A DNA stretch of 64,000 nucleotides, taken from the NCBI GenBank assembly GCA_963664405.1, contig OY761158.1:1344001-1408000 (forward strand), written 5' to 3'. The notes below the pieces were generated by a model. It was not told where the DNA came from. It saw nothing but the letters and a program-made list of their open reading frames with translations, and searched no databases. Below are positions 1-64,000 of this stretch, in pieces (position 1 is the stretch's first letter; the number at the start of each line of letters is the position of its first letter). The translations under genes were made by a program, and so were the position numbers. Source of the DNA: Thermoanaerobaculia bacterium. GTDB taxonomy: Bacteria; Acidobacteriota; Thermoanaerobaculia; Multivoradales; Multivoraceae.

Positions 1-646
1 TCGACGCCGGCTTCCACAACACCGTGTTGCCCATCATCGCGGGGGCGGTCGGCAGATTGCCGGCAATCGAGGTGAAATTGAAAGGAGAGACGGCGAAGAC
101 GAACCCCTCCAGAGGTCGGTAGTCCGAGTAGTTCCAGACCCCTGCGGACGAAGTGGGCTGATCCTCGTAGATGGACTTCATGAAAGAGACGTTCCAGCGC
201 CAGAAGTCGATCAACTCGCAGGCGGAGTCGATCTCGGCTTGGTACACCGTCTTCGACTGGCCGAGCATGGTGGCGGCATTCACGGTGTCCCGCCACGGCC
301 CCGCGAGTAGCTCCGCAGCACGGAGAAACACAGAGGCACGGTCCTGCCACGCCATCGCCGACCACTCTTGCCAGGCGTCTCCGGCAGCAGCGATCGCGGC
401 TTCGACCTCGGCCTCTCCCATGCGGTGGTAGGTGCCCAGGCTGGCGTCGTGTTGGTGGGGACAGGCGAGCTTTCCGAGTCTCCCTGTTCTCACTTCCTTC
501 CCGCCGATCACCGCGGGGACCTCGACTTCCTCGCGGAGCATCTCGTCGAGACGTTGCTTGATGCGCTGTCGCTCCCCGCTGCCGGGAGCATAGTTCTTCA
601 CCGCCTCGTTATGCGGCGAAGGGACCGTGGGAAAGCCATTCAACAT
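1..646 (-). CDS. pruA: L-glutamate gamma-semialdehyde (P5C) dehydrogenase; 3' end runs off the window
   Basis: Manual minus-strand translation MLNGFPTVPSPHNEAVKNYAPGS...AATMLGQSKTVYQAEIDSACELIDFWRWN...PLEGFVFAVSPFNFTSIAGNL, typical of ALDH4-type P5CDH. GGAG RBS upstream. Not in the ORF track. Confidence 0.93.
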   Translation of the reverse strand, partial: MLNGFPTVPSPHNEAVKNYAPGSGERQRIKQRLDEMLREEVEVPAVIGGKEVRTGRLGKLACPHQHDASLGTYHRMGEAEVEAAIAAAGDAWQEWSAMAWQDRASVFLRAAELLAGPWRDTVNAATMLGQSKTVYQAEIDSACELIDFWRWNVSFMKSIYEDQPTSSAGVWNYSDYRPLEGFVFAVSPFNFTSIAGNLPTAPAMMGNTVLWKPAS

Positions 647-789
647 CTGGTATCTCCGTATCGGTTGCGATCGCTGTGGGCGCCGATCCTATCTTGGCTG
701 GACCCAACGATCAGCCCGACGAATTAGGCGTTCCCGAGGCTAGGTGAGCAGTTCTCAGGGAGGAGAGACCACAGAAGGGGCCGAAGGCT

Positions 790-898
790 CATGCGCCGCT
801 TCCCGGAGCGAATAGGAAGCAACGCCCTAGTGCGCCGTCCTCGGCGCCAAGAAAACAACTAGGCGGAGCAAATGATATTTATCATTTGTGTAGCCTAG
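790..898 (+). repeat. REP/BIME-like composite element family A, copy 1
   Basis: GGAGCGAATAGGAAGCAAC..GTGCGCCGTCCTCGGCGCC..GGAGCAAATGATATTTATCATTTG; near-identical inverted copy at 7556-7676. Confidence 0.85.
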
Positions 899-1902
899 CC
901 CGACGAGACCTGCACGATGCGCGTCCCCACATTGCCTCCGGCGAGCAGGTCGACAAAGGCGCGTGGCGCTTCCTCCAGCCCCTGGATCTCGTCTTGGAGG
1001 GCAACCAGTTCCCCGCTGGCGATCCAGGCTCCGATCTGCTCCCGTGCCTCTGCGTAACGCTTGGCGTAATCGAAGATCAGGAACCCTTCCATTCGCAGCC
1101 GCTTATTGATGAGCAGGCCCGGCACCCCGCGCGGCCCAGGGCTGGGGGTCGCGGTGTCGTACTGCGAGACCACGCCGCAGCAGACAATGCGCCCGCCGAT
1201 CTTCATACCGAAGAGCGCGGAGCCCAGGATATCTCCCCCGGTATTGTCGAAGTAGATATCTATTCCGTCTCCGCACGCCGCCTTGAACAGCTTTCGGAAA
1301 TCCGCCTCTTTGTAGTTGACGGCGGCATCGAAGCCGAGCTGGTCGATCAGCAGATCGCACTTGCGCTGCGAGCCTGCCACTCCGACGACTCGGCAACCTT
1401 GGATACGGGCGATCTGACCGACGACATGACCGACTGATCCGGCCGCCGCGGACACCACGACCGTCTCCCCTTCTCTTGGCTCGCCCACATCGAGTAGACC
1501 GAAGTAGGCGGTAAGGCCGTTGGTGCCCAGGGCACCGAGGTAAAGGGCGGGGTCACCGTCGGCAGGAATCCGCTCCAGCTGTCTGGCGGGGTGAGACGAG
1601 TAGTCCTGCCAGCCGGCGCGGCAGATGACAAGATCGCCTTGCGCGAAGGCCGCATCGTTCGACTTCTCCACTCGGGCCACCGCCATCCCGGGCATCACGA
1701 TGCCGGCTGCGGGAGCCCCGGCGTAGCTGGCACTCCCTTGCAGAGCGGCGCGAGTCCCGGCGGCGATGGAAAGAGCCAGAGTACGACACAGCACCTCCCG
1801 GTCGCCCGGCTCCGGCACCGCCTCCGTCTCCAACCGATAGTGACTCTCGGAGAGGGCTCCCTGCGGCAGCTCGGCAATGACGATCTTTCGGTTCTCAGTC
1901 AA
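895..1902 (-). CDS. NADP-dependent oxidoreductase (prostaglandin/alkenal reductase, CurA-like MDR family)
   Basis: GLTAYFGL, VVVSAAAGSVG, DIYFDNTGG, CGVVSQY motifs; TTG start behind AGGAG. Confidence 0.92.
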   Translation of the reverse strand: MTENRKIVIAELPQGALSESHYRLETEAVPEPGDREVLCRTLALSIAAGTRAALQGSASYAGAPAAGIVMPGMAVARVEKSNDAAFAQGDLVICRAGWQDYSSHPARQLERIPADGDPALYLGALGTNGLTAYFGLLDVGEPREGETVVVSAAAGSVGHVVGQIARIQGCRVVGVAGSQRKCDLLIDQLGFDAAVNYKEADFRKLFKAACGDGIDIYFDNTGGDILGSALFGMKIGGRIVCCGVVSQYDTATPSPGPRGVPGLLINKRLRMEGFLIFDYAKRYAEAREQIGAWIASGELVALQDEIQGLEEAPRAFVDLLAGGNVGTRIVQVSSG

Positions 1903-2165
1903 TTGGTGTCTCCTGTCCGTTTCGAGGCGATTCCTCTCCGACCGCTTATGCTACCTGGCCTATCCCGACGATCACGACACGATCGCAGATGCCGCGGGGC
2001 GGGTTGTCGCGAGGGGGGAAGAAAACTTCGGACGACGACTGGAAGCCGATCTGGATCGACGAGCGTGCGGCCCCCGAGAATCGTCGTCCGCCGCGGGCGA
2101 GGAGCAGCTCGAGAGCTGTGCGAAGGCAACAACGACGAGAACGGCGATCGGCGCCGATCTCGCGA

Positions 2166-2807
2166 TCAAGACCCGGATCCGGTGGCGGCCGCCGGCAGGA
2201 ACTGGGTGACCAGATGGCGCCTGCGCTCTTGGAGGGGACGCGTCGATCCCCCCTCGATTTTCATTCGCAGTAGCGCACCCTCCCACACGTCGAGAAGAAA
2301 ATCGGCAAGCTCGGCCGCGGGCAGGTCGCTGCGGATCGAGCCCCCGGTCTGACCGCGCCCGAAGAGCTCGGCAAGTGGCCCTCGCCACGATTCGTAACCG
2401 GCTCGCAGAGCGTCTCGAAGGGGAGGGCTGGTGGTGGCGACTTCTCCGCCGAGGTTGGCGAGAAGACAGCCGCGCCGGGCCGCCAACCCCTCCTGCAGAA
2501 GAATCAGCTCTTCGAGAGCTCCGTCCAGCGCTTCGAGAGCGCTCGCCCCGTCCACTGTGCGGAATCTGTCAGCGAGCTCACCGTGGATCGCCGCCGAATA
2601 GCTCTCGATGCTCTGAATCGCGAGATCTTCCTTGCTCTTGAAGTGGTTATAGAAAGAGCCCTTCGGCATCTCCGCGGCATCAACGATGTGCTGGACGCCG
2701 GAAGCGTGGTAGCCCTTCTCGAAGAACGCCGCCAGGCCCTCGCGCAGGAGCCTCTGACGGGTACTGACGCCGGCCTTTGAGCCCACACTCTCACTCCTCA
2801 CACTCAT
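2166..2807 (-). CDS. TetR/AcrR family regulator (NemR/AcuR-like)
   Basis: HTH GYHASGVQHIVDAAEMPKGSFYNHFKSKE and GCLLANLGGE; ATG at 2807 overlaps the upstream stop (ATGA). Confidence 0.92.
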   Translation of the reverse strand: MSVRSESVGSKAGVSTRQRLLREGLAAFFEKGYHASGVQHIVDAAEMPKGSFYNHFKSKEDLAIQSIESYSAAIHGELADRFRTVDGASALEALDGALEELILLQEGLAARRGCLLANLGGEVATTSPPLRDALRAGYESWRGPLAELFGRGQTGGSIRSDLPAAELADFLLDVWEGALLRMKIEGGSTRPLQERRRHLVTQFLPAAATGSGS

Positions 2808-3907
2808 ACAAGCACCGCTCCCGCCGGGTCGAAGCGTTGGATACCGATGACATCCGCGGTCTCCATCCTCAGCTCGCTGTTGACCGGATCGAGCGGAATA
2901 CCGGTGGCGTCCGCGACCCGCACATTGCACCAGAAGATCGCGACGATGGCGGCGGCATCACCTAAGGCCTCTGGCCCCATCTGACCGGATATCTCGAGCC
3001 GCACCCGGTCGAGATCCTCGACTGAATCGCCCATTGCGGCATCGGCGAGTGCCAGCAGCAAGTCGCCGTGGCGCACTCCTCCTTCGCCTTCGGCTCGACC
3101 CGCCACCTTCTCGAGGTCGACCTCTTCTCCGGCGTCGAGGCTGCTCACCCGGAGCAGCGCACCATGGGCCGTGGTTCAGTAAAAGCAATCGTGGAGATAG
3201 GAGACCCGAGCCGCCAGGAACTCGAGCTGCATGCGATCGAGAGCCCGGCCGGCGTTGTCGCCCGGGCGCCGCATCGCTTCGAGAGGAAGGTAGTGGCTGA
3301 TCTCCATCCGCACCAGGTTTCTCATCTCGTCAGGCACCAAGCTGAGTGCCTGGCGCACGTAAGGAGTGATCGGATTGCCGTCATAAACGGTGTCGAGAGC
3401 GAGCTCCGGAGGAACCAAGGGGACCCAGGCGACGTCCTTGCGAGCCTCTTCGGGGCTGGTGCGCGTAGGCTCCCCTGATTCTGGAGCCGGGAGCTCTGGT
3501 ACAGGCAGGCCGAGAGTGCGATAGAAGACGTCGACACAAAGGCTGGTCACGAGCACTCCGACGAGCTCGATGTAGGGGCCGTCCTCGAGACCTTCGTCGC
3601 GAAGCCCGTCGAGCCATTGCTGAGTGAGTCGCCCAGGGTCGGTGACGATGCGATGAATGGCGTCGACGTAGGGAGCCGGCAACAAGCCCGATTCGAGGTG
3701 ACGGCCCGGGCCTCCGAAAGGAGAGAGAGCCTGCTTGCGCTCCTGGCAGAGCGAGCAGGAGCGGGCCTTTCGCGCCTCGCCCACGATCGCCACCCTGGCC
3801 GCCGCCGACCACCAGCTTCCAGCTCGAGAGAGCCGCTCCCAGGCAATTTCTTGCGTCTCTGTCAACTCCGGGCGGACGGGGACCGGGAGGGAAGAGTTAT
3901 CGAGCAT
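2804..3907 (-). CDS. AhpD/carboxymuconolactone-decarboxylase-like probable selenoprotein (in-frame TGA at 3178-3176, CFYU)
   Basis: ORFs 3176..3973 and 2804..3148 are in the same frame, separated only by TGA: ...LAARVSYLHDCFY*TTAHGALLRVSS.... Hairpin downstream of the TGA; ATG 3907 with GGAAGGA RBS. Confidence 0.8.
3140..3175 (-). promoter_or_regulatory. Putative bacterial SECIS element
   Basis: mRNA after UGA: ACCACGGCCCAUGGUGC-GCUGCUC-CGGGU-GAGCAGC; perfect 7-bp stem with a G-containing loop starting 24 nt after UGA. Confidence 0.65.
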
Positions 3908-3928
3908 AGATCCTTCCAATTCGGCAAT

Positions 3929-3943
3929 ATGACCGGTCGTCTC
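3929..3943. promoter_or_regulatory. Candidate TetR operator
   Basis: Quasi-palindrome ATGACCGGTCGTCTC directly downstream of the -10 box; resembles TAGAC..GTCTA operators of NemR-like TetRs. Confidence 0.55.
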
Positions 3944-3973
3944 ATGGTACGCTCCGAGGCACGCTAGCGTCAA
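3944..3973 (-). promoter_or_regulatory. sigma70-type promoter of the selenoprotein-TetR operon
   Basis: Minus strand TTGACG-N18-TACCAT, 36 nt upstream of ATG 3907. Confidence 0.6.
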
Positions 3974-4022
3974 GCAAGGTGCGGCCAGGCCCGTCCGGTG
4001 AACTGAGACAGAGGGAGTGACA

Positions 4023-4955
4023 GTGACCGACTACCAACACATCCGCTACGAGGTCGCCGGCACGACGGCCCTGCTCGTCCTCATGCTCGTCGCCGGCCCC
4101 GAACCAGCGGGAGCACAGCGAAACTCTGTGGCGTCTCACCTCCTGGTCGCCGCAGACTTGCCGTATGTAGAGGCCGGCGACCCCAAACTGCAGAGTCTCG
4201 ACATCTACGCGCCACCCGACTCCGAGAGCCTGCCGGTCCTCGTCTACGTTCACGGCGGTGCGCTCTACGAGGGAGACAAGACACGGGTCGGCGAGAAGCC
4301 GGCCTTCTTCTGCAACCGTGGCTGGGTGCTCGTTTCCGTCAACTATCGACTCTCCCCCGCCGTGCGCCACCCGGACCACCTCACCGACACTGCCGCCGCA
4401 ATCGCGTGGATAGCGCGAAACATCGCGGCTTACGGCGGCGACCCCGATCGCATCGCTCTCGTCGGCCACTCCGCGGGGGCATTCCTAGGCGCTCTCCTCG
4501 CCGTCGATCATCGACGTCACCAAGCGCATGGGCTCGGTCTCGACACTCTCAAGGCGGTGGTGCTCCTCGACGGCGTCGAGTACTCGCTGGACGAACGCTT
4601 TCGAGAGCTCTCGCCGGGCCTGTCGCCCGAGGTGATCGCCGAGATCTACGGCAAGTTCGGCTCCGAGCCCGAGAGTTGGCGTGACGCGACCGCGATGCGC
4701 CACGTCGCGCCGGACAAGGGCATCCCGCCAATTCTCCTCGTCGCCGCGGGTGTCCAGTTCCAGCACTGGGTACCGGGACGCGAGCCCAAGATCTTCCTTG
4801 CGGCGCTAAAGGAAGCGGGGGTCGAGGCGGATTATTACCTCGCACCCCAGAAGAACCACGGCCAGGTGAACAGCGATCTGACCAGTGGCGACGCCCTGAG
4901 CCAGAGAGTCCTTTCTTTTCTCGAAGCTCATGTCCGGGCTGCGCCCAGTCCTTGA
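4023..4955 (+). CDS. Alpha/beta hydrolase (HSL-like esterase), possibly with chimeric N-terminus
   Basis: LDIYAP, VYVHGGA, SVNYRL, GHSAG nucleophile elbow, C-terminal His (KNHG). Confidence 0.9.
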   Translation: MTDYQHIRYEVAGTTALLVLMLVAGPEPAGAQRNSVASHLLVAADLPYVEAGDPKLQSLDIYAPPDSESLPVLVYVHGGALYEGDKTRVGEKPAFFCNRGWVLVSVNYRLSPAVRHPDHLTDTAAAIAWIARNIAAYGGDPDRIALVGHSAGAFLGALLAVDHRRHQAHGLGLDTLKAVVLLDGVEYSLDERFRELSPGLSPEVIAEIYGKFGSEPESWRDATAMRHVAPDKGIPPILLVAAGVQFQHWVPGREPKIFLAALKEAGVEADYYLAPQKNHGQVNSDLTSGDALSQRVLSFLEAHVRAAPSP

Positions 4956-4991
4956 CTCAGCGGCGAAGAGAGGAGCCTCGAAAACGCGCCC

Positions 4992-5603
4992 TCAAGACGA
5001 TTCTTCGATGCGCCCCAGCGCTGCCGCCACCAGCTCGAGCCGGTCGTTGCCGAAGTACATGTCGTCGCCGATGAACATGGTGGGCGAGCCGAACCCCCCG
5101 CGCGCCATCAACTCCTCGGTATTCGCCCGCAGCCGATCCTTGATGTCCTGGGACCGTCGGCGCTCGGCAAGCCAAAGCGGGTCGAGCCCTACTTCCACTG
5201 CGAGCTCGTCGAGAACACTCGGCTGGGAGATGTCTTGATCCTTGCCCCAGTAGGCGGCGAAGCAGGCGGTCGCGAGCTCGTGCAGCTTACCCCTCTCGTT
5301 CGCCGCGATGATGCCGCGCAAGGCTTCGACGGAGCGCACCGGAAAGACCGTCGGATCGATCATCTCGATCCCCGCCAGGCGCGCCCAGTCCTTCACATCC
5401 TTGTCGTAGTAGCGTTTCTTGATCGGATTAGGATTGGCGCGGGACTCGTACACCTCCTGATTAATGGCATTGAAGACCCCACCGACCAAGATGGGAAAGG
5501 AGACGATCTCGGTGTCGAGCCGGGCCGCCAGGGGATGAAGACGGGTGTAGCAGAGATAGGTCCAGGGACTCGAGACGTCGAAATACAGGTCGATCTTCTT
5601 CAT
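4992..5603 (-). CDS. 2-hydroxychromene-2-carboxylate isomerase / kappa-GST (DsbA-like)
   Basis: YFDVSSPWTYL, GGFGSPT, FGNDRL motifs. Confidence 0.9.
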   Translation of the reverse strand: MKKIDLYFDVSSPWTYLCYTRLHPLAARLDTEIVSFPILVGGVFNAINQEVYESRANPNPIKKRYYDKDVKDWARLAGIEMIDPTVFPVRSVEALRGIIAANERGKLHELATACFAAYWGKDQDISQPSVLDELAVEVGLDPLWLAERRRSQDIKDRLRANTEELMARGGFGSPTMFIGDDMYFGNDRLELVAAALGRIEESS

Positions 5604-5673
5604 CACTGGTCTCCCAACGAAGCTGGTGTCCTGTTTCGCAATACGCTGTCGCTAAGCTAGAGGTCATCCTACG

Positions 5674-7572
5674 ATGCTGTCAAGAATCGTCGCCTCGCCC
5701 GCCTCCGTCGAGCCCGTGCTGATCGTCCTCCTGGCACTGGCCCTGCTCGGGCCGATCTGCGGATGCGCCACTGGGGACTCCGCCGACAACGAGCCGTCGG
5801 CCAAGGTCGACGAGGAGCCTGTCATCGAGCGCGACCCACTGCGTCAAGCCTTCTTCGGCGATCTCCACGTCCACACTGCCCACTCTCTCGACGCCTACAT
5901 CAACGGGGTCAGGCTGGGGCCCCGCGACGCCTATGGGTTCGCTCGAGGTGCGGCGGTGTCTCTGCCAGGGGGCACGGAACAACAGTTGGCGATGCCGCTC
6001 GACTTCGCCGCCGTCACCGATCATGCTGAGTTCTTCGCCGAGGGTGTGCTGTGCACCGATCCGTCGAGCCAAGCCTTCGAGGCCGACTTCTGCGTAGCAC
6101 TACGCGGAGGCGATGGCAGCATCATCCCCTCCGTCTTCGAGCGGATGAGTCGGCAACCGCCCGACCGCGACCAGCAGACCTGCCCGGAAGCAGAGCCCTG
6201 CCGAGAGCTGGCGAAGGGACCTTGGCAGGATATCCAGGCGGCAGCGGACGAGCTCAACGACCCCGGCCGATTCACCACCTTCGTGGCCTACGAGTACTCA
6301 CCGCTGCTGCGCGACTTCGGCACCCTTCACCGCAACATCATCTTCCGCGGAGCGACGGTTCCGGACGAGGCCCTGTCGGCGCTCGATCTGCCGACCCAGG
6401 CGGATCTATGGCGTTGGCTCGAGACCGCGTGCACTGGAGACTGCGAGGTGCAGGCAATACCTCACAACATGAACATGTCCTGGGGGCTGCTGTTCTCGCG
6501 CACCAACGATGACGGCACGCCCTACAGCGCCGAAGACCTCGAGCGCCGGGCGCGCTTCGAGCGGGTTGCGGAGGTGACCCAGCTCAAGGGGTCGTCCGAG
6601 TGCGCGGTCGGATTGGGAACGAACGACGAGGAATGCGCCTTCGAGCAGATGTTCCCGCTCTGCGAAGAGGGGCAGGAGACAAAGTGTGCACAGTCGGGGT
6701 CCTACTTGCGTGACGCCCTCCTCGACGGGCTCGCGCTCGAGGAAGAGGGCGGTACCAACCCCTTCAAGCTCGGCATGATCGGCTCGACCGATGCCCACAA
6801 CGGCACCGCCGGCGCTGTCGAGGAAGACCGCTTCATAGGAGCCGAAATGCCTCCGGCCGAGCTTTTCGCTGCCGCCAGCCCGATCTACGGTTCGCGAACC
6901 AACATCAACCCCGGAGGTCTGGCGGGCGTGTGGGCCGAGTCGAACACTCGCGAGGATCTGTTTGACGCTTTGCGGCGAAGAGAGAGCTTCGCCACCAGCG
7001 GCACTCGCATCCGAGCTCGATTCTTCGCCGGCTGGGACTATCCGAGCGACCTCGACAAACGCAAGAACGCGCTCCGGGTCGCGTACGAGCAAGGCGTACC
7101 GATGGGAGGCGATCTCGGCGCGCCGAACGGCCAGACCTCTCCCCGATTCTGGGTGTGGGCGCTACGCGGCGCTGACGGGGCTCCGCTGGACCGCCTGCAA
7201 GTGGTCAAGGGGTGGACCGCCACAGACGGCTCACCCCATCACCGCGTGTGGGACGTGGCGTGCGCGGGCGGCCGCTTTCCCGATCCCGCTACAGGCCGTT
7301 GCGCCGCTGTAGAGGCGTCGGTCGATCTCGACGACTGTTCCGTGCGCGACGACTCGGGCGCCGGCGAGCTCAGCGTCGTCTTCGCCGACCCCGACTTCGA
7401 CCCCAAAAGACCCGCGTTCTACTACGTGCGGGTGCTCGAAGTCCCCTCTTGCCGCTGGACAACGCATCTGGCCAATCGCGCCGGCCTCGAGCCGCCCTCC
7501 AATCGCCCCACAACGATCCAGGAGCGCGCCTGGTCGTCGCCGATCTGGTACACCCCTAGGCTCCACAAATGA
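5674..7572 (+). CDS. DUF3604 domain protein (PHP-like metallohydrolase, probable lipoprotein)
   Basis: FFGDLHVHT, LDFAAVTDHAE, LHRNIIF, IPHN, GSTDAH, IQERAWSSPIWY; hydrophobic N-terminus followed by Cys. Confidence 0.9.
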   Translation: MLSRIVASPASVEPVLIVLLALALLGPICGCATGDSADNEPSAKVDEEPVIERDPLRQAFFGDLHVHTAHSLDAYINGVRLGPRDAYGFARGAAVSLPGGTEQQLAMPLDFAAVTDHAEFFAEGVLCTDPSSQAFEADFCVALRGGDGSIIPSVFERMSRQPPDRDQQTCPEAEPCRELAKGPWQDIQAAADELNDPGRFTTFVAYEYSPLLRDFGTLHRNIIFRGATVPDEALSALDLPTQADLWRWLETACTGDCEVQAIPHNMNMSWGLLFSRTNDDGTPYSAEDLERRARFERVAEVTQLKGSSECAVGLGTNDEECAFEQMFPLCEEGQETKCAQSGSYLRDALLDGLALEEEGGTNPFKLGMIGSTDAHNGTAGAVEEDRFIGAEMPPAELFAAASPIYGSRTNINPGGLAGVWAESNTREDLFDALRRRESFATSGTRIRARFFAGWDYPSDLDKRKNALRVAYEQGVPMGGDLGAPNGQTSPRFWVWALRGADGAPLDRLQVVKGWTATDGSPHHRVWDVACAGGRFPDPATGRCAAVEASVDLDDCSVRDDSGAGELSVVFADPDFDPKRPAFYYVRVLEVPSCRWTTHLANRAGLEPPSNRPTTIQERAWSSPIWYTPRLHK

Positions 7573-7676
7573 TGAATATCATTTGCTCCGCTAGGCGCGC
7601 CCCACCTAGTTGTCTTTTGGCGCCGAGGACGGCGCACTTGGACGTTGCTTCCTATTCGCTCCCGGAAGGGCGCATG
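7556..7676 (-). repeat. Family A element, copy 2 (overlaps DUF3604 3' end)
   Basis: Reverse complement aligns to 790-898 with an extra small insert (TGGGGCGCGCCTA). Confidence 0.85.
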
Positions 7677-7888
7677 CCAATTTCGCAAGTCTCGGTGGAG
7701 ACCAAGCTCGAATGGCGAACCGGGCTGGCCGGGTCGGAGACGCCCACGATGCCCTCGTGGGCCACGGAGGGCTCAGCATTGCCGGCCCCGCCGCGTTTCT
7801 GTCGATCTGACGGACCGGCCGGACGACGAAGGGAATGGGTATGATGCAAGATCTAGAAGGAAAACAGTGAGCACAGGAGAACAGCGAG

Positions 7889-8314
7889 ATGGATAGGGAA
7901 GCTCTGATCGAACATCTGAATCAGGATCTGGCGGCCGAGCTCAGTGCGATCATTCAGTATTTGACCTACGCCGCGAAGACGACGGGTCCCTACCGTCCTC
8001 AGCTAGCGCAGTTCTTCCTGACCGAAGTGGCGGATGAGCAGCTTCACGCGCAGTTTCTCGCCAACAAGATCGTGTCGCTTGGAGGTGAGCCGACGACCGT
8101 GCCCCGCCCGGTGCCGGCTGCGGGCACGAATCAGGAGATGCTGGAGGCGGTCCTCGCCGCCGAGAGACAGGCTACCAAGGACTACACCGAGCGCGCCAAG
8201 GAGGCCGAGGCCGCCGGCGAGAAGGGCCTCGCGGTGCAGCTCGAAGACATGGTCCGGGACGAGAGCGGGCACTCTGAGGAAACGGAGAGAATCCTGCGAG
8301 ATTGGCCGATGTGA
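7889..8314 (+). CDS. Ferritin-like (bacterioferritin/Dps-like) protein
   Basis: LNQDLAAELSAIIQY, DEQLHA, LGGEP, DESGH diiron-type motifs. Confidence 0.88.
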   Translation: MDREALIEHLNQDLAAELSAIIQYLTYAAKTTGPYRPQLAQFFLTEVADEQLHAQFLANKIVSLGGEPTTVPRPVPAAGTNQEMLEAVLAAERQATKDYTERAKEAEAAGEKGLAVQLEDMVRDESGHSEETERILRDWPM

Positions 8315-8345
8315 GGAGCGCTCTTCGTTCGGCGAGAGCCGCGGA

Positions 8346-9005
8346 TCAACTACCCAAGACGGCGGAGACGCCCCAGGAGAGCTCCGATATGCGCTCGGTC
8401 TCGACCTCGAAGCCCAATCTGATGAGCTCCGCCACCGACCGCTCCAGGTCCCAGAAAAACTCGTCTTCGATCTCGTCGGCGAGCTCTTTCGCCTGCGAGC
8501 GACGTAACCCAGCGAGGTACTCCCGCCGATGCTCCGAGTCGGCGAACATCAGGTCGCCGAATACGGCGCGGCCGCCCGGTGCGAGCCCTTCCGCGATGCG
8601 GCGGAAGAGGAGCGACTTCTCCTCGGCGGTCAGATGGTGGATCGTATAGGTGCTCACCAGAAGATCGAATGGATCTCTCGGGGTGTCGAAGCTCTCGAGG
8701 ATGTCGGACGCGACGTACTCGACGCCGTCGAGAGCAGCCAGCTTTGACCGGGCCATCCGCAGCATCTCTTCGGAGACATCCACACACACCAGGCGACCGG
8801 GTCGACCGAGCAGCACGGTCAGGTTGCCCGTACCGGTACCCAACTCCAAGACCGACGACCCCTCGCCGGGCGATGCTTCCTTCGCGACCCAGTCGAGGAG
8901 AGCCGAGTACCCTTCGCGAATCGGGTTGCCCTCGTCGGCTACATCGAGGTCGTAGCCCTGGGCTTCGTCATCGTGGTTGAACTTGTCGGCAAATCGGCTG
9001 CGCAT
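8346..9005 (-). CDS. Class I SAM-dependent methyltransferase
   Basis: VLELGTGTG, VDVSEEML, STYTIHHL, LAPGG. Confidence 0.9.
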   Translation of the reverse strand: MRSRFADKFNHDDEAQGYDLDVADEGNPIREGYSALLDWVAKEASPGEGSSVLELGTGTGNLTVLLGRPGRLVCVDVSEEMLRMARSKLAALDGVEYVASDILESFDTPRDPFDLLVSTYTIHHLTAEEKSLLFRRIAEGLAPGGRAVFGDLMFADSEHRREYLAGLRRSQAKELADEIEDEFFWDLERSVAELIRLGFEVETERISELSWGVSAVLGS

Positions 9006-9043
9006 GGCTACGTGCGACCCCGGAGACGAGTCGAAGCTCGCGA

Positions 9044-9800
9044 TCACTCTCCCGGAGAAATGTTCTGGTTCATACGAAAGAGATTGTCCGGGTCCCACCT
9101 CTTTTTGACCTCGACCATTCGCGAGAAATTGGAGCCATAGGCGGCTTCGACCCGCCCTCCTTCGTCTTGGTCCAAATAGTTGACGTAGGCCCCCGTGCCG
9201 AAGGGCGCCATGGCGTCATAGAAGCGCCGTGTCCAAGCCATGTTCTGCTCGTCCTTGGCCGGGTCGGACCAGCCGGTCCAGATGCCGAAAGTGTAGGGAG
9301 CGTGGCGATAGGCAAAGGCGGTAGCGGCTGGGTCGACCCGGCCGAAAGCACCGCCCAGAGGCTCGATGCCGACGATGGTGAACTCTCCTGGAAGGTCCCG
9401 CGTGTACTCTGCGACCGTGTCCAGCACCTCGTCGGCGAGACCGTCGAGATGGTGGGCCTTCCAGTAGTAGCGCTCCCCCGCCGGCGTGCCGGCGTCGAAG
9501 CTCTGCTGCAGGGCCACATAGGGCATCGCGTCGACGACGGCGAGAACCGGATCCCCGAAGTGCAGCAGCGGCTCGAGAGCCGCCTTGCCCTCGTCCACCG
9601 GCCCGCAGTGGCAGGCCACCAGGACGATCGCTGGTTTGCCCCAATAGGCGGCGGGAAAGGGGTCGACGGGCGGCATGTGGACGATCAGAGTGTAGATCGC
9701 GAGCTCATCGGGAGCGTCCTTGCTGAATTCTCGATAGAACCTGAGCACCCCGCCCGCTGCTTCGATCGGGTGGAAGATCTGGGCAGCCGCCACTTCGGGC
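9044..9800 (-). pseudogene. 5'-truncated FAD-linked oxidase (berberine-bridge-enzyme-like C-terminal half)
   Basis: YVNY...AAYGSNFSRMVEVKKRWDPDNLFRMNQNI BBE tail is present. The FAD-binding N-half (GGGH, RGGGGNFG) is absent and the upstream ORF text is a shadow of other sequence. Confidence 0.75.
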
Positions 9801-9956
9801 TCCCTCCAGGGTTCTCGCAGCCACCTGCAATCTACCGCGCCAGGGCTCTCTGGAGAAGACCGGAAGGACAGAGAAAGATCCCGCGGGTGCAGAGTGTTAG
9901 CGTCCGCCTGACAAAGTCGCCCGCACTGGCGGGGCGAGAGGACGGGAGGGGCCGGC

Positions 9957-12900
9957 ATGAAGTTTTCCAGGTTGTTGATCGCGAATCGTGGCGAGATCGC
10001 CATTCGGGTGGCCCGTGCAGCGGCGGAGCTTGGAATCGAGCCGGTGGCCGTCTTCGCGGAAGACGATGCTGCCAGCCTTCACGTGTGCAAAGCGGCGAGG
10101 GCGGTGGCGCTCGAGGGAGTCGGGGCACCGGCGTATCTCGACATCGAGCAAATGGTGAGGGCCGCCGTCGAGCACGGCTGCGATGCGGTGCATCCCGGCT
10201 ACGGCTTCCTCAGCGAGAACGCGGCCTTCGCCACGTCCTGCAGCAAGGCAGGGTTGACCTTCATCGGGCCGCGGGTCGAGCTACTGCAGCTGTTCGGAGA
10301 CAAGGTGAGGGCGCGGGCCGCCGCTCTGGCGGCTGGAGTGCCGGTCCTGAAGGGATCGAGTGAGCCGATGACGGTGGAGCAAGCGATCGCCTTCTTCGAA
10401 GAGCTGCCCGTCGGTAGCGCCATGGTGATCAAGGCGGTCTGGGGCGGCGGTGGCCGCGGCATGCGGGTGGTGAGCGAAGCGGCGGAGGTCGCGAGTGCCT
10501 ACGAGCGCTGTAGCTCGGAGGCGCGCTCGGCCTTCGGCAACGAGGCCGTCTATGCCGAGCACTTCCTACCCCGTGCTCGCCACATCGAAGTGCAGATCGT
10601 GGCGGACAGAGACACAGTCATCCACCTCGGAGAGCGGGACTGCAGCTTGCAACGACGGCATCAGAAGATCGTCGAGATCGCGCCCTCACCCAGCCTCGAT
10701 TCGGAGCTTCGCGAGCGAATCCTCACCGCGGCGACTGACTTCGCCCGGTCGGTCGACTACGACAACCTCGGCACCTTCGAGTTCCTGGTCGACGCTGACC
10801 AGACGACTTTCGCCTTCATCGAGGCCAACGTGCGGCTGCAAGTCGAGCACACCGTCACCGAAGAGGTCACCGGAGTGGACATCGTCTCGACACAGCTCCG
10901 GCTTTCGGCCGGCTCGGGCCTCGCCGAGCTCGGCCTGACCGAATCTCCAGCTCCGCGCGGCTTCGCGATCCAGGCCCGCGTCAACATGGAGCGCATGTTG
11001 GAGAACGGCAGTGCCATTCCGACCGGAGGCACGCTCGCCGCCTTCGAGCCGCCTTCCGGGCCTGGGGTGCGCACCGACACTTTCGGCTACGCCGGCTACA
11101 CCACGAGCCCGCGTTACGACTCGCTGTTGGCGAAGGTGATCGGACACAGCCCGAGCCCGAGCTTCGAGGCCGCAGTATCCAAGACCTATCGCGCCCTCTG
11201 CGAGTTCCGCATCGAGGGAGTCGAGACCAACTTGGGATTCCTGCAGAACCTGCTCAGCCACGACAAGGTTGCCAGCGGAGATCTACACACCAGCTTCATC
11301 GACGAAGAAGCGGCGAAGCTCGTGGTTCCGCGAGAGCACGACTCCTGGTTTCACCAAGGCGCCGCCCCGGTCGAGAAAAGGCGGCTGGCCGGAGCTCAGG
11401 TCGATGCCGGTGACCCCCTTGCAGTCCTGACCTACGGCCAGGCGGCCGGCGACCAAGCCCAGCAGGAAAGCCACGAAGGCAAATCCTTCGCAGCAGCAGC
11501 CGGAAAGGGACCGAGTGGCACCAAACCCATACCCGCTCCCCTCCAGGGCACCGTGATCGCTCTCGATGTGTCCGAGGGCGATTCGGTTGTCGAGGGCCAG
11601 CAACTGCTGGTCATGGAGTCGATGAAGATGGAGCACGAGATCCGCTCCACTCTCAGTGGTCTGGTGCGTCGGCTCGGCGTTGCGGCCGGCGACACCATCC
11701 ACGAAGGCCACCCGCTGGTCTACATCGAAGAGACCGACGTTCACGGGAGCGTCGAGGCCGAGGTCGATGAGGTCGATCTCGACTTCATCCGGCCCGACCT
11801 TGCCGAAGTCGTCGGCCGCCACAACAAGACTCTGGACGCGTCCAGACCCGAGGCGGTGGCAAGGCGGCGCAAAAAGAGCCAACGCACGGCTCGCGAAAAC
11901 GTCGACGACCTCTGTGACGAAGGCACTTTTGTCGAGTACGGCTCCCTGGTCCTGGCCGCGCAACGGCGGCGGCGCACGCTGGAGGACCTCATCGCCAAGA
12001 CTCCGGCCGACGGCATGATCACCGGAATCGGATCTATCAACGGCAAAGTCTTCGACGACCCGGCGGCCCGCTGTGTAGTGATGTCCTACGACTACACGGT
12101 GCTCGCGGGCACTCAGGGCGGCCAGAACCACCGCAAGACCGACCGCATGATCACGGTGGCAGAGGAGGGCACCATGCCGCTGGTGTTGTTTGCAGAAGGT
12201 GGCGGCGGTCGACCGGGCGACACCGACTCTGTCGGAGTGAGCACCTCGAGAACCTTCTCCCGCTTCGCCCAACTCTCGGGTCTGGTCCCCATGATCGGAA
12301 TCACTTCGGGCCGCTGCTTCGCAGGCAACGCGTCGCTTCTGGGATGCTGCGACGTCGTTATCGCCACTGCCAATTCGAACATCGGAATGGGCGGGCCGGC
12401 GATGATCGAGGGAGGCGGTCTCGGCGTCTATGCGCCGGAGGACATCGGCCCGATGTCGGTCCAGGTACCCAACGGCGTGGTCGACGTGGCAGTCGCTGAC
12501 GAAGCTGAAGCCGTCGTCGTTGCGAAACAGTACCTCTCTTACTTTCAGGGCAACCTCAAACAGTGGGACTGCCCAGACCAGCGCGTAATGCGCCGCATCG
12601 TGCCAGAGAACCGTCTGCGCGTTTACGACATCCGCAGCGTCATCGACACCATCGCCGACACCGGCTCAGTGCTCGAGATCCGCCAGAGCTTCGGCATCGG
12701 CATGGTCACCTCTTTGATTCGGATCGAAGGTCGCCCGCTCGGAGTGATCGCCAACAACCCGGCTCACCTTGGAGGTGCGATCGATTCCGACGCGGCCGAT
12801 AAAGCTGCCCGCTTCATGCAGCTCTGCGACGCTTTCGACCTCCCCATCCTCTACCTCTGCGACACGCCAGGCATCATGGTCGGCCCGGAGGTCGAAAGGA

Positions 12901-13334
12901 CCGCTCTGGTGCGTCACTCGAGTCGCATGTTCGTCATCGGCGCGAATCTGACAGTCCCCTTCTTCACCATCGTCATTCGAAAATCCTACGGCCTCGGTGG
13001 CATCGCCATGATGGGCGGCTCGCACTACACGCCAACTTTCTCGATCGCCTGGCCCACCGGAGAGTTCGGAGGTATGGGTCTCGAAGGGTCGGTGAAGCTC
13101 GGCTATCGCAACGACCTGGCGGCCATCGAGGATCCCAAAGAGCGGCTGGAGCGCTTCGAGGAAATGGTGGCCGCCGCCTACGAGCACGGCAAGGCACTCA
13201 ACCAGTCGTCGCTCTTCGGCGTTGACGACGCCATCGACCCAGCTGACTCGCGCTGGTGGGTCGCGAGCCTTCTGAGCTCGATTCGCCGCGAGCCTCACAA
13301 AGGCAAGAAACGACCTGCCGTCGACGCCTGGTAG
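9957..13334 (+). CDS. Single-chain acyl-CoA carboxylase (BC-BCCP-CT)
   Basis: IANRGEIA, HPGYGFLSEN, RLQVEH; ESMKM biotinyl-Lys; CT motifs DYTVLAGTQG and GMGGP. Confidence 0.93.
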   Translation: MKFSRLLIANRGEIAIRVARAAAELGIEPVAVFAEDDAASLHVCKAARAVALEGVGAPAYLDIEQMVRAAVEHGCDAVHPGYGFLSENAAFATSCSKAGLTFIGPRVELLQLFGDKVRARAAALAAGVPVLKGSSEPMTVEQAIAFFEELPVGSAMVIKAVWGGGGRGMRVVSEAAEVASAYERCSSEARSAFGNEAVYAEHFLPRARHIEVQIVADRDTVIHLGERDCSLQRRHQKIVEIAPSPSLDSELRERILTAATDFARSVDYDNLGTFEFLVDADQTTFAFIEANVRLQVEHTVTEEVTGVDIVSTQLRLSAGSGLAELGLTESPAPRGFAIQARVNMERMLENGSAIPTGGTLAAFEPPSGPGVRTDTFGYAGYTTSPRYDSLLAKVIGHSPSPSFEAAVSKTYRALCEFRIEGVETNLGFLQNLLSHDKVASGDLHTSFIDEEAAKLVVPREHDSWFHQGAAPVEKRRLAGAQVDAGDPLAVLTYGQAAGDQAQQESHEGKSFAAAAGKGPSGTKPIPAPLQGTVIALDVSEGDSVVEGQQLLVMESMKMEHEIRSTLSGLVRRLGVAAGDTIHEGHPLVYIEETDVHGSVEAEVDEVDLDFIRPDLAEVVGRHNKTLDASRPEAVARRRKKSQRTARENVDDLCDEGTFVEYGSLVLAAQRRRRTLEDLIAKTPADGMITGIGSINGKVFDDPAARCVVMSYDYTVLAGTQGGQNHRKTDRMITVAEEGTMPLVLFAEGGGGRPGDTDSVGVSTSRTFSRFAQLSGLVPMIGITSGRCFAGNASLLGCCDVVIATANSNIGMGGPAMIEGGGLGVYAPEDIGPMSVQVPNGVVDVAVADEAEAVVVAKQYLSYFQGNLKQWDCPDQRVMRRIVPENRLRVYDIRSVIDTIADTGSVLEIRQSFGIGMVTSLIRIEGRPLGVIANNPAHLGGAIDSDAADKAARFMQLCDAFDLPILYLCDTPGIMVGPEVERTALVRHSSRMFVIGANLTVPFFTIVIRKSYGLGGIAMMGGSHYTPTFSIAWPTGEFGGMGLEGSVKLGYRNDLAAIEDPKERLERFEEMVAAAYEHGKALNQSSLFGVDDAIDPADSRWWVASLLSSIRREPHKGKKRPAVDAW

Positions 13335-13343
13335 GCTCGGAAG

Positions 13344-14990
13344 ATGCCTGAAGCGCAACAAGAGTCCGAAGGTGAGAGCGCCGACGCCGCGCGAGATTTC
13401 GACGTGGTAATCGTGGGGGCCGGGCTCGCCGGGCTCTACATGCTCTACAAGGTGCGCGAGCTCGGACTGACGGCACGGGTGTTCGAAGCCGGCGACGGCG
13501 TGGGCGGCACCTGGTACTGGAATCGATACCCGGGGGCCCGCTGCGACGTCGAGAGCATGCAGTACTCCTACCAGTTCTCGAAAGAGCTGCAGCAGGAGTG
13601 GGACTGGAGCGAGCGCTACGCCGGCCAGCCCGAGATTCTGCGCTACATCAATCACGTTGCCGACCGCTTCGATCTCCGCGACGGCCTCCAGTTCTCGACC
13701 CGAGTCGAGAGCGCGATCTTCAACGAGGAACGAGATCGGTGGCAGATCCGAACCGACGATGACGTGCAGTGGTCGTCGAGGTTCTGCGTCATGGCCACGG
13801 GGTGCTTGTCCTCGACGAATCTGCCGCCTTTCAAAGGACGTGACGACTTCGGGGGTGAGTCGTACCACACCGGGAGCTGGCCTCACGAGGGAGTCGACTT
13901 CGAGGGCAAGCGAGTCGGCGTCATCGGCACCGGCTCGACGGCGATCCAGGCGATTCCAATGATCGCCGAGCAGGCCAAAGAACTGGTGGTTTTCCAGCGC
14001 ACTCCCAACTTCTCGATTCCCGCCCGCAACGGTCAACTCGACCCCGAAGTGCGGGCCGAGATCAAAGCCGACTACGACGGCCTGCGAAAACGCGCGAGCG
14101 AGGCCGGTTTCGGGATCGATCTTCAGGCGAACGAGCTGGCCGCGATGGACGTCACCGCCGAGGAGCGCGAGCGCGAGTTCGAGCGCCGGTGGAGTATCGG
14201 TGGGTTCAGCTACCTCGGAGCCTATACCGATCTCATCCTCAACAAGGACGCAAACGACGCCGCCGCGGAGTTCGTTCGACGGAAGATCAGCGAGGTGATC
14301 GACGACCCACAGGTTGCCGAGGCCCTGAGCCCTACGACCACCCTCGGCTGCAAGCGCATGTGTCTCGACTCCGGCTACTACCAGACCTTCAACAGGGCGA
14401 ACGTGACCCTGGTCGACATCCGTGAAGAGGGAATCGACGAGATCACCCCAGACGGCATCCGGGCGAAAGGTCGCGAGTACGAGGTCGACTGCATCGTCTA
14501 CGCCACCGGCTTCGACGCCATAACCGGCGCACTGTTGGCAATCGACATTCGCGGTCGCAATGGCGCGAGCTTGAGAGAAGAATGGGCCGAGGGTCCGCGT
14601 ACCTACCTGGGGCTCGGAAGCGCCGGTTTTCCCAACCTCTTCACGATCACCGGACCGGGCAGTCCCTCGGTTCTCTCCAATATGCTGCCTTCGATCGAGC
14701 AGCACGTGAACTGGATCGCCGAGTGCATCGGCTACATGGTCGAGAACCAAAAACAGTCGATCGAGCCTACGGTCGAGGCCCAAGAGCAATGGGTCGCACA
14801 CGTCAACGAAGTGGCCGGATCGACCTTGCTGTTGGGCTGCAACTCCTGGTACCTCGGCGCCAACGTTCCCGGCAAGCCGCGCGTGTTCATGCCCTACATC
14901 GGCTTTCCGCCCTATGTGCAGAAATGCGATGAGGTCGCTGCGAACGGCTACGAGGGCTTCGCCCTGCAGCCCACCGGCACCGCATCGTAG
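13344..14990 (+). CDS. Baeyer-Villiger monooxygenase (CHMO/PAMO type)
   Basis: GAGLAG, GGTWYWNRYPGARCD, fingerprint FGGESYHTGSWP, GTGSTA, SWYLGANVPGKP. Confidence 0.95.
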   Translation: MPEAQQESEGESADAARDFDVVIVGAGLAGLYMLYKVRELGLTARVFEAGDGVGGTWYWNRYPGARCDVESMQYSYQFSKELQQEWDWSERYAGQPEILRYINHVADRFDLRDGLQFSTRVESAIFNEERDRWQIRTDDDVQWSSRFCVMATGCLSSTNLPPFKGRDDFGGESYHTGSWPHEGVDFEGKRVGVIGTGSTAIQAIPMIAEQAKELVVFQRTPNFSIPARNGQLDPEVRAEIKADYDGLRKRASEAGFGIDLQANELAAMDVTAEEREREFERRWSIGGFSYLGAYTDLILNKDANDAAAEFVRRKISEVIDDPQVAEALSPTTTLGCKRMCLDSGYYQTFNRANVTLVDIREEGIDEITPDGIRAKGREYEVDCIVYATGFDAITGALLAIDIRGRNGASLREEWAEGPRTYLGLGSAGFPNLFTITGPGSPSVLSNMLPSIEQHVNWIAECIGYMVENQKQSIEPTVEAQEQWVAHVNEVAGSTLLLGCNSWYLGANVPGKPRVFMPYIGFPPYVQKCDEVAANGYEGFALQPTGTAS

Positions 14991-15018
14991 TCCTGCTGGT
15001 AGGGCGGCTGCTCCCTAC

Positions 15019-15116
15019 CTTCCCGAAGTGAATCGGAAGCAACCCCAAGGTGCGCCGTCCTCGGCGCCAAGCAAGAGCTAGCCGTAGGAAATGATAGCGA
15101 TCATTTCCGGACGCTA
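15019..15116 (+). repeat. Family A element, copy 3
   Basis: GAATCGGAAGCAAC..GTGCGCCGTCCTCGGCGCC..GTAGGAAATGATAGCGATCATTTCC between convergent genes. Confidence 0.8.
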
Positions 15117-15839
15117 CTCGTCAATCGAGATCAGCTCGACTTCGAAGATCAAGGTGGCGTGAGGCCCGATCTGCGCCCCCGCTCCCGAAGCGCCGTAGCC
15201 CAGCTCCGAAGGCACGAAGAACTTGTACTTGGCTCCTACCGACATCAACTGCACGCCCTCGGTCCAACCGGCGATCACCTGATTGAGTGGGAACTGCACC
15301 GGCTCGCCGCGATCGATAGAGCTATCGAACTGGGTGCCGTCGATGAGCGTGCCCTTGTAATGAACCGTCACCTTGGAGGTCGCCGAAGGCTTCTCCCCCG
15401 AACCGGCCTCCATTACTTCGTACTGCAGTCCACTCGCGGTGGTGGTGACTCCGTCACGAGCGCCGTTCTCGGCCAGAAAGGCCTTTCCTTGTTCTTGATT
15501 CACGCCGCCCTGCGCCTCCTGTTGTTGTGCCATTCGAACCTTAACTTCCTGCTGTAGCTGGGTGATCGCGGCCTGCATCTCTTCGGGGCCGAGAAGGGCG
15601 TCTCCTCCTTCGAAGCCATCTGTGACTCCCTGGCGAATGAAGGTGAGATCGACACCGACACCCTGATCACGCATGGTGCGCCCGAGGTTGTAACCGATAC
15701 TGTAGGAGGCCTTCTCCTCCATCGTGGAAGGCTTCTCTTGGGCCTCTGCACTCGCTTCGCCCGGGGCGGTATCGTCCGACGAGCAAGCGAGCAAGAAGGT
15801 GGGAAGGATGGCGTACGCAATCCAGCGCCTTGCTGTCAT
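15114..15839 (-). CDS. FKBP-type peptidyl-prolyl isomerase (FkpA/Mip-like lipoprotein)
   Basis: LLAC lipobox, SYSIG, SGLQY, VHYKGTL, FDSS, VIAGWTEG. Confidence 0.95.
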   Translation of the reverse strand: MTARRWIAYAILPTFLLACSSDDTAPGEASAEAQEKPSTMEEKASYSIGYNLGRTMRDQGVGVDLTFIRQGVTDGFEGGDALLGPEEMQAAITQLQQEVKVRMAQQQEAQGGVNQEQGKAFLAENGARDGVTTTASGLQYEVMEAGSGEKPSATSKVTVHYKGTLIDGTQFDSSIDRGEPVQFPLNQVIAGWTEGVQLMSVGAKYKFFVPSELGYGASGAGAQIGPHATLIFEVELISIDE

Positions 15840-15968
15840 GATTCTTGATTCTCCTGTGGGGTTGGAAGCCGTCCGGTGGCCGGACTCGCGGCGGGAGCCG
15901 GATTCTAACACTGGCCAAGGTCGACCCTGGCGCAGGGAAGCGGGCCACCGTGACCTCGCCCAGCTGCT

Positions 15969-16598
15969 TTATCGCACCTCTATCTCACCGCGGGGCGTCG
16001 CGAGAGTGGCGATCAGAGCCGGCTCCGGAGCCGCGGCAACCGTCATCACCACATCGAGCGTCGCCAGCATCTCCCGCACCTCGACCGGCTCCGGGTGCTC
16101 GCCGCGCAAATCGAGGAGAGTGCAGCCCTTCTGAGCGGAAAGGGCTGGGCTCGGCGTCGTACCCCAGTCGATGAGGAAAGGGACGACGCCTTCACCAAGA
16201 ATCTCTCTTCGCCGCGCCAGCCGCCACTCGATGAGGCCCGATGGCGATCGACGCGACATCGGGAAGATGTGGCCGGGGTCATAGCCGGCCGCAAGCGCCG
16301 AGGCCACTCGCCCTTCCAGGTCGGGCTCGCCGATCGCCCAGGTAACCAGCCGCGGCCCAACCAGGTCGTCGATCCCGAAGGCCCGCGGGAAGTCGGGCTG
16401 CGACTGCTCGGGGTCGGGACCGATCACTTCCATATAAGCCCTGTCGCTGAGCGACAGCAGACAGTTTCGGGTTCCGAATCCAGGGTGGGAGCCGCCCGCC
16501 GATGCCCTCACTCCGAGGCGCTCCTCGAGCTCACCGACGGCCGACTCGAGATCGGGAGCAGCGAAGACCAGATGATCCAGTTGTGCGGGGGCAGTCAC
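15969..16598 (-). CDS. VOC / glyoxalase-like protein
   Basis: LDHLV, GGSHPGFGTRN, PFLIDWG. Confidence 0.88.
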   Translation of the reverse strand: MTAPAQLDHLVFAAPDLESAVGELEERLGVRASAGGSHPGFGTRNCLLSLSDRAYMEVIGPDPEQSQPDFPRAFGIDDLVGPRLVTWAIGEPDLEGRVASALAAGYDPGHIFPMSRRSPSGLIEWRLARRREILGEGVVPFLIDWGTTPSPALSAQKGCTLLDLRGEHPEPVEVREMLATLDVVMTVAAAPEPALIATLATPRGEIEVR

Positions 16599-16977
16599 TT
16601 AGCGACATGTTCCCACAAGGGAAGCCTCCTCGGAAGCCGTTACCATGGAGCGTTCTCGACCGACATCGCGCCGGTCTCGGGCGGGCCTCAGCGCCATTCC
16701 GGCAAGATGGTCTGATGATTGTTCCAGCCTTCCTGGGCTTCGCCTCCAGTGCCACGAATGCGGCGACGGCTATCCTGATCCGCGACATTTTGCCCGGGTC
16801 TGCCTACCGGATCGACAATGGGGCGGGGAGTCAGCTTCTTCTTGGCCCCCGATACGCAGGCCTTCGAGACCCGCAATGCCGCGCAACCGGCAAAGCGCCG
16901 CCGATATCGACGTAAGCAGGTGGTAACCTTCCCGCCCTCGAGTACTTCCGTTTCTTGACTCAGAGGGGCTAGACCAC

Positions 16978-17796
16978 ATGACTGCGTTCCAACAAGCCGA
17001 CGACTTCCGCGCCGAGTGCGACGCCTTGGCCAAGGTGCTCGAGCCTCTGAGGGACGAGCAATACGAGACCAAGACCCTGTTCAAAGACTGGACCCTCCAC
17101 GATGTGATCGCTCATCTGCACATCTTCAACTGGGCGGCCGACGTCTCGATTCACCAGCCGAAACAGCTCGACTCCTTCAAGGAGTTTCAGGTGGAGAGCC
17201 GGAAGAAAGGCCTCGACCTGCGCGGGCTCACCGACGAGTGGCTCGGCGAGGATCGCAACCGCGCCGTCTACCTCCGCTGGCGCGACTACTACCCGGAGAT
17301 GTGTGAGCGGCTCGACGGCGTCGATCCGAGGCAGCGCGCTGAATGGTTCGGGCCCTCGATGAGCGTTCGCAGCTCGATCACCGCCCGCCAGATGGAGACC
17401 TGGGCCCATGGGCAGGAGGTCTTCGACGTGCTCGGACTCGAGCGACTCGAAGAGGATCGCATCAAGAACATCGTCTTCCTCGGTCTCAACACCTTCGGCT
17501 GGACCTACGCCGTGCGTGAGCTCGCGGTGCCGAACCTGGTGCCCCAACTACGGCTGACCGCCCCCTCCGGGGAGATCTGGCAGTGGAACGAGACCGAGAC
17601 CACCAACAAGATCGAAGGAAGCGCCTTCGAGTTCTGCCAGGTGGTCGCGCAGACACGCAATATTGCCGACACCCGGCTTCGGGTGTCAGGCGAAGTGGCC
17701 ATCGAGTGGATGAGGATGGCTCAATGCTTCGCTGGCGCTGCCCAGGCGCCGCCGCCAGCCGGCGCTCGTCACAAAGCGGAAACCACCTCGGCCTGA
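16978..17796 (+). CDS. TIGR03084-type MDMPI/DinB-like metal-binding protein
   Basis: WTLHDVIAHL, WFGPSMS, TARQMETWAHGQ, AQCFAG. Confidence 0.85.
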   Translation: MTAFQQADDFRAECDALAKVLEPLRDEQYETKTLFKDWTLHDVIAHLHIFNWAADVSIHQPKQLDSFKEFQVESRKKGLDLRGLTDEWLGEDRNRAVYLRWRDYYPEMCERLDGVDPRQRAEWFGPSMSVRSSITARQMETWAHGQEVFDVLGLERLEEDRIKNIVFLGLNTFGWTYAVRELAVPNLVPQLRLTAPSGEIWQWNETETTNKIEGSAFEFCQVVAQTRNIADTRLRVSGEVAIEWMRMAQCFAGAAQAPPPAGARHKAETTSA

Positions 17797-19325
17797 CCGC
17801 GACCGTCGATCCGAACGGAACGACCGCAGAACTCCTCGCTACACATCGAAGCGAGAACCTGGGGGTCCTCGATGTTGGCCCAGGTTCGACGACCATCCGC
17901 CACCCGGCAGGCGAGGTGGGCAATCGACGGTTCGTCCCCCGACGAAGTGAGGTTGCTGTAGACCGAGCTGTAGGAGGTGGTAGGAGCCGCAACGGCGCCT
18001 CCGAACATGACGGTGTAGGACTCGATCTCGGCCTCGCCCGCGTAGTCCTCCACCAGCTCTCGCTTGGGCGCGCGATCGACCTCGGCCTGAAGGTTCTGAT
18101 GACGGAACTCGTGCTCGGGCTGCTCGCGGGTGTAGACGCCGAAGGAGTGTTTGGTCAACATGCCGCCGTTGGCGGTGACCAGGCCACGACCACCCGGCGT
18201 CGTGCGCAAGAGCTCGGCAGTCCTCGCAATCGCGTGCATCACCGAGTTGTTGACCGGGCCACCTCCGAAGGTCGAACCTCCGGTGACCGACAGCGGACGC
18301 TGTTGGGAAAGACCGAGCTCATTCGCCGACACTTGAACCGCGCTTGGAAAGCAGCTGTAGAGATCGACGTAGTCGAGGTCGCCGGTCTCCACTTCGGCCA
18401 GCTCCAAGGCTCGACGACCTGCAATCCGAATAGCCGGCGACGAGTGGAGGTTGTCTCGCTCGGAGACGAAGAAATGGTCGTAGGCATCCGTCCCGCTCGC
18501 CGGGAACACCATCTTGGCGGCCGCGATGCCAAGTGAGCGCGCCACCGAGAGCGAAGTGAGGATCAGCGCTGACCCCATGTCTACGCGCATATTGGCATTC
18601 ATCAGCTTCGGGTAGGGAAAGGCGATGGGGCGGTTGGAAGGAGAGAAGGTGCGAATTTCCTCGGCTGTCACCTCACGTCGGATCCAGGCGTTCGGGTTCT
18701 TCCGCGCAACAGCACTGAAGCCGGCGCACAGTTGCGAAATGCGCTCGAGATGCTCTGCCACCGACTCCCTTCTCTGATAGCGCAATGCATTCTCGAAGAT
18801 GGCGTAGTACTGAACCGGCCGCTGCATCCCACGCTCCATCTCCGCTTGGTGCCGAGTCCACTCCGCCGTTCCGTATTCGACATCGGGCGCGGGCGTCGGA
18901 TCGTCGTCCCTCCCTTCCAACCACTCGGGATCCAACCCCGCACGCTGTGCCTTCCCCAGCGTACGGCCGCACTCGGCGCCGCACAGAATCACCAGATCGC
19001 GCTTACCCGATTGAACGTCGAGTGCGGACTGGTTGAGCACCATCTGCACATGATTGCCCCCAATCTCGGAAAGCCCGGTCTCGACGCGACCGCAACTGAG
19101 CCTCTCAGCGATAGCAAGCGCGGGGTTCTTGTACCCCCAGATGCCCTTGATGACTCGAATCGAGCTCGCCTTATCGAGGACTCCACCGACGCCGGTGTCC
19201 TCGGCGGCCTGTCGCACCGCATCGATCATCAACTCGAGTGGCTCCTTGGCCTCTCTGAAATCCTCGACCCGTTGCAGCACCTGCGAGATGCCAACCAGAA
19301 CCGGAGTGCTATCTCTCATCGTCAC
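17769..19325 (-). CDS. Thiolase-like acetyl-CoA acetyltransferase
   Basis: PVLVG, YPKLMNAN, DLYSCFPSAV, TGGSTFGGGP, TANGGMLTKH. Confidence 0.88.
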   Translation of the reverse strand: MTMRDSTPVLVGISQVLQRVEDFREAKEPLELMIDAVRQAAEDTGVGGVLDKASSIRVIKGIWGYKNPALAIAERLSCGRVETGLSEIGGNHVQMVLNQSALDVQSGKRDLVILCGAECGRTLGKAQRAGLDPEWLEGRDDDPTPAPDVEYGTAEWTRHQAEMERGMQRPVQYYAIFENALRYQRRESVAEHLERISQLCAGFSAVARKNPNAWIRREVTAEEIRTFSPSNRPIAFPYPKLMNANMRVDMGSALILTSLSVARSLGIAAAKMVFPASGTDAYDHFFVSERDNLHSSPAIRIAGRRALELAEVETGDLDYVDLYSCFPSAVQVSANELGLSQQRPLSVTGGSTFGGGPVNNSVMHAIARTAELLRTTPGGRGLVTANGGMLTKHSFGVYTREQPEHEFRHQNLQAEVDRAPKRELVEDYAGEAEIESYTVMFGGAVAAPTTSYSSVYSNLTSSGDEPSIAHLACRVADGRRTWANIEDPQVLASMCSEEFCGRSVRIDGRGQAEVVSAL

Positions 19326-21277
19326 CGTCCCTCGTCCTCACTATTGCCCACGAGCGCGTCGATGGGCCGACGCAGATAACGATCACAGAAGCGGAGAATC
19401 GATTCATAGGCCCGCTCCTGGTTTTCTTTCTTGACGAAGCCGTGGCCCTCATCGTCGAACAAAACGTACTCGACCGGCACGCCGTTGGCTCGTGCCGCGG
19501 CCACGATCTCGTCAGACTCTACTTTGAGGACACGAGGATCGTTAGCGCCCTGGAGGACCATCAAGGGCTTCCTGATATTAGCGGCGTGGAAGAGAGGAGA
19601 CTTGGCATTGAAGAACTCCTCGTCGTCGAAATCACCCATCTCTTGTACCAAGCTCGCCCGGATCGCTTCCCACCAAGGTGGAGTGTTCTGGACCGTTCGG
19701 TACCAGTTGGAGATGCCGTAGAGATCGATCCCGACAGCGAACTCGTCAGGACGGAAGGTGAGAGCCGCCAGAATCATGTAGCCACCGTAGCTGCCGCCGA
19801 TGATACCGATGGCCTGCGGATCGATCCATCCGGTGGCGGCGAGCATGGCCTTGCTGGCAACGACATCGTCGAGATCCGCATCACCGTGCTTGCGATCGTC
19901 CAGGTGGAAGAAGGTCTTGCCGTAGCCGCTCGAGCCACGGTTGTTGATCGCGTACACGGCGTAACCGTGGTTCACCAGGTATTGGATGAGCCCGCTGTAG
20001 CCGACTCGGCTCTGCCCTCCCGGGCCGCCGTGGACCCACACCAGGGCAGGCACCGGGTTTGTCACGCTCGCCCGATGTGGCCGATAGAGGATCCCAGGAA
20101 TCTCGAGGCCGTCGTAGGAAGCGAAGCGTTCGACTAGCCCCTCGACGAGATCCGCCGGGTCGATGGCGGGGTCGAGCGAGCTGGTGAGCCTCGTGGCGGC
20201 GGCTTCTCCGATCCGAGCATGGAAGAGGTCGCGTGGCATTCGACCGCTCGAGGAGTAGAACGCCAGATTCTTGTCGTCTCGCGCTATCGCCACCGTACCG
20301 ACCTCAGCGTCCGGAAGCTCGGGAAGTGAGACCCTTTCCATGGTTGCGGTCTCGTAGAGCCGAAGCTCGGTGCGGGCATCGACATTGACCGACGTCAAAA
20401 GATAGGCGCCGGAGTGCGACAACGCGACAGACATCACCTCCCAATCGGTCTTCTCCACCACTTCTGTCTCGCCCGTCTCCAGCTCGAGGCGAGCGAGATA
20501 CCGGAAGTCATGGGCGAGGTCGGTGGTGTAGTAGAGGAAGCGACCGTCGCGGCTGAAGCCCATCGCCGAATTGGCAACCGCCTCGTCGTCGTCGGTGAGA
20601 AGCCGTGTCGCGCCAGAGAGCAGGTCATGAAGGTAGAGGTCCGAATCGGCGTTGGTGACCCTCCTGCCTAGTACCAGGGAGCGGCGGTCCGGGGAGATCG
20701 CAGCGAGATCCATACCCGCATCGTTCTGGTAGAGCCGCTCGCGATGGTAGTCGCGGACGCTGTACTCGTAGAGGTCGAAAAAGCGAGGGTCCCTCTCCGT
20801 CGTCAGCAGGAAGAAGGCGTCCTCCCCCTGCGACCACTGAAGAAAAGCCGCCTTGGTGTCTTCCCCGGGGGTCAGGTCTGTGACCGTCCCATCGAGCTCC
20901 CGGACGTAGATGTGGCTGCGCTCGTTGCCACCCCGATCGGTCGAATAGAGGAAGCGCTCGTCGGCAGGAAAGTAGGACACGGCACGGATCGACTCTTCGG
21001 TCGAGTGGGTCAGAGCCACCGGCTCGCCACCGCGTACCGGGATCGAGTAAGCATTGAAGATACCCGTCGCATCGCTCGACACCAGGATCTTGGTCGCGTC
21101 GGGTGAGAACGAGGCGCCACTGAATCCAGTGCTGCCGAGGATCTCCTGAATGCGGTACGTGCGCGAAGGGCGAGGCGTTTCGCCGGCCGGTGCGAGCGCC
21201 TCCTGATCGGAACAGCCCGATAAGAAGACACCCGCCGACAAGCAAGCCGTCAGGGCGAAAGGGGCAACAGTTCTCAT
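19322..21277 (-). CDS. S9 family peptidase (lipoprotein)
   Basis: LSGC lipobox, beta-propeller region, HGGP, GGSYGG, QGANDPRV, DEGHG. Confidence 0.95.
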   Translation of the reverse strand: MRTVAPFALTACLSAGVFLSGCSDQEALAPAGETPRPSRTYRIQEILGSTGFSGASFSPDATKILVSSDATGIFNAYSIPVRGGEPVALTHSTEESIRAVSYFPADERFLYSTDRGGNERSHIYVRELDGTVTDLTPGEDTKAAFLQWSQGEDAFFLLTTERDPRFFDLYEYSVRDYHRERLYQNDAGMDLAAISPDRRSLVLGRRVTNADSDLYLHDLLSGATRLLTDDDEAVANSAMGFSRDGRFLYYTTDLAHDFRYLARLELETGETEVVEKTDWEVMSVALSHSGAYLLTSVNVDARTELRLYETATMERVSLPELPDAEVGTVAIARDDKNLAFYSSSGRMPRDLFHARIGEAAATRLTSSLDPAIDPADLVEGLVERFASYDGLEIPGILYRPHRASVTNPVPALVWVHGGPGGQSRVGYSGLIQYLVNHGYAVYAINNRGSSGYGKTFFHLDDRKHGDADLDDVVASKAMLAATGWIDPQAIGIIGGSYGGYMILAALTFRPDEFAVGIDLYGISNWYRTVQNTPPWWEAIRASLVQEMGDFDDEEFFNAKSPLFHAANIRKPLMVLQGANDPRVLKVESDEIVAAARANGVPVEYVLFDDEGHGFVKKENQERAYESILRFCDRYLRRPIDALVGNSEDEGR

Positions 21278-21302
21278 CCGCGCCAGCCTACCTCAGGGTC
21301 TA

Positions 21303-21468
21303 CTAGACCAGCGTTTCCAAGGTTCGTGCTGCATAGCTCGAGCTCATTCTGTTCGCTGGCCAGGCGCGCCGAGGCAGGCATATTGGGCAATATGTCGAGG
21401 AGGCGCAACGCCGGCAGCGGGCAGAAGGGGCCGAGATATGTGCGCGAACTCTGGAAACGCTGGTCTAG
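21303..21468. mobile_element. 166-bp CTAG-bounded palindromic MITE-like element, family B copy 1
   Basis: Ends CTAGACCAGCGTTTCCA / TGGAAACGCTGGTCTAG; centre CATATTGGGCAATATG; core homologous to 46517-46682. Confidence 0.8.
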
Positions 21469-21723
21469 GATGAGCCCTTGCAGAACCCGAGGCCAGGGGA
21501 CAGAGATGCCCCCCACGCCGGAGTGCCTGGAACGCGCGTGCGATCTGGATCGCTTCTTCTTCTGGATGGCGATCGCGGCCACCCTCTTCCTCGGGGCGAC
21601 ACTGGTCTGGGGCGTCTTCCTCATTCCCAAGATCGTGACGCGGCTGAAGCCGTCACCCAGGGCGAAGCGATAGCCGACGCCGGCGGGGGCCGCCATCACG
21701 CCGCCGGCCAGCCCGGGCGCAGC

Positions 21724-21834
21724 GGGGCTCAGGAGTCGAGAGAGGCCTTTCTCGCGCTTCCTGAGGAGCACAAAAACGCGATCGTCGCCCTTCTCCTCAG
21801 CCTACGCAACTTCGCTCCAGAAACGAGCTCCTGA
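21724..21834 (+). pseudogene. C-terminal remnant resembling di-heme (DHOR-type) oxidoreductase tail
   Basis: AQESREAFLALPEEHKNAIVALLLSL resembles the EAxxSRxxFxxLxxxExxAxxxFLxSL tail; no upstream body. Confidence 0.5.
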
Positions 21835-21862
21835 CCGGGAGAGCACCTCTACCGCGCGAGAA

Positions 21863-21891
21863 TTGACAATGGCTCGGCGCTTCACTATCGT
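21863..21891 (+). promoter_or_regulatory. sigma70 promoter of the nuo-like operon
   Basis: TTGACA-N17-TATCGT, ~125 nt upstream of nuoJ. Confidence 0.7.
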
Positions 21892-22014
21892 CCTGAGCGC
21901 AAGCAAGCCACGAGAAGGGGGAAAGTAGGCGCCAGTCGCCTGCGCGATCCTCGGTCCAGGGGAGATCCGGGCAGAAGGCCAAGTGGTCTCCGACTGCTAG
22001 TCCAGTTAACGACC

Positions 22015-22542
22015 TTGTCGACCACGCAGGCCATCTTCTACTACATGGCAGCCGCCAGTGTCGCCAGCGCGATGCTTGCGGTAACGCGGAAAAACCCGGT
22101 TCACAGCATGCTCTGGGTGCTGGCTCTGCTCATGCATATAGCCGGCATGTTCCTGCTCCTGGACGCCGAGTTCCTCGCCGCCGTGCAGGTCATCGTCTAT
22201 GCAGGCGCGATCCTGATCTTCTACCTCTTCGTGGTCATTCTGCTCGATCTGCCGAGCGAAGTCGCGAAGCCGAGATTCGGCAGGCACTGGCCTTTCGCCC
22301 TCGGCGTCGGGCTATCGTTCGTCGTGCTGGCCTGGCTCGCTCGAGCCGACACTCTCGATCCCGCCACAGCCGCAGCAGGGCTCGCATCAACAGCCACCGA
22401 CGGCCCAGCCCTAGGAAGTCTCGAAGGAATAGGTGCGGCGCTCTTCGGTCCTTTCGCTCTGCCTTTCGAGATGGCCTCGCTGATCCTGCTCGCCGCCATC
22501 ATCGGCGCCATCGTCCTTGCAGGAAGAAAGGCCAGCTCGTGA
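22015..22542 (+). CDS. nuoJ: NADH-quinone oxidoreductase subunit J
   Basis: NPVHS, AEFLAAVQVIVYAGAI, PFEMASLILLAAIIGA. Confidence 0.95.
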   Translation: MSTTQAIFYYMAAASVASAMLAVTRKNPVHSMLWVLALLMHIAGMFLLLDAEFLAAVQVIVYAGAILIFYLFVVILLDLPSEVAKPRFGRHWPFALGVGLSFVVLAWLARADTLDPATAAAGLASTATDGPALGSLEGIGAALFGPFALPFEMASLILLAAIIGAIVLAGRKASS

Positions 22543-22844
22543 TCGTGCCAATGACTACGGTTCTGGGCCTCAGCGCCATTCTTTTCGGCATCGGCGCCTT
22601 CGGATTCTTGGCCCGGCGCAATATCATCTTGATGCTGGTCTCGGCCGAAGTGATGCTCAACGCGGTAAACCTCAGCCTGGTCGGCTTCAGCCGCCATCTC
22701 GACGACCCGCGCGGCCAGGTGCTGGCGCTCTTCGTCATCGCCGTCGCAGCCGCCGAGGCCGGACTCGGGCTCGGTCTGGTCATCGCTCTCAACCGCAACC
22801 GACTGGGAACGGACGTGGCGGAACTGACCGAGCTCAAGTGGTGA
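22539..22844 (+). CDS. nuoK: NADH-quinone oxidoreductase subunit K
   Basis: RRNII, EVMLNAVNL, VAAAEAGLGL. Confidence 0.95.
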   Translation: MIVPMTTVLGLSAILFGIGAFGFLARRNIILMLVSAEVMLNAVNLSLVGFSRHLDDPRGQVLALFVIAVAAAEAGLGLGLVIALNRNRLGTDVAELTELKW

Positions 22845-22854
22845 GCGCGGGCTG

Positions 22855-24318
22855 ATGGAACCTTCCGTGCTGCCTCTCCTGACCCTTCTCGCTCCGGCCC
22901 TGGGGGCGGCTCTCATCGCCGTCACCGGTCAACGGCGGGCGAATCTCCGAGAGTTCTGGTCAGTAGCGGCAGGAGTGGTGATGCTAGTACTGATCGCCGC
23001 CATGGTGCCGGAGGTCTTGGCGGGTGGCGCACCTGGGCTGGTGCTCTTCCGCCTCCTTCCAGGCATCGAGCTGGCCTTCCGGGTGGACGCCTTCGGTCTC
23101 CTCTTCGCCACCGGAGCCTCGGCCCTTTGGATCCTCACCACCTTCTACTCCATCGGCTACATGCGAACTCTCGAAGAGCATGCGCAGACCCGATACTTCG
23201 CCTGCTTCGCCCTGGCTCTCTCCACCACGATCGCGGTGGCCTTCTCGGCCAACCTCTTTACTCTGTTTCTGTTCTACGAGGGTCTGACCATGGTCACCTA
23301 CCCCCTCGTAGCCCACAACGAAACCGACGAGGCCAGAGCCGGCGCCCGCAAATACCTGATCTATCTGCTCGGCGCCGCCAAGGTGTTCCTGCTGGCTGCC
23401 ATCATCCTGACCTACAACCTCGCCGGCACTCTGAACTTCCGCCAAGGGGGAATCTTGCCGGCCGACAAGGTTGCCGAACAGCCCACTCTTTTACTCGTCG
23501 TTTTCGCGCTCTTCCTGTTCGGGTTCGCCAAGAACGCACTGATGCCGTTGCACAGCTGGCTGCCGGCCGCCATGGTCGCTCCGACCCCAGTCAGCGCTCT
23601 GCTGCATGCGGTCGCAGTGGTCAAGACCGGCGTCTTTTGCACCCTCAGGGTGTTTCTTTTCATCTTCGGCTCCCAGGCCATGCGCGACATCGGAGCCGAC
23701 CAAGTGGCCTATGTCGCGGCATCGGTGACGATCCTCGTCGCCTCGCTGCTTGCGCTTGGCCAGGACAACCTCAAGGCGCGGCTGGCCTTCTCGACCGTGA
23801 GCCAGCTCTCCTACATCGTGCTCGGCGCGGCGATTCTGAACTCGAACGGGGTCCTCGGCGGAGTCGCCCACATCTCCAACCACGCAGTGTCCAAGATCAC
23901 ACTCTTCTTCTGTGCCGGATCGATCTATGTTTCGGCCCACAAGACCGAGATCAGCCAGATGTCGGGCCTGGCCAAGCGGATGCCGTGGACCATGGCCGCA
24001 TTTGCCCTAGCTTCGCTGAGCATCATCGGCATACCACTCACCAGCGGTTTCGTTTCCAAGTGGTACATCGCCCTGGGCGCTGTAGAGAGCAGGCACTTCG
24101 GGCTGCTCACCGTGCTTCTTGTCAGCTCACTCCTCAGCGCGGCCTACCTGGGACCGATCATCTACAAGGCCTACTTCGAGCCCGCGCCACCGGGAAACGA
24201 GGAGATCCATGAGGTGCCTTGGATGGTGGCGCCACTGACGATCACCGCCGCGGCAAGCCTGCTTCTGGGCCTCTACTCCACTCCAGTCGTGGAACTGGCC
24301 GGGAGGGTGATGCCGTGA
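22855..24318 (+). CDS. Mrp-type antiporter-like subunit (MrpD family)
   Basis: LFYE, KNALMPLHSWLPAAMVAPTPVSALLHAVAVVK, LAFSTVSQLSY, GFVSKWY; 487 aa, no NuoL tail. Confidence 0.88.
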   Translation: MEPSVLPLLTLLAPALGAALIAVTGQRRANLREFWSVAAGVVMLVLIAAMVPEVLAGGAPGLVLFRLLPGIELAFRVDAFGLLFATGASALWILTTFYSIGYMRTLEEHAQTRYFACFALALSTTIAVAFSANLFTLFLFYEGLTMVTYPLVAHNETDEARAGARKYLIYLLGAAKVFLLAAIILTYNLAGTLNFRQGGILPADKVAEQPTLLLVVFALFLFGFAKNALMPLHSWLPAAMVAPTPVSALLHAVAVVKTGVFCTLRVFLFIFGSQAMRDIGADQVAYVAASVTILVASLLALGQDNLKARLAFSTVSQLSYIVLGAAILNSNGVLGGVAHISNHAVSKITLFFCAGSIYVSAHKTEISQMSGLAKRMPWTMAAFALASLSIIGIPLTSGFVSKWYIALGAVESRHFGLLTVLLVSSLLSAAYLGPIIYKAYFEPAPPGNEEIHEVPWMVAPLTITAAASLLLGLYSTPVVELAGRVMP

Positions 24319-24578
24319 GCTTCCTGGAGAAGCAGCTGGAAGATCCGGTCCGCTTGAAAAGGCTCAAGCTCACTTTCTACGTCGGGCTTGTGCTGATTGC
24401 GGCAATCGAGATCCTCGCGCCGATCCTCTTCCACGGCGCTCACCATCATTTTGATTTCGAGGGCTGGCCCGCATGGGGCTCTCTCTACGGATTCATTTCC
24501 TGCGTCGCCATCATCCTCATCTCCAAGCTGATCGGCAAAGCCTGGCTGATGCGACGAGAGGACTACTATGACTCCTGA
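24315..24578 (+). CDS. Small 2-TM Mrp-associated protein
   Basis: GTG overlaps the upstream TGA; YGFISCV...K...RREDYY motif typical of the small ORF between mrpD paralogues. Confidence 0.8.
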   Translation: MSFLEKQLEDPVRLKRLKLTFYVGLVLIAAIEILAPILFHGAHHHFDFEGWPAWGSLYGFISCVAIILISKLIGKAWLMRREDYYDS

Positions 24579-26337
24579 GTGGGTGCATCCGGGTCTCCTG
24601 CTCATTCTGGGCGCCTGGCTCCTGCCCCTTCTCAAGGGCCGAGCCAAGCGCATCGGCATGCTCGCCGTGCCCTCGGCCGCACTGGTGGCCTGCGCTCTGA
24701 TGACGCCGGGAACCTACGGAGTTGTGCGTTTCCTGGGCCAGGACCTGATCTTCGGCCGCGTCGACCGACTGAGCCTGATCTTCTGCTACGTCTTCGCGCT
24801 GCTCGGCTTGCTTGGAATGGTCTATGCCCTCCATGTCGAGGACGACGCTCAGCACGTATCCGCCCTCACCTACGCCGGCGGCGCGCTCGGGGTGACGCTG
24901 GCCGGAGACTTGCTCTCGCTCTACGTCTTTTGGGAGCTGCTGGCGATCTCGTCAGTCATGCTGGTACTGCTGCGCCGGGAGAAGTCTGCCGTCGAGGCCG
25001 GGTTTCGCTACCTCCTCGTGCACGTATTCGGTGGACTCCTGCTGCTGGCTGGGATCGTCCTCCACTGGTCTCAGACCGGCTCCCTCGCCTTCGGCGACAT
25101 GGGCGCGTACGCGGGGAGTCTCTCCTGGGCCCTCATCCTCGCTGCTTTCCTGCTCAACGCGGCGGTTCCGCCGCTGGGAGCCTGGCTCCCCGACGCCTAC
25201 CCCGAAGCCACCGCAACCGGCGCCATCTTCATGACCGCCTTCACCACCAAGTCCGCGGTGTACGTATTGATCCGAGGCTTTGCGGGAACCGAGCTCCTGG
25301 TGTGGCTGGGTGCGATCATGGCGATCTACGGCGTGGTCTACGCGGTGTTGGAGAACGACGCCCGCAGACTTCTCGCCTACCACATCATCAGTCAGGTGGG
25401 CTACATGGTCTGCGGCGTCGGGATCGGAACCGAGCTGGCGATCAACGGCGCCTCCGCCCACGCCTTTTCGCACATTCTCTACAAGGCTCTTCTGTTCATG
25501 GGGGCCGGAGCGGTCCTGCAGATGACCGGGCTGCGAAAGCTGAGTGACATGGGCGGGCTCTACAAGACCATGCCCAAAACCCTCGGCCTCTACATGATCG
25601 GCGCCTTCGCGATCTCTGCGGTGCCCCTCTTCAGCGGTTTTGTCAGCAAGTCGATGGTGGTCTCGGCAGCTGGGGAAGACCATCGCCAAGCGATCTTTCT
25701 GATGTTGACGCTCGCCTCGGCCGGCACCTTCCTGCACACCGGCCTCAAGCTTCCCTACTACATGTTCTTCGGCAAGGACTCGGGAGTACGAGCCACGGAG
25801 CCGCCCAAGAACATGCTGGTGGCCATGAGCCTGGCGGCGGCGGCCTGCATCCTGATCGGAGTGTTCCCAGGGCTCCTCTACCGGTTCCTGCCCAACGCCG
25901 TCGACTACGCCCCTTACACCGTGGCCCATGTCACAAGCACTCTCGGCATGCTCGGCTTCACCGCGCTTGGCTTCTTCTTGTTGCTCAGTCACCTCGACCC
26001 GGTGAAGACTGTGAGCATCGACACCGACTGGTTCTATCGTCGAGCCCTGGCCGGCTTGGTGAAGCGGATCCTCGGCCCGCTGAGCCGACTCGAATACGGA
26101 TTCGTCGGCGAGATCTACGAGACCGTGATCCAGCGCCCGCTACTCGGAGTTGCCGATCTCCTACGCCGATTCGATAGCCGGGTCGTCGACTCCAGCCTCG
26201 TTGGCTTGGGACGGGGGACGCGAAGCTTGAGCGAGCGGCTCAAGACTGTAGCCAGCGGCCATGCCCAGCACTACGGACTGATCATGGCGGCCGGAATCCT
26301 TGCATTCTTACTTGCTCTCGTGAGCATCCTCGTATGA
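24568..26337 (+). CDS. MrpD-like antiporter subunit with NuoL-like C-terminal tail
   Basis: WLPDAYPEAT, FTTKSAV, LLAYHIISQVGYM, DTDWFYR, then EIYETVIQRP..FDSRVVD..SGHAQHY. Confidence 0.85.
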   Translation: MTPEWVHPGLLLILGAWLLPLLKGRAKRIGMLAVPSAALVACALMTPGTYGVVRFLGQDLIFGRVDRLSLIFCYVFALLGLLGMVYALHVEDDAQHVSALTYAGGALGVTLAGDLLSLYVFWELLAISSVMLVLLRREKSAVEAGFRYLLVHVFGGLLLLAGIVLHWSQTGSLAFGDMGAYAGSLSWALILAAFLLNAAVPPLGAWLPDAYPEATATGAIFMTAFTTKSAVYVLIRGFAGTELLVWLGAIMAIYGVVYAVLENDARRLLAYHIISQVGYMVCGVGIGTELAINGASAHAFSHILYKALLFMGAGAVLQMTGLRKLSDMGGLYKTMPKTLGLYMIGAFAISAVPLFSGFVSKSMVVSAAGEDHRQAIFLMLTLASAGTFLHTGLKLPYYMFFGKDSGVRATEPPKNMLVAMSLAAAACILIGVFPGLLYRFLPNAVDYAPYTVAHVTSTLGMLGFTALGFFLLLSHLDPVKTVSIDTDWFYRRALAGLVKRILGPLSRLEYGFVGEIYETVIQRPLLGVADLLRRFDSRVVDSSLVGLGRGTRSLSERLKTVASGHAQHYGLIMAAGILAFLLALVSILV

Positions 26338-27800
26338 CTGCTTACCCGGTCCTCACCGTCACGACGTTCTTGCCACTCGTGGGCGCGGTTCTGGTCCTCC
26401 TTGCCGGGAGCGGCGGGCGCGCGAAGGGGATCGCCCTGGCCACCGCCGCGGCCACCCTGGCAGTGTCGACACCGCTCTATCGCCACTTCGACAAATCATC
26501 GGGCAATCTCCAGTTCGTCGAGTCGCACCCGTGGATCCCATCGTGGAACATCAGCTATGGAATGGGCATCGACGGCATCAGCCTGGTCTTCATCTTTCTC
26601 TCCGCGCTGCTGACCATCCTTTGCGTCAGCGTCTCGTGGACCGCGGTGCGCACCAGGACACGAGAGTTCTACGCCTCGCTCCTGGTCGCCGAGACCGCGA
26701 TGATCGGGCTCTTCGCCGCCTCCAACCTGTTTCTCTTCTTCATCTTCTGGGAGCTGATCGTAATTCCGCTCTTTCTCCTCATCGGCATATGGGGAGGCGA
26801 GAGGCGGGTGTACGCCACCGTCAAATTCCTCATCTTCACTCTGGCGGGAAGCGTACTCATGCTGGTGGGCATGATCGCTCTGTACAACATCTGCGGCACT
26901 CTGGACTTCCGAGCCCTCGTCGCCGCTCGTGACTCGATTCGGCCTAGCCACCAGTTCTGGCTCTTCCTAGCCTTTCTGGCCGCGTTCGCGGTCAAAGTAC
27001 CGATGTTCCCGGTGCACACCTGGCTCCCCGACGCCCACACCGAGGCTCCCACCGCCGGCAGCGTGATCTTGGCGGGGATCCTCCTCAAAATGGGTGCCTA
27101 CGGCTTTCTGCGCATCTCGATTCCGGTCTTTCCGGACGCGCTGCAGATCTTCCTCACGCCTCTCCTCACCGTCTCCGCGATCGCCATCGTTTACGGTGCC
27201 TACGTGACCCTGCTCCAGAAGGACATCAAGCGCCTCATCGCGTACTCGAGCGTGAGCCATATGGGCTTTGTCACTCTGGGCATATTCACTCTCGATCCGA
27301 CCGGGGTCGAGGGAGCGATCCTGCAGATGATCAACCACGGGATCGTCACCTCGGCGCTCTTTCTGTGCGTCGGCATGATCTACGAGCGCACTCACACCAG
27401 AGAAATCAAGGACTACGGTGGCGTGGCCAAAGCCGCGCCCGTCTACTCGAGTCTGCTGGCCCTTTTCTGTCTGGCAGCCCTGGGATTTCCCGGCCTGAAT
27501 TCCTTCGTCGGCGAGTTTCTCATCGTCAGCAGCGCCTTCAGAATCGCGCCCTGGCTCGGCGCGATGGCGGTGTGGGGCGTGGCCCTCGGCACTACCTACG
27601 TAGTATGGCTCTTCTACCGAGTGGTCATGGGCAAGCTCAACCCCGGCCTGGAGAAGCTCAGGCTCGAGCTCAACACTCGCGAAATAGCGACGCTGGCTCC
27701 GCTGGCCATCCTCGCCGTAACTCTGGGGCTCAACCCTGATCTGGTGCTCTCCTACCTTCGCGGTCCCGTCGCCTATCTCCTCACCGGAGTCATGCCATGA
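26334..27800 (+). CDS. nuoM: NADH-quinone oxidoreductase subunit M
   Basis: GIDGIS, FWE, KVPMFPVHTWLPDAHTEAP, LLKMG, AYSSVSHMG, FVGEF. Confidence 0.95.
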   Translation: MTAYPVLTVTTFLPLVGAVLVLLAGSGGRAKGIALATAAATLAVSTPLYRHFDKSSGNLQFVESHPWIPSWNISYGMGIDGISLVFIFLSALLTILCVSVSWTAVRTRTREFYASLLVAETAMIGLFAASNLFLFFIFWELIVIPLFLLIGIWGGERRVYATVKFLIFTLAGSVLMLVGMIALYNICGTLDFRALVAARDSIRPSHQFWLFLAFLAAFAVKVPMFPVHTWLPDAHTEAPTAGSVILAGILLKMGAYGFLRISIPVFPDALQIFLTPLLTVSAIAIVYGAYVTLLQKDIKRLIAYSSVSHMGFVTLGIFTLDPTGVEGAILQMINHGIVTSALFLCVGMIYERTHTREIKDYGGVAKAAPVYSSLLALFCLAALGFPGLNSFVGEFLIVSSAFRIAPWLGAMAVWGVALGTTYVVWLFYRVVMGKLNPGLEKLRLELNTREIATLAPLAILAVTLGLNPDLVLSYLRGPVAYLLTGVMP

Positions 27801-29218
27801 ACCGGGTCGTTCTCGCCGATCTGGGATACGTCGTTCCCGAGCTCATCCTGCTCGGGATGGCCCTGGTGCTCATTCTCTTCGCCCGACGCATCCGCGAATC
27901 GCAGGCGGCAGCGATCGGAACGGTAGCGGCGGCTGTTGCGGCCGCCCTAGCTGCTATGTCGGGCTCCTCCGCAGAAGCCCAGAGCGCCTTCGCCGGCATG
28001 ATCGTAGTCGATGGCTACTCCAGATTCTTCACCGTCCTCATCGCGGCGGCGCTAGCATTGGCGACGCTACTCTCGACCCAAGACAGCGACCACGAAGCGG
28101 TCCCACGCGGCGAGTATCACTCCCTGCTACTGCTCGCCGCCGTTGGGATGATGATCGCCGTCTCGACGCCCGATCTCCTGACTCTTTACCTCGGGCTCGA
28201 GCTGATGACCGTCTGCTCCTACATCCTGGTCGGAATCACCAGAAAGAGGCAGGCGTCGATCGAGGGTGCGATCAAGTACTTCCTGGTCGCCTCCTTCGCC
28301 TCGGCTATTCTGCTCTACGGGATCAGCCTGACCTACGGCATCACCGGCGCTACCGACTTCACCGCCATTGCCTCCGCGCTCAGCGAGCACAGCCTCGGCA
28401 GCAACCCGCTCCTGGTGGTCGCCATCGTGCTGGTCGTCTGCGGGCTGGCCTTCAAGGTCGCCGCGGTTCCGTTTCACGCCTGGGCACCGGATGCCTACCA
28501 GGGCGCGAGCGCTCCGGTTGCCGCCTTCTTGGCGGCGGCGTCCAAGGCCGCGGGATTGGCGGCGCTCGGACGCGTGGTCCTGGCGGCGTTTGGCTCGCAG
28601 GCCATGGTTCTGTCGGTGATCCTGTGGGGACTGGCCGCTCTCTCGCTCCTCGCCGGCAGCATCGTCTCCATGGCCCAGACCGACATGAAGCGCCTGCTGG
28701 CCTACTCCTCTATCGCTCATGCCGGGTATGCCCTTCTCGGTCTGCTCGCCGGCACTCCAGAAGGCATCTCGGCAACCATGACCTACGCTTTTCTCTATGT
28801 GTTCATGACCCTAGGAGCCTTCGGCGTAGTAGTCGCGCTCGGCGAGCGAGGCGAAACTCTCGACGGCTATCAGGGCCTTGCAGCCCAGCGGCCGGCGATT
28901 GCAGGAGTCTTTCTCGTTTTCCTCTTGTCGCTGAGCGGGTTCCCTCCGACCGCCGGCTTCATGGCCAAGTTCACGGTCATTCTCAGCGCAGTACGCACCG
29001 GCCACGTCTTGCTTGCGGTGCTTGCCGTCGTATGCAGTGTGATCTCGGCCTTCGTCTACATGCGCGTAGCCGTCGCGATGTTCATGAAGGAGCCTCAGCA
29101 ACCGGCGCCGGCGCGCTTTCCAATGGCGGTCTCAGCCGCTCTCGCGATCGCCGTTGTGGTCACCTTGATGGGCGGCGTCCTCCCTGGACTGCTCTTGCCC
29201 TGGGCGGTTTCGCCATGA
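27797..29218 (+). CDS. nuoN: NADH-quinone oxidoreductase subunit N
   Basis: GLELM, EGAIKYF, FKVAAVPFHAWAPDAYQGA, KRLLAYSSIAHAGY, GFMAKF. Confidence 0.95.
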   Translation: MNRVVLADLGYVVPELILLGMALVLILFARRIRESQAAAIGTVAAAVAAALAAMSGSSAEAQSAFAGMIVVDGYSRFFTVLIAAALALATLLSTQDSDHEAVPRGEYHSLLLLAAVGMMIAVSTPDLLTLYLGLELMTVCSYILVGITRKRQASIEGAIKYFLVASFASAILLYGISLTYGITGATDFTAIASALSEHSLGSNPLLVVAIVLVVCGLAFKVAAVPFHAWAPDAYQGASAPVAAFLAAASKAAGLAALGRVVLAAFGSQAMVLSVILWGLAALSLLAGSIVSMAQTDMKRLLAYSSIAHAGYALLGLLAGTPEGISATMTYAFLYVFMTLGAFGVVVALGERGETLDGYQGLAAQRPAIAGVFLVFLLSLSGFPPTAGFMAKFTVILSAVRTGHVLLAVLAVVCSVISAFVYMRVAVAMFMKEPQQPAPARFPMAVSAALAIAVVVTLMGGVLPGLLLPWAVSP

Positions 29219-29258
29219 TCGTCGAAAGTACTGTAGATTCTCAGCGGGGCATACAGCT

Positions 29259-29612
29259 GTGAGTGAGTACATCGGGCTACTAGTCATCTCCTTCCTCTCC
29301 GCGGGGATCGTGGGTCTGATGATTTTTCTGGGCTCGACGCTGGGGAAAAAGGACTCCACTCCGGTCAAATTGTCGCCGTTCGAAGCGGGCATGGACCCCT
29401 TCTCCTTGCCGAAGGGGAGATTGGCGGTCAAGTTCTATCTGACCGCGATCCTGTTCATCCTCTTCGATGTCGAGCTCGTCTTTCTCTACCCATGGGCCGT
29501 GGTGTACCGGACCCTGGGGGTACTCGGCCTGGTCGAAATGGGTGTCTTTCTCGGAATCCTGATGGTGGGCTTCATCTACGCTTGGGACAACGGCGCCCTG
29601 GAATGGAAGTGA
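29259..29612 (+). CDS. nuoA: NADH-quinone oxidoreductase subunit A
   Basis: PFEAG, KFYLTAILFILFDVELVFLYPWA, GALEW. Confidence 0.96.
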   Translation: MSEYIGLLVISFLSAGIVGLMIFLGSTLGKKDSTPVKLSPFEAGMDPFSLPKGRLAVKFYLTAILFILFDVELVFLYPWAVVYRTLGVLGLVEMGVFLGILMVGFIYAWDNGALEWK

Positions 29613-29615
29613 TAT

Positions 29616-30119
29616 ATGTCAAACGAACCTTCTTTCATGACGAGTCGCCTCGAAGAGGCATTGGGCTGGGCCCGTAAGTACTCGATCTTTCAGTACCCCT
29701 TCATAACCGCGTGTTGCGGGATGGAGTACATGGCTACGGCCTGTTCTCATTACGATGTCGACCGCTTCGGAGCCGGCTTGCCGAGATTCTCTCCGCGCCA
29801 GGCCGACGTGCTCTTCGTGGTCGGCACGATCAGCCACAAAATGGCGCCGGTCCTGAAGCGCATCCACGAACAGATGGCGGACCCAAAATGGGTCGTCGCC
29901 TTCGGCGTTTGCACCTGTACCGGCGGCTTCTACGACAACTACGCAACCGTGATGGGGATCGACACGATCCTGCCGGTGGACGTCTACATACCGGGGTGCC
30001 CACCCCGGCCGGAGATGGTCCTCGACGGGCTCATGAAACTTCAGGACAAGATCCAAAACGAGCGCAGCAGCGGTACGAGGCCGGCACCGGAAGCTCGACC
30101 TGAAGTGCTCGAGGCATGA
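29616..30119 (+). CDS. nuoB: NADH-quinone oxidoreductase subunit B
   Basis: ACCGME, SPRQAD, GVC, PGCPPRP. Confidence 0.97.
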   Translation: MSNEPSFMTSRLEEALGWARKYSIFQYPFITACCGMEYMATACSHYDVDRFGAGLPRFSPRQADVLFVVGTISHKMAPVLKRIHEQMADPKWVVAFGVCTCTGGFYDNYATVMGIDTILPVDVYIPGCPPRPEMVLDGLMKLQDKIQNERSSGTRPAPEARPEVLEA

Positions 30120-30724
30120 CTTCCGACACCTTGATCGCGGCTGTCACCGAACGCTTCCCGGATGGCGTGACGGCTTCTCACAGCTATCGCGGTGACGCCA
30201 CCTTGGTGCTGAAGCGCGAGTCCCTGCTCGAGGTCGCCGCATTCATCAAGGACGATCCGGCGCTGCAGATGAACATGCTGGTGGACCTCAGCGCGGTCGA
30301 CTACTCCGCCTTCGGTAAGAGCCCTGTTCCAGCCTTCTTTGCCTCCTCGGGAGTCACGTTGGGCCCCTCGCTGCAGATCCCCGACAAGGATCCGTGGCCG
30401 GGGCCACCGGACGCAGCCGCACGCTTCGCCGTCGTTTACCACTTCTATTCGATCAGCCATAAACATCGGCTAAGGCTGGTGGTTCCGACACCGGTGGTAT
30501 CGGGACATGGTGATAGCGCTACCGCTGGTGAAGTCGACACCTTGAGCGAGCTGTGGCCGGCTGCCAACTGGCTCGAGCGAGAGGTCTGGGACATGTACGG
30601 AATTCGATTCCGCGGCCATCCGGACCTCAGACGCATCCTCATGTACGAAGAGTTCGAAGGCCACCCACTACGCAAGGACTACCCGGTAAAGAGGCGCCAG
30701 CCGCTGATCGGCCCCCTCAACTAG
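30116..30724 (+). CDS. nuoC: NADH-quinone oxidoreductase subunit C
   Basis: WLEREVWDMYG, GHPDLRRIL, GHPLRKDYP. Confidence 0.96.
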   Translation: MTSDTLIAAVTERFPDGVTASHSYRGDATLVLKRESLLEVAAFIKDDPALQMNMLVDLSAVDYSAFGKSPVPAFFASSGVTLGPSLQIPDKDPWPGPPDAAARFAVVYHFYSISHKHRLRLVVPTPVVSGHGDSATAGEVDTLSELWPAANWLEREVWDMYGIRFRGHPDLRRILMYEEFEGHPLRKDYPVKRRQPLIGPLN

Positions 30725-30731
30725 TGCACTC

Positions 30732-32111
30732 ATGACCTTACCCACGACCCCGCCCACGGCCTCGACTGCTCCCGAAGAGACCTCGGATCTCGATACGAGA
30801 GACATGATGCTCAATATCGGCCCCGCGCATCCGGCGATGCACGGGATCGTCCGCATCGTCGCCACCCTCGAAGGGGAGACGGTCAAAGACACCGACGTCG
30901 AGATCGGCTACCTCCACCGCGGCTTCGAGAAGATGTCGGAGATCGTCGATTACAACGGCGTCATCCCCTACACCGACCGCCTCAACTACGTATCGCCCTT
31001 GATCAACAACCAGGGCTACTGCATGGCGATAGAGAAGCTTCTCGGAATCGAGGTTCCGGAGCGTTGCCATTACATCCGCGTCATCGTCTCGGAGATCTCC
31101 CGCATCGGCGACCACCTGACCTGCGTCGGCGCCGGCGCGATGGAGCTCGGGGCCTTCACCGTCTTTCTCTACATGATCAAAGCCCGCGAGCACCTCTGGG
31201 AACTGATCGAAAAGGTGACGGGGGCGCGGCTGACGGTGACCTACTGTCGCGTGGGCGGAGTCAAGGCCGACCTTCCCGAGGGCTTCGCCGAGCTCTGTAG
31301 CGAGGCTTTCGTAGAGACCCGCAAGGTGCTCGCAGAGTCGCATACGTTGCTTACGCGCAACCGCATCTTCATCGACCGGATGAGCGGAGTCGGTGTGATC
31401 TCTGCCGAAGACGCGATCGCCTACGGGATCACCGGTCCCTTCCTGCGCGGCAGCGGCGTCGAATACGACGTTCGCAAGGACTGCCCCTATGCCGTCTACG
31501 ACCGCTTGCCCTTCGACGTACCGGTGGGAACCCAGGGCGACAATATGGATCGATACCTGGTGCGCATGGAAGAAATGGAACAGTCGATGCGTATCGTCGA
31601 GGCTGCCCTGAGCGAGCTGCCGGGAGGGCCGGTCCTCACCAACCCCGAGACCGGGCGCCCAATCCCTGCCGCGGAGATGGTCGACCTCGCCAAAATGGGC
31701 GATATCAGCCCGCTCTCAGGTGGCTGCGCGGTTGTAGGTCCGACCCTCGAGGGGTCAGGCGGCAGCCACTACTCATCGATTGCCGCCGACCACCGACAAG
31801 TCCTCCTCCCTGCCAAGGAGGACGCCTACGGCAATATCGAAGGCCTGATGCGGCAGTTCAAGCTGGTCATGCTCGGCCACGGAATCAAGGCTCCGAAGGG
31901 CGAGGTCTACTTCCCCGTCGAAGGCGCCAACGGAGAACTGGGCTTCTACATCGTCAGCGACGGCGCGGGGTCGCCCTATCGAGTGCGGGTCCGTCCGCCT
32001 TGCTTTGCGATCATGTCGGCGCTGTCCAAGCTCCTGGAAGGGGACATGATGGCCGACATCGTCCCCACTTTCGGCTCTGTGAACATGATCGGAGGGGAGC
32101 TCGACCGGTGA
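30732..32111 (+). CDS. nuoD: NADH-quinone oxidoreductase subunit D
   Basis: NIGPAHPAMHG, GYLHRGFEK, DRLNY, GELDR end; no hydrogenase CxxC. Confidence 0.97.
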   Translation: MTLPTTPPTASTAPEETSDLDTRDMMLNIGPAHPAMHGIVRIVATLEGETVKDTDVEIGYLHRGFEKMSEIVDYNGVIPYTDRLNYVSPLINNQGYCMAIEKLLGIEVPERCHYIRVIVSEISRIGDHLTCVGAGAMELGAFTVFLYMIKAREHLWELIEKVTGARLTVTYCRVGGVKADLPEGFAELCSEAFVETRKVLAESHTLLTRNRIFIDRMSGVGVISAEDAIAYGITGPFLRGSGVEYDVRKDCPYAVYDRLPFDVPVGTQGDNMDRYLVRMEEMEQSMRIVEAALSELPGGPVLTNPETGRPIPAAEMVDLAKMGDISPLSGGCAVVGPTLEGSGGSHYSSIAADHRQVLLPAKEDAYGNIEGLMRQFKLVMLGHGIKAPKGEVYFPVEGANGELGFYIVSDGAGSPYRVRVRPPCFAIMSALSKLLEGDMMADIVPTFGSVNMIGGELDR

Positions 32112-33907
32112 CGTTTTCAGACCTAGAGGGCAAGGCTGCCGAGATCCTGCAGCGCTACGAGTACCCCAAAGCAGCCATGCTGCCACTGTTGTGGTTGGTG
32201 CAGGAGAATATGGGCTACGTCGCTCTAGAGGCGGAGCCATGGGTAGCCGGCATCCTGGGCGTCTCCCGCTCCCAGGTGCACGAAGTCGTCTCCTTCTACA
32301 ACATGTACCACACCCAGCCCGTAGGCCGCCGGGAGCTACGCGTGTGCACCAGCCTGCCCTGCCAGCTGCGCGGATCCAAGGAGCTCTTGGCGAAGATCGA
32401 AGAGAAACTCAATATCCGACCCGGCGAGACCACGCCCGACGGCAAGGTCACCCTGACCGAGGTCGAGTGTCTCTGCGCCTGCGAGATGTCCCCCATGGCG
32501 CAGCTCGACGAACGCTTCGTCGGCCCGATCGAGGGTAGCGCCATTGACAACATCGTCGCGGACGCCCTGGCAGCGCCCGGTAGCAGCGAGTCGACCCCGG
32601 ACCCGGATCCCTACATCTCGAGCGATGGGCCGGTGCTCTCGACTCGCTTCAAGGATCCAGAGGGCACCTGGATGGAGGCCTACGTAGCCGACCACCAGGG
32701 CTACACCGCTGCCCGCAAAGTGCTCACCTCGATGACCCCGGAGCAAGTGATCGACGAAGTCTCCAAGGCCAACTTGCGCGGGCTTGGCGGGGCCGGGTTC
32801 CCCGCCGGTAGAAAGTGGTCGTTCGTTCCCAAGGAAACCGACAAGCCCAAGTACCTCGTAGTCAATGCCGACGAGGGCGAGCCAGGCACCTTCAAGGATC
32901 GCTACATCATGGAGCGCGACCCGCACGCCCTCATCGAGGGCATGCTCATCGCAGCCTTCGCCATTGGTTGCCACAAGGCCTACGTCTACATCCGTGGCGA
33001 GTACTTCGAGTCGGCGAAGCGCCTACAACGCGCGATCGACGAGGCTCATCAGAAAGGGTGGCTGGGCCAGAATATCCAGGGTACCGGCTTCGACCTGGAA
33101 ATTGTCATTCACCGTGGCGCCGGCGCTTACATCTGCGGCGAAGAAACCGCGCTGCTCACTTCCCTCGAGGGCGGAAAAGGCTTTCCAAGGCTCAAACCCC
33201 CCTTTCCCGCCATCTCCGGTCTCTTTGCCTGCCCAACGATCGTAAACAACGTCGAGACTCTGAGCTGCGTTCCGTTCATTCTTCGCAACGGCTCGGAAGC
33301 TTTTTCCGCCATTGGCACCGAGAGGCAGGGCGGCACCCGCCTCTTCTGCGTCAGCGGGCACGTCGTCCGACCCGGGGTTTACGAGGCCCCGGTCTCGATC
33401 ACTTTGCGAGAGTTGATCGAAGAGAAAGCCGGTGGTGTCCGCGATGGCAGAAAGCTCAAGGCGGTGATTCCAGGAGGCATCTCAGCCAAGATTCTCAGCG
33501 CCGACGAGATCGACGTTGCCATGGACTTCGACTCCCTGATGGCCGCCGGCACGATGGCCGGATCGGGGGGCGTCATCGTCATGGACGAGACCACCTCGAT
33601 AGTCGACGCATTGGGATCGGCTGTACGTTTCTTCGCCGACGAATCGTGTGGGCAGTGCTCACCCTGCCGCGAGGGGACCGGCTGGATTCATCGCATCATG
33701 GACCGGCTCAGCGAAGGCGGAGGAACGCCTCAGGACCTCGAAGACCTCCTCGCCATCGCCGGCGACATGGAGGGCAAGACCATCTGCGTTTTCGCCGACG
33801 CCGCGGCCTGGCCAGTGCAGTCCTACATCGCCAAGTTCCGCGACGAGTTCGAAGACTACATTCGCAGCGGACGCAAGCCGTCGGCGACGGAGGCCGCCTA
33901 TGCCTAG
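32108..33907 (+). CDS. nuoEF: Fused NuoE-NuoF (NADH-binding module)
   Basis: NuoE CTSLPC and ECLCAC, then NuoF RGLGGAGFP, NADEGEPGTFKD, YICGEE, ESCGQCSPCREG, TIC in one frame; GTG start overlaps the nuoD stop. Confidence 0.93.
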   Translation: MTFSDLEGKAAEILQRYEYPKAAMLPLLWLVQENMGYVALEAEPWVAGILGVSRSQVHEVVSFYNMYHTQPVGRRELRVCTSLPCQLRGSKELLAKIEEKLNIRPGETTPDGKVTLTEVECLCACEMSPMAQLDERFVGPIEGSAIDNIVADALAAPGSSESTPDPDPYISSDGPVLSTRFKDPEGTWMEAYVADHQGYTAARKVLTSMTPEQVIDEVSKANLRGLGGAGFPAGRKWSFVPKETDKPKYLVVNADEGEPGTFKDRYIMERDPHALIEGMLIAAFAIGCHKAYVYIRGEYFESAKRLQRAIDEAHQKGWLGQNIQGTGFDLEIVIHRGAGAYICGEETALLTSLEGGKGFPRLKPPFPAISGLFACPTIVNNVETLSCVPFILRNGSEAFSAIGTERQGGTRLFCVSGHVVRPGVYEAPVSITLRELIEEKAGGVRDGRKLKAVIPGGISAKILSADEIDVAMDFDSLMAAGTMAGSGGVIVMDETTSIVDALGSAVRFFADESCGQCSPCREGTGWIHRIMDRLSEGGGTPQDLEDLLAIAGDMEGKTICVFADAAAWPVQSYIAKFRDEFEDYIRSGRKPSATEAAYA

Positions 33908-35495
33908 TCTGAGCATCGACGGCCAAGAGATCACGGTCGACGACGGCACCACCGTCATCCAGGCCGGGGAGAAGCTCGGGATCTTCATCCCTCGCTACTG
34001 CTACCACCCCGGCCTTTCGATCGCAGGCAACTGCCGCATCTGCCTGGTGGATGTCGAGAACAACCCCAAGCTGCAGATCGCATGCAACCTGCCGGTCACC
34101 GAGGGGATGGTCGTCCACACCGAGAGCGACAAGGCTCAAGACGGTCGTCGCTCGGTGCTCGAGTTTCTCCTCGCCAACCACCCGCTCGATTGCCCGGTAT
34201 GTGACCAGTCCGGCGAGTGCGACCTGCAGAACTTCTACATGAACTTCGGGCTCTACCAGCCCAGGTTTCGCGAGCACAAAGTAAAGAAGAAGAAGGCATT
34301 CGAGCTCGGCCCTCATGTGATGCTCGACCAGGAGCGCTGCATCTTGTGCTCGCGCTGCGTCCGTTTTACCGACGAGATCTCCAAGACCGGCGAGTTCGGC
34401 ATCTTCAACCGCGGCGACCGGGCTGAGCTGGCAATCTACCCCGGCGAGGTCCTCGACAACCCCTACTCGGCAAATGTGGTGGACATCTGCCCGGTGGGCG
34501 CACTCACCGAGAAGGACTTCCGCTTCAAGGCCAGGGTCTGGTACCTCTCTAGCGCTCCGACGGTGTGCAACGGCTGCAGCCGTGGCTGCAACGTAGACGC
34601 CCACTTCGTCCTCGACCGGCCCCATCTGAATGACGAGGCTCGACTGGTGCGGATGAAGCCGCGCTATAACGAGGACGTCAACAAGTGGTGGCTCTGCGAC
34701 GAAGGCAGATACGGTTTCGGCTGGCTCGACCAAGGCCGTCTGACCCAAGTGCGAGGTCCGTCAGTGGATGAGGCAACGACTCCGAGCGCCGCATGGGAGC
34801 AGGCCCTCACCACAATCTCGACCGCCCTCGGCAAGGCGAAGTCGAAGATTGGAGTCATCGCTTCGGCGCAGCTCACCAACGAGGAGCTCTTTCTGATCCA
34901 AGAGATCTTCCAGGAGCGCCTGGGCGCGCGAGTCAGCGCATCGGTCCCGGAGCGACTTGGAAGCGCGGATGACTTCCTCATCCAGGCCGACAAGAACCCA
35001 AACACCCTGGGGGCGACACTACTGAACCTGGCCGGTCCCGACGCGGTCGACGCCAAAGAGATCATCGACCAGGCGCTCGCCGGGGAGCTCGGGGCCCTCT
35101 GGGTGTTCGGTCACGACCTTGTCGATCTCTTCGGCGAAGAGTGCGTGCGAGAGCTGGCAGCGAAAGTCGAGCTCTTGGTCTTCTCCGGCACCAACGAGAA
35201 CGCGACCGTGCCCTTCGCACACTGGGTTCTGCCCACCGCGGCCTACCTCGAGAAAGACGGCACCTTCGTCAACTGCCAAGGGCGGGTCCAACGAGTCGGG
35301 CGCGCCTTCCCTCCACTCGAGGGCTGTCGGGAGGATTGGCGAGTGCTCCAGGAGCTGGCGGAAGCCCTGGGCGCGGAGCTCGAGTGGCAGGAGCCCGAGC
35401 AGATCTTCGAGCGGCTCGCAACGGCCTCGACGCCTTTCGCCGGACTGGGCTACGAAATACTGGGGGCGCATGGAGCGGAGGTGACGAGGCCGTGA
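33900..35495 (+). CDS. nuoG: NADH-quinone oxidoreductase subunit G (short, 531 aa)
   Basis: RYCYHP..GNCRICL, HPLDCPVCDQSGEC, RCILCSRC..CPVGAL, CNGCSRGC..WLCDEGR. Confidence 0.93.
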   Translation: MPSLSIDGQEITVDDGTTVIQAGEKLGIFIPRYCYHPGLSIAGNCRICLVDVENNPKLQIACNLPVTEGMVVHTESDKAQDGRRSVLEFLLANHPLDCPVCDQSGECDLQNFYMNFGLYQPRFREHKVKKKKAFELGPHVMLDQERCILCSRCVRFTDEISKTGEFGIFNRGDRAELAIYPGEVLDNPYSANVVDICPVGALTEKDFRFKARVWYLSSAPTVCNGCSRGCNVDAHFVLDRPHLNDEARLVRMKPRYNEDVNKWWLCDEGRYGFGWLDQGRLTQVRGPSVDEATTPSAAWEQALTTISTALGKAKSKIGVIASAQLTNEELFLIQEIFQERLGARVSASVPERLGSADDFLIQADKNPNTLGATLLNLAGPDAVDAKEIIDQALAGELGALWVFGHDLVDLFGEECVRELAAKVELLVFSGTNENATVPFAHWVLPTAAYLEKDGTFVNCQGRVQRVGRAFPPLEGCREDWRVLQELAEALGAELEWQEPEQIFERLATASTPFAGLGYEILGAHGAEVTRP

Positions 35496-36583
35496 TGGAA
35501 GTCGTGCTCATCAAGCTCGCTTTGACCGGGTTTGTGCTGTTCGGTGTCCTCAACCTGGCGGGCCTCCACACCTGGGTGGAGCGTAAGCAGTCGGCCCTGA
35601 TTCAGGACCGGATCGGAGCCAATCGCGCCACGATCTTCGGAATACGGGCGTTGGGCCTTTTCCACGGCATCGCCGATGCGATCAAGCTGTTCACCAAGGA
35701 AGACATCGTCCCGTCCGGCGCCGACAAGACTCTCCACACTCTCGCCCCCTTCTTCTCGGTCTTCTTCGCGCTGGTGACCTTCGCCGCGATTCCTTTCGGA
35801 GACCATCTGATCCTGGGAGATCGGGTCATCGGTCTCCAGATCGCCGACCTCAATGTCGCGCTGCTGTTCATCTTCGCCATGCTTTCGCTCGGGGTCTACG
35901 GCGTGATTCTCGCCGGCTTCGCCTCGCGAAATAATTACGCGATCATGGGCGGGCTCCGAGCCACGGCGCAGATGATCTCCTACGAGATCGCCCTGGGAGT
36001 CTCCATCGTTGGCGTGGTCATGGTCTACGGGACCATGAATCTGGCTGAGCTGGTACGGGCTCAAGGTCAACTGATCGGTGGCTGGGTTCCTATGTGGGGC
36101 ATTCTCACCCAGCCTGTCGCCTTCGTGATCTTTCTCACCGCGGCGCTGGCTGAGACCAAGAGGGTACCTTTCGACCTGCCTGAAGCGGAGTCCGAGATCG
36201 TCGGCTACTTTGTCGAGTACAGCGGCATGAAGTTCGGCATGTTCCTGCTCACCGACTTTATCGAAACGATCGTAGTCGCCTGCCTTGCCACGACTCTTTT
36301 CTTCGGAGGCTGGCAGGTCCCGTTCCTGATGCCCGATGGCTTCCACTTCCCCTGGGGCGGAGAGATTCCGGTCTCCAACTGGGTCTATGCTCTGCTCGGC
36401 GTCGGGAGCTTCTCGACCAAGGTCTTAGTCTTCTGCTTCGTCTTCATGCAGCTGCGTTGGACCGTGCCGCGCTTCCGCTACGACCAGCTCATGACCCTGG
36501 GCTGGAAGGGACTCTTCCCGGTGGCAGTAGTCAACGTGGTCATAACAGCAATCGTTCTCGTCTTCTTCGGAGAGGTGAGCTAA
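35495..36583 (+). CDS. nuoH: NADH-quinone oxidoreductase subunit H
   Basis: ERK, ADAIKLFTKE, GGLRATAQMISYE, PFDLPEAESE, PRFRYDQLM. Confidence 0.96.
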   Translation: MEVVLIKLALTGFVLFGVLNLAGLHTWVERKQSALIQDRIGANRATIFGIRALGLFHGIADAIKLFTKEDIVPSGADKTLHTLAPFFSVFFALVTFAAIPFGDHLILGDRVIGLQIADLNVALLFIFAMLSLGVYGVILAGFASRNNYAIMGGLRATAQMISYEIALGVSIVGVVMVYGTMNLAELVRAQGQLIGGWVPMWGILTQPVAFVIFLTAALAETKRVPFDLPEAESEIVGYFVEYSGMKFGMFLLTDFIETIVVACLATTLFFGGWQVPFLMPDGFHFPWGGEIPVSNWVYALLGVGSFSTKVLVFCFVFMQLRWTVPRFRYDQLMTLGWKGLFPVAVVNVVITAIVLVFFGEVS

Positions 36584-37227
36584 TGGCCGTCAAAGTCATG
36601 CGTCGACCCGAGCTCACGTTCTGGGAGAAGACCTATCTACCTCAGGTTCTGAGCGGTCTCAAGATCACGTTCCGACACTTCTTCCGCAACCTCTTTCTGC
36701 ATATCGCCCATCGCGTGGGCCGCCTCAAGCATCTTCGCGCCGGCGTCACCTACCAGTATCCTGAAGAGCTCAGGCCGCTGATGTCGAGATATCGAAGCCG
36801 CCACCGGCTCACTGTGCGCGAGGACAACACTCCGCGCTGTGTAGGCTGCATGCTGTGCGAAACGGTGTGCCCAGCCAAGTGCATCACCATCGTGCCGGGA
36901 GAGCATCCCGACCCCAACGTCGAGAAGTATCCGATTCGCTTCGACATCGACCTAGGAGTCTGCGTCTACTGCGGCTACTGCGTCGAGGTGTGCCCAGAAG
37001 ACGCAATCCGCATGGACACCGGGATCCTCGATTTGGCGGCCTACTCGCGAGACGCGATGAAGCTCGATATCCACGAGTTGATGGATCCCCAGCTCCGCAA
37101 ACCGGTGAAGGACTGCGACCTGGATTTCCCCCACCAGTGCGAGGTCACCGGCGGAGGAATGAAAGGGAGCTGGAGCAGAGACGGCTCGGAGAGCCCGGCC
37201 CCAGGGGGTGCGCAAAGCCATGAATAG
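36583..37227 (+). CDS. nuoI: NADH-quinone oxidoreductase subunit I
   Basis: QYPEE, CVGCMLCETVCP, CVYCGYCVEVCP. Confidence 0.95.
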   Translation: MAVKVMRRPELTFWEKTYLPQVLSGLKITFRHFFRNLFLHIAHRVGRLKHLRAGVTYQYPEELRPLMSRYRSRHRLTVREDNTPRCVGCMLCETVCPAKCITIVPGEHPDPNVEKYPIRFDIDLGVCVYCGYCVEVCPEDAIRMDTGILDLAAYSRDAMKLDIHELMDPQLRKPVKDCDLDFPHQCEVTGGGMKGSWSRDGSESPAPGGAQSHE

Positions 37228-38239
37228 CCTACCTCTCGCCAGAGACATCATGGTGACTGACCTCATCACGGTGGCTCCGGAAGACGAGGTCTTTCAAGGC
37301 ATCCATCTCCTCCTCCACCATCACATCACCGGCGCCCCGGTGGTGGGAAACGATCGACGCTACCTAGGCATGCTGTCGGAGAAGAGCTGCATGAGCGTGC
37401 TCTATCTAACAGCGATAGGAGGCGGGGGGCAGGAGCATCCTCTTCGCGCGCGCGATTTCATGGACACCAAGCTGCTGACGCTGCATCCAGAGACCGACGC
37501 CTTCGAAGCGATCTCTACTCTTCTCAAGCATCGTGTTTCCGGGGCCTCCGTACTCGACGAGGATCAGAGCTTTCTCGGCGTCTTCTCCGAGCGCTACATC
37601 ATGCGCCTGCTGATCAACTCCGCCTACGACCAGATGCCATCGCCTCGCGTCGGTGCCTTCATGAACACCGACCGCGGACGGTTGATCACACCGGAGACCG
37701 ATCTGCTCGAAGTCTCGAAGATGTTCCTCGAGCAATACTACCGAAGGCTACCGGTGCTGAGCGCCGGGAAACTGGTGGGCCAAGTGAGCCGCCGCGATGT
37801 GCTCGGGGCCGAGCATCACCTGGCGCGCTTCGTCAAGGGCCGCCGCAAGAACCTACTCGACCATCGTCGCGAGCCGATCATGGCCGAGATCTGGCACGGC
37901 AGCGGTGATCTGCCTTCGACCGAGATCTCGCATTTCATGGACACCTCGGCGGAGACGATCGCGGAGGACCTGGACTGCCTCGCTATCGCCCGGATCTTCT
38001 TGAACACCAATCGGCGGCGCCTTCCGGTACTTCGGGAAGGCAAGCTGGTGGGTCAGATCAGTCGTCGGGATCTACTCGTGGAGATGCTCAACTTGCTCAC
38101 CCAAGGGCCGCACCACGACCAGCCAGGCCTCTACCTGAGCGCAGTAGCGGACCCCGAGGAGAATCCGATTCTCAGAGCGGCGGACCCACGAAGCGCCGGA
38201 AAGTCACCGCGCCGGCTGGAACCGAGTAGGCAGCCCTAG
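37220..38239 (+). CDS. Four-CBS-domain protein
   Basis: Four CBS motifs (ITGAPVV, VSGASVL, YRRLPVL, RRRLPVL); start overlaps the nuoI end. Confidence 0.9.
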   Translation: MNSLPLARDIMVTDLITVAPEDEVFQGIHLLLHHHITGAPVVGNDRRYLGMLSEKSCMSVLYLTAIGGGGQEHPLRARDFMDTKLLTLHPETDAFEAISTLLKHRVSGASVLDEDQSFLGVFSERYIMRLLINSAYDQMPSPRVGAFMNTDRGRLITPETDLLEVSKMFLEQYYRRLPVLSAGKLVGQVSRRDVLGAEHHLARFVKGRRKNLLDHRREPIMAEIWHGSGDLPSTEISHFMDTSAETIAEDLDCLAIARIFLNTNRRRLPVLREGKLVGQISRRDLLVEMLNLLTQGPHHDQPGLYLSAVADPEENPILRAADPRSAGKSPRRLEPSRQP

Positions 38240-38252
38240 CCGACCTTGCGAG

Positions 38253-38330
38253 CTAGACGGTCGGCGCCAAATACTTGGTGAGCTCTCGAAAGCGCGGATA
38301 CTGGCGGAGGGGATCGAAGATCGGCTCGAG
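38253..38330 (-). pseudogene. C-terminal remnant of a TPR/TolB-type kinase or cyclase
   Basis: LEPIFDPLRQYPRFRELTKYLAPTV* matches the DPxFDPLRxxPRF tail motif. Confidence 0.6.
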
Positions 38331-38618
38331 CTCGGGCGACGAGATCTAGTACCGCGGCCCGACCCACATGATGACCATCCCGATCGAGAAGAAGGGTAGT
38401 GAGCTGATCACCGGGCGGCCGAGATTCTGTTCGAAGATCGGTTCCGACGGGGTAACAACCTAGGCATCATCAACTACGGCGTGCATCCGGACGGCCGCTT
38501 CCTGATGATCGAGGCCGTGGAGGATCAGAAGGAGAAAGTGATCCTGGTGCAAAACTGGCGAGCGAAGGTGCGCGAAATGTTCTCGAAAAGTGGTTCGCCG
38601 GTTCCCAATCAGCCCTAG
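38329..38618 (+). pseudogene. Decayed C-terminus of a Ser/Thr kinase-PD40 beta-propeller protein
   Basis: GDEI*YRGPTHMM...GRP/(frameshift)EILFE...NYGVHPDGRFLMI...VILVQNW; contains a premature TAG and a 1-nt frameshift. Confidence 0.65.
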
Positions 38619-39868
38619 ACAATCGGGCGTGGGGAGTGCGCGTAGCGCTGCTCGAGGGTCTTACAGCGTGCTCGAATGAGCGCCGCCAGATCCGCTGAAC
38701 CGGTACCGTGAACATCGATTTCATCGATCGTCTGCAAGACCCTGGAAGCTAGCTCCGGAACGCGCCTTGCCACCATCGCTCGACCAAGACCGGCCTCTTC
38801 CGCGAGCTTCTCGAAGTTTCTAGGCCGGACGCGATCCGACCTCGACTCCCCTCCGATCTTCATGGCCATCCGGTCCGTCAGCTGGGGGTAGAAGACAGTG
38901 CTGATGACGTCATAGAGAGGAGCAAGCTTCGTACCCTTATCAAGCATGTAGAGCAATGAGAAGTTCTTGGCGTGAGCATCATGGTTGCCGACCAGCGCAT
39001 TGAAGATGACCGCATCCAACAATCGCACGAGCTCCGTTGCCGGCACTGTGGCTGCCATCCTCAACAGTCCAAAGGACGACTTCAGGCCGGGACCTCCTTC
39101 ACTTTGGTACTTCAACTCCGGCGGAACTCCCAGAGCCTGACAAAAATCCTCCTGGTGCAGTCGTTGAACGTTTCCCGCTTCATCTACCTCGCGGTCATAG
39201 CGCTCGACCAGCAAGTAGTCGATCTTCCCGACGCAATCGATCGCTATCTTCGCCGTTGGCAGGCCGATAGCCGCCGCGAGGCTTATACAGAACGCCTCGT
39301 TGAACACAACCCCTTCAAATCGCTCTACAGCGGGTTTGATGATGTGGGTGCTTGGGGCGGAGCCGAGGGGGAGTGAGATTCCTCCATCCCGTCTGCAGAC
39401 CGCAATCTTGTCCTGGGCGCCCGCAAGAGAGAGGCGCATACCTCGTTCGCCAACCATCAGCGGGCGGCGGGGCAGCTCGGCGAGGATTCGCTCCAGCTCC
39501 ACTTGACTCAGAGCGCGATAGCCCCGTTCGAGGCTCCGCAGCGAAGCTCCGGGCGGCAGGAAGGTCACGGCGCCGGCACATTCGCCGCCGATCTCTTCCA
39601 GCATCGCGAAGTCGTTTCTGGAGCTAATGCCAAGGATGGCTGCTATGGCTGCCCGCTTCGCCTCCTCCGGCAGGACTCCGGCAAAGAAACCCCTGCACTC
39701 TCTCTGGCTGAATCGACTTCTTCGCAAGGGGAGAGACAGGGATAGAGGCACGGCGCCAGAGCTTTGAAGCCACGATGCCGCGTAGGCGAACGTTGTCTGA
39801 CCGTCGTCGTCTTGGATCAGCTGGCCGACGAGGTTCTCGTGGAGGTATACATCCAGGGCGCGCGCCAT
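38615..39868 (-). CDS. hipA: HipA-family toxin kinase
   Basis: N-terminal coupling domain PLSLSLP, SLAGAQDK, HIIKP, ERYDR, HQEDFCQ, GNHDAHAKNFS, APLYD. Confidence 0.96.
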   Translation of the reverse strand: MARALDVYLHENLVGQLIQDDDGQTTFAYAASWLQSSGAVPLSLSLPLRRSRFSQRECRGFFAGVLPEEAKRAAIAAILGISSRNDFAMLEEIGGECAGAVTFLPPGASLRSLERGYRALSQVELERILAELPRRPLMVGERGMRLSLAGAQDKIAVCRRDGGISLPLGSAPSTHIIKPAVERFEGVVFNEAFCISLAAAIGLPTAKIAIDCVGKIDYLLVERYDREVDEAGNVQRLHQEDFCQALGVPPELKYQSEGGPGLKSSFGLLRMAATVPATELVRLLDAVIFNALVGNHDAHAKNFSLLYMLDKGTKLAPLYDVISTVFYPQLTDRMAMKIGGESRSDRVRPRNFEKLAEEAGLGRAMVARRVPELASRVLQTIDEIDVHGTGSADLAALIRARCKTLEQRYAHSPRPIV

Positions 39869-40098
39869 CACCCTGCGTCTTCACTGGCCGGCGGCGCCAC
39901 CAGCTGGATGTGGATGCCGAGGGTGTGGAGCACGGTCAACACCTTGCCGAATTGACAGGTGGGCTTTCCCTGCTCGAGATCGATGATGAAGCGCAGACCG
40001 GTGCCCGCAGTCAGCGCTAGATCTCTTTGCGTCACGCCAAGCTCCGTTCGAGTGATACGCACGACCTTGGCGATGTCTTCGGGTGTGACAGCTGTCAT
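39868..40098 (-). CDS. hipB: HipB-like XRE antitoxin (y4mF type)
   Basis: TQRDLALTAGTGLRFIIDLEQGKPT; GGAGG RBS; TGATG coupling to hipA. Confidence 0.92.
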   Translation of the reverse strand: MTAVTPEDIAKVVRITRTELGVTQRDLALTAGTGLRFIIDLEQGKPTCQFGKVLTVLHTLGIHIQLVAPPASEDAG

Positions 40099-40126
40099 CT
40101 GCGACGCCCTCCAATCTGCGGCTGCA

Positions 40127-40240
40127 TTCCTGCTCGGTAACAATTGTCGTTTTGTAGCTGTGGTACGTGAGACATATTCCCGTACAGGAACATCTCTCAT
40201 AGACAACCGACCACTTGCGTGAATTGTTCCCGAGCGGGAA
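40127..40240. promoter_or_regulatory. Three HipB operators
   Basis: TTCCTGCTCGGTAA (40127), TTCCCGTACAGGAA (40177), TTCCCGAGCGGGAA (40227). Confidence 0.75.
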
Positions 40241-40364
40241 CACTACCCTCTTTGCGTATGGCGAGTCAATCGACTGGTACCTACGGCCAAAGGTGTCAGG
40301 TTTCGAACGCGATGCGCCTCGCCAGCCGAACCTTGGATAGACTCGCCACAAGGAGAAAAAGCCT

Positions 40365-40901
40365 ATGTTTCGACACACCCTGATTCTCATGACCGTGGCC
40401 GCCCTTGGCACCCCCGCCTCCTTCGGCGCAAGCCTTGCCGACGACATGCGGAAGAGTTGGAGCCAGCAGAAGGCTCTCTTGGTCCGCACCGTCGATGCGA
40501 TGCCCGAAGACTCCTTCGACTCCAAGCCCACGCCGGAGCAACATACCTTCGGCGAGCGGGTGCTCCACATCTCGGGTGCCAACGGCTTTCTGCTCGGCTT
40601 CTCGGACCCGCAGGCTCCGCGGCCCGATATCAGCAAGATGGACTTCAAGACTTTCGGCCAGACGGCCTCGACGAAGGCGGAGATTCTCGCCGCCCTCGAG
40701 GAGTCTTTCGATAGTGGTATCGCCGCGATGGAAGGGTGGGACGACGACGCTATGCTCGAAGAGGTCACGGGCCCGCCCTGGGTCGGCAAAGTGACCCGAG
40801 CGGGTCTCCTCACTTTCATTCTCACCCACAACATGGACATCTACGGCCAGCTCGTGGTCTACCTCCGCCTCGAAGGAGTCATCCCTCCCGCCAGCCGCTG
40901 A
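40365..40901 (+). CDS. Secreted DinB-family protein
   Basis: Signal peptide, AMPE..FKPTPE-like segment, TFGERVLH, HNMDIYGQLVVYLRLEGVIPPAS. Confidence 0.88.
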   Translation: MFRHTLILMTVAALGTPASFGASLADDMRKSWSQQKALLVRTVDAMPEDSFDSKPTPEQHTFGERVLHISGANGFLLGFSDPQAPRPDISKMDFKTFGQTASTKAEILAALEESFDSGIAAMEGWDDDAMLEEVTGPPWVGKVTRAGLLTFILTHNMDIYGQLVVYLRLEGVIPPASR

Positions 40902-40940
40902 CGCGACTCGCCACTCGGCCGCACTGGGTGAGAGGACCAG

Positions 40941-42473
40941 CTAGCGATCGGCAGCCGGCAAAGCTAAATGCCGGCTCTCGTTCTCGCGAGCCGAAAAGAA
41001 GGCTGGCTGAGGGGCCTTCGTGCGTACCTGCTCGAGCCAGAAGACACCGTCGAACTCTCCCGAGTTTCCGCGCGTTGCGACGAAGTCGACGTCATCGTCG
41101 CCGTCCATGTCCAGCGCTACGAACTCGTCGAACATGCCCCTCACCCGACGCGACACGTCGTGGCGACGCCACTCGGCAGTGGGATCTCCCGAGTTCTCGA
41201 ACCACGCCAGGCGACCGACCCGGTCCTCGGCGGTCACTCCCTCGCCGTCACGATCGCGTGGCAGCGCACTGTAGCCGCCATCGAAGAGATCGAGATCACC
41301 GTCACTGTCGATGTCGGCGAAGACGATTCCGGTCACGTGATCCGGAAAGGTGTCGCCGATGGGGTGGATCTGCCAGGCGTCGGCAAGGTCTTCGGGCTGG
41401 CGCAGCCACACAACCAGATGCAGCGACTCCTGGAGCGCGATATCGAGGCGGCCATCCTGATCGAGATCCGCGAACGCCACGTTCATCGCGGTCAGTCGTC
41501 GCGGACCGCGGGCAAAGGGAACGTTACGACCACTCACGTCGATGGGATGCTCGACAAACCCCGTGTCGCCTCCAGGTAGCGAGTCCGCCCTTGAGGGCGG
41601 GGCCGCCGGGGGTGCCGTCCAGGTCCGTGGCCGGCCCGGATTCTCGTACCAGAAGGGCCTCACTTCGTAGCGACTGCCGCCGACGAGGTCGAGATCGCCG
41701 TCGCCGTCGAGATCGATCGGGTATGCGTTCATCGGCACCGGCAGGCGGGCGACCACACGCTCGCGCCAGCTCGCCGAGTCGAGAGGGTCGCCGGTGATCT
41801 CGAAGACGGAGACCTCCTTGGGCGGGAAGTCGGTGGGGATCGCTCCTCCCTCGGGCTGCTGCTCTCCTTTGTTTGGAGCTATCACTTCCAGATCACCGTC
41901 ACCGTCGAGATCGGCGACATAGACACGGATCCAGGAGCCGCGGCCTGCCGTCACCTCGGGGATGACCCTGGGCCACTTTCCCTCCCGCACGTCTGCGCCA
42001 GGGTTCTGAAAGTAGATGAGATGCTCGAGCTCGGCGGCGATCACGATATCGAGCCGTCCATCGCCGTTGATGTCGCCGATGGCCGCATCCTCAGCCGCGG
42101 CCACTTCGGAGCCCTCGCCGAGGGTCGCCAGCTGCCAGCGATCCGGGTCCGCCGAGCCGAAGGCGAGCCGTACGTGATCCGAGTCTTCGTGCACCGAGAC
42201 GATGTCGAGGTAGCCATCGCCGTCGAGATCGGCCATCTTCAAACCGTCGCCGCCGCGAATCGGTACGCCGCCAAGCTCTTCGTCGTCGATCCGATGCTCG
42301 CGCCAGGAGATCCAGGAGCCATCCGCCGCTCGCGCCTGGGAAGGGGTCTCGGCGACGGTCGGGATCGCAGCGTCCTTCTCCGCTGCGCCACTTCCAGACG
42401 CCACCGCGGTAGCCGCTACCGCCACACCGAGGACGCTTCTCCAGCACCCGGCGAGAGCTCTTCTACCTTTCAT
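40941..42473 (-). CDS. Secreted FG-GAP/VCBS repeat protein
   Basis: Seven DLDGDGxxD-type repeats; signal peptide from MKGRR. Confidence 0.9.
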   Translation of the reverse strand: MKGRRALAGCWRSVLGVAVAATAVASGSGAAEKDAAIPTVAETPSQARAADGSWISWREHRIDDEELGGVPIRGGDGLKMADLDGDGYLDIVSVHEDSDHVRLAFGSADPDRWQLATLGEGSEVAAAEDAAIGDINGDGRLDIVIAAELEHLIYFQNPGADVREGKWPRVIPEVTAGRGSWIRVYVADLDGDGDLEVIAPNKGEQQPEGGAIPTDFPPKEVSVFEITGDPLDSASWRERVVARLPVPMNAYPIDLDGDGDLDLVGGSRYEVRPFWYENPGRPRTWTAPPAAPPSRADSLPGGDTGFVEHPIDVSGRNVPFARGPRRLTAMNVAFADLDQDGRLDIALQESLHLVVWLRQPEDLADAWQIHPIGDTFPDHVTGIVFADIDSDGDLDLFDGGYSALPRDRDGEGVTAEDRVGRLAWFENSGDPTAEWRRHDVSRRVRGMFDEFVALDMDGDDDVDFVATRGNSGEFDGVFWLEQVRTKAPQPAFFSARENESRHLALPAADR

Positions 42474-42498
42474 CGTTCTTCCCTCCCCCTCTTTCAGC

Positions 42499-42527
42499 CT
42501 AGTGCCATGTCGGAGACACAACACTAG
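42499..42527. repeat. Collapsed 29-bp derivative of family B element
   Basis: CTAGTGCC + ATGTCGGAGACACAACACTAG = first 8 and last 21 nt of the 46517-46682 element. Confidence 0.75.
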
Positions 42528-43504
42528 AACATCGCCAGCGGGTTGACTGGGCTTCCGGTCACTCCGGCGAGACGCAGCGGAGCGAGCTGGAAAAGGAACT
42601 CCCAGCGACCCTCCGCCTCACAGCGCTCGGCAAGCTCTTCGAGGTCACAGTTGTCGAGCAGCCACAGACCCATCGCCACGATGCCGACCGCGTGGACCGG
42701 GCTTCGTAGCTTGTCGTACCCGGAGGGGTGGACGTCCTGCGCGGTGTCGCAGCCGATCATGGCGACTTCCCGCTCGTGCATCCATGGAGTGCAGGACACG
42801 TGCCATCCGGCCCTGCCTTCTTTGGCGGTGTCGTCGGGACCATGCTGCCGCTTGCGCCTGCCGTAGCCGGTGCGCAACAGCACCGCGTCTCCGCGCTCGA
42901 CGGTCACTCCCTGCCTCTGCTCGGCTGCGGCGATGTCGGCGGGTAGAACCCCCTCACCGGGCTCGAGCCAATCGACTCCTCTTGTCGCCGGTATGTCGAG
43001 AAGCACGCCGCGCGTGACGATGCCCTCGGGCACCGCGTTCATCGCGTGCCAGGTCGCCCCTTCGCGTGAGCTGACCCAGGCCGCCGGTTTATCGTTGTAC
43101 ATCCGGCCGTCCCAGAAGTAGTGCGAAAGCGCATCTAGATGGGTCACGCTGTAGCCGTGAAAGGCGAGGCCGATGTGCTCGGAGGCCCCGGCCCAACGCG
43201 GCGGCTCGGTCATCTCGGGTCGCAGCACACGCCCCTCCTCGAGCAGACCCTGCCCGGTGGCGAGCATGAATCGCTGCGGCGTTCCCGTCACATGATCGAC
43301 AGCGGGCTGAAAGTCGATGTCCCAGGCGCAGGAGACGACCTCTCCGCTCGCCACCAGGCGGGCGGCCTCGACTCGCTTCTGAGGAGTCAGGTAGTTGAGC
43401 GTTCCGCGCTGGTCGTCGCCTCCCCAGCGGTCCCAGTTCGACAGGCTCTCGAAGTACTCGAGGACTTCCGCCTCGGATGGAACGGCTACCTCGGTGTCAC
43501 TCAT
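42524..43504 (-). CDS. Cyclase family (kynurenine formamidase-like) protein
   Basis: NWDRWG..DQRGTLN, THLDALSH, LLRTG, IGCD, LLDN, GSPVNP. Confidence 0.92.
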   Translation of the reverse strand: MSDTEVAVPSEAEVLEYFESLSNWDRWGGDDQRGTLNYLTPQKRVEAARLVASGEVVSCAWDIDFQPAVDHVTGTPQRFMLATGQGLLEEGRVLRPEMTEPPRWAGASEHIGLAFHGYSVTHLDALSHYFWDGRMYNDKPAAWVSSREGATWHAMNAVPEGIVTRGVLLDIPATRGVDWLEPGEGVLPADIAAAEQRQGVTVERGDAVLLRTGYGRRKRQHGPDDTAKEGRAGWHVSCTPWMHEREVAMIGCDTAQDVHPSGYDKLRSPVHAVGIVAMGLWLLDNCDLEELAERCEAEGRWEFLFQLAPLRLAGVTGSPVNPLAMF

Positions 43505-43520
43505 GGAACCCTCAACGCTG

Positions 43521-43615
43521 TCCGTAGCGAATATGAAGCAAGGCGTGAGTGCGCCGTCCTCGGCGCTAGAAGGCAACGAGCGAGGGGAAATGATACCCAT
43601 CATTTTCTCTCGCTC
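43521..43615 (+). repeat. Family A element, copy 4
   Basis: GTAGCGAATATGAAGCAA..GTGCGCCGTCCTCGGCGC..GAAATGATACCCATCATTTT. Confidence 0.78.
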
Positions 43616-43662
43616 GGGCAGTATACTTTCGACAGTCTCGCTCCTACGGAATCGGAAGCATC

Positions 43663-45678
43663 ATGGCCAAAGCGGCAGATTCCCCCCCTTCGATCGAGCC
43701 CCCCCCCATCCGCAGCCGGACCCGACCGATCGCCTTCTTCCTCCTCACTTTCGTCGTCGCCCTGCTCCCCCTCCTCGCCTTCTTCACCCAGGAGCCGCAG
43801 CTCTATGGCAACGACGCCTACTACCACCTCGCCATCGCCCGAACCTACTTCGAAGAAGGCATCGTCGACGATCTACGCTGGGTACGCTTCAGTGCCCTCG
43901 GCGAAGGCTTCGGCGACAAAGAAGTTCTCTTTCACCTTCTGCTCGCTCCTTTTGCGGGCCTGGCCGCCAACCCCGTTCTCGGCGGCCAGATCGCACTCTC
44001 TCTCCTCCTCGCCGGCCTCTTTGCCTCGATTGCGGTGCTCGCCCGACCGATCCTCGGAAATTGGGCGATCCTGCTCCCCTTCTGGCTCGTCTTCGCTTCG
44101 ACCGAAATGGCTTGGCGATGGGTGCGCCTCCGCCCTGAGCTCCTCTCCCTCCTGGTCCTGCTATGGGCCCTCTGGGCGATCGCCCAACGGCGCTTCCGCC
44201 TGCTCGGGCTTCTCGCCCTCATCTACACGCTGAGCTACACCGCCTTCCACGCGTTCCTCGGCCTCTGCGTCTTGATCTTCCTCTTTCAGGCCCTGGCGCG
44301 GCGCGACCGCCAGATCCAGCTCCTGCTATACCCGTCCCTGGGAGTCGGCATCGGCCTCATCGCCCACCCCCACTTCCCCAAGAACATCGAGATCTGGGTG
44401 CTTCAGAGCGTCGAATACTTTCGCCGCCAGGGCGCCCTGGATGTGGGCAGCGAGATTCGACCCAACTTCACCGACGTGACCCTGATGGTCAATCTCGGCT
44501 TCTTCATCAGCGTGATCGTTCTCTTGCTCTCTACCGTCGAGCGGGGCCGAGGCGACAGCGAAGAAAGAGCGACCAACAGACGGGCCGCGGATGCCTTCGC
44601 CATCGCCGCCACCGCCTTCACAGTCCTCTATTTGCTGATGTCTCGCTTCTCCACCTATGCCTTCCCCCTCATCACCCTCTGGGTGCTTTACGAGATCGCC
44701 AGCCGAGGCAGAGGAATCGGCTCTTCGACCCGAGTTCCCTGGCGCGGCGGGCGCATACCCCTCGCCCTGGCACTGCTCGTACCTCTTGCAGTCGGAGCGC
44801 CGGAGGCACGGCGGCAGTGGCAGACCTACCGCAGCCGTATCGACGCCGGCCCCAACGATCTGCGGGTACGGGATCGCGAGGAGCTGGCGGCCGCGCTCCC
44901 CACTGGGGCCAAGGTCGCAGCCACCTGGCGCCAGACACCGGTGTACATGCTCTGGGCCCCTCAGGCTGCCTATATGAACGTGCTCGACCCGGTTTTTCTG
45001 GCGGCGCACGATCCCGCGCGCCACACTCTGCAGAATCGGGTCTTCACCGGCGAGGAGCCGGACGTGCCTCTCGCCGTCGGCACCGGCCTCGACAGTCAGT
45101 ATCTCGCCTACTCGCAGTACGAAGGCACCGAAGACCTGAGCGCTCGCCTGGCGACGGACTCTCGAGTTGTGCAACGTCATCACGGCTTCAACTTTCTCTG
45201 GGAGATCGTGCCAGAGAAAAACGGATCTTTCCTCCTCGATTGGCGAGTGGTGCCTCACGAGGTGGCTGAGGCCCTGGATCCGGCGAAGGCGAAGCGGTCG
45301 CTCGAACCTCGCTCCGCGGTCGAGCGCAACGGCTGGCTACCCTACCCCCGCTCCGCCAACCCATTCGGCGCGGCGCTGGAAGGCTACGTCGACACCCGTC
45401 GTCTCGGCGAGGACCCAGGCTGCGTGGCACTCTCCCACGAGCTGAGCAGCGAGAGCGAAGTCACTTGGCAGCTCGAGCTCGCACCCTGGGGGCCCTCGAC
45501 CGCGTGGCTCAACGGCAATCTCGCAGTGCAGGTCGCCGGAGAGCCCCATGCAGTTCTCGGCGAGGGCACCATATTCGCGGCCAACCTCATCGAAGGCCTC
45601 AACGTTCTCGACGTGCTCACCTGTCCCGGCAAGGATCCACTCGGGCCGCGCGGCTTCTACCTCCAGCGCATCGGCTAG
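43663..45678 (+). CDS. Multi-TM protein, GT-C-like, with C-terminal soluble domain
   Basis: DAYYH after the first TM, ~11 hydrophobic segments, RPE motif, C-terminal AWLNG..GLNVL. Confidence 0.7.
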   Translation: MAKAADSPPSIEPPPIRSRTRPIAFFLLTFVVALLPLLAFFTQEPQLYGNDAYYHLAIARTYFEEGIVDDLRWVRFSALGEGFGDKEVLFHLLLAPFAGLAANPVLGGQIALSLLLAGLFASIAVLARPILGNWAILLPFWLVFASTEMAWRWVRLRPELLSLLVLLWALWAIAQRRFRLLGLLALIYTLSYTAFHAFLGLCVLIFLFQALARRDRQIQLLLYPSLGVGIGLIAHPHFPKNIEIWVLQSVEYFRRQGALDVGSEIRPNFTDVTLMVNLGFFISVIVLLLSTVERGRGDSEERATNRRAADAFAIAATAFTVLYLLMSRFSTYAFPLITLWVLYEIASRGRGIGSSTRVPWRGGRIPLALALLVPLAVGAPEARRQWQTYRSRIDAGPNDLRVRDREELAAALPTGAKVAATWRQTPVYMLWAPQAAYMNVLDPVFLAAHDPARHTLQNRVFTGEEPDVPLAVGTGLDSQYLAYSQYEGTEDLSARLATDSRVVQRHHGFNFLWEIVPEKNGSFLLDWRVVPHEVAEALDPAKAKRSLEPRSAVERNGWLPYPRSANPFGAALEGYVDTRRLGEDPGCVALSHELSSESEVTWQLELAPWGPSTAWLNGNLAVQVAGEPHAVLGEGTIFAANLIEGLNVLDVLTCPGKDPLGPRGFYLQRIG

Positions 45679-45774
45679 CCTCGCTTCCTCGCCAGAGGCG
45701 GCCGGCCCCCAAGATCACGACCCGAAGAGACTCTGGTCGTCTCAGTGGCCTGTTATTCTGAGAAGATCGATCCA

Positions 45775-45939
45775 ATGAGCGTTCCTGACAGTCGCTACCG
45801 ACACTCCGTTCGCATTCGCTATGGCGAAGTCGACCAGCAGGGCGTGGCTTACAACGCTCACTACATGGTCTATATCGACGAGGTTCTCGAGGGCTGGATC
45901 GCCATCGCTCTCTTCGTAGCGGAGAGAGCGACGATTTGA
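45775..45939 (+). pseudogene. Truncated acyl-CoA thioesterase (4HBT/YbgC hotdog) N-terminus
   Basis: VRIRYGEVDQQGVAYNAHYMVY; only 54 aa. Confidence 0.7.
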
Positions 45940-46520
45940 GCGCGGCTCCTGCCCCTCTTCCCCGAGATTTCTTCGAGCGGGACTCTCGCGAGATCGCTCC
46001 TCTGCTCCTCAACAAGATCCTCGTCTGCCGGGGCCTGAGCGGTCGCATCGTCGAAGTCGAAGCCTACGCCGGTGCCGAAGACCCGGCCAGCCATGCCTAT
46101 CGTGGCGAAACACGGCGAAACGCGACCATGTTCGGGCCAGGAGGCCACCTCTACGTGTATTTCACCTACGGGATGCACTGGTGCGCCAACACGGTCTGTG
46201 GCAGCGAGGGCGTCGCGTCGGCGGTACTTCTGCGGGCTCTTGCACCCATCGAAGGGGTCGGCTGTATGCGGGAGCGGCGGGGTCGCAAACACCCCGATCG
46301 CTTGCTCTGCGCCGGCCCGGCACGTCTCTGCCAGGCGCTCGCAATCGACGGTGACGACGACGGCACGGATCTCGTGGCCGGGAGCCATGACATCCGCATC
46401 GTCGACGACGGAAGGCGCCCGCCGGCGCGACCCGGACGCAGCCGCCGAATCGGCCTATCGAAGGCTCTCGAGCATCGCTGGCGCTGGTTCGTCGAGGGCG
46501 ACCCAAACCTGAGCCGCTAG
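45936..46520 (+). CDS. mpg: DNA-3-methyladenine glycosylase (AAG/MPG)
   Basis: GRIVEVEAY, DPASHA, YVYFTYGMHWC, AVLLRA, GPARLCQAL, RIGL. Confidence 0.96.
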   Translation: MSAAPAPLPRDFFERDSREIAPLLLNKILVCRGLSGRIVEVEAYAGAEDPASHAYRGETRRNATMFGPGGHLYVYFTYGMHWCANTVCGSEGVASAVLLRALAPIEGVGCMRERRGRKHPDRLLCAGPARLCQALAIDGDDDGTDLVAGSHDIRIVDDGRRPPARPGRSRRIGLSKALEHRWRWFVEGDPNLSR

Positions 46521-46682
46521 TGCCGTGTCTCCGACATGGCTTACCAAGATCTCGGCCCCTTTTGCCCGCTGTCGTCGTCGCGACTCGTCGACATATTCCC
46601 AATATGCCTGCCTCGCCGCTCCTTGACAGCGAACTAAATGACCTCGAGCTCTTGGCAAGCTATGTCGGAGACACAACACTAG
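46517..46682. mobile_element. 166-bp CTAG-bounded palindromic MITE-like element, family B copy 2
   Basis: 33-bp imperfect TIRs CTAGTGCCGTGTCTCCGACATGGCTTACCAAGA / TCTTGGCAAGCTATGTCGGAGACACAACACTAG; centre CATATTCCCAATATG. Confidence 0.82.
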
Positions 46683-46721
46683 CAGGTACACTTCCCCGAT
46701 AACTTTCTCGAGAGGTCCTAG

Positions 46722-47897
46722 ATGCCAAGCAATACGATCAACGAAAAACGCGCCCTTCGACACCTTCTCGACCTCCTCAAGATCGAGGGACTGAGCGGGG
46801 GCGAGGGCGATGTCGCCATAGCGGTCAAGGAGAGGCTCCTGGCAGCAGGCTGCAAGGCCTCGTGGATGAGGCACGACAAGGTAAATCGCAAGATCCCTGG
46901 TGATTTCGAGATCGGCAATCTCATCGTCAAGATCCCCGGTACTCGCTCAGGACGGCGGCGCTTGTTCATGGGTCATTTGGATACTGTGCCCCTGTGCCGG
47001 GGCGCACGGCCCGTGCGCAAAGGGAATCGCATCACCAGCTCTGCCGAGACTGCACTCGGAGGCGACAACCGCACCGCCGTCGGTGCCCTCGTAACTCTGG
47101 TGGAAACGCTGCTGACTAAGGGCCTGGACCACCCGCCCCTGACCGTCCTCTTCACGGTCGGAGAGGAAGTCGGTTTGTGGGGCGCCCGCCTTGTCGAGCT
47201 CGCCGATCTCGGCAACCCGGCCATGGGGTTCAACATCGACGGCGGCAAGCCGGGCAAGATCGTCACCGGCGCCATCGGCGCGGATCGCTGGGAGGCTCAT
47301 ATACTCGGCCGCTCATCCCATGCCGGCGTCGCTCCTGAAGCAGGTATTTCCGCTGCCCTCATCACCAGCCGTGCGATCGCCGACGTGGCCCGAAAAGGCT
47401 ACTTCGGAAAGATCAAGAAGCGGCGGCGCCACGGCACTTCGAATGTCGGGACGATCCGGGGCGGAGAGGCCTCCAACCAGGTCACCGACTACATGCTGGT
47501 GCGCGGCGAGTCGAGAAGCCACCACCCGGACCTGACCGACGAGATCACCGGGGCCTACCGCACAGCCTTCGAGCAGGCTGCCAGGGGGCTTCAAAACGAC
47601 CGCGGACAGTGTGGCTCGATCGATTTTCGTACCGAGCGGGACTACGAAGCCTTCACCATGCCGGACGACTCTCCTCCGGTGGAGTTGGCCCTGGGCTGCG
47701 CGCGCAAGCTCCGTCTGCGCCCGAGCACAGTGACCGTCGACGGCGGTCTCGACGCCAACTACCTCAACGCGAAGGGCGTGCCGACCGTCACTCTCGGCGG
47801 CGGTCAGTATCTTCCTCATACCGTCGACGAGTATGTGGATGTCAAGGATTACTTGACCGGCTGCCGGCTCCTGGTGGCGATCGCCAAAGCTCCCTAG
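46722..47897 (+). CDS. M20/M25/M40 metallopeptidase (PepT-like)
   Basis: GHLDTV, LGGDN, GEEVG, SHAG, GGLDAN, HTVDE. Confidence 0.93.
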   Translation: MPSNTINEKRALRHLLDLLKIEGLSGGEGDVAIAVKERLLAAGCKASWMRHDKVNRKIPGDFEIGNLIVKIPGTRSGRRRLFMGHLDTVPLCRGARPVRKGNRITSSAETALGGDNRTAVGALVTLVETLLTKGLDHPPLTVLFTVGEEVGLWGARLVELADLGNPAMGFNIDGGKPGKIVTGAIGADRWEAHILGRSSHAGVAPEAGISAALITSRAIADVARKGYFGKIKKRRRHGTSNVGTIRGGEASNQVTDYMLVRGESRSHHPDLTDEITGAYRTAFEQAARGLQNDRGQCGSIDFRTERDYEAFTMPDDSPPVELALGCARKLRLRPSTVTVDGGLDANYLNAKGVPTVTLGGGQYLPHTVDEYVDVKDYLTGCRLLVAIAKAP

Positions 47898-48094
47898 ACA
47901 TATCTGCTGCCCAGAAGGGGCCTCGCCGGCTTCTGGGCTCCTCAAAGCTCCTTGAATTGGGGCGGGGGGTTCTGCGCCCGCGCGCATCTAACCCCACAAG
48001 AAGAGAAAACCGTGTCGCCAGCGGCGCCGCGGAGCGGCTCCCTCGAGTGCGTCGAAGGACCGCAAGCGTAATGACCCATTCAGGAGCGAATCAA

Positions 48095-49108
48095 ATGAGA
48101 ATCTCGAGAATCCCCCGCCATCGCCGCTACCTCGCCCTCTTTCCAGGCCTGGCACTGTTTACCACCCTGCTGCTTGTCGGCGCCACAACCAGCTTTGCGA
48201 CCGGGTGCGAAGACACCGCCGATGCGATGCTGCTCTCCTGCCTTCACGAGGGCAAGGACGACTTCTGGTCAGGTACCGGCATCTGTCTCAACGGAACGGA
48301 CGGCAGGTGCCAGAGAGGTGTCAGAAAGGAGCAGAAGGCGATGAAGAGGGAGTGCCGGGCACAGCACGAAGCCCGCCTCGAGCTCTGCGACGATCTGGGC
48401 GAGGATCGCTACGACCCGTCGTGGGACCCAGATGACTTCACCGATGACTTCAATGGCCTGAACCCCTACTTCCCGCTGGAGGTCGGCAACTTCTGGGTCC
48501 TCGAGGGCGGCGGGGAAACGATCGCGATCGAGGTTCTCGACGAGACCAAGTACATCGATGGCGTCACCTGCATCGTCGTCAGGGACCTCGTTAGTGAAGA
48601 CGACGAGGATCTCGAAGACACCGACGACTGGTACGGCCAAGCCACCAATGGAGACGTCCACTACTGCGGCGAGCTCTCTCGTGACTTCGTCTATGTCGAG
48701 GGAGACATGCCGCTACTCCGAGAGCTCTTCGAGATCGAGGGCTCCTTCAAGGCTGGACGAGACGGCGACAAGCCGGGGATCTTGATGTTCAGTAGCCCGA
48801 TGACTGGACAGAAGTACCGGCAGGAGTGGTCCCTCGGCAACGCCGAAGACGTAGCCGAGGTCCTCTCTCACACCTACAGCTTCGGTTCGGATCCGGACCT
48901 CGACGAGTTTGCACCCGCAGGCCTGGTGAATCTCCTGTGCAACGGCGACTGTGTAGTGACGGAAGACTCATCACCTCACGATCCCGGCGAGGTGGAGTAC
49001 AAGTACTACGCTCCCGGTATCGGCCTTTTTCTTGAAGTCAAGCCGGAGGACGGCGAGGTTTTCGAGCTCGTCGAGTGCAACATGGACGCCCGCTGCAACA
49101 TGCTCTGA
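48095..49108 (+). CDS. Secreted Cys/Asp-rich hypothetical protein
   Basis: Signal peptide, 12 Cys, NPYFPL, EDTDDWY, YRQE, KYYAPGIG. Confidence 0.8.
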   Translation: MRISRIPRHRRYLALFPGLALFTTLLLVGATTSFATGCEDTADAMLLSCLHEGKDDFWSGTGICLNGTDGRCQRGVRKEQKAMKRECRAQHEARLELCDDLGEDRYDPSWDPDDFTDDFNGLNPYFPLEVGNFWVLEGGGETIAIEVLDETKYIDGVTCIVVRDLVSEDDEDLEDTDDWYGQATNGDVHYCGELSRDFVYVEGDMPLLRELFEIEGSFKAGRDGDKPGILMFSSPMTGQKYRQEWSLGNAEDVAEVLSHTYSFGSDPDLDEFAPAGLVNLLCNGDCVVTEDSSPHDPGEVEYKYYAPGIGLFLEVKPEDGEVFELVECNMDARCNML

Positions 49109-49139
49109 GTCTTCGTCGGCTAACCGAATCAGACCCCAG

Positions 49140-49182
49140 AGGCGGGAGGCTCGGCGAGTGCGTCGGGCCTCTCGCCTTTCTT
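49140..49182 (+). terminator. Probable intrinsic terminator
   Basis: AGGCGGGAGGCTCGGCG-AGTG-CGTCGGGCCTCTCGCCT followed by TTCTT, ~30 nt after the stop. Confidence 0.6.
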
Positions 49183-49266
49183 GCGTCGGCAGCACCTCGC
49201 GCCTAATGATGGCATCGTCGTTTCGCAATAATTCGATAGAATATGTGCGACTCGAGGAGAACCGTC

Positions 49267-50034
49267 ATGAAACCTGCTCGAAGCGCAATTGCACTGCTCT
49301 GCCTCTCTCTGATCGCTGTAGTCCCGGCGGCGGCTGATGTCTTCGTAACCCGAGATGGCCAGAGATTCGAGACCCAGGGGCCGTGGGAAGAAAAATCAGG
49401 CCGGCTGGTCTTCACCTCGTCGAAGGGAGTCCTTTCGTCGATCAGACTGACTGAGGTCGATATCGACGAGAGTCGCAAGGCGACCGAAGCAGCTGCAAAC
49501 CCGCCAGCCAAGGCACCGCCTGTTGTCAAGGAGCGCGCCAAGCCGGTTCTCGTGCTCACCGACGAGAGTCTACGGCCACGGCAGGATCCGATGGTCCAGC
49601 CAAGCGCACCGGCCACTGGCGCCGAGATCCAAGTGCCGCAGGACGAGCTCGAGGCCGCGATGACGGAGCTCACCGGTGAGCTGGGAAAGGCGATGGAAGA
49701 GATGGGCGAGGTGCTCGTCGAGGGTGTTACCGAGGGGATGGAGCAGATGGGCGACATGCTCGGTGGATTGATGGGTGCTCTGGCCGAGATGGCTCCTCGT
49801 CTCCAGCGCCTGGAGACCGAGTACGACCTCGACTCCGCTGACGGCATCAGGGCTGCGGCGCCGGAGCTCGAGGCAGTGGCCGGCGAGATGCGCCAGAAAG
49901 CGAGCGCCGCTGAAGACCCCAGTGTCGCAGAGATGCTGCGCTCGATGGCAGATCAGATGAAAGAAGTGGCGGGTCTGGCTCGTACTGATCCTGAAGCCGC
50001 ACTGGCGAAGCGTAAAGACAGTCCACAGATCTAA
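49267..50034 (+). CDS. Secreted hypothetical protein with helical Met/Glu-rich C-terminus
   Basis: GAGGAG RBS, signal peptide ending PAAA, coding-like composition. Confidence 0.75.
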   Translation: MKPARSAIALLCLSLIAVVPAAADVFVTRDGQRFETQGPWEEKSGRLVFTSSKGVLSSIRLTEVDIDESRKATEAAANPPAKAPPVVKERAKPVLVLTDESLRPRQDPMVQPSAPATGAEIQVPQDELEAAMTELTGELGKAMEEMGEVLVEGVTEGMEQMGDMLGGLMGALAEMAPRLQRLETEYDLDSADGIRAAAPELEAVAGEMRQKASAAEDPSVAEMLRSMADQMKEVAGLARTDPEAALAKRKDSPQI

Positions 50035-50072
50035 ACGCGCCGACACTCGTCTCGGCGGAGTAGAATCCAGGG

Positions 50073-51311
50073 ATGAGAAAAGACACGGAGTCCTCCGTGA
50101 TGTCGCGCCGGCAGTTGCTCTCCTCGACCGGTCTCGGAATCGCCGGCCTGTCAATTCAAGGCCTGGCACGGCCCGCGGAGGCTCTGGCAAGGGCGCAGAC
50201 AGCGGGGCACGACCTCCTTACCACCAGGATCGAAGTGGACGTGGTGCGAGTTACCCACCGAACCAACTGGATCTTCGTGCGACTGGGAACGAATAAGGGG
50301 CTGACGGGCTTGGGAGAGGCTTCTTTGGGCCGAGCCACCTCGCTTCCCGAGCTCGAGCAGTTCTTTGCCTTCATCGACGGAGAATCGCCACTCGACATTC
50401 TCGGCTACCGGAGACGGGCATGGGCAGCCGCAGGCGGCGGAAGGCCTGCGGCGACGGCATTCAGTGCTATCGAGCAGGCACTCTGGGATCTCACTGGGAA
50501 GGCGCTCGGGGCCCCCATCCATCAGCTCTTCGGCGAGCGGAACGCCCGGCCGCTGCCGGTGTACGCAAACATCAACCGAGCGACCACAGAGCGGACACCC
50601 AGCGGATTCGCCGAGAACGCACGTAAAGCGGTCGGCGAAGGATTCAGTGCGATCAAGGCTGCCCCCTTCGATGGCTTTCCCGGCCCGGGCTCGTCCTCGG
50701 CCGATATCCGCAAGGCAGTCGACCTGGGAATCGACTGCATCGCCGAGATGCGATCTGCGATTGGCGACGACGTCAAGCTCAAGATCGACGCCCACAGCAA
50801 CTTCGACGTCGACTTGGCCGTCGACGTAGCTCGGCGGATCGAGCACCTCTCGCTATCGTGGTACGAAGAACCGGTGACGCCGGAAGATCTGGAGTCCACC
50901 TTGGCCATTCGCGACGCCATTTCTCAGCGACTCGCCGGCGGTGAGTTTCTCTTCGCGGTCGAGGGATTCAGGCCTCTGTGTCTGGAGCAAGCAGTGGACG
51001 TCATCATGCCGGACGTCAAACATTGTGGAGGCGTACTCGAGATGAGCAGGATCTCTTCGCTCGGAGAGGCCCAGGGCATCGCAGTAGCACCACACAATCC
51101 GAGCGGACCGGTATCCACCGCGGCCTCCGCTCAGATCTGTAGCGCACTCCCCAACTTCGAGATCCTCGAGTTCCAATGGGGCGAGGCATCCTGGCGGGCA
51201 GACCTGGTAGACCCACCGGAGAACTTTCAGAAAGGGGAGCTCGTCCCCGCCGAAGGACCCGGTCTAGGCGTAACCCTAAACGAAAAGGTCCTGAGAGAGC
51301 ACCTCCTCTAG
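50073..51311 (+). CDS. Mandelate racemase/galactonate dehydratase-like enolase with Tat signal
   Basis: SRRQLL; GLGEA, SAIEQALWD, KAAPFD, IDAH, WYEEP, GE, PDV, APHNPSGP. Confidence 0.9.
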   Translation: MRKDTESSVMSRRQLLSSTGLGIAGLSIQGLARPAEALARAQTAGHDLLTTRIEVDVVRVTHRTNWIFVRLGTNKGLTGLGEASLGRATSLPELEQFFAFIDGESPLDILGYRRRAWAAAGGGRPAATAFSAIEQALWDLTGKALGAPIHQLFGERNARPLPVYANINRATTERTPSGFAENARKAVGEGFSAIKAAPFDGFPGPGSSSADIRKAVDLGIDCIAEMRSAIGDDVKLKIDAHSNFDVDLAVDVARRIEHLSLSWYEEPVTPEDLESTLAIRDAISQRLAGGEFLFAVEGFRPLCLEQAVDVIMPDVKHCGGVLEMSRISSLGEAQGIAVAPHNPSGPVSTAASAQICSALPNFEILEFQWGEASWRADLVDPPENFQKGELVPAEGPGLGVTLNEKVLREHLL

Positions 51312-51321
51312 ACCAGCCAAC

Positions 51322-51355
51322 CGCTGGAAATGATACCCATCATTTCCGAAGGCTA
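51322..51355. repeat. Family A palindrome unit (partial copy 5)
   Basis: GGAAATGATACCCATCATTTCC between convergent stops. Confidence 0.7.
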
Positions 51356-51964
51356 CCCCTTGGCCAACACCTTGGCGTTCTTCTTCTGCTGCTTCTGATA
51401 CTGCTTGGACATCTTGTCCAGAGCTTTCTCGAGCGTCTTCTCCTGCTTGTCAGGATTCTCGGAAACGGTGGCTGTCGCCATGCCGCGCCACACCATCTGC
51501 TCCTTCTTCGCGTCCCAGATATCGATGACTAGGGTGCCCTTGGTGTAAGTCGAGACGGTGGTGCTATAGCTGCCGCCGTAGCCGCCGTAACCACCGTAAT
51601 AGCCACCTCTACGCCAGCCGGAGCCATACCAGCCAGAGCCGTAGCCGTAGCCGAGGCTATCGTGATCGACGCGGAGCTCCTCCTTCTCGGCGGTGTGGTA
51701 GGTCACCCAGAGATCGGGGTCTTGTTGAACCAACTCGCCAGGGCTTGGCGCGGTCTCGAGCTGCCGCTTGATGGCGTTCTGCACCCGAGTATGACCGAGC
51801 TGGTTGGTGTCGCGCAGATCCTCGGGCGACTCACGGAAGGCGAAGGTCTTGTACTGGCTGAAGTCGGCGGTCTCGTCGAAGTCGATGTACACCTTTTGTG
51901 CGGTCAAGGGAGCGGCGAGAACAGCCGCGACGAAACAGATAAGGATGAGCCTATTCGCAGTCAT
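51353..51964 (-). CDS. DUF4136 family secreted protein
   Basis: DFSQYKTF, Gly/Tyr-rich loop, GTLVIDIWD..VWRG. Confidence 0.88.
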   Translation of the reverse strand: MTANRLILICFVAAVLAAPLTAQKVYIDFDETADFSQYKTFAFRESPEDLRDTNQLGHTRVQNAIKRQLETAPSPGELVQQDPDLWVTYHTAEKEELRVDHDSLGYGYGSGWYGSGWRRGGYYGGYGGYGGSYSTTVSTYTKGTLVIDIWDAKKEQMVWRGMATATVSENPDKQEKTLEKALDKMSKQYQKQQKKNAKVLAKG

Positions 51965-52080
51965 GAGATCTCCAGGGATGGTTTGGAAGGAGGGCCGCTG
52001 CAGAGAAGCCTGCCGCAGAGCGGACGAATCATCAGTCTAGCGAACCTTGTACGCAGCCATCAACCCATCCGCCGAAGCCA

Positions 52081-53760
52081 CTATTCCCCGCTCCCGGCTC
52101 CAGAGTGAAAACGCAAGAGCAGAATGTTCTGGCGGCTGAGCGTCGTCTCGTAGAGAATGCTCTTGCGGGCCTCGGCTTGCGGCGAGAGGGGTTCAAGGCG
52201 ATCCACGGCAGCAAGCACGAGCACTTCCTGGCCTGTCGCCAACTCGGGTGCGAGATCCTCCGGATCGATCTCCTCGAAGTAGATACCTTCGGAGTACAGA
52301 TTGACGTGTCGGAGGATGTACTCGATCCTCCTCGGTAGCCTCAACTCGACCGCCAGGAGCTTGCTCTCCGCAGGCATCTGGGCGACAGCCTCTTCCACCT
52401 TGGCGGCGAGCTCACGCCCCGACTTGCTCGGGTTCAAGGCCGGATAGAGAAAAGTCGAGATCGCGAGCAATAAGACCGCCATCGTCACCGCGGTCGCTCG
52501 GACCACCGTCTCGCTGCGCCCTCGAATCGCCGCCAGGAGAATAGCCCCCCCTCCAACCAGCAGCACGGCGGCGAGAAGAATCGCTGCCGCGAGAAGGTCT
52601 GGATAGAGTCGTTTCGCGGCCAGAGGCGCCGTAATCCCGGCGAGGAGCAGTATCGCGGCACAGAGGCCTTGAGGCACAGTTACCCAACGAGTGCCCGGTC
52701 TTGGCACTCCGGAATCGTCCGACTCCCGAGCCCCGGTGGCCAAAGTGAGCAACCCGGCGATGAGAATCGCCAAGGCGGGAAGGGCCGGAAGTATGTAGAG
52801 GTCGCGCTTCTCGGTCGAGACCGTGAAGAAAGTCACGACGAAGACCGAGTGCAGAAGTAGGTAGCGCGTTCCGGCGTCGCGCCGGTCGCGCCACGCAACC
52901 AACAACGCGCCCGGAAGCAGGAGGCTCCAAGGCGCGAGGGCATAGGGCAGAACCGTGAGGTAATACCAGGGCGGTTGGGCATGGTGCATACCGCGTATGC
53001 CACGCTCCACGAAGTGCTCGCGAAGGGCGCCGGCGACGGTGTAGCCCTCGACGGGGAAGATCGCGACGGAGCCGATCCACAAACCGACGATGGCCACGAA
53101 GAGCAGGGGGCCTGAGAACGGAGCGAAGGAGCGCCACCGGGACAGCGAACGATCCGACAACAAGGTCAGGATCGCGATCCCGACCGGCAGGAGTACTCCG
53201 ACCGGCCCCTTCGCCAGCGCGGCGAGGGCGACTGCCCCCCAGAACACGAGACCAGCGCGTCTCCCCGGCCGCGCACCTGAACGGAACTCTTCGAAAGCGG
53301 AGAGGGCGATCAGGATCAGGAAGCAGAGAAGGGCATCGATCTGTGCCCAACGCGCCTTCTCCCAGAACATATACATGGTTACCAGGATCACCCCTGCGAG
53401 CACGGCGGTGGTGGGACCGTAGATGCGTCGCGCGAGTCGAAGGGTCAAAGCGACCGTGCCCAGTGCCGCCAGCATCGACGGAAGCCGCGCGGTAAAGGAC
53501 GAGACGCTTCCGAAGGGCATCGAGAAGAGAGCGATCAACCAAAAGAACAGCGGCGGCTTGTCGCTCGACACCTGGCCGTTGATGTGGGGTACCAGCCATT
53601 GACCATCCGCAATCATCTCGCGAGCGCCCTCGGCGAAGTAGGGCTCGTCGGGCGCCCAGACGTCGTAGCCCCAAAGGTTCCAAACGAACAGGGCCGCCGC
53701 CAGGACCAGCAGCGCTCGTCTCTGCGATTCGTAGTTGCCGAGGAAGCTCTGGGGAAGCAT
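52081..53760 (-). CDS. ArnT/GT39-like membrane glycosyltransferase
   Basis: DEPYF, DKPPLFFW, ARLPS, LAKGPVG, HAQPPWYY, KRDLYILP. Confidence 0.92.
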   Translation of the reverse strand: MLPQSFLGNYESQRRALLVLAAALFVWNLWGYDVWAPDEPYFAEGAREMIADGQWLVPHINGQVSSDKPPLFFWLIALFSMPFGSVSSFTARLPSMLAALGTVALTLRLARRIYGPTTAVLAGVILVTMYMFWEKARWAQIDALLCFLILIALSAFEEFRSGARPGRRAGLVFWGAVALAALAKGPVGVLLPVGIAILTLLSDRSLSRWRSFAPFSGPLLFVAIVGLWIGSVAIFPVEGYTVAGALREHFVERGIRGMHHAQPPWYYLTVLPYALAPWSLLLPGALLVAWRDRRDAGTRYLLLHSVFVVTFFTVSTEKRDLYILPALPALAILIAGLLTLATGARESDDSGVPRPGTRWVTVPQGLCAAILLLAGITAPLAAKRLYPDLLAAAILLAAVLLVGGGAILLAAIRGRSETVVRATAVTMAVLLLAISTFLYPALNPSKSGRELAAKVEEAVAQMPAESKLLAVELRLPRRIEYILRHVNLYSEGIYFEEIDPEDLAPELATGQEVLVLAAVDRLEPLSPQAEARKSILYETTLSRQNILLLRFHSGAGSGE

Positions 53761-53782
53761 GCGGTCGACTCTCCTCCACCCG

Positions 53783-55636
53783 CTACTCGGCTCGCTCCGG
53801 CATCCAACTCTCGAGCCAGTACTGGAACATCACCAGAGCCCAAAGCGGGCGAGCGTGGTTCCTCGCTCCGGATCGGTGCTCGGCGAGAGTCCGCTCTACG
53901 AAGAGTGGGCTGAAGATCTCCTGCTTGCCAAGGCGAGCCGGGTCGAGAAGACGATCGACCTCGGCGCGCAGACCCTTATCGATCCAATCCGCGATCGGAA
54001 CACTGAGGCCGCGCTTCTTGCGATGAATCAGCGCCGATGGTATCCACTCTTCGGCAGCCTTCTTCAGCAGCCACTTGGTCTTCACCCCACGGAGCCGGTC
54101 CCGCACCGGCAAGCCCAGAGCGGCGATGGTGAGCTGCGCGTCGAGAAAGGGTGCCCGCGCCTCTAGAGAGCTGAGCATGGTCGCTCGGTCGATCTTGACC
54201 AGTAGGCCATCGCGAAGGTAAGTGGCGTAGTCGAGCAGCATCGCGCCGGCGAGCCCGGAGGGGAGGGTGTCGGTGAGAGTGCTCGGAAATGCGCTAACGG
54301 TCTTCGCCTCCAGCAGGGCACCTTGAGCCCCCGCACCGAACCATGCCTCATGCCGTACAAGCATGGGCTCACCCAACTGGTCGAAGAAGCGAGACAACAG
54401 ATACTGCAACGGCACCTTCTGCCGTGAAGCAGGCAAGCTGTCGACCAGCCGACCCAGAGGCCTTATCAGCCTTCCGAGCGCTCCCTCGAGCATTCCGGCA
54501 AAGCGATGCCCCACATAGGTCGGATAACCGCCGAAGAGCTCATCCGCACCTTCGCCGCTCAAGGCAACAGTGACATGCTCGCGAGCTTCACGGGCGATCA
54601 AGTAGGTCGGAAGAACAGCCGGGTCCGCTATGGGCTCCGCAACTCCGGAAGTAACCGCGTGCAGAGCCTCGGAAAGCGAAGCGGGGTCGACGACGACTTC
54701 GTGATGATAGGAACCGATGCGGCGAGCGAACTCGGCCGCCAGGTTGCCTTCGTCGTACGAGTCGTCGCTGAAACGTGCAGTGAAGGTGTGGAGTCGCTCG
54801 CTCATTTCTTCCGCAGCGATATTGGCGAGGAGGGCTGAATCGAGCCCACCGCTGAGAAACACACCCACCGGGACGTCCGCCTGCAGCTGCGAGGTGACCG
54901 CGTCACGCAGCAGCCGACGCAGATCGACAACCGAGAGAGTCGTGGTTTCTGCTTCGGTGGCGAAAGCCTCGGGAGTCCAATAGCGCTCGCAAGACTCGTC
55001 ATGGTCCTTGAAGCGTAGCCAACTCCCGGCGGGGACTTTGCGAATCTCGCGGAACAGAGTGCGCGGCTCCGGAACGTAGCCGAGCGTGAGGTATTGATGC
55101 AGCGCTTCGAAGTCGAGGCTTCGCGTCAGCACTCCCCCTACCAGCAGGGTCTGAATCTCGGAGGCGAACCAGACCTCGTTCCCGACCCGCGCATAGAAGA
55201 GTGGCTTCTCCCCCGCCCGGTCCCGCGCCAGCAGCAAGGTATCGGCCTCGCCGTCCCACACCGCAAGGCCGAACATACCTTCCAGGGCGGCGACACCCTG
55301 GGCTCCCTGCTCGAGATACAGGGGAAGGATGACCTCGACATCGCAGCGAGTCGTGAAGGGATAGGCAGGATGACGCTGCCTCAGCTCGAGGTGGTTGTAG
55401 ATCTCGCCGTTACAAGCGATCCAGGTGCGTCGTTCCGGGCTGCTGAAGGGCTGGTCGGCTCGTTCACGAAGATCGATCACCCGCAGCCGGCGGCAGCCGA
55501 GCCCGACGTGACCCGCGACATGAGTGTTGCCACCATCGGGCCCGCGGTGGCGAAGAGAGACCGCCATATCCTCGAGCAGATCGGGAAAGCGCAAGGGCTC
55601 CCCCAGAGTCGAATACATGCCGAAGATCCCGCACAC
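53783..55636 (-). CDS. asnB: Asparagine synthase (glutamine-hydrolysing)-like amidotransferase
   Basis: MCGI, HRGPD, NGEIYN, RDRAGEKPL, LSGGLDS, SGEGADELFGGY, LEARAPFLD. Confidence 0.95.
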   Translation of the reverse strand: MCGIFGMYSTLGEPLRFPDLLEDMAVSLRHRGPDGGNTHVAGHVGLGCRRLRVIDLRERADQPFSSPERRTWIACNGEIYNHLELRQRHPAYPFTTRCDVEVILPLYLEQGAQGVAALEGMFGLAVWDGEADTLLLARDRAGEKPLFYARVGNEVWFASEIQTLLVGGVLTRSLDFEALHQYLTLGYVPEPRTLFREIRKVPAGSWLRFKDHDESCERYWTPEAFATEAETTTLSVVDLRRLLRDAVTSQLQADVPVGVFLSGGLDSALLANIAAEEMSERLHTFTARFSDDSYDEGNLAAEFARRIGSYHHEVVVDPASLSEALHAVTSGVAEPIADPAVLPTYLIAREAREHVTVALSGEGADELFGGYPTYVGHRFAGMLEGALGRLIRPLGRLVDSLPASRQKVPLQYLLSRFFDQLGEPMLVRHEAWFGAGAQGALLEAKTVSAFPSTLTDTLPSGLAGAMLLDYATYLRDGLLVKIDRATMLSSLEARAPFLDAQLTIAALGLPVRDRLRGVKTKWLLKKAAEEWIPSALIHRKKRGLSVPIADWIDKGLRAEVDRLLDPARLGKQEIFSPLFVERTLAEHRSGARNHARPLWALVMFQYWLESWMPERAE

Positions 55637-55710
55637 GATGACTACACCCAGCCCACCGAGCAGGCTCTCAACCAGGTTGATAGGCTGCGATTATAACCAG
55701 GGAGTCTTGC

Positions 55711-56199
55711 ATGCCGAAATCGCTCGTCATCTTGTGTTTTGTCGCCGGCGCGGCCCTGTCTTGGGGGTTCTATGTGCCTACGGTTCACCGCGCTTCAGTC
55801 CTGCTGAATAGCAATCTCCGCGCTTTCCTCTTCGTCGGCATTGCGTACTTTCTGGTCGCCGTTCTGGTGCCGGTGTTCTTGATCTTCGTGCTGAAGGTCG
55901 ATCCCACCGCCAAGGCAGTGCCAAACTTCGACTTCGGGCCCATGATGTGGGGAATCGCCGCCGGAGTCTCCGGAGCCGTTGGAGCCCTCTGTATCATCTT
56001 CGCCGTTACCAAGGCGGGGCCAGGCGGTGCCATCTACGTGGCTCCGTTGGTCTTCGCCGGCGCGCCGATCGTGAATACCATCGCCACCATGACCCTCTTC
56101 CACCCGGTCAAGACCATGCCGGACTGGCGCTTCTTCTTCGGCCTCGCTCTCGCCGCCGGAGGCATGGTGATGGTGACGATCTTCAAACCGTCGAGTTGA
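55711..56199 (+). CDS. Small membrane protein (EamA/DMT-like)
   Basis: Five hydrophobic segments, SWG..P, VAPLVFAGAPIVN. Confidence 0.75.
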   Translation: MPKSLVILCFVAGAALSWGFYVPTVHRASVLLNSNLRAFLFVGIAYFLVAVLVPVFLIFVLKVDPTAKAVPNFDFGPMMWGIAAGVSGAVGALCIIFAVTKAGPGGAIYVAPLVFAGAPIVNTIATMTLFHPVKTMPDWRFFFGLALAAGGMVMVTIFKPSS

Positions 56200-59100
56200 A
56201 TTCCTCGCGAACGGCGGGCCCGGCTTCCGCTCCGCGGCAGATCCCTGCGATCCGCTTTCCGGAAGATCTCCCGATCTCGCAGAAGCGAGAGGAGATCGGC
56301 GCCGCGATACGCGACCACCAGGTCGTTATCGTCTGTGGCGAGACCGGCTCGGGAAAGACCACACAGCTCCCCAAGATCTGTCTCGATCAAGGCCGGGGTC
56401 GGCGCCAGCGCATCGGGCACACGCAGCCTCGTCGCATTGCGGCGCGCGCGGTGGCGGAGCGCATCGCCGAAGAGCTCGACAGCGAGCTCGGCGAGCTCGT
56501 CGGCTACAAAGTGCGCTTCTCCGATCGAACCACTCCAAAGGTTGCAGTGAAGCTGATGACCGACGGCATCCTCCTCAACGAGATCCAGCGGGACCCTCTG
56601 CTGCGCGAATACGACACCTTGATCCTCGACGAAGCTCACGAGCGCAGCCTCAACGTCGATTTTCTTCTCGGCTACATGAAGCGGATTCTCCCGCGGCGAC
56701 CGGAGCTGCGGGTGATCATCACCTCCGCCACTATCCAGCCCGAGGCTTTCGCCGACCATTTCGGCGCGGCGCCGATCATCGAGGTCTCAGGGAGGACTTA
56801 CCCCGTGGAGGTTGTCTATCGGCCCGTCGATGAAGACGCCGAGGAAGACAACGATTATGATCTGCAGCTACTGGGTGCCGTCGAAGAAACCCTGGACTAC
56901 GGTCCGGGGGACATCCTCATCTTCTTCTCTGGAGAACGTGAGATCCGCGAGGCCGGCGAGCTCCTCGAGCGGCACTATCGAGACCGTCTGCAAGTACTCC
57001 CTCTCTTCGGGCGTCTCGCCTCCGACGATCAGCACCGAATCTTCAGTCCCGGAGCTCAGCGCCGCGTCGTTCTCGCCACCAATATCGCCGAGACCTCCCT
57101 GACCGTCCCTGGGGTCCGCTACGTCATCGATACCGGGCGGGCTCGCATCAGCCGGTTCAACCCCCGTACCAAGGTGCAGCGCCTCCCGATCGAGCCGATC
57201 TCCAAGGCCAGCGCCAAGCAGCGAGCCGGACGTTGTGGTCGCGTCGCCGACGGAGTGTGCACTCGCCTCTACTCAGAGGAAGATTTCGAGGAGCGCGACG
57301 ACTTCACTCCTCCCGAGATCCTGCGAACCAACCTCGCGGCGGTGATCCTTCAGATGAAAGTCATGGGGCTTGGCGACCTCGAGGACTTTCCCTTTCTCGA
57401 CCCCCCCGACCCTCGAGCAGGCCGAGCAGGCCTACGCCTGCTCCAAGAGCTTGGCGCCCTCGACGAGCAAGGACAGCCGACTGAATTGGGGCGAAGGCTC
57501 AGTCGCTTTCCGGTCGATCCCAGAATCGGCCGCATCATCCTCGCCGCCCACGACCGAGGATGTCTACGAGCGGCCTTGATCATCGCCTCGGCCCTGAGCA
57601 TCCAGGACCCTCGGGAGCGACCGAGCGACAACCCAGAGGCAGCCGATCAAAGCCACGCCCGCTTCGACGACCCACGCTCGGACTTTCTCGGAATCCTAAA
57701 ACTCTGGGATGAGCTTCTGAGCAAGAGGGAGTCACTGTCGCGCAACCAGTTTCGCAAGTGGTGCAAGGCCTCCTTTCTGTCGGCCTCCAGAGTGCGGGAG
57801 TGGAGCGAGGTCCATCGCCAGCTCGGCCAGATCTGCCGCGAGCTGCGAGGGATGCGTCTGCCCAGAGCGCAAGGGCCGGTCGGAGAGCTCGACGAGGCCG
57901 GCTATGCAGCGCTACATCGGGCCCTCCTCACCGGCCTACTCTCCAATGTAGGCAACCGAGAAGAAGAGGGCTCGCGCTATCGGGGAACGGCCAACAAGAC
58001 CTTCTGGGTGTTTCCCGGATCGGCGCTGTTCAGGAAACAGCCGAAGTGGATCGTCACCGCTGAGCTGGTCGAGACCGCTCGTCTCTACGGTCGAAGATGC
58101 GCGGCCTGCGAGCCGAAGTGGATCGAGGAGGTTGCCACCCATCTACTGAAGCGCTCGCACTCCGAGCCGTGGTGGGACTCTCGCAGCGGCCTCGTCATGG
58201 CCAAGGAGAGTGTGAGCTACTCGGGCCTGGTCCTCGCTGCGGGCCGTCGAGTGGACTTCGGCCCGATCGATCCGACTGCCGCGCGCGAGATCTTCTTACG
58301 CTCCGCGCTCACCGAAGGTCGTCTTCGCAAGGCTGAGGCGCTGCTGGATCACAATCGTAGACTCATCGTCGAGATCGCTGACCTCGAGGACAAGGCACGA
58401 CGCCGCAACATTTTCGTCGGTGAAGAGGCCCTCTACCGCCTCTACGAGCAACGAGTTCCGTCGGCAGTACGGGACGCCCCTTCTTTCGAGGCCTGGCGAC
58501 GTCGAGAAGAGTCGGCGACGCAGCTGCTGCGGTTCACCCGCGAAGACCTCGTCCTCGAAGGAGCCGGCGAGCTCGACTCCAACGACTTTCCCCACACTTG
58601 GCGAATCGGCGAGCTCGAGCTACCGCTCAGCTACCATTTCGAGCCCGGCAGCCAAGAAGACGGGGTCAGTGTCGAGGTTCCGCTGGCTCTCCTCGGCGGA
58701 CTGCGGCCAGAGCCTTTCGAGTGGCTTGTACCCGGCTATCTCTCTGAAAAGGTTCTGGCCTTGGTCCGCACGCTGCCAAAGAGGCAGCGCAAGAGCTTTC
58801 TGCCACTGGCCGAGACGGCGGACGCCTTCCTCGACCTTCGCGAGGCGAGAAGCCCATCGCTCCTTGCCTCCCTGCAGAGCTTCCTCGAGCGTCGCGGCGG
58901 ATTTCAGCTCGGGCCTCGTCCTTTCGACGAGCAACGCGTACCCGAGTATCTACGCGTTCGCTTCGTTGTCGTCGGCGATGAGGGCAAGCCGTTGGGCGAA
59001 GGCAGAGACCTCTCGGAGCTTCAGGAGAGGCTCGCAGCCCAGACTCGGGAAGAGATTGCGACGCTGTCGGCCGGCTCCCCGTGGGAGCGCCCCGCACTCC

Positions 59101-59963
59101 AAGCCTGGGACTTTGGCGAGCTGCCGGAGGCCGTAGAGATCGTAGGAGGGGGATCTCGCCTTCTCGCCTTTCCGGCGCTCATCGACCGCGGCGAATCTGT
59201 CGACCTGGGCCTCTCCGACACTGCTGAGCGGGCGACGCTCCTGAGTCTGGTCGGAGTCAGCCGCTTGCTGCTACTAACACTTCCGGAACAGGACGAAGTG
59301 GCACGAAAGGCAATGCCGACGAGCCTAGACATGCGCCTCCGAGTCCTCCCTTCGTGCCCTTTTCCTGGCAGTCTCGCCGCTACCGAGCGCAGTCCCGGCT
59401 CAGAGCTTGTTCTCGCCGCCGCCCGCAGCCTGGTTAGCTTGCTGCCACGAACGTCTTCAGACTTCCGCGAGATCCGGGAAATCCTCCGAGGAAGGCTTTG
59501 GCAACGGGCAAGCGAGCTTGCCGGTCTCGCCGAAAGCTGTCTCGAAGGCGCGAGCCTGGTTGCCGGTCGGATTGCCTCATGGCAGCCCGGCCAGACTCGC
59601 ACAGACATCGAGAGCCAACTACAGCACCTATTCTTCCGGGGCTTCCTGCTTTACACGCCCTATCGCTGGCTCCCCCGCCTCCGTTGCTATCTACATGGGC
59701 TTGAGCTTCGTCTCGACAAAGCGAGTCAGGATGCCCACCGCGACCTGCAGCCTCTGGCCGACCTAGAACCTGTTTGGCAGCCCTTCTTGGCTGCGGCGAA
59801 GGAGCACCTGGAGGCCGACAGCGACCGCGAGCCTTGGATCGACTACCGGTTTCGCATAGAGGAGCTGCGGCTGTCGATCTTCGCGCAAGAAGTGAAGACT
59901 GCGATGCCGGTATCGACAAAACGCCTTTCCAAGCTATGGGGCGAGCTGGTCGATGACCCCTAG
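56196..59963 (+). CDS. hrpA: ATP-dependent RNA helicase HrpA
   Basis: GETGSGKTTQLP, DEAHERS, SAT, TNIAETSLT, QRAGRCGR, IEELRLSIFAQE; TTG start overlapping the upstream TGA. Confidence 0.95.
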   Translation: MNSSRTAGPASAPRQIPAIRFPEDLPISQKREEIGAAIRDHQVVIVCGETGSGKTTQLPKICLDQGRGRRQRIGHTQPRRIAARAVAERIAEELDSELGELVGYKVRFSDRTTPKVAVKLMTDGILLNEIQRDPLLREYDTLILDEAHERSLNVDFLLGYMKRILPRRPELRVIITSATIQPEAFADHFGAAPIIEVSGRTYPVEVVYRPVDEDAEEDNDYDLQLLGAVEETLDYGPGDILIFFSGEREIREAGELLERHYRDRLQVLPLFGRLASDDQHRIFSPGAQRRVVLATNIAETSLTVPGVRYVIDTGRARISRFNPRTKVQRLPIEPISKASAKQRAGRCGRVADGVCTRLYSEEDFEERDDFTPPEILRTNLAAVILQMKVMGLGDLEDFPFLDPPDPRAGRAGLRLLQELGALDEQGQPTELGRRLSRFPVDPRIGRIILAAHDRGCLRAALIIASALSIQDPRERPSDNPEAADQSHARFDDPRSDFLGILKLWDELLSKRESLSRNQFRKWCKASFLSASRVREWSEVHRQLGQICRELRGMRLPRAQGPVGELDEAGYAALHRALLTGLLSNVGNREEEGSRYRGTANKTFWVFPGSALFRKQPKWIVTAELVETARLYGRRCAACEPKWIEEVATHLLKRSHSEPWWDSRSGLVMAKESVSYSGLVLAAGRRVDFGPIDPTAAREIFLRSALTEGRLRKAEALLDHNRRLIVEIADLEDKARRRNIFVGEEALYRLYEQRVPSAVRDAPSFEAWRRREESATQLLRFTREDLVLEGAGELDSNDFPHTWRIGELELPLSYHFEPGSQEDGVSVEVPLALLGGLRPEPFEWLVPGYLSEKVLALVRTLPKRQRKSFLPLAETADAFLDLREARSPSLLASLQSFLERRGGFQLGPRPFDEQRVPEYLRVRFVVVGDEGKPLGEGRDLSELQERLAAQTREEIATLSAGSPWERPALQAWDFGELPEAVEIVGGGSRLLAFPALIDRGESVDLGLSDTAERATLLSLVGVSRLLLLTLPEQDEVARKAMPTSLDMRLRVLPSCPFPGSLAATERSPGSELVLAAARSLVSLLPRTSSDFREIREILRGRLWQRASELAGLAESCLEGASLVAGRIASWQPGQTRTDIESQLQHLFFRGFLLYTPYRWLPRLRCYLHGLELRLDKASQDAHRDLQPLADLEPVWQPFLAAAKEHLEADSDREPWIDYRFRIEELRLSIFAQEVKTAMPVSTKRLSKLWGELVDDP

Positions 59964-59999
59964 TCTCGGCGCCCCCCGAACCGTCTCGAGTGCCTGGCG

Positions 60000-61031
60000 C
60001 TAGGGCGAGGGAGCGGCACCAGGGGCACCCAGCTGCGGCATGTACTCCTCGAGCGCGGCCGCGAGCAAAGGAGTGAAGACGGCTCGTCCTTCGGCATTCA
60101 TGTGGTCGCCATGCGAGTAGTGCGACTGCTGCAATCGATCTTCGACCGAGAGATCCAGGAGCGGAAAGCCCTGGTCTTCGAGGTAGTTCCGTAGCGCCCG
60201 CATGTACACATCCAACTCGGCCACCTGGGCTCGGCGGCTCGGTTCGCTTCGCGGGGCCCTCTTCATACGCACAAATACCATCGGGATCTCGCTGGAGCGG
60301 GCCACCCGAATGATGTCCGGAAGGAACGTCAGGTGCAGCATCCGATCAAAATCGAACAAGCGGTCATCCATGACAAGGCCCGCCGCGCGATCTAGGACCG
60401 CAAGGTCCTTCTCGTCGCCATCGAAAGTCCTCGCGACGGCTTCGTCGGCCGACTCTGGCGGATGGCCAGAGACCAAGGCCGCCGTCTTCTTCAAGGACCG
60501 CTCGAAGAGATCCCGCAGCTCGCTACGCCGATCGACTAGAGACCAGTGGCGACCAAGGAAGACAAAGACTGGGCTGCGCGAGCTCTTGAGAACCCGGCCC
60601 GTGACCTGCTCGTCGCCCTCATCCAGCACAGCCTCGAGCTGCCGTACGGCCTGCGGCCCGACCAGAACGCTCCCCAAGGTGAGAAAGTTGTCACGAAACA
60701 GGAGCGCCACTAGTCCCGGGGGGGGCTCGGCCTCGGCCACGAAGTTCTTGAGTACTAGATACCACCAAGCACTGGCGGAGGCACCGGCCCACAATATCCC
60801 GGTGTTGCGACCGGTGAGACTCTCGAACTGCTCGAGGTCGACGCCCCAGCTCAGAATGGAGTCACCTAAGAGGATCACCTCCGCCGGATCCTGTTCCATC
60901 CGCCACGACCAGCCACCGGCGACCTCACTCTCATAGTCGAGGGGCTGGGTGATCTCCTCGATCACCGGAAGCGCCCACGTCGCCAGCCCGACCACGCCTA
61001 CAAATGTCGCCAGCTGTAGCGTGGCCCTCAC
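60000..61031 (-). CDS. SGNH-like O-acyltransferase partner (AlgJ/DltD-like)
   Basis: N-terminal anchor, LLGDS, C-terminal GDHMN; follows an MBOAT gene. Confidence 0.7.
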   Translation of the reverse strand: MRATLQLATFVGVVGLATWALPVIEEITQPLDYESEVAGGWSWRMEQDPAEVILLGDSILSWGVDLEQFESLTGRNTGILWAGASASAWWYLVLKNFVAEAEPPPGLVALLFRDNFLTLGSVLVGPQAVRQLEAVLDEGDEQVTGRVLKSSRSPVFVFLGRHWSLVDRRSELRDLFERSLKKTAALVSGHPPESADEAVARTFDGDEKDLAVLDRAAGLVMDDRLFDFDRMLHLTFLPDIIRVARSSEIPMVFVRMKRAPRSEPSRRAQVAELDVYMRALRNYLEDQGFPLLDLSVEDRLQQSHYSHGDHMNAEGRAVFTPLLAAALEEYMPQLGAPGAAPSP

Positions 61032-61063
61032 CCCTTTTCCCTCCCGTCGCTCATCTTAGCCCC

Positions 61064-62455
61064 TCAGAACTGAAAGTAGATGAAGTCCTGTGCGCTCTCG
61101 CGAGCGAAAATAGCGAGAGCGACAACGGCTACCCCTACGAGTGTGGCACGAAGGACGCGATGCTTCTCAATGTCTAGCCGACCGAGCCAGTCCAGGACCA
61201 GGAGCGGAGAACTGTAGAAGAGAATCAGCAAGAGCAGGACCAAGAGCACCAGACTCGAGTCCGGCCCGATCTCCCAGCCAAAATTCCCAGACACACCAAC
61301 TAACCAGGCCAGACTTGGGGCCCGGAAGATGATCCAACCGATCACCGTTGCTGTGAACATGACGCACCACGCCACACCCCGTCGCAGAGGGCCCTCCGGC
61401 CTCCACTCAGCTCCGAGGCCGAGGCTCCGATAGGCGAAGAGAAGGAGCGCGTGAAAGACCCCCCAGATGACAAAGTTCCATGCCGCTCCGTGCCACAAAC
61501 CGCTCAGTCCCATGGTCAATAGGAGCACTCCGAACTGGCGATGAGCGCCACGAACTCGTGAGCCTCCCAGAGGTATGTAGAGGTAGTCCGTAATCCAGCT
61601 GGAAAACGAGATATGCCAACGGCGCCAGAAATCGGAGGGCGAGATGGCCGAATAGGGCGCACGGAAGTTCTCTGATAGGTGGAGCCCCAAGAGACGTGCG
61701 CTGCCACGGGCGATGTCGGTGTATCCGGAAAAATCGGCGTAGATCTGGATAGCGAAGGCAAAGCCTCCGACCATCAAGAGCGGGGCGGACGGCGCCTGCA
61801 AGGCGAAGATCTGATCTACGTAAGTGGCGACGTTGTCGGCGACCAAGAGCTTTTTCACATAGCCGCGAAGAATGAGTGGCCAAGCCGAGTGGAAAAACTC
61901 TGCCCTCCAGTGCCGCGGCGTCTCAATCTGAGGCAGAAGGTTCCGGGCGCGCTCGATGGGACCGGCCACAAGCTGGGGGAAGCAGGATACGAAGAGGGCG
62001 AAGGCCACAAAGCGACGGCGAGGCTCGAGGATCCCTCGGTAAACATCGATCGTGTAGCTCAACGACTGAAAGGTGTAGAACGAGATGCCCACGGGCAGGA
62101 ATATGCGCAGCTCGATTGGGCTGGTCGCGAATCCGAGAGCACCGAGGGCAGCCTCCCAGCTCTCGGCGAAGAAGCCGAAGTACTTGAATACGCCAAGCAT
62201 GCCCAGGTTCATGAGCACGCTCGCCACTAGCCACAGCTGCCTGCGTTGCGGATGGCTCCGCATCGCCAGGGCACACACGTAGTCCACCGAGGTCGAGACC
62301 GCGATCAGGATGCAGAACCAAGGGTGAACCCAACCGTAGAAGAGATAGCTAGCACCGAGCAGAAAGACGTTCCGAAGCTGGTTTTTCCTTATCAGCCAGA
62401 AACCGACAACGACAACCAGGAGGAAGATCAGATAGGTGAAGCTGGTGAAGATCAT
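61064..62455 (-). CDS. MBOAT O-acyltransferase (AlgI/DltB-like)
   Basis: LPVGISFYTFQ, FPQLVAGPI, QIYADFSGY, FWRRWHIS, GLWHGA. Confidence 0.95.
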   Translation of the reverse strand: MIFTSFTYLIFLLVVVVGFWLIRKNQLRNVFLLGASYLFYGWVHPWFCILIAVSTSVDYVCALAMRSHPQRRQLWLVASVLMNLGMLGVFKYFGFFAESWEAALGALGFATSPIELRIFLPVGISFYTFQSLSYTIDVYRGILEPRRRFVAFALFVSCFPQLVAGPIERARNLLPQIETPRHWRAEFFHSAWPLILRGYVKKLLVADNVATYVDQIFALQAPSAPLLMVGGFAFAIQIYADFSGYTDIARGSARLLGLHLSENFRAPYSAISPSDFWRRWHISFSSWITDYLYIPLGGSRVRGAHRQFGVLLLTMGLSGLWHGAAWNFVIWGVFHALLLFAYRSLGLGAEWRPEGPLRRGVAWCVMFTATVIGWIIFRAPSLAWLVGVSGNFGWEIGPDSSLVLLVLLLLILFYSSPLLVLDWLGRLDIEKHRVLRATLVGVAVVALAIFARESAQDFIYFQF

Positions 62456-62622
62456 CTCGGTTGGTACCAACTGACCGGGAGTCCCTTGCGCAAGCGCGAC
62501 GATCGTATCTGAGTCTGTAGCTGGTCGGACCTTCGCAGGTCCTGACGCCAGGGTATCCTCTGTCTCGCTTCTCAGGTCGCTCGCGAGAGTTTCGCCGCGA
62601 AGCCCTGTTGGCGAACCCCCGG

Positions 62623-64000
62623 ATGTCACTACCCTCCCTCGCCGTCAATCGACCGGTGCTCGCGAACCTGATGATGATCTTGATCGTCATCGGTGGTCTC
62701 CTGAGCTACCGAAACATGGGGCAGGAGATCTTTCCCCAGATCTCCACCGAGATGGTCACAGTGTCGACCTTCATGCAGGGGGCCTCACCGAAAGAGATTG
62801 AACAACTCCTCACCATCCCTCTCGAAGAGGAGATCTCGAAGATCGACCAGATCGACAACATCACCTCGACCTCGGCCGAGAACTTCTCGACCATCGTGAT
62901 CCAGTTCGACGTCGGTATCGACAACATCTTCGAGAAAGTGACCGAGATCCAGAATCAGATCGAGAAAGTAGAGCGCTTCCCCGCGGAAGCCGAAGCGCCG
63001 GAGGTGCGAGAGCAGAAGCCCAGCTTCGAGACCATCACGATGGCCGTGGTCGGCAAGGCGCCGGAGAAAGAGGTGAGGGAGTTCGTCATCGACTTCGAGA
63101 GCGCACTGAAGGCCATCGCCGGAGTCGCCGAGGTCGATGTCAGCGGGCTGCGCGAGCGAGAAATATGGATCGAGGCCGACCCCTACCGCCTGCAGAGCTA
63201 CGGCCTCTCATTGCAACATGTGGCGGAGAGCTTGGGCCGCCGCAACCTCAACCTTCCGGGAGGTTTGATCCGATTCGATCGCGGCGAGCTCTCGGTTCGA
63301 ACCGAAGCCGAGTTTCGCGACCTCGATGAGATTCTGGGCACGATCCTGCGTCAGGACGACAGCGGAGGCTTCGTCTATCTGAGGGATGTCGCCACCGTTC
63401 GCGACACCTTCGCTGAACGAATGACTCTGGCCCGGCTCGACGGCGACCCTTCGATCAACATCAACATCAATAAGGACACCACGTCCAGCGCCATCGAGAT
63501 CGTCGCTGATGTAAAGGAGGCGATATCCGTCTTCGAGGCCCGTCTGCCCGCCGGAGCTGAGATCCGAGTCGTCAACGACAGCTCGATCGACATCTCGAAT
63601 CGCCTGCGCGCACTGTTTCAGAACTTCTCGGTCGGTCTGCTTCTCGTCGCCCTGTCCTTTACTCTCGCAATCGGCTGGAGAGCAGCCCTCATCATCAGCG
63701 CCGGCATTCCGGTGGCTTTCCTCGGTGCCTTCATCTTTCTCAACGCCTACGGGTTCACTATGAATCAGCTGGTGATCACCGCCATGATCATTGTCCTCGG
63801 CCTCATCGTCGACGACGCCATCGTGGTGTGCGAGAACATCTACCGCCACCTGGAGGCAGGCATGCCGCTCCGCCGAGCTGCAGTTTTCGGCGCAGAGCAG
63901 ATTATGGGGCCGATCGTGGCAACCGTCCTCACTTCGGTGGCCGCGTTTCTTCCGCTCCTAATGATGACCGGCACGATCGGCAAGTTCATGCACCCGATCC
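62623..64000 (+). CDS. RND efflux permease (AcrB/AcrD/AcrF family); 3' end runs off the window
   Basis: Manual translation MSLPSLAVNRPVLANL..EIFP..GASPKEIE..GLIVDDAIVVCEN..AFLPL. Not in the ORF track. Confidence 0.93.
   Translation, partial: MSLPSLAVNRPVLANLMMILIVIGGLLSYRNMGQEIFPQISTEMVTVSTFMQGASPKEIEQLLTIPLEEEISKIDQIDNITSTSAENFSTIVIQFDVGIDNIFEKVTEIQNQIEKVERFPAEAEAPEVREQKPSFETITMAVVGKAPEKEVREFVIDFESALKAIAGVAEVDVSGLREREIWIEADPYRLQSYGLSLQHVAESLGRRNLNLPGGLIRFDRGELSVRTEAEFRDLDEILGTILRQDDSGGFVYLRDVATVRDTFAERMTLARLDGDPSINININKDTTSSAIEIVADVKEAISVFEARLPAGAEIRVVNDSSIDISNRLRALFQNFSVGLLLVALSFTLAIGWRAALIISAGIPVAFLGAFIFLNAYGFTMNQLVITAMIIVLGLIVDDAIVVCENIYRHLEAGMPLRRAAVFGAEQIMGPIVATVLTSVAAFLPLLMMTGTIGKFMHPI

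Follow-up and report, generated by a model that had tools for sequence, protein, structure and literature searches.

The founding alkylhydroperoxidase of the AhpD fold is Mycobacterium tuberculosis AhpD. Short AhpD-like proteins are single-domain, about 190 residues long and homo-oligomeric. Catalytic residues of one of them, 2prr (YP_296737.1), are Glu74, Cys86, Tyr88, Cys89 and His93, and the motif occupies a different chain position in AhpD than in YP_296737.1 (both as described in PMC4674687). The CxxU form of the motif, in which selenocysteine (Sec) replaces the second Cys, was reported in 2005 and 2008. Exchange between Sec and Cys at a redox Cys is the rule for known selenoproteins, as worded in PMC1088965. 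Sestrin2 has twofold pseudo-symmetric AhpD-like lobes, one of which is an alkylhydroperoxide reductase, as described in PMC4674687. The closest described family is NF041238 (AhpD_rel_CFYUT, 'alkylhydroperoxidase-related (seleno)protein'), which a 2026 review identifies with the "hypothetical protein 1" described in the Sargasso Sea selenoproteome of 2005. It is already curated in NCBIfam and in print; the present gene leaves the knowledge of Sec decoding and of the family's existence as it was.

The gene described here is one intact gene, a real selenoprotein gene and an additional member of this family, catalogued since 2005. Located on the minus strand at 3907..2804 of the window, which is the whole stretch of 64,000 nucleotides analysed. 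Very probably it is a single gene for a 367-residue AhpD-related CFYUT selenoprotein, Sec-decoded and with a redox C-terminal lobe. The complete coding sequence (2804..3907, minus strand) is a single frame of 367 codons from ATG (3907-3905) to a final TGA (2806-2804), and its sole internal stop is a TGA at codon 244 (3176..3178, minus strand), the U of C241-F-Y-U244. Codons around this TGA (3178-3176) are GAT TGC TTT TAC TGA ACC ACG GCC CAT, read as D-C-F-Y-U-T-T-A-H. A ribosome-binding site, GGAAGGA (3917-3911), precedes the ATG as read from the sequence (3905..3917 together, minus strand), and the NF041238 profile match, which begins at residue 11, is consistent with ATG 3907 as the start. 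A promoter-like site, TTGACG and TACCAT with an 18-nt spacer (3944..3973, minus strand), is a match to the consensus only; 3973..3944 is the one such site, where shuffles lead one to expect 0.1. An operator search of 3890-4030 turned up no inverted repeat of at least 8 nt. The strand of the gene, minus, was not stated in the first-pass annotation.

The joined protein scores 414.1 bits against NCBIfam NF041238 (cut-off 175; E 5.3e-124), with residues 11-360 aligned on profile positions 1-356 of 357. Scored from the DNA, the match is 405.4 bits with one TGA inside. Related models fit less well. Against TIGR01926 the protein scores only 29.9 bits (cut-off 81.8). Pfam CMD (PF02627) gives 14.6 bits, below the gathering cut-off of 23, with E 0.034 and over residues 219-259 only; it is the sole Pfam entry, and no match to Sestrin/PA26 was found in Pfam at E up to 1. 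Nothing essential distinguishes the gene from NF041238: the CFYUT motif, the TGA column and the hairpin are common to 95 other copies, and the local peculiarities are four further paralogues and a translationally coupled TetR gene. Homology to the short AhpD-like CxxU selenoproteins ('AhpD-like 1', COG2128/TIGR01926) and their Cys relatives lies in the C-terminal lobe; here the protein has 367 residues, with an N-terminal AhpD-like lobe fused in cis.

The active site is a helix-turn-helix at 3164..3223 on the minus strand, identified by alignment: E229 (3223-3221), C241 (3187-3185), Y243, U244 and H248 (3166-3164). All five are invariant in 72 sequences. They align one-to-one with Glu, Cys, Tyr, Cys and His of 2prr, 3c1l, 2pfx and 6k40, and Sec244 falls on the second Cys of the CxxC dyad of the solved AhpD-like proteins. 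The pattern Glu-x11-Cys-x-Tyr-Cys/Sec-x3-His is common to the protein and to the AhpD-like structures 2prr, 3c1l, 2pfx, 2oyo and 6k40 (D. radiodurans AhpD); the family profile matches these five with E 7.8e-16 to 4.7e-10. Mycobacterium tuberculosis AhpD (1gu9/1knc) has the same fold (Z 7.9, 138 residues aligned) and is very distant from this protein; it contains Cys only, and its active-site helix is weakly matched (E 0.26, profile 227-263 against chain 112-148). Genes for AhpC or a lipoamide system were not found beside the selenoprotein gene.

The structure model of the full protein has pLDDT 93.3 and pTM 0.92. Its structural matches are Sestrin2 (Z 16.5), Bmp8 (13.0), 2pfx (12.3), 3lvy (11.9), 2gmy (10.7) and 1gu9 (7.9). 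Foldseek against the PDB gave no match at E of 0.001 or less, the best being 2prr at 7.2e-3; the wide VIA search, source of the Z scores above, gave a clearer result. The N-terminal lobe, residues 1-151 (3455..3907, minus strand; model pLDDT 91.4), is a diverged AhpD/CMD-like helical domain. Compared alone, it has AhpD/CMD-fold proteins at all of ranks 1-8, with modest Z from 8.1 down to 4.9; the entry that follows, at 4.2, is unrelated. It carries a CxxC of its own, C51-S-L-C54 (3746..3757, minus strand), a counterpart of the CxxU motif that 90% or more of the family conserve; C51 and C54 are nearly invariant, and the CxxC is missing in eight members from one genus (g2). Aligned by hhalign, the two halves place CSLC on CFYU with E 2.3e-4 and a probability of only 44%. 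The protein appears to be a tandem AhpD fold, the N-lobe probably being an ancient, diverged duplicate of the C-lobe.

With its own CxxC, the duplicated N-lobe would give a two-lobed molecule resembling Sestrin2. Human Sestrin2 (5cuf) is the best whole-chain match (rmsd 3.5, 242 residues aligned, model residues 1..339), and both proteins have two AhpD-like lobes per polypeptide with the full catalytic site in one lobe only. The active lobe of Sestrin2 is the N-terminal one, with a single Cys, whereas here it is C-terminal with Cys and Sec, and the N-lobe retains a CxxC. Aligned by structure, the two proteins are 8% identical in sequence; the likeness is architectural only and does not by itself imply one shared fusion. 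None of the papers searched describes a two-lobed protein of this kind, a CxxC in the N-lobe or a link with DUF3604.

The C-terminal lobe would be an AhpD-like thiol oxidoreductase in which Sec244 takes the place of the second Cys of Cys-x-Tyr-Cys. By homology and the predicted structure, Sec244 may cycle with Cys241 through a selenenylsulfide, with Glu229, Tyr243 and His248 as a putative proton relay. Most likely the enzyme reduces hydroperoxides or a partner protein in its oxidised form. A published assay of any NF041238 member was not found in the literature. The first-pass annotation had called the enzyme 'peroxidase-like', a term that the family suggests; a peroxidase would be one option only, because the structural neighbours include the debrominase Bmp8. 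On that model the selenoprotein could instead be a thiol- or selenol-dependent reductase of small organic compounds, comparable to Bmp8 in reductive dehalogenation, with paralogues specialised for different substrates. This alternative is unlikely, though a serious one; it concerns the chemistry only and is compatible with Sec decoding as in the best explanation. The AhpD-fold Bmp8 (6ohi) is the second-best structural match (rmsd 2.8, 174 residues), and the neighbours in the window, namely hydrolases, dehydrogenases and a TetR regulator, are typical of xenobiotic-response loci. The five paralogues, at only 40-56% identity, and a DUF3604 gene within 3.5 kb of three of the five point the same way. 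Top sequence similarity, however, is to the 'peroxidase-related' AhpD-like group 6k40, 3c1l, 2pfx and 2prr, the full Glu/Tyr/His relay of a peroxidase-type site is invariant, and other family members have different gene neighbourhoods.

The genome contains at least five CFYUT genes, four besides 3907..2804. They are diverged, each has exactly one in-frame TGA, and their gene contexts within the genome differ from one another. Next to the gene described here is a TetR-family regulator gene (2166..2807, minus strand; TetR_N 1.2e-12, TetR_C_13 5.5e-17). Its ATG (2807-2805) overlaps the final TGA of the selenoprotein gene (2806-2804) as ATGA, and the two are thus probably co-transcribed. The association is local: the flanks of 50 of the 80 foreign loci (the other 30 lacked a clean gene model or a flank) yielded 96 ORFs (48 upstream, 48 downstream), among which there was no conserved neighbour gene and no TetR gene (0/96). 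Synteny among these ORFs is clade-specific only (PEBP 7, SLT_2 6, Steroid_dh 5). DUF3604 is hugely expanded in the lineage, with about 50 copies, and a tblastn search outside the lineage found the DUF3604 link at only one of 91 foreign loci (L059).

A broader interpretation is speculative and improbable. The CFYUT family would be the bacterial, selenium-dependent counterpart of the Sestrin architecture, a pseudo-dimer of fused AhpD folds. The degenerate CxxC of the N-lobe, C51/C54, would act as an internal relay that re-reduces the selenenylsulfide Cys241-Sec244. The five paralogues would be a radiation of the family within this lineage and, together with DUF3604, would constitute selenium-dependent detoxification modules.

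Sec decoding of codon 244, the preferred reading, has to be weighed against a genuine stop at the TGA, with two separate genes or a decaying pseudogene leaving an N-terminal piece of 243 residues and a C-terminal piece of 123. The database relatives are called in this way, 23 of 23 being N-terminal pieces of 226-256 residues that end at the TGA, and TGA is the normal stop codon of the neighbouring genes. A stop is nevertheless very improbable. In 96 gene copies drawn from many phyla a TGA stands in this column, and beyond it the protein stays strongly conserved in the same frame, with H248, L252 and R253 invariant or nearly so. The 96 copies comprise 16 from a sample of the gene's own phylum and 80 from a scan of 185,579 species, where they lie in 79 of the 80 best loci. 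In the own-phylum sample of 401 genomes, all 12 genomes above the cut-off have exactly one in-frame TGA. A scan of genome contigs with the single protein gave 177 pattern matches and none confirmed; a profile scan then gave 522 confirmed loci, of which the 80 best were kept. Among these 80 loci from other phyla, 79 have the TGA within C[FV]Y-TGA-T and one has Cys, a share not free of bias, since only the best 80 loci were kept and Cys codons were demanded by one of the two patterns searched for. The Cys form (L073, Marinomonas sp. MED121) reads CFYCT and is 34% identical over the full length. A Cys codon at the TGA position of a homologue also argues against a stop, as do the retention of the TGA in all five paralogues of the genome and the fact that a split would cut one predicted domain in the middle of its catalytic CxxC helix. 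The downstream piece, finally, lacks a start codon preceded by a ribosome-binding site: its earliest possible start is GTG at 3148, within the hairpin loop, and no Shine-Dalgarno-like motif was found ahead of it.

These results bear out what the first-pass annotation had proposed, on homologues, Sec machinery, SECIS element and gene callers alike. Two same-frame ORFs are joined by a single TGA, the only internal stop of 3907..2804; the downstream part is without a clear ribosome-binding site; and a selenoenzyme of about 367 residues with Sec at codon 244 agrees with the full-length NF041238 match and the TGA column. Homology runs on downstream of the TGA, or of the Cys in Marinomonas sp. MED121. 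Gene callers do break such genes, as had been suspected.

Sec insertion would depend on a SECIS-like hairpin 3' of the UGA. It is found at 3140..3158 on the minus strand by the centroid fold and comparative pairing, and has a 7-bp stem, GCUGCUC/GAGCAGC, and a 5-nt loop, CGGGU. As the first-pass annotation had noted, it begins 17 nt past the UGA; it spans 3158..3140, nucleotides +21..+39, and is the sole element of the centroid fold. Folded alone, the 59-nt stretch has z 0.15, and 116 of 200 shuffles give an equally good or better fold. A hairpin of one sequence is not beyond chance in DNA of 63% G+C, so its significance comes from comparison with relatives. Pairing is kept in 92.6% of 665 cells (95 distinct sequences), though the conserved peptide LLRASS and the mutual relatedness of many aligned sequences confound this conservation in part. 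Compensatory changes occur at three stem pairs (21 cells). None of 500 shuffles comes up to the pairing or the covariation of the real alignment; with slid partners, just 24-52% of cells pair. Loop position G29 is invariant among the aligned family hairpins.

Synonymous codons are constrained across the hairpin. In 73 genes the Leu252 codon is CTC in 71 (background 35%) and the Ser255 codon is AGC in 71 (background 32%). The Arg253 codon is CGT in 51, CGG in 21 and CGC in none (background CGT 10%, CGC 49%); the CGG of the loop present here, CGGGU, thus belongs to the minority of 21/73, the majority having CGU. Such pairing together with unusual synonymous codons would be expected of a SECIS element. 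In the Cys homologue of Marinomonas sp. MED121 only four of the seven stem positions are pairable and an equivalent hairpin is absent. Rfam has no matching family for the 201 nt surrounding the UGA with E allowed up to 10, and across the window no hit attains its gathering score; this says little because bacterial SECIS elements are short.

Decoding is expected to follow the known bacterial Sec pathway: SelB with Sec-tRNA(Sec) would bind the hairpin 17-35 nt 3' of UGA244, and Sec would be inserted in place of termination. Without selenium or SelB, translation would stop at UGA244 and leave a 243-residue fragment lacking the active site. The genome also encodes the machinery: selA scores 423 bits, selB 339.8 and selD 362, each above its cut-off, and a tRNA-Sec of 72.4 bits, likewise above its threshold and called tRNA-SeC(tca) by ARAGORN, has the anticodon UCA. 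The presence of selA, selB, selD and tRNA-Sec, and a hairpin conserved with compensatory changes and constrained codons, thus answer for the Sec machinery and the SECIS element on which the first-pass annotation had made its proposal depend. Read-through without Sec, by a near-cognate tRNA inserting Cys or Trp or by other recoding, with the hairpin as a generic stimulator, is favoured by the lack of any curated SECIS model matching the hairpin, but is scarcely credible given the full Sec pathway in the genome and the position, a redox Cys at which Sec/Cys exchange is the rule (PMC1088965). Global reassignment of TGA is rejected, since TGA ends six of the seven neighbouring genes with full Pfam coverage.

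A single selenoprotein of 367 residues is the proper annotation for the interval 3907..2804. In public protein collections the family appears almost only as truncated N-terminal fragments, so the whole active-site lobe is absent from them and from the analyses built on them. Modest additions to the description of the family are the Sestrin-like tandem-AhpD architecture, the conserved CxxC of the N-lobe and the constraint on codons that is clearly seen at the RNA level in the hairpin. The same genome has two shorter AhpD-like CxxU candidates, and its selD itself contains an in-frame TGA. With at least five CFYUT selenoproteins, the two short CxxU candidates and a Sec-containing SelD, the organism is a heavy selenium user.

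The minus-strand gene at 3907..2804 is intact and truly belongs to a selenoprotein family. Translation with TGA read as U yields 367 residues. The sole internal stop is the TGA at 3178-3176 (-), codon 244, within D-C-F-Y-U-T-T-A-H; another TGA, at 2806-2804 (-), closes the frame. The start ATG at 3907 (-) is judged good, with GGAAGGA 3 nt upstream and a promoter-like site at 3973..3944 (-). The earliest start codon of the downstream ORF is a GTG in the hairpin loop, where no ribosome-binding site is present. Global reassignment of TGA in this genome (G000) is rejected, as 6 of 7 neighbouring genes with full Pfam coverage terminate at TGA. The first-pass annotation had described ORFs joined by a single TGA, a hairpin and no clear downstream ribosome-binding site, and all these details are correct on re-reading of the sequence. 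Its interpretation as one selenoprotein of ~367 residues with Sec at codon 244 is right: frame, family, machinery, TGA conservation and hairpin constraint agree. Selenocysteine is presumably inserted at UGA244.

The joined protein matches the NCBIfam equivalog model NF041238 (AhpD_rel_CFYUT) with E 5.3e-124 and 414.1 bits (cut-off 175) over profile positions 1-356 of 357. Pfam gives a CMD match alone, a weak one whose 14.6 bits fall short of the 23-bit cut-off. A 2026 review identifies the family as "hypothetical protein 1", reported from the Sargasso Sea in 2005 as a group of four sequences in which a CXXU motif is conserved and a SECIS-like stem-loop is present (PMC1088965). In marine metagenomes, AhpD-like CxxU selenoproteins as a whole are reported to be among the most abundant (PMC2398784). 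The string "CFYUT" is absent from the literature searched. Knowledge of the family dates back to 2005, and NCBI curates it; the gene in the window is not a discovery. Among 5.8 billion predicted proteins searched, 23 relatives were found, none with a functional name, of 226-256 residues and 60-66% query coverage; all 23 are therefore pieces cut at the TGA, as expected from the earlier proposal that gene callers split the gene.

Genome G000 (6.78 Mb, one contig, C1; the window is C1:1344001-1408000) carries five full-length NF041238 genes with exactly one TGA apiece. The four paralogues besides the window's copy lie at C1:3214910-3215965 (+), C1:1991733-1992782 (-), C1:4952369-4953421 (+) and C1:2545243-2546301 (-) (loci L022-L025, L139-L142) and are 40-56% identical to it. 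All five read CFY-TGA-(T/A)xxH, with homology extending beyond the TGA. Five copies are a marked expansion, because just 12 of 401 genomes sampled from the phylum hold any match above the cut-off (one TGA in 12 of 12; unpublished genomes G152 and G024 enter the denominator only). Scanning 185,579 species, each represented by one genome, with the profile gave 522 confirmed relatives. The best 80 loci were retained, from Myxococcota, Binatia, Acidobacteria, Alpha- and Gammaproteobacteria, Spirochaetales, Dehalococcoidia, Gemmatimonadales, Microthrix, Entotheonella and others. C[FV]Y-TGA-T is present in 79 of these best 80, one of them with two such genes; Cys (CFYCT) occupies the position in one, Marinomonas sp. 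MED121, collinear over the full length. The homologue comparison proposed earlier thus returned TGA or Cys at this position with homology continuing downstream. In a 72-sequence alignment, E229, C241, Y243, U244, H248 and L252 are invariant, and conservation after the TGA equals that before it. In L067, a Candidatus Binatia MAG, two CFYUT genes are tandem on the same strand, at 2992-4191 and 4264-5385. Both have the TGA and hairpin, and the protein of the second, with 28% identity to that of the window, has diverged strongly.

The Sec machinery, which the first-pass annotation had suggested seeking, is present in G000: selA (423.1 bits), selB (339.8 bits), selD (362.1 bits, with one in-frame TGA of its own) and tRNA-Sec (RF01852, 72.4 bits; ARAGORN call tRNA-SeC(tca)). 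The selD gene, at C1:388007-388930 (+), itself encodes a selenoprotein (TCG-TGA-AAK); its hairpin GAGCCC-GGUC-GGGCUC, loop GGUC, begins 14 nt past the UGA and is comparable to that of the CFYUT gene. A second SelD-like match at C1:565727-566650 (-), 242.9 bits, has no stop and lies inside a 749-residue open frame, which may encode a fusion protein. Two short AhpD-like genes, at C1:5776732-5777121 (-) and C1:2771046-2771624 (-), read C-H-Y-TGA-(T/I)xxH, with ~190 residues each and conserved sequence persisting past the TGA. They are further CxxU selenoprotein candidates of single-domain type.

The hairpin GCUGCUC-CGGGU-GAGCAGC (3158..3140, -) starts 17 nt past the UGA and is the lone element of the centroid fold. 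Against dinucleotide shuffles the 59-nt stretch has z 0.15, and 116 of 200 shuffles fold as well; from one sequence alone the hairpin is therefore not beyond chance. When 96 gene copies are aligned without gaps over 54 nt counted from the UGA, columns 21-27 of the helix pair with columns 33-39 in 92.6% of 665 cells, with both-side changes at 3 pairs (21 cells), such as the loop-closing C-G to U-A in 3 sequences. Observed pairing or covariation is attained by 0 of 500 shuffles, and sliding the 3' partner by 1-3 columns drops pairing to 24-52%. The RNAalifold consensus is the inner 5 bp; the loop consensus is C-G-(U/G)-G-N, with G29 invariant. Because LLRASS, a conserved peptide, is encoded by this stretch too, synonymous codons were compared in 73 genes, with the remainder of the same genes as background. 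Leu252 is CTC in 71 and CTT in 2 (background CTC 35%), both CTT genes belonging to the three with the compensating loop-closing change. Arg253 is CGT in 51, CGG in 21 and CGC in none (background CGT 10%, CGC 49%); Ser255 is AGC in 71 (background 32%). This codon bias shows that selection acts on the RNA rather than the protein. In the Cys homologue of Marinomonas sp. MED121, 4 of 7 stem positions are pairable, three as G-U, and an equivalent hairpin does not form. Rfam has no match to the region; pairing, compensatory changes and codon constraint uphold the hairpin as a SECIS candidate.

Against solved AhpD-like "peroxidase-related" proteins (6k40, 3c1l, 2pfx, 2oyo, 2prr; E 7.8e-16 to 4.7e-10), the C-terminal half of the family profile alone matches, at positions ~173-342. 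E229, C241, Y243, U244 and H248 align on their Glu, Cys, Tyr, Cys and His. In YP_296737.1 (2prr) the catalytic dyad and proton relay are given as Glu74, Cys86, Tyr88, Cys89 and His93 (PMC4674687, on the Sestrin2 structure). U244 falls on Cys89; Sec therefore stands in for the dyad's second Cys. Selenenylsulfide chemistry and a peroxide-type substrate would be expected.

The AlphaFold2 model from 72 sequences is of high confidence (pLDDT 93.3, pTM 0.92) and all-helical. Among 48,161 PDB representatives it matches human Sestrin2 (5cuf; Z 16.5, rmsd 3.5, 242 aligned, model residues 1..339), debrominase Bmp8 (6ohi; 13.0, 2.8, 174), a peroxidase-related protein (2pfx; 12.3, 3.6, 180), a CMD family protein (3lvy; 11.9, 3.0, 174), a putative antioxidant defence protein (2gmy; 10.7, 2.6, 146) and M. 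tuberculosis AhpD (1gu9; 7.9, 2.9, 138); helical models can score Z ~13 through arrangement alone, and only the Sestrin2 match is clearly higher. The N-terminal 151 residues, modelled separately (pLDDT 91.4), match AhpD/CMD-fold proteins at ranks 1-8 (Z 8.1 to 4.9; first unrelated row Z 4.2). By hhalign the N half aligns to the C half with E 2.3e-4 and probability 44%, placing C51-S-L-C54 on C241-F-Y-U244. C51 and C54 are kept in at least 90% of sequences and deleted in all eight genus g2 members. The protein is thus best described, from models and alignments, as a tandem AhpD fold with a full Sec active site in the C-lobe. The likeness to Sestrin2 is architectural, with 8% sequence identity and no Pfam Sestrin match. 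Some family members (such as L071, L079, L093, L114, L117, L119, L124 and L127; alignment A3) end in a C-terminal tail of ~30 extra residues after the conserved SAANTP. The tail has many Arg, Leu, Pro and Phe residues (e.g. ...LLGRALRPF...R..) and may be amphipathic or associate with membranes; it is absent from the window's protein.

A TetR-family gene follows at 2166-2807 (-). Its ATG and the selenoprotein's final TGA overlap as ATGA; co-translation of both genes from a single mRNA is therefore probable. The region upstream of this operon yielded no palindromic operator. Among 96 flanking ORFs of 50 foreign loci there is no TetR gene and no common neighbour; the contexts of the four other paralogues in G000 differ. 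The neighbourhood also includes a divergent alpha/beta hydrolase, DsbA-like, DUF3604, ferritin-like, zinc-type dehydrogenase and aldehyde dehydrogenase genes. The DUF3604 (PF12228) gene, at 5674-7569 (+), belongs to a family hugely expanded in G000, with ~50 full-length genes and none in 14 control genomes. A DUF3604 gene is found no more than 3.5 kb from three of the five CFYUT paralogues (random placement P ~0.0012) and no more than 7 kb from four (P ~0.00035). Outside the lineage, a DUF3604 neighbour occurs at 1 of 91 loci, that of the closest orthologue (L059, 69% identity).
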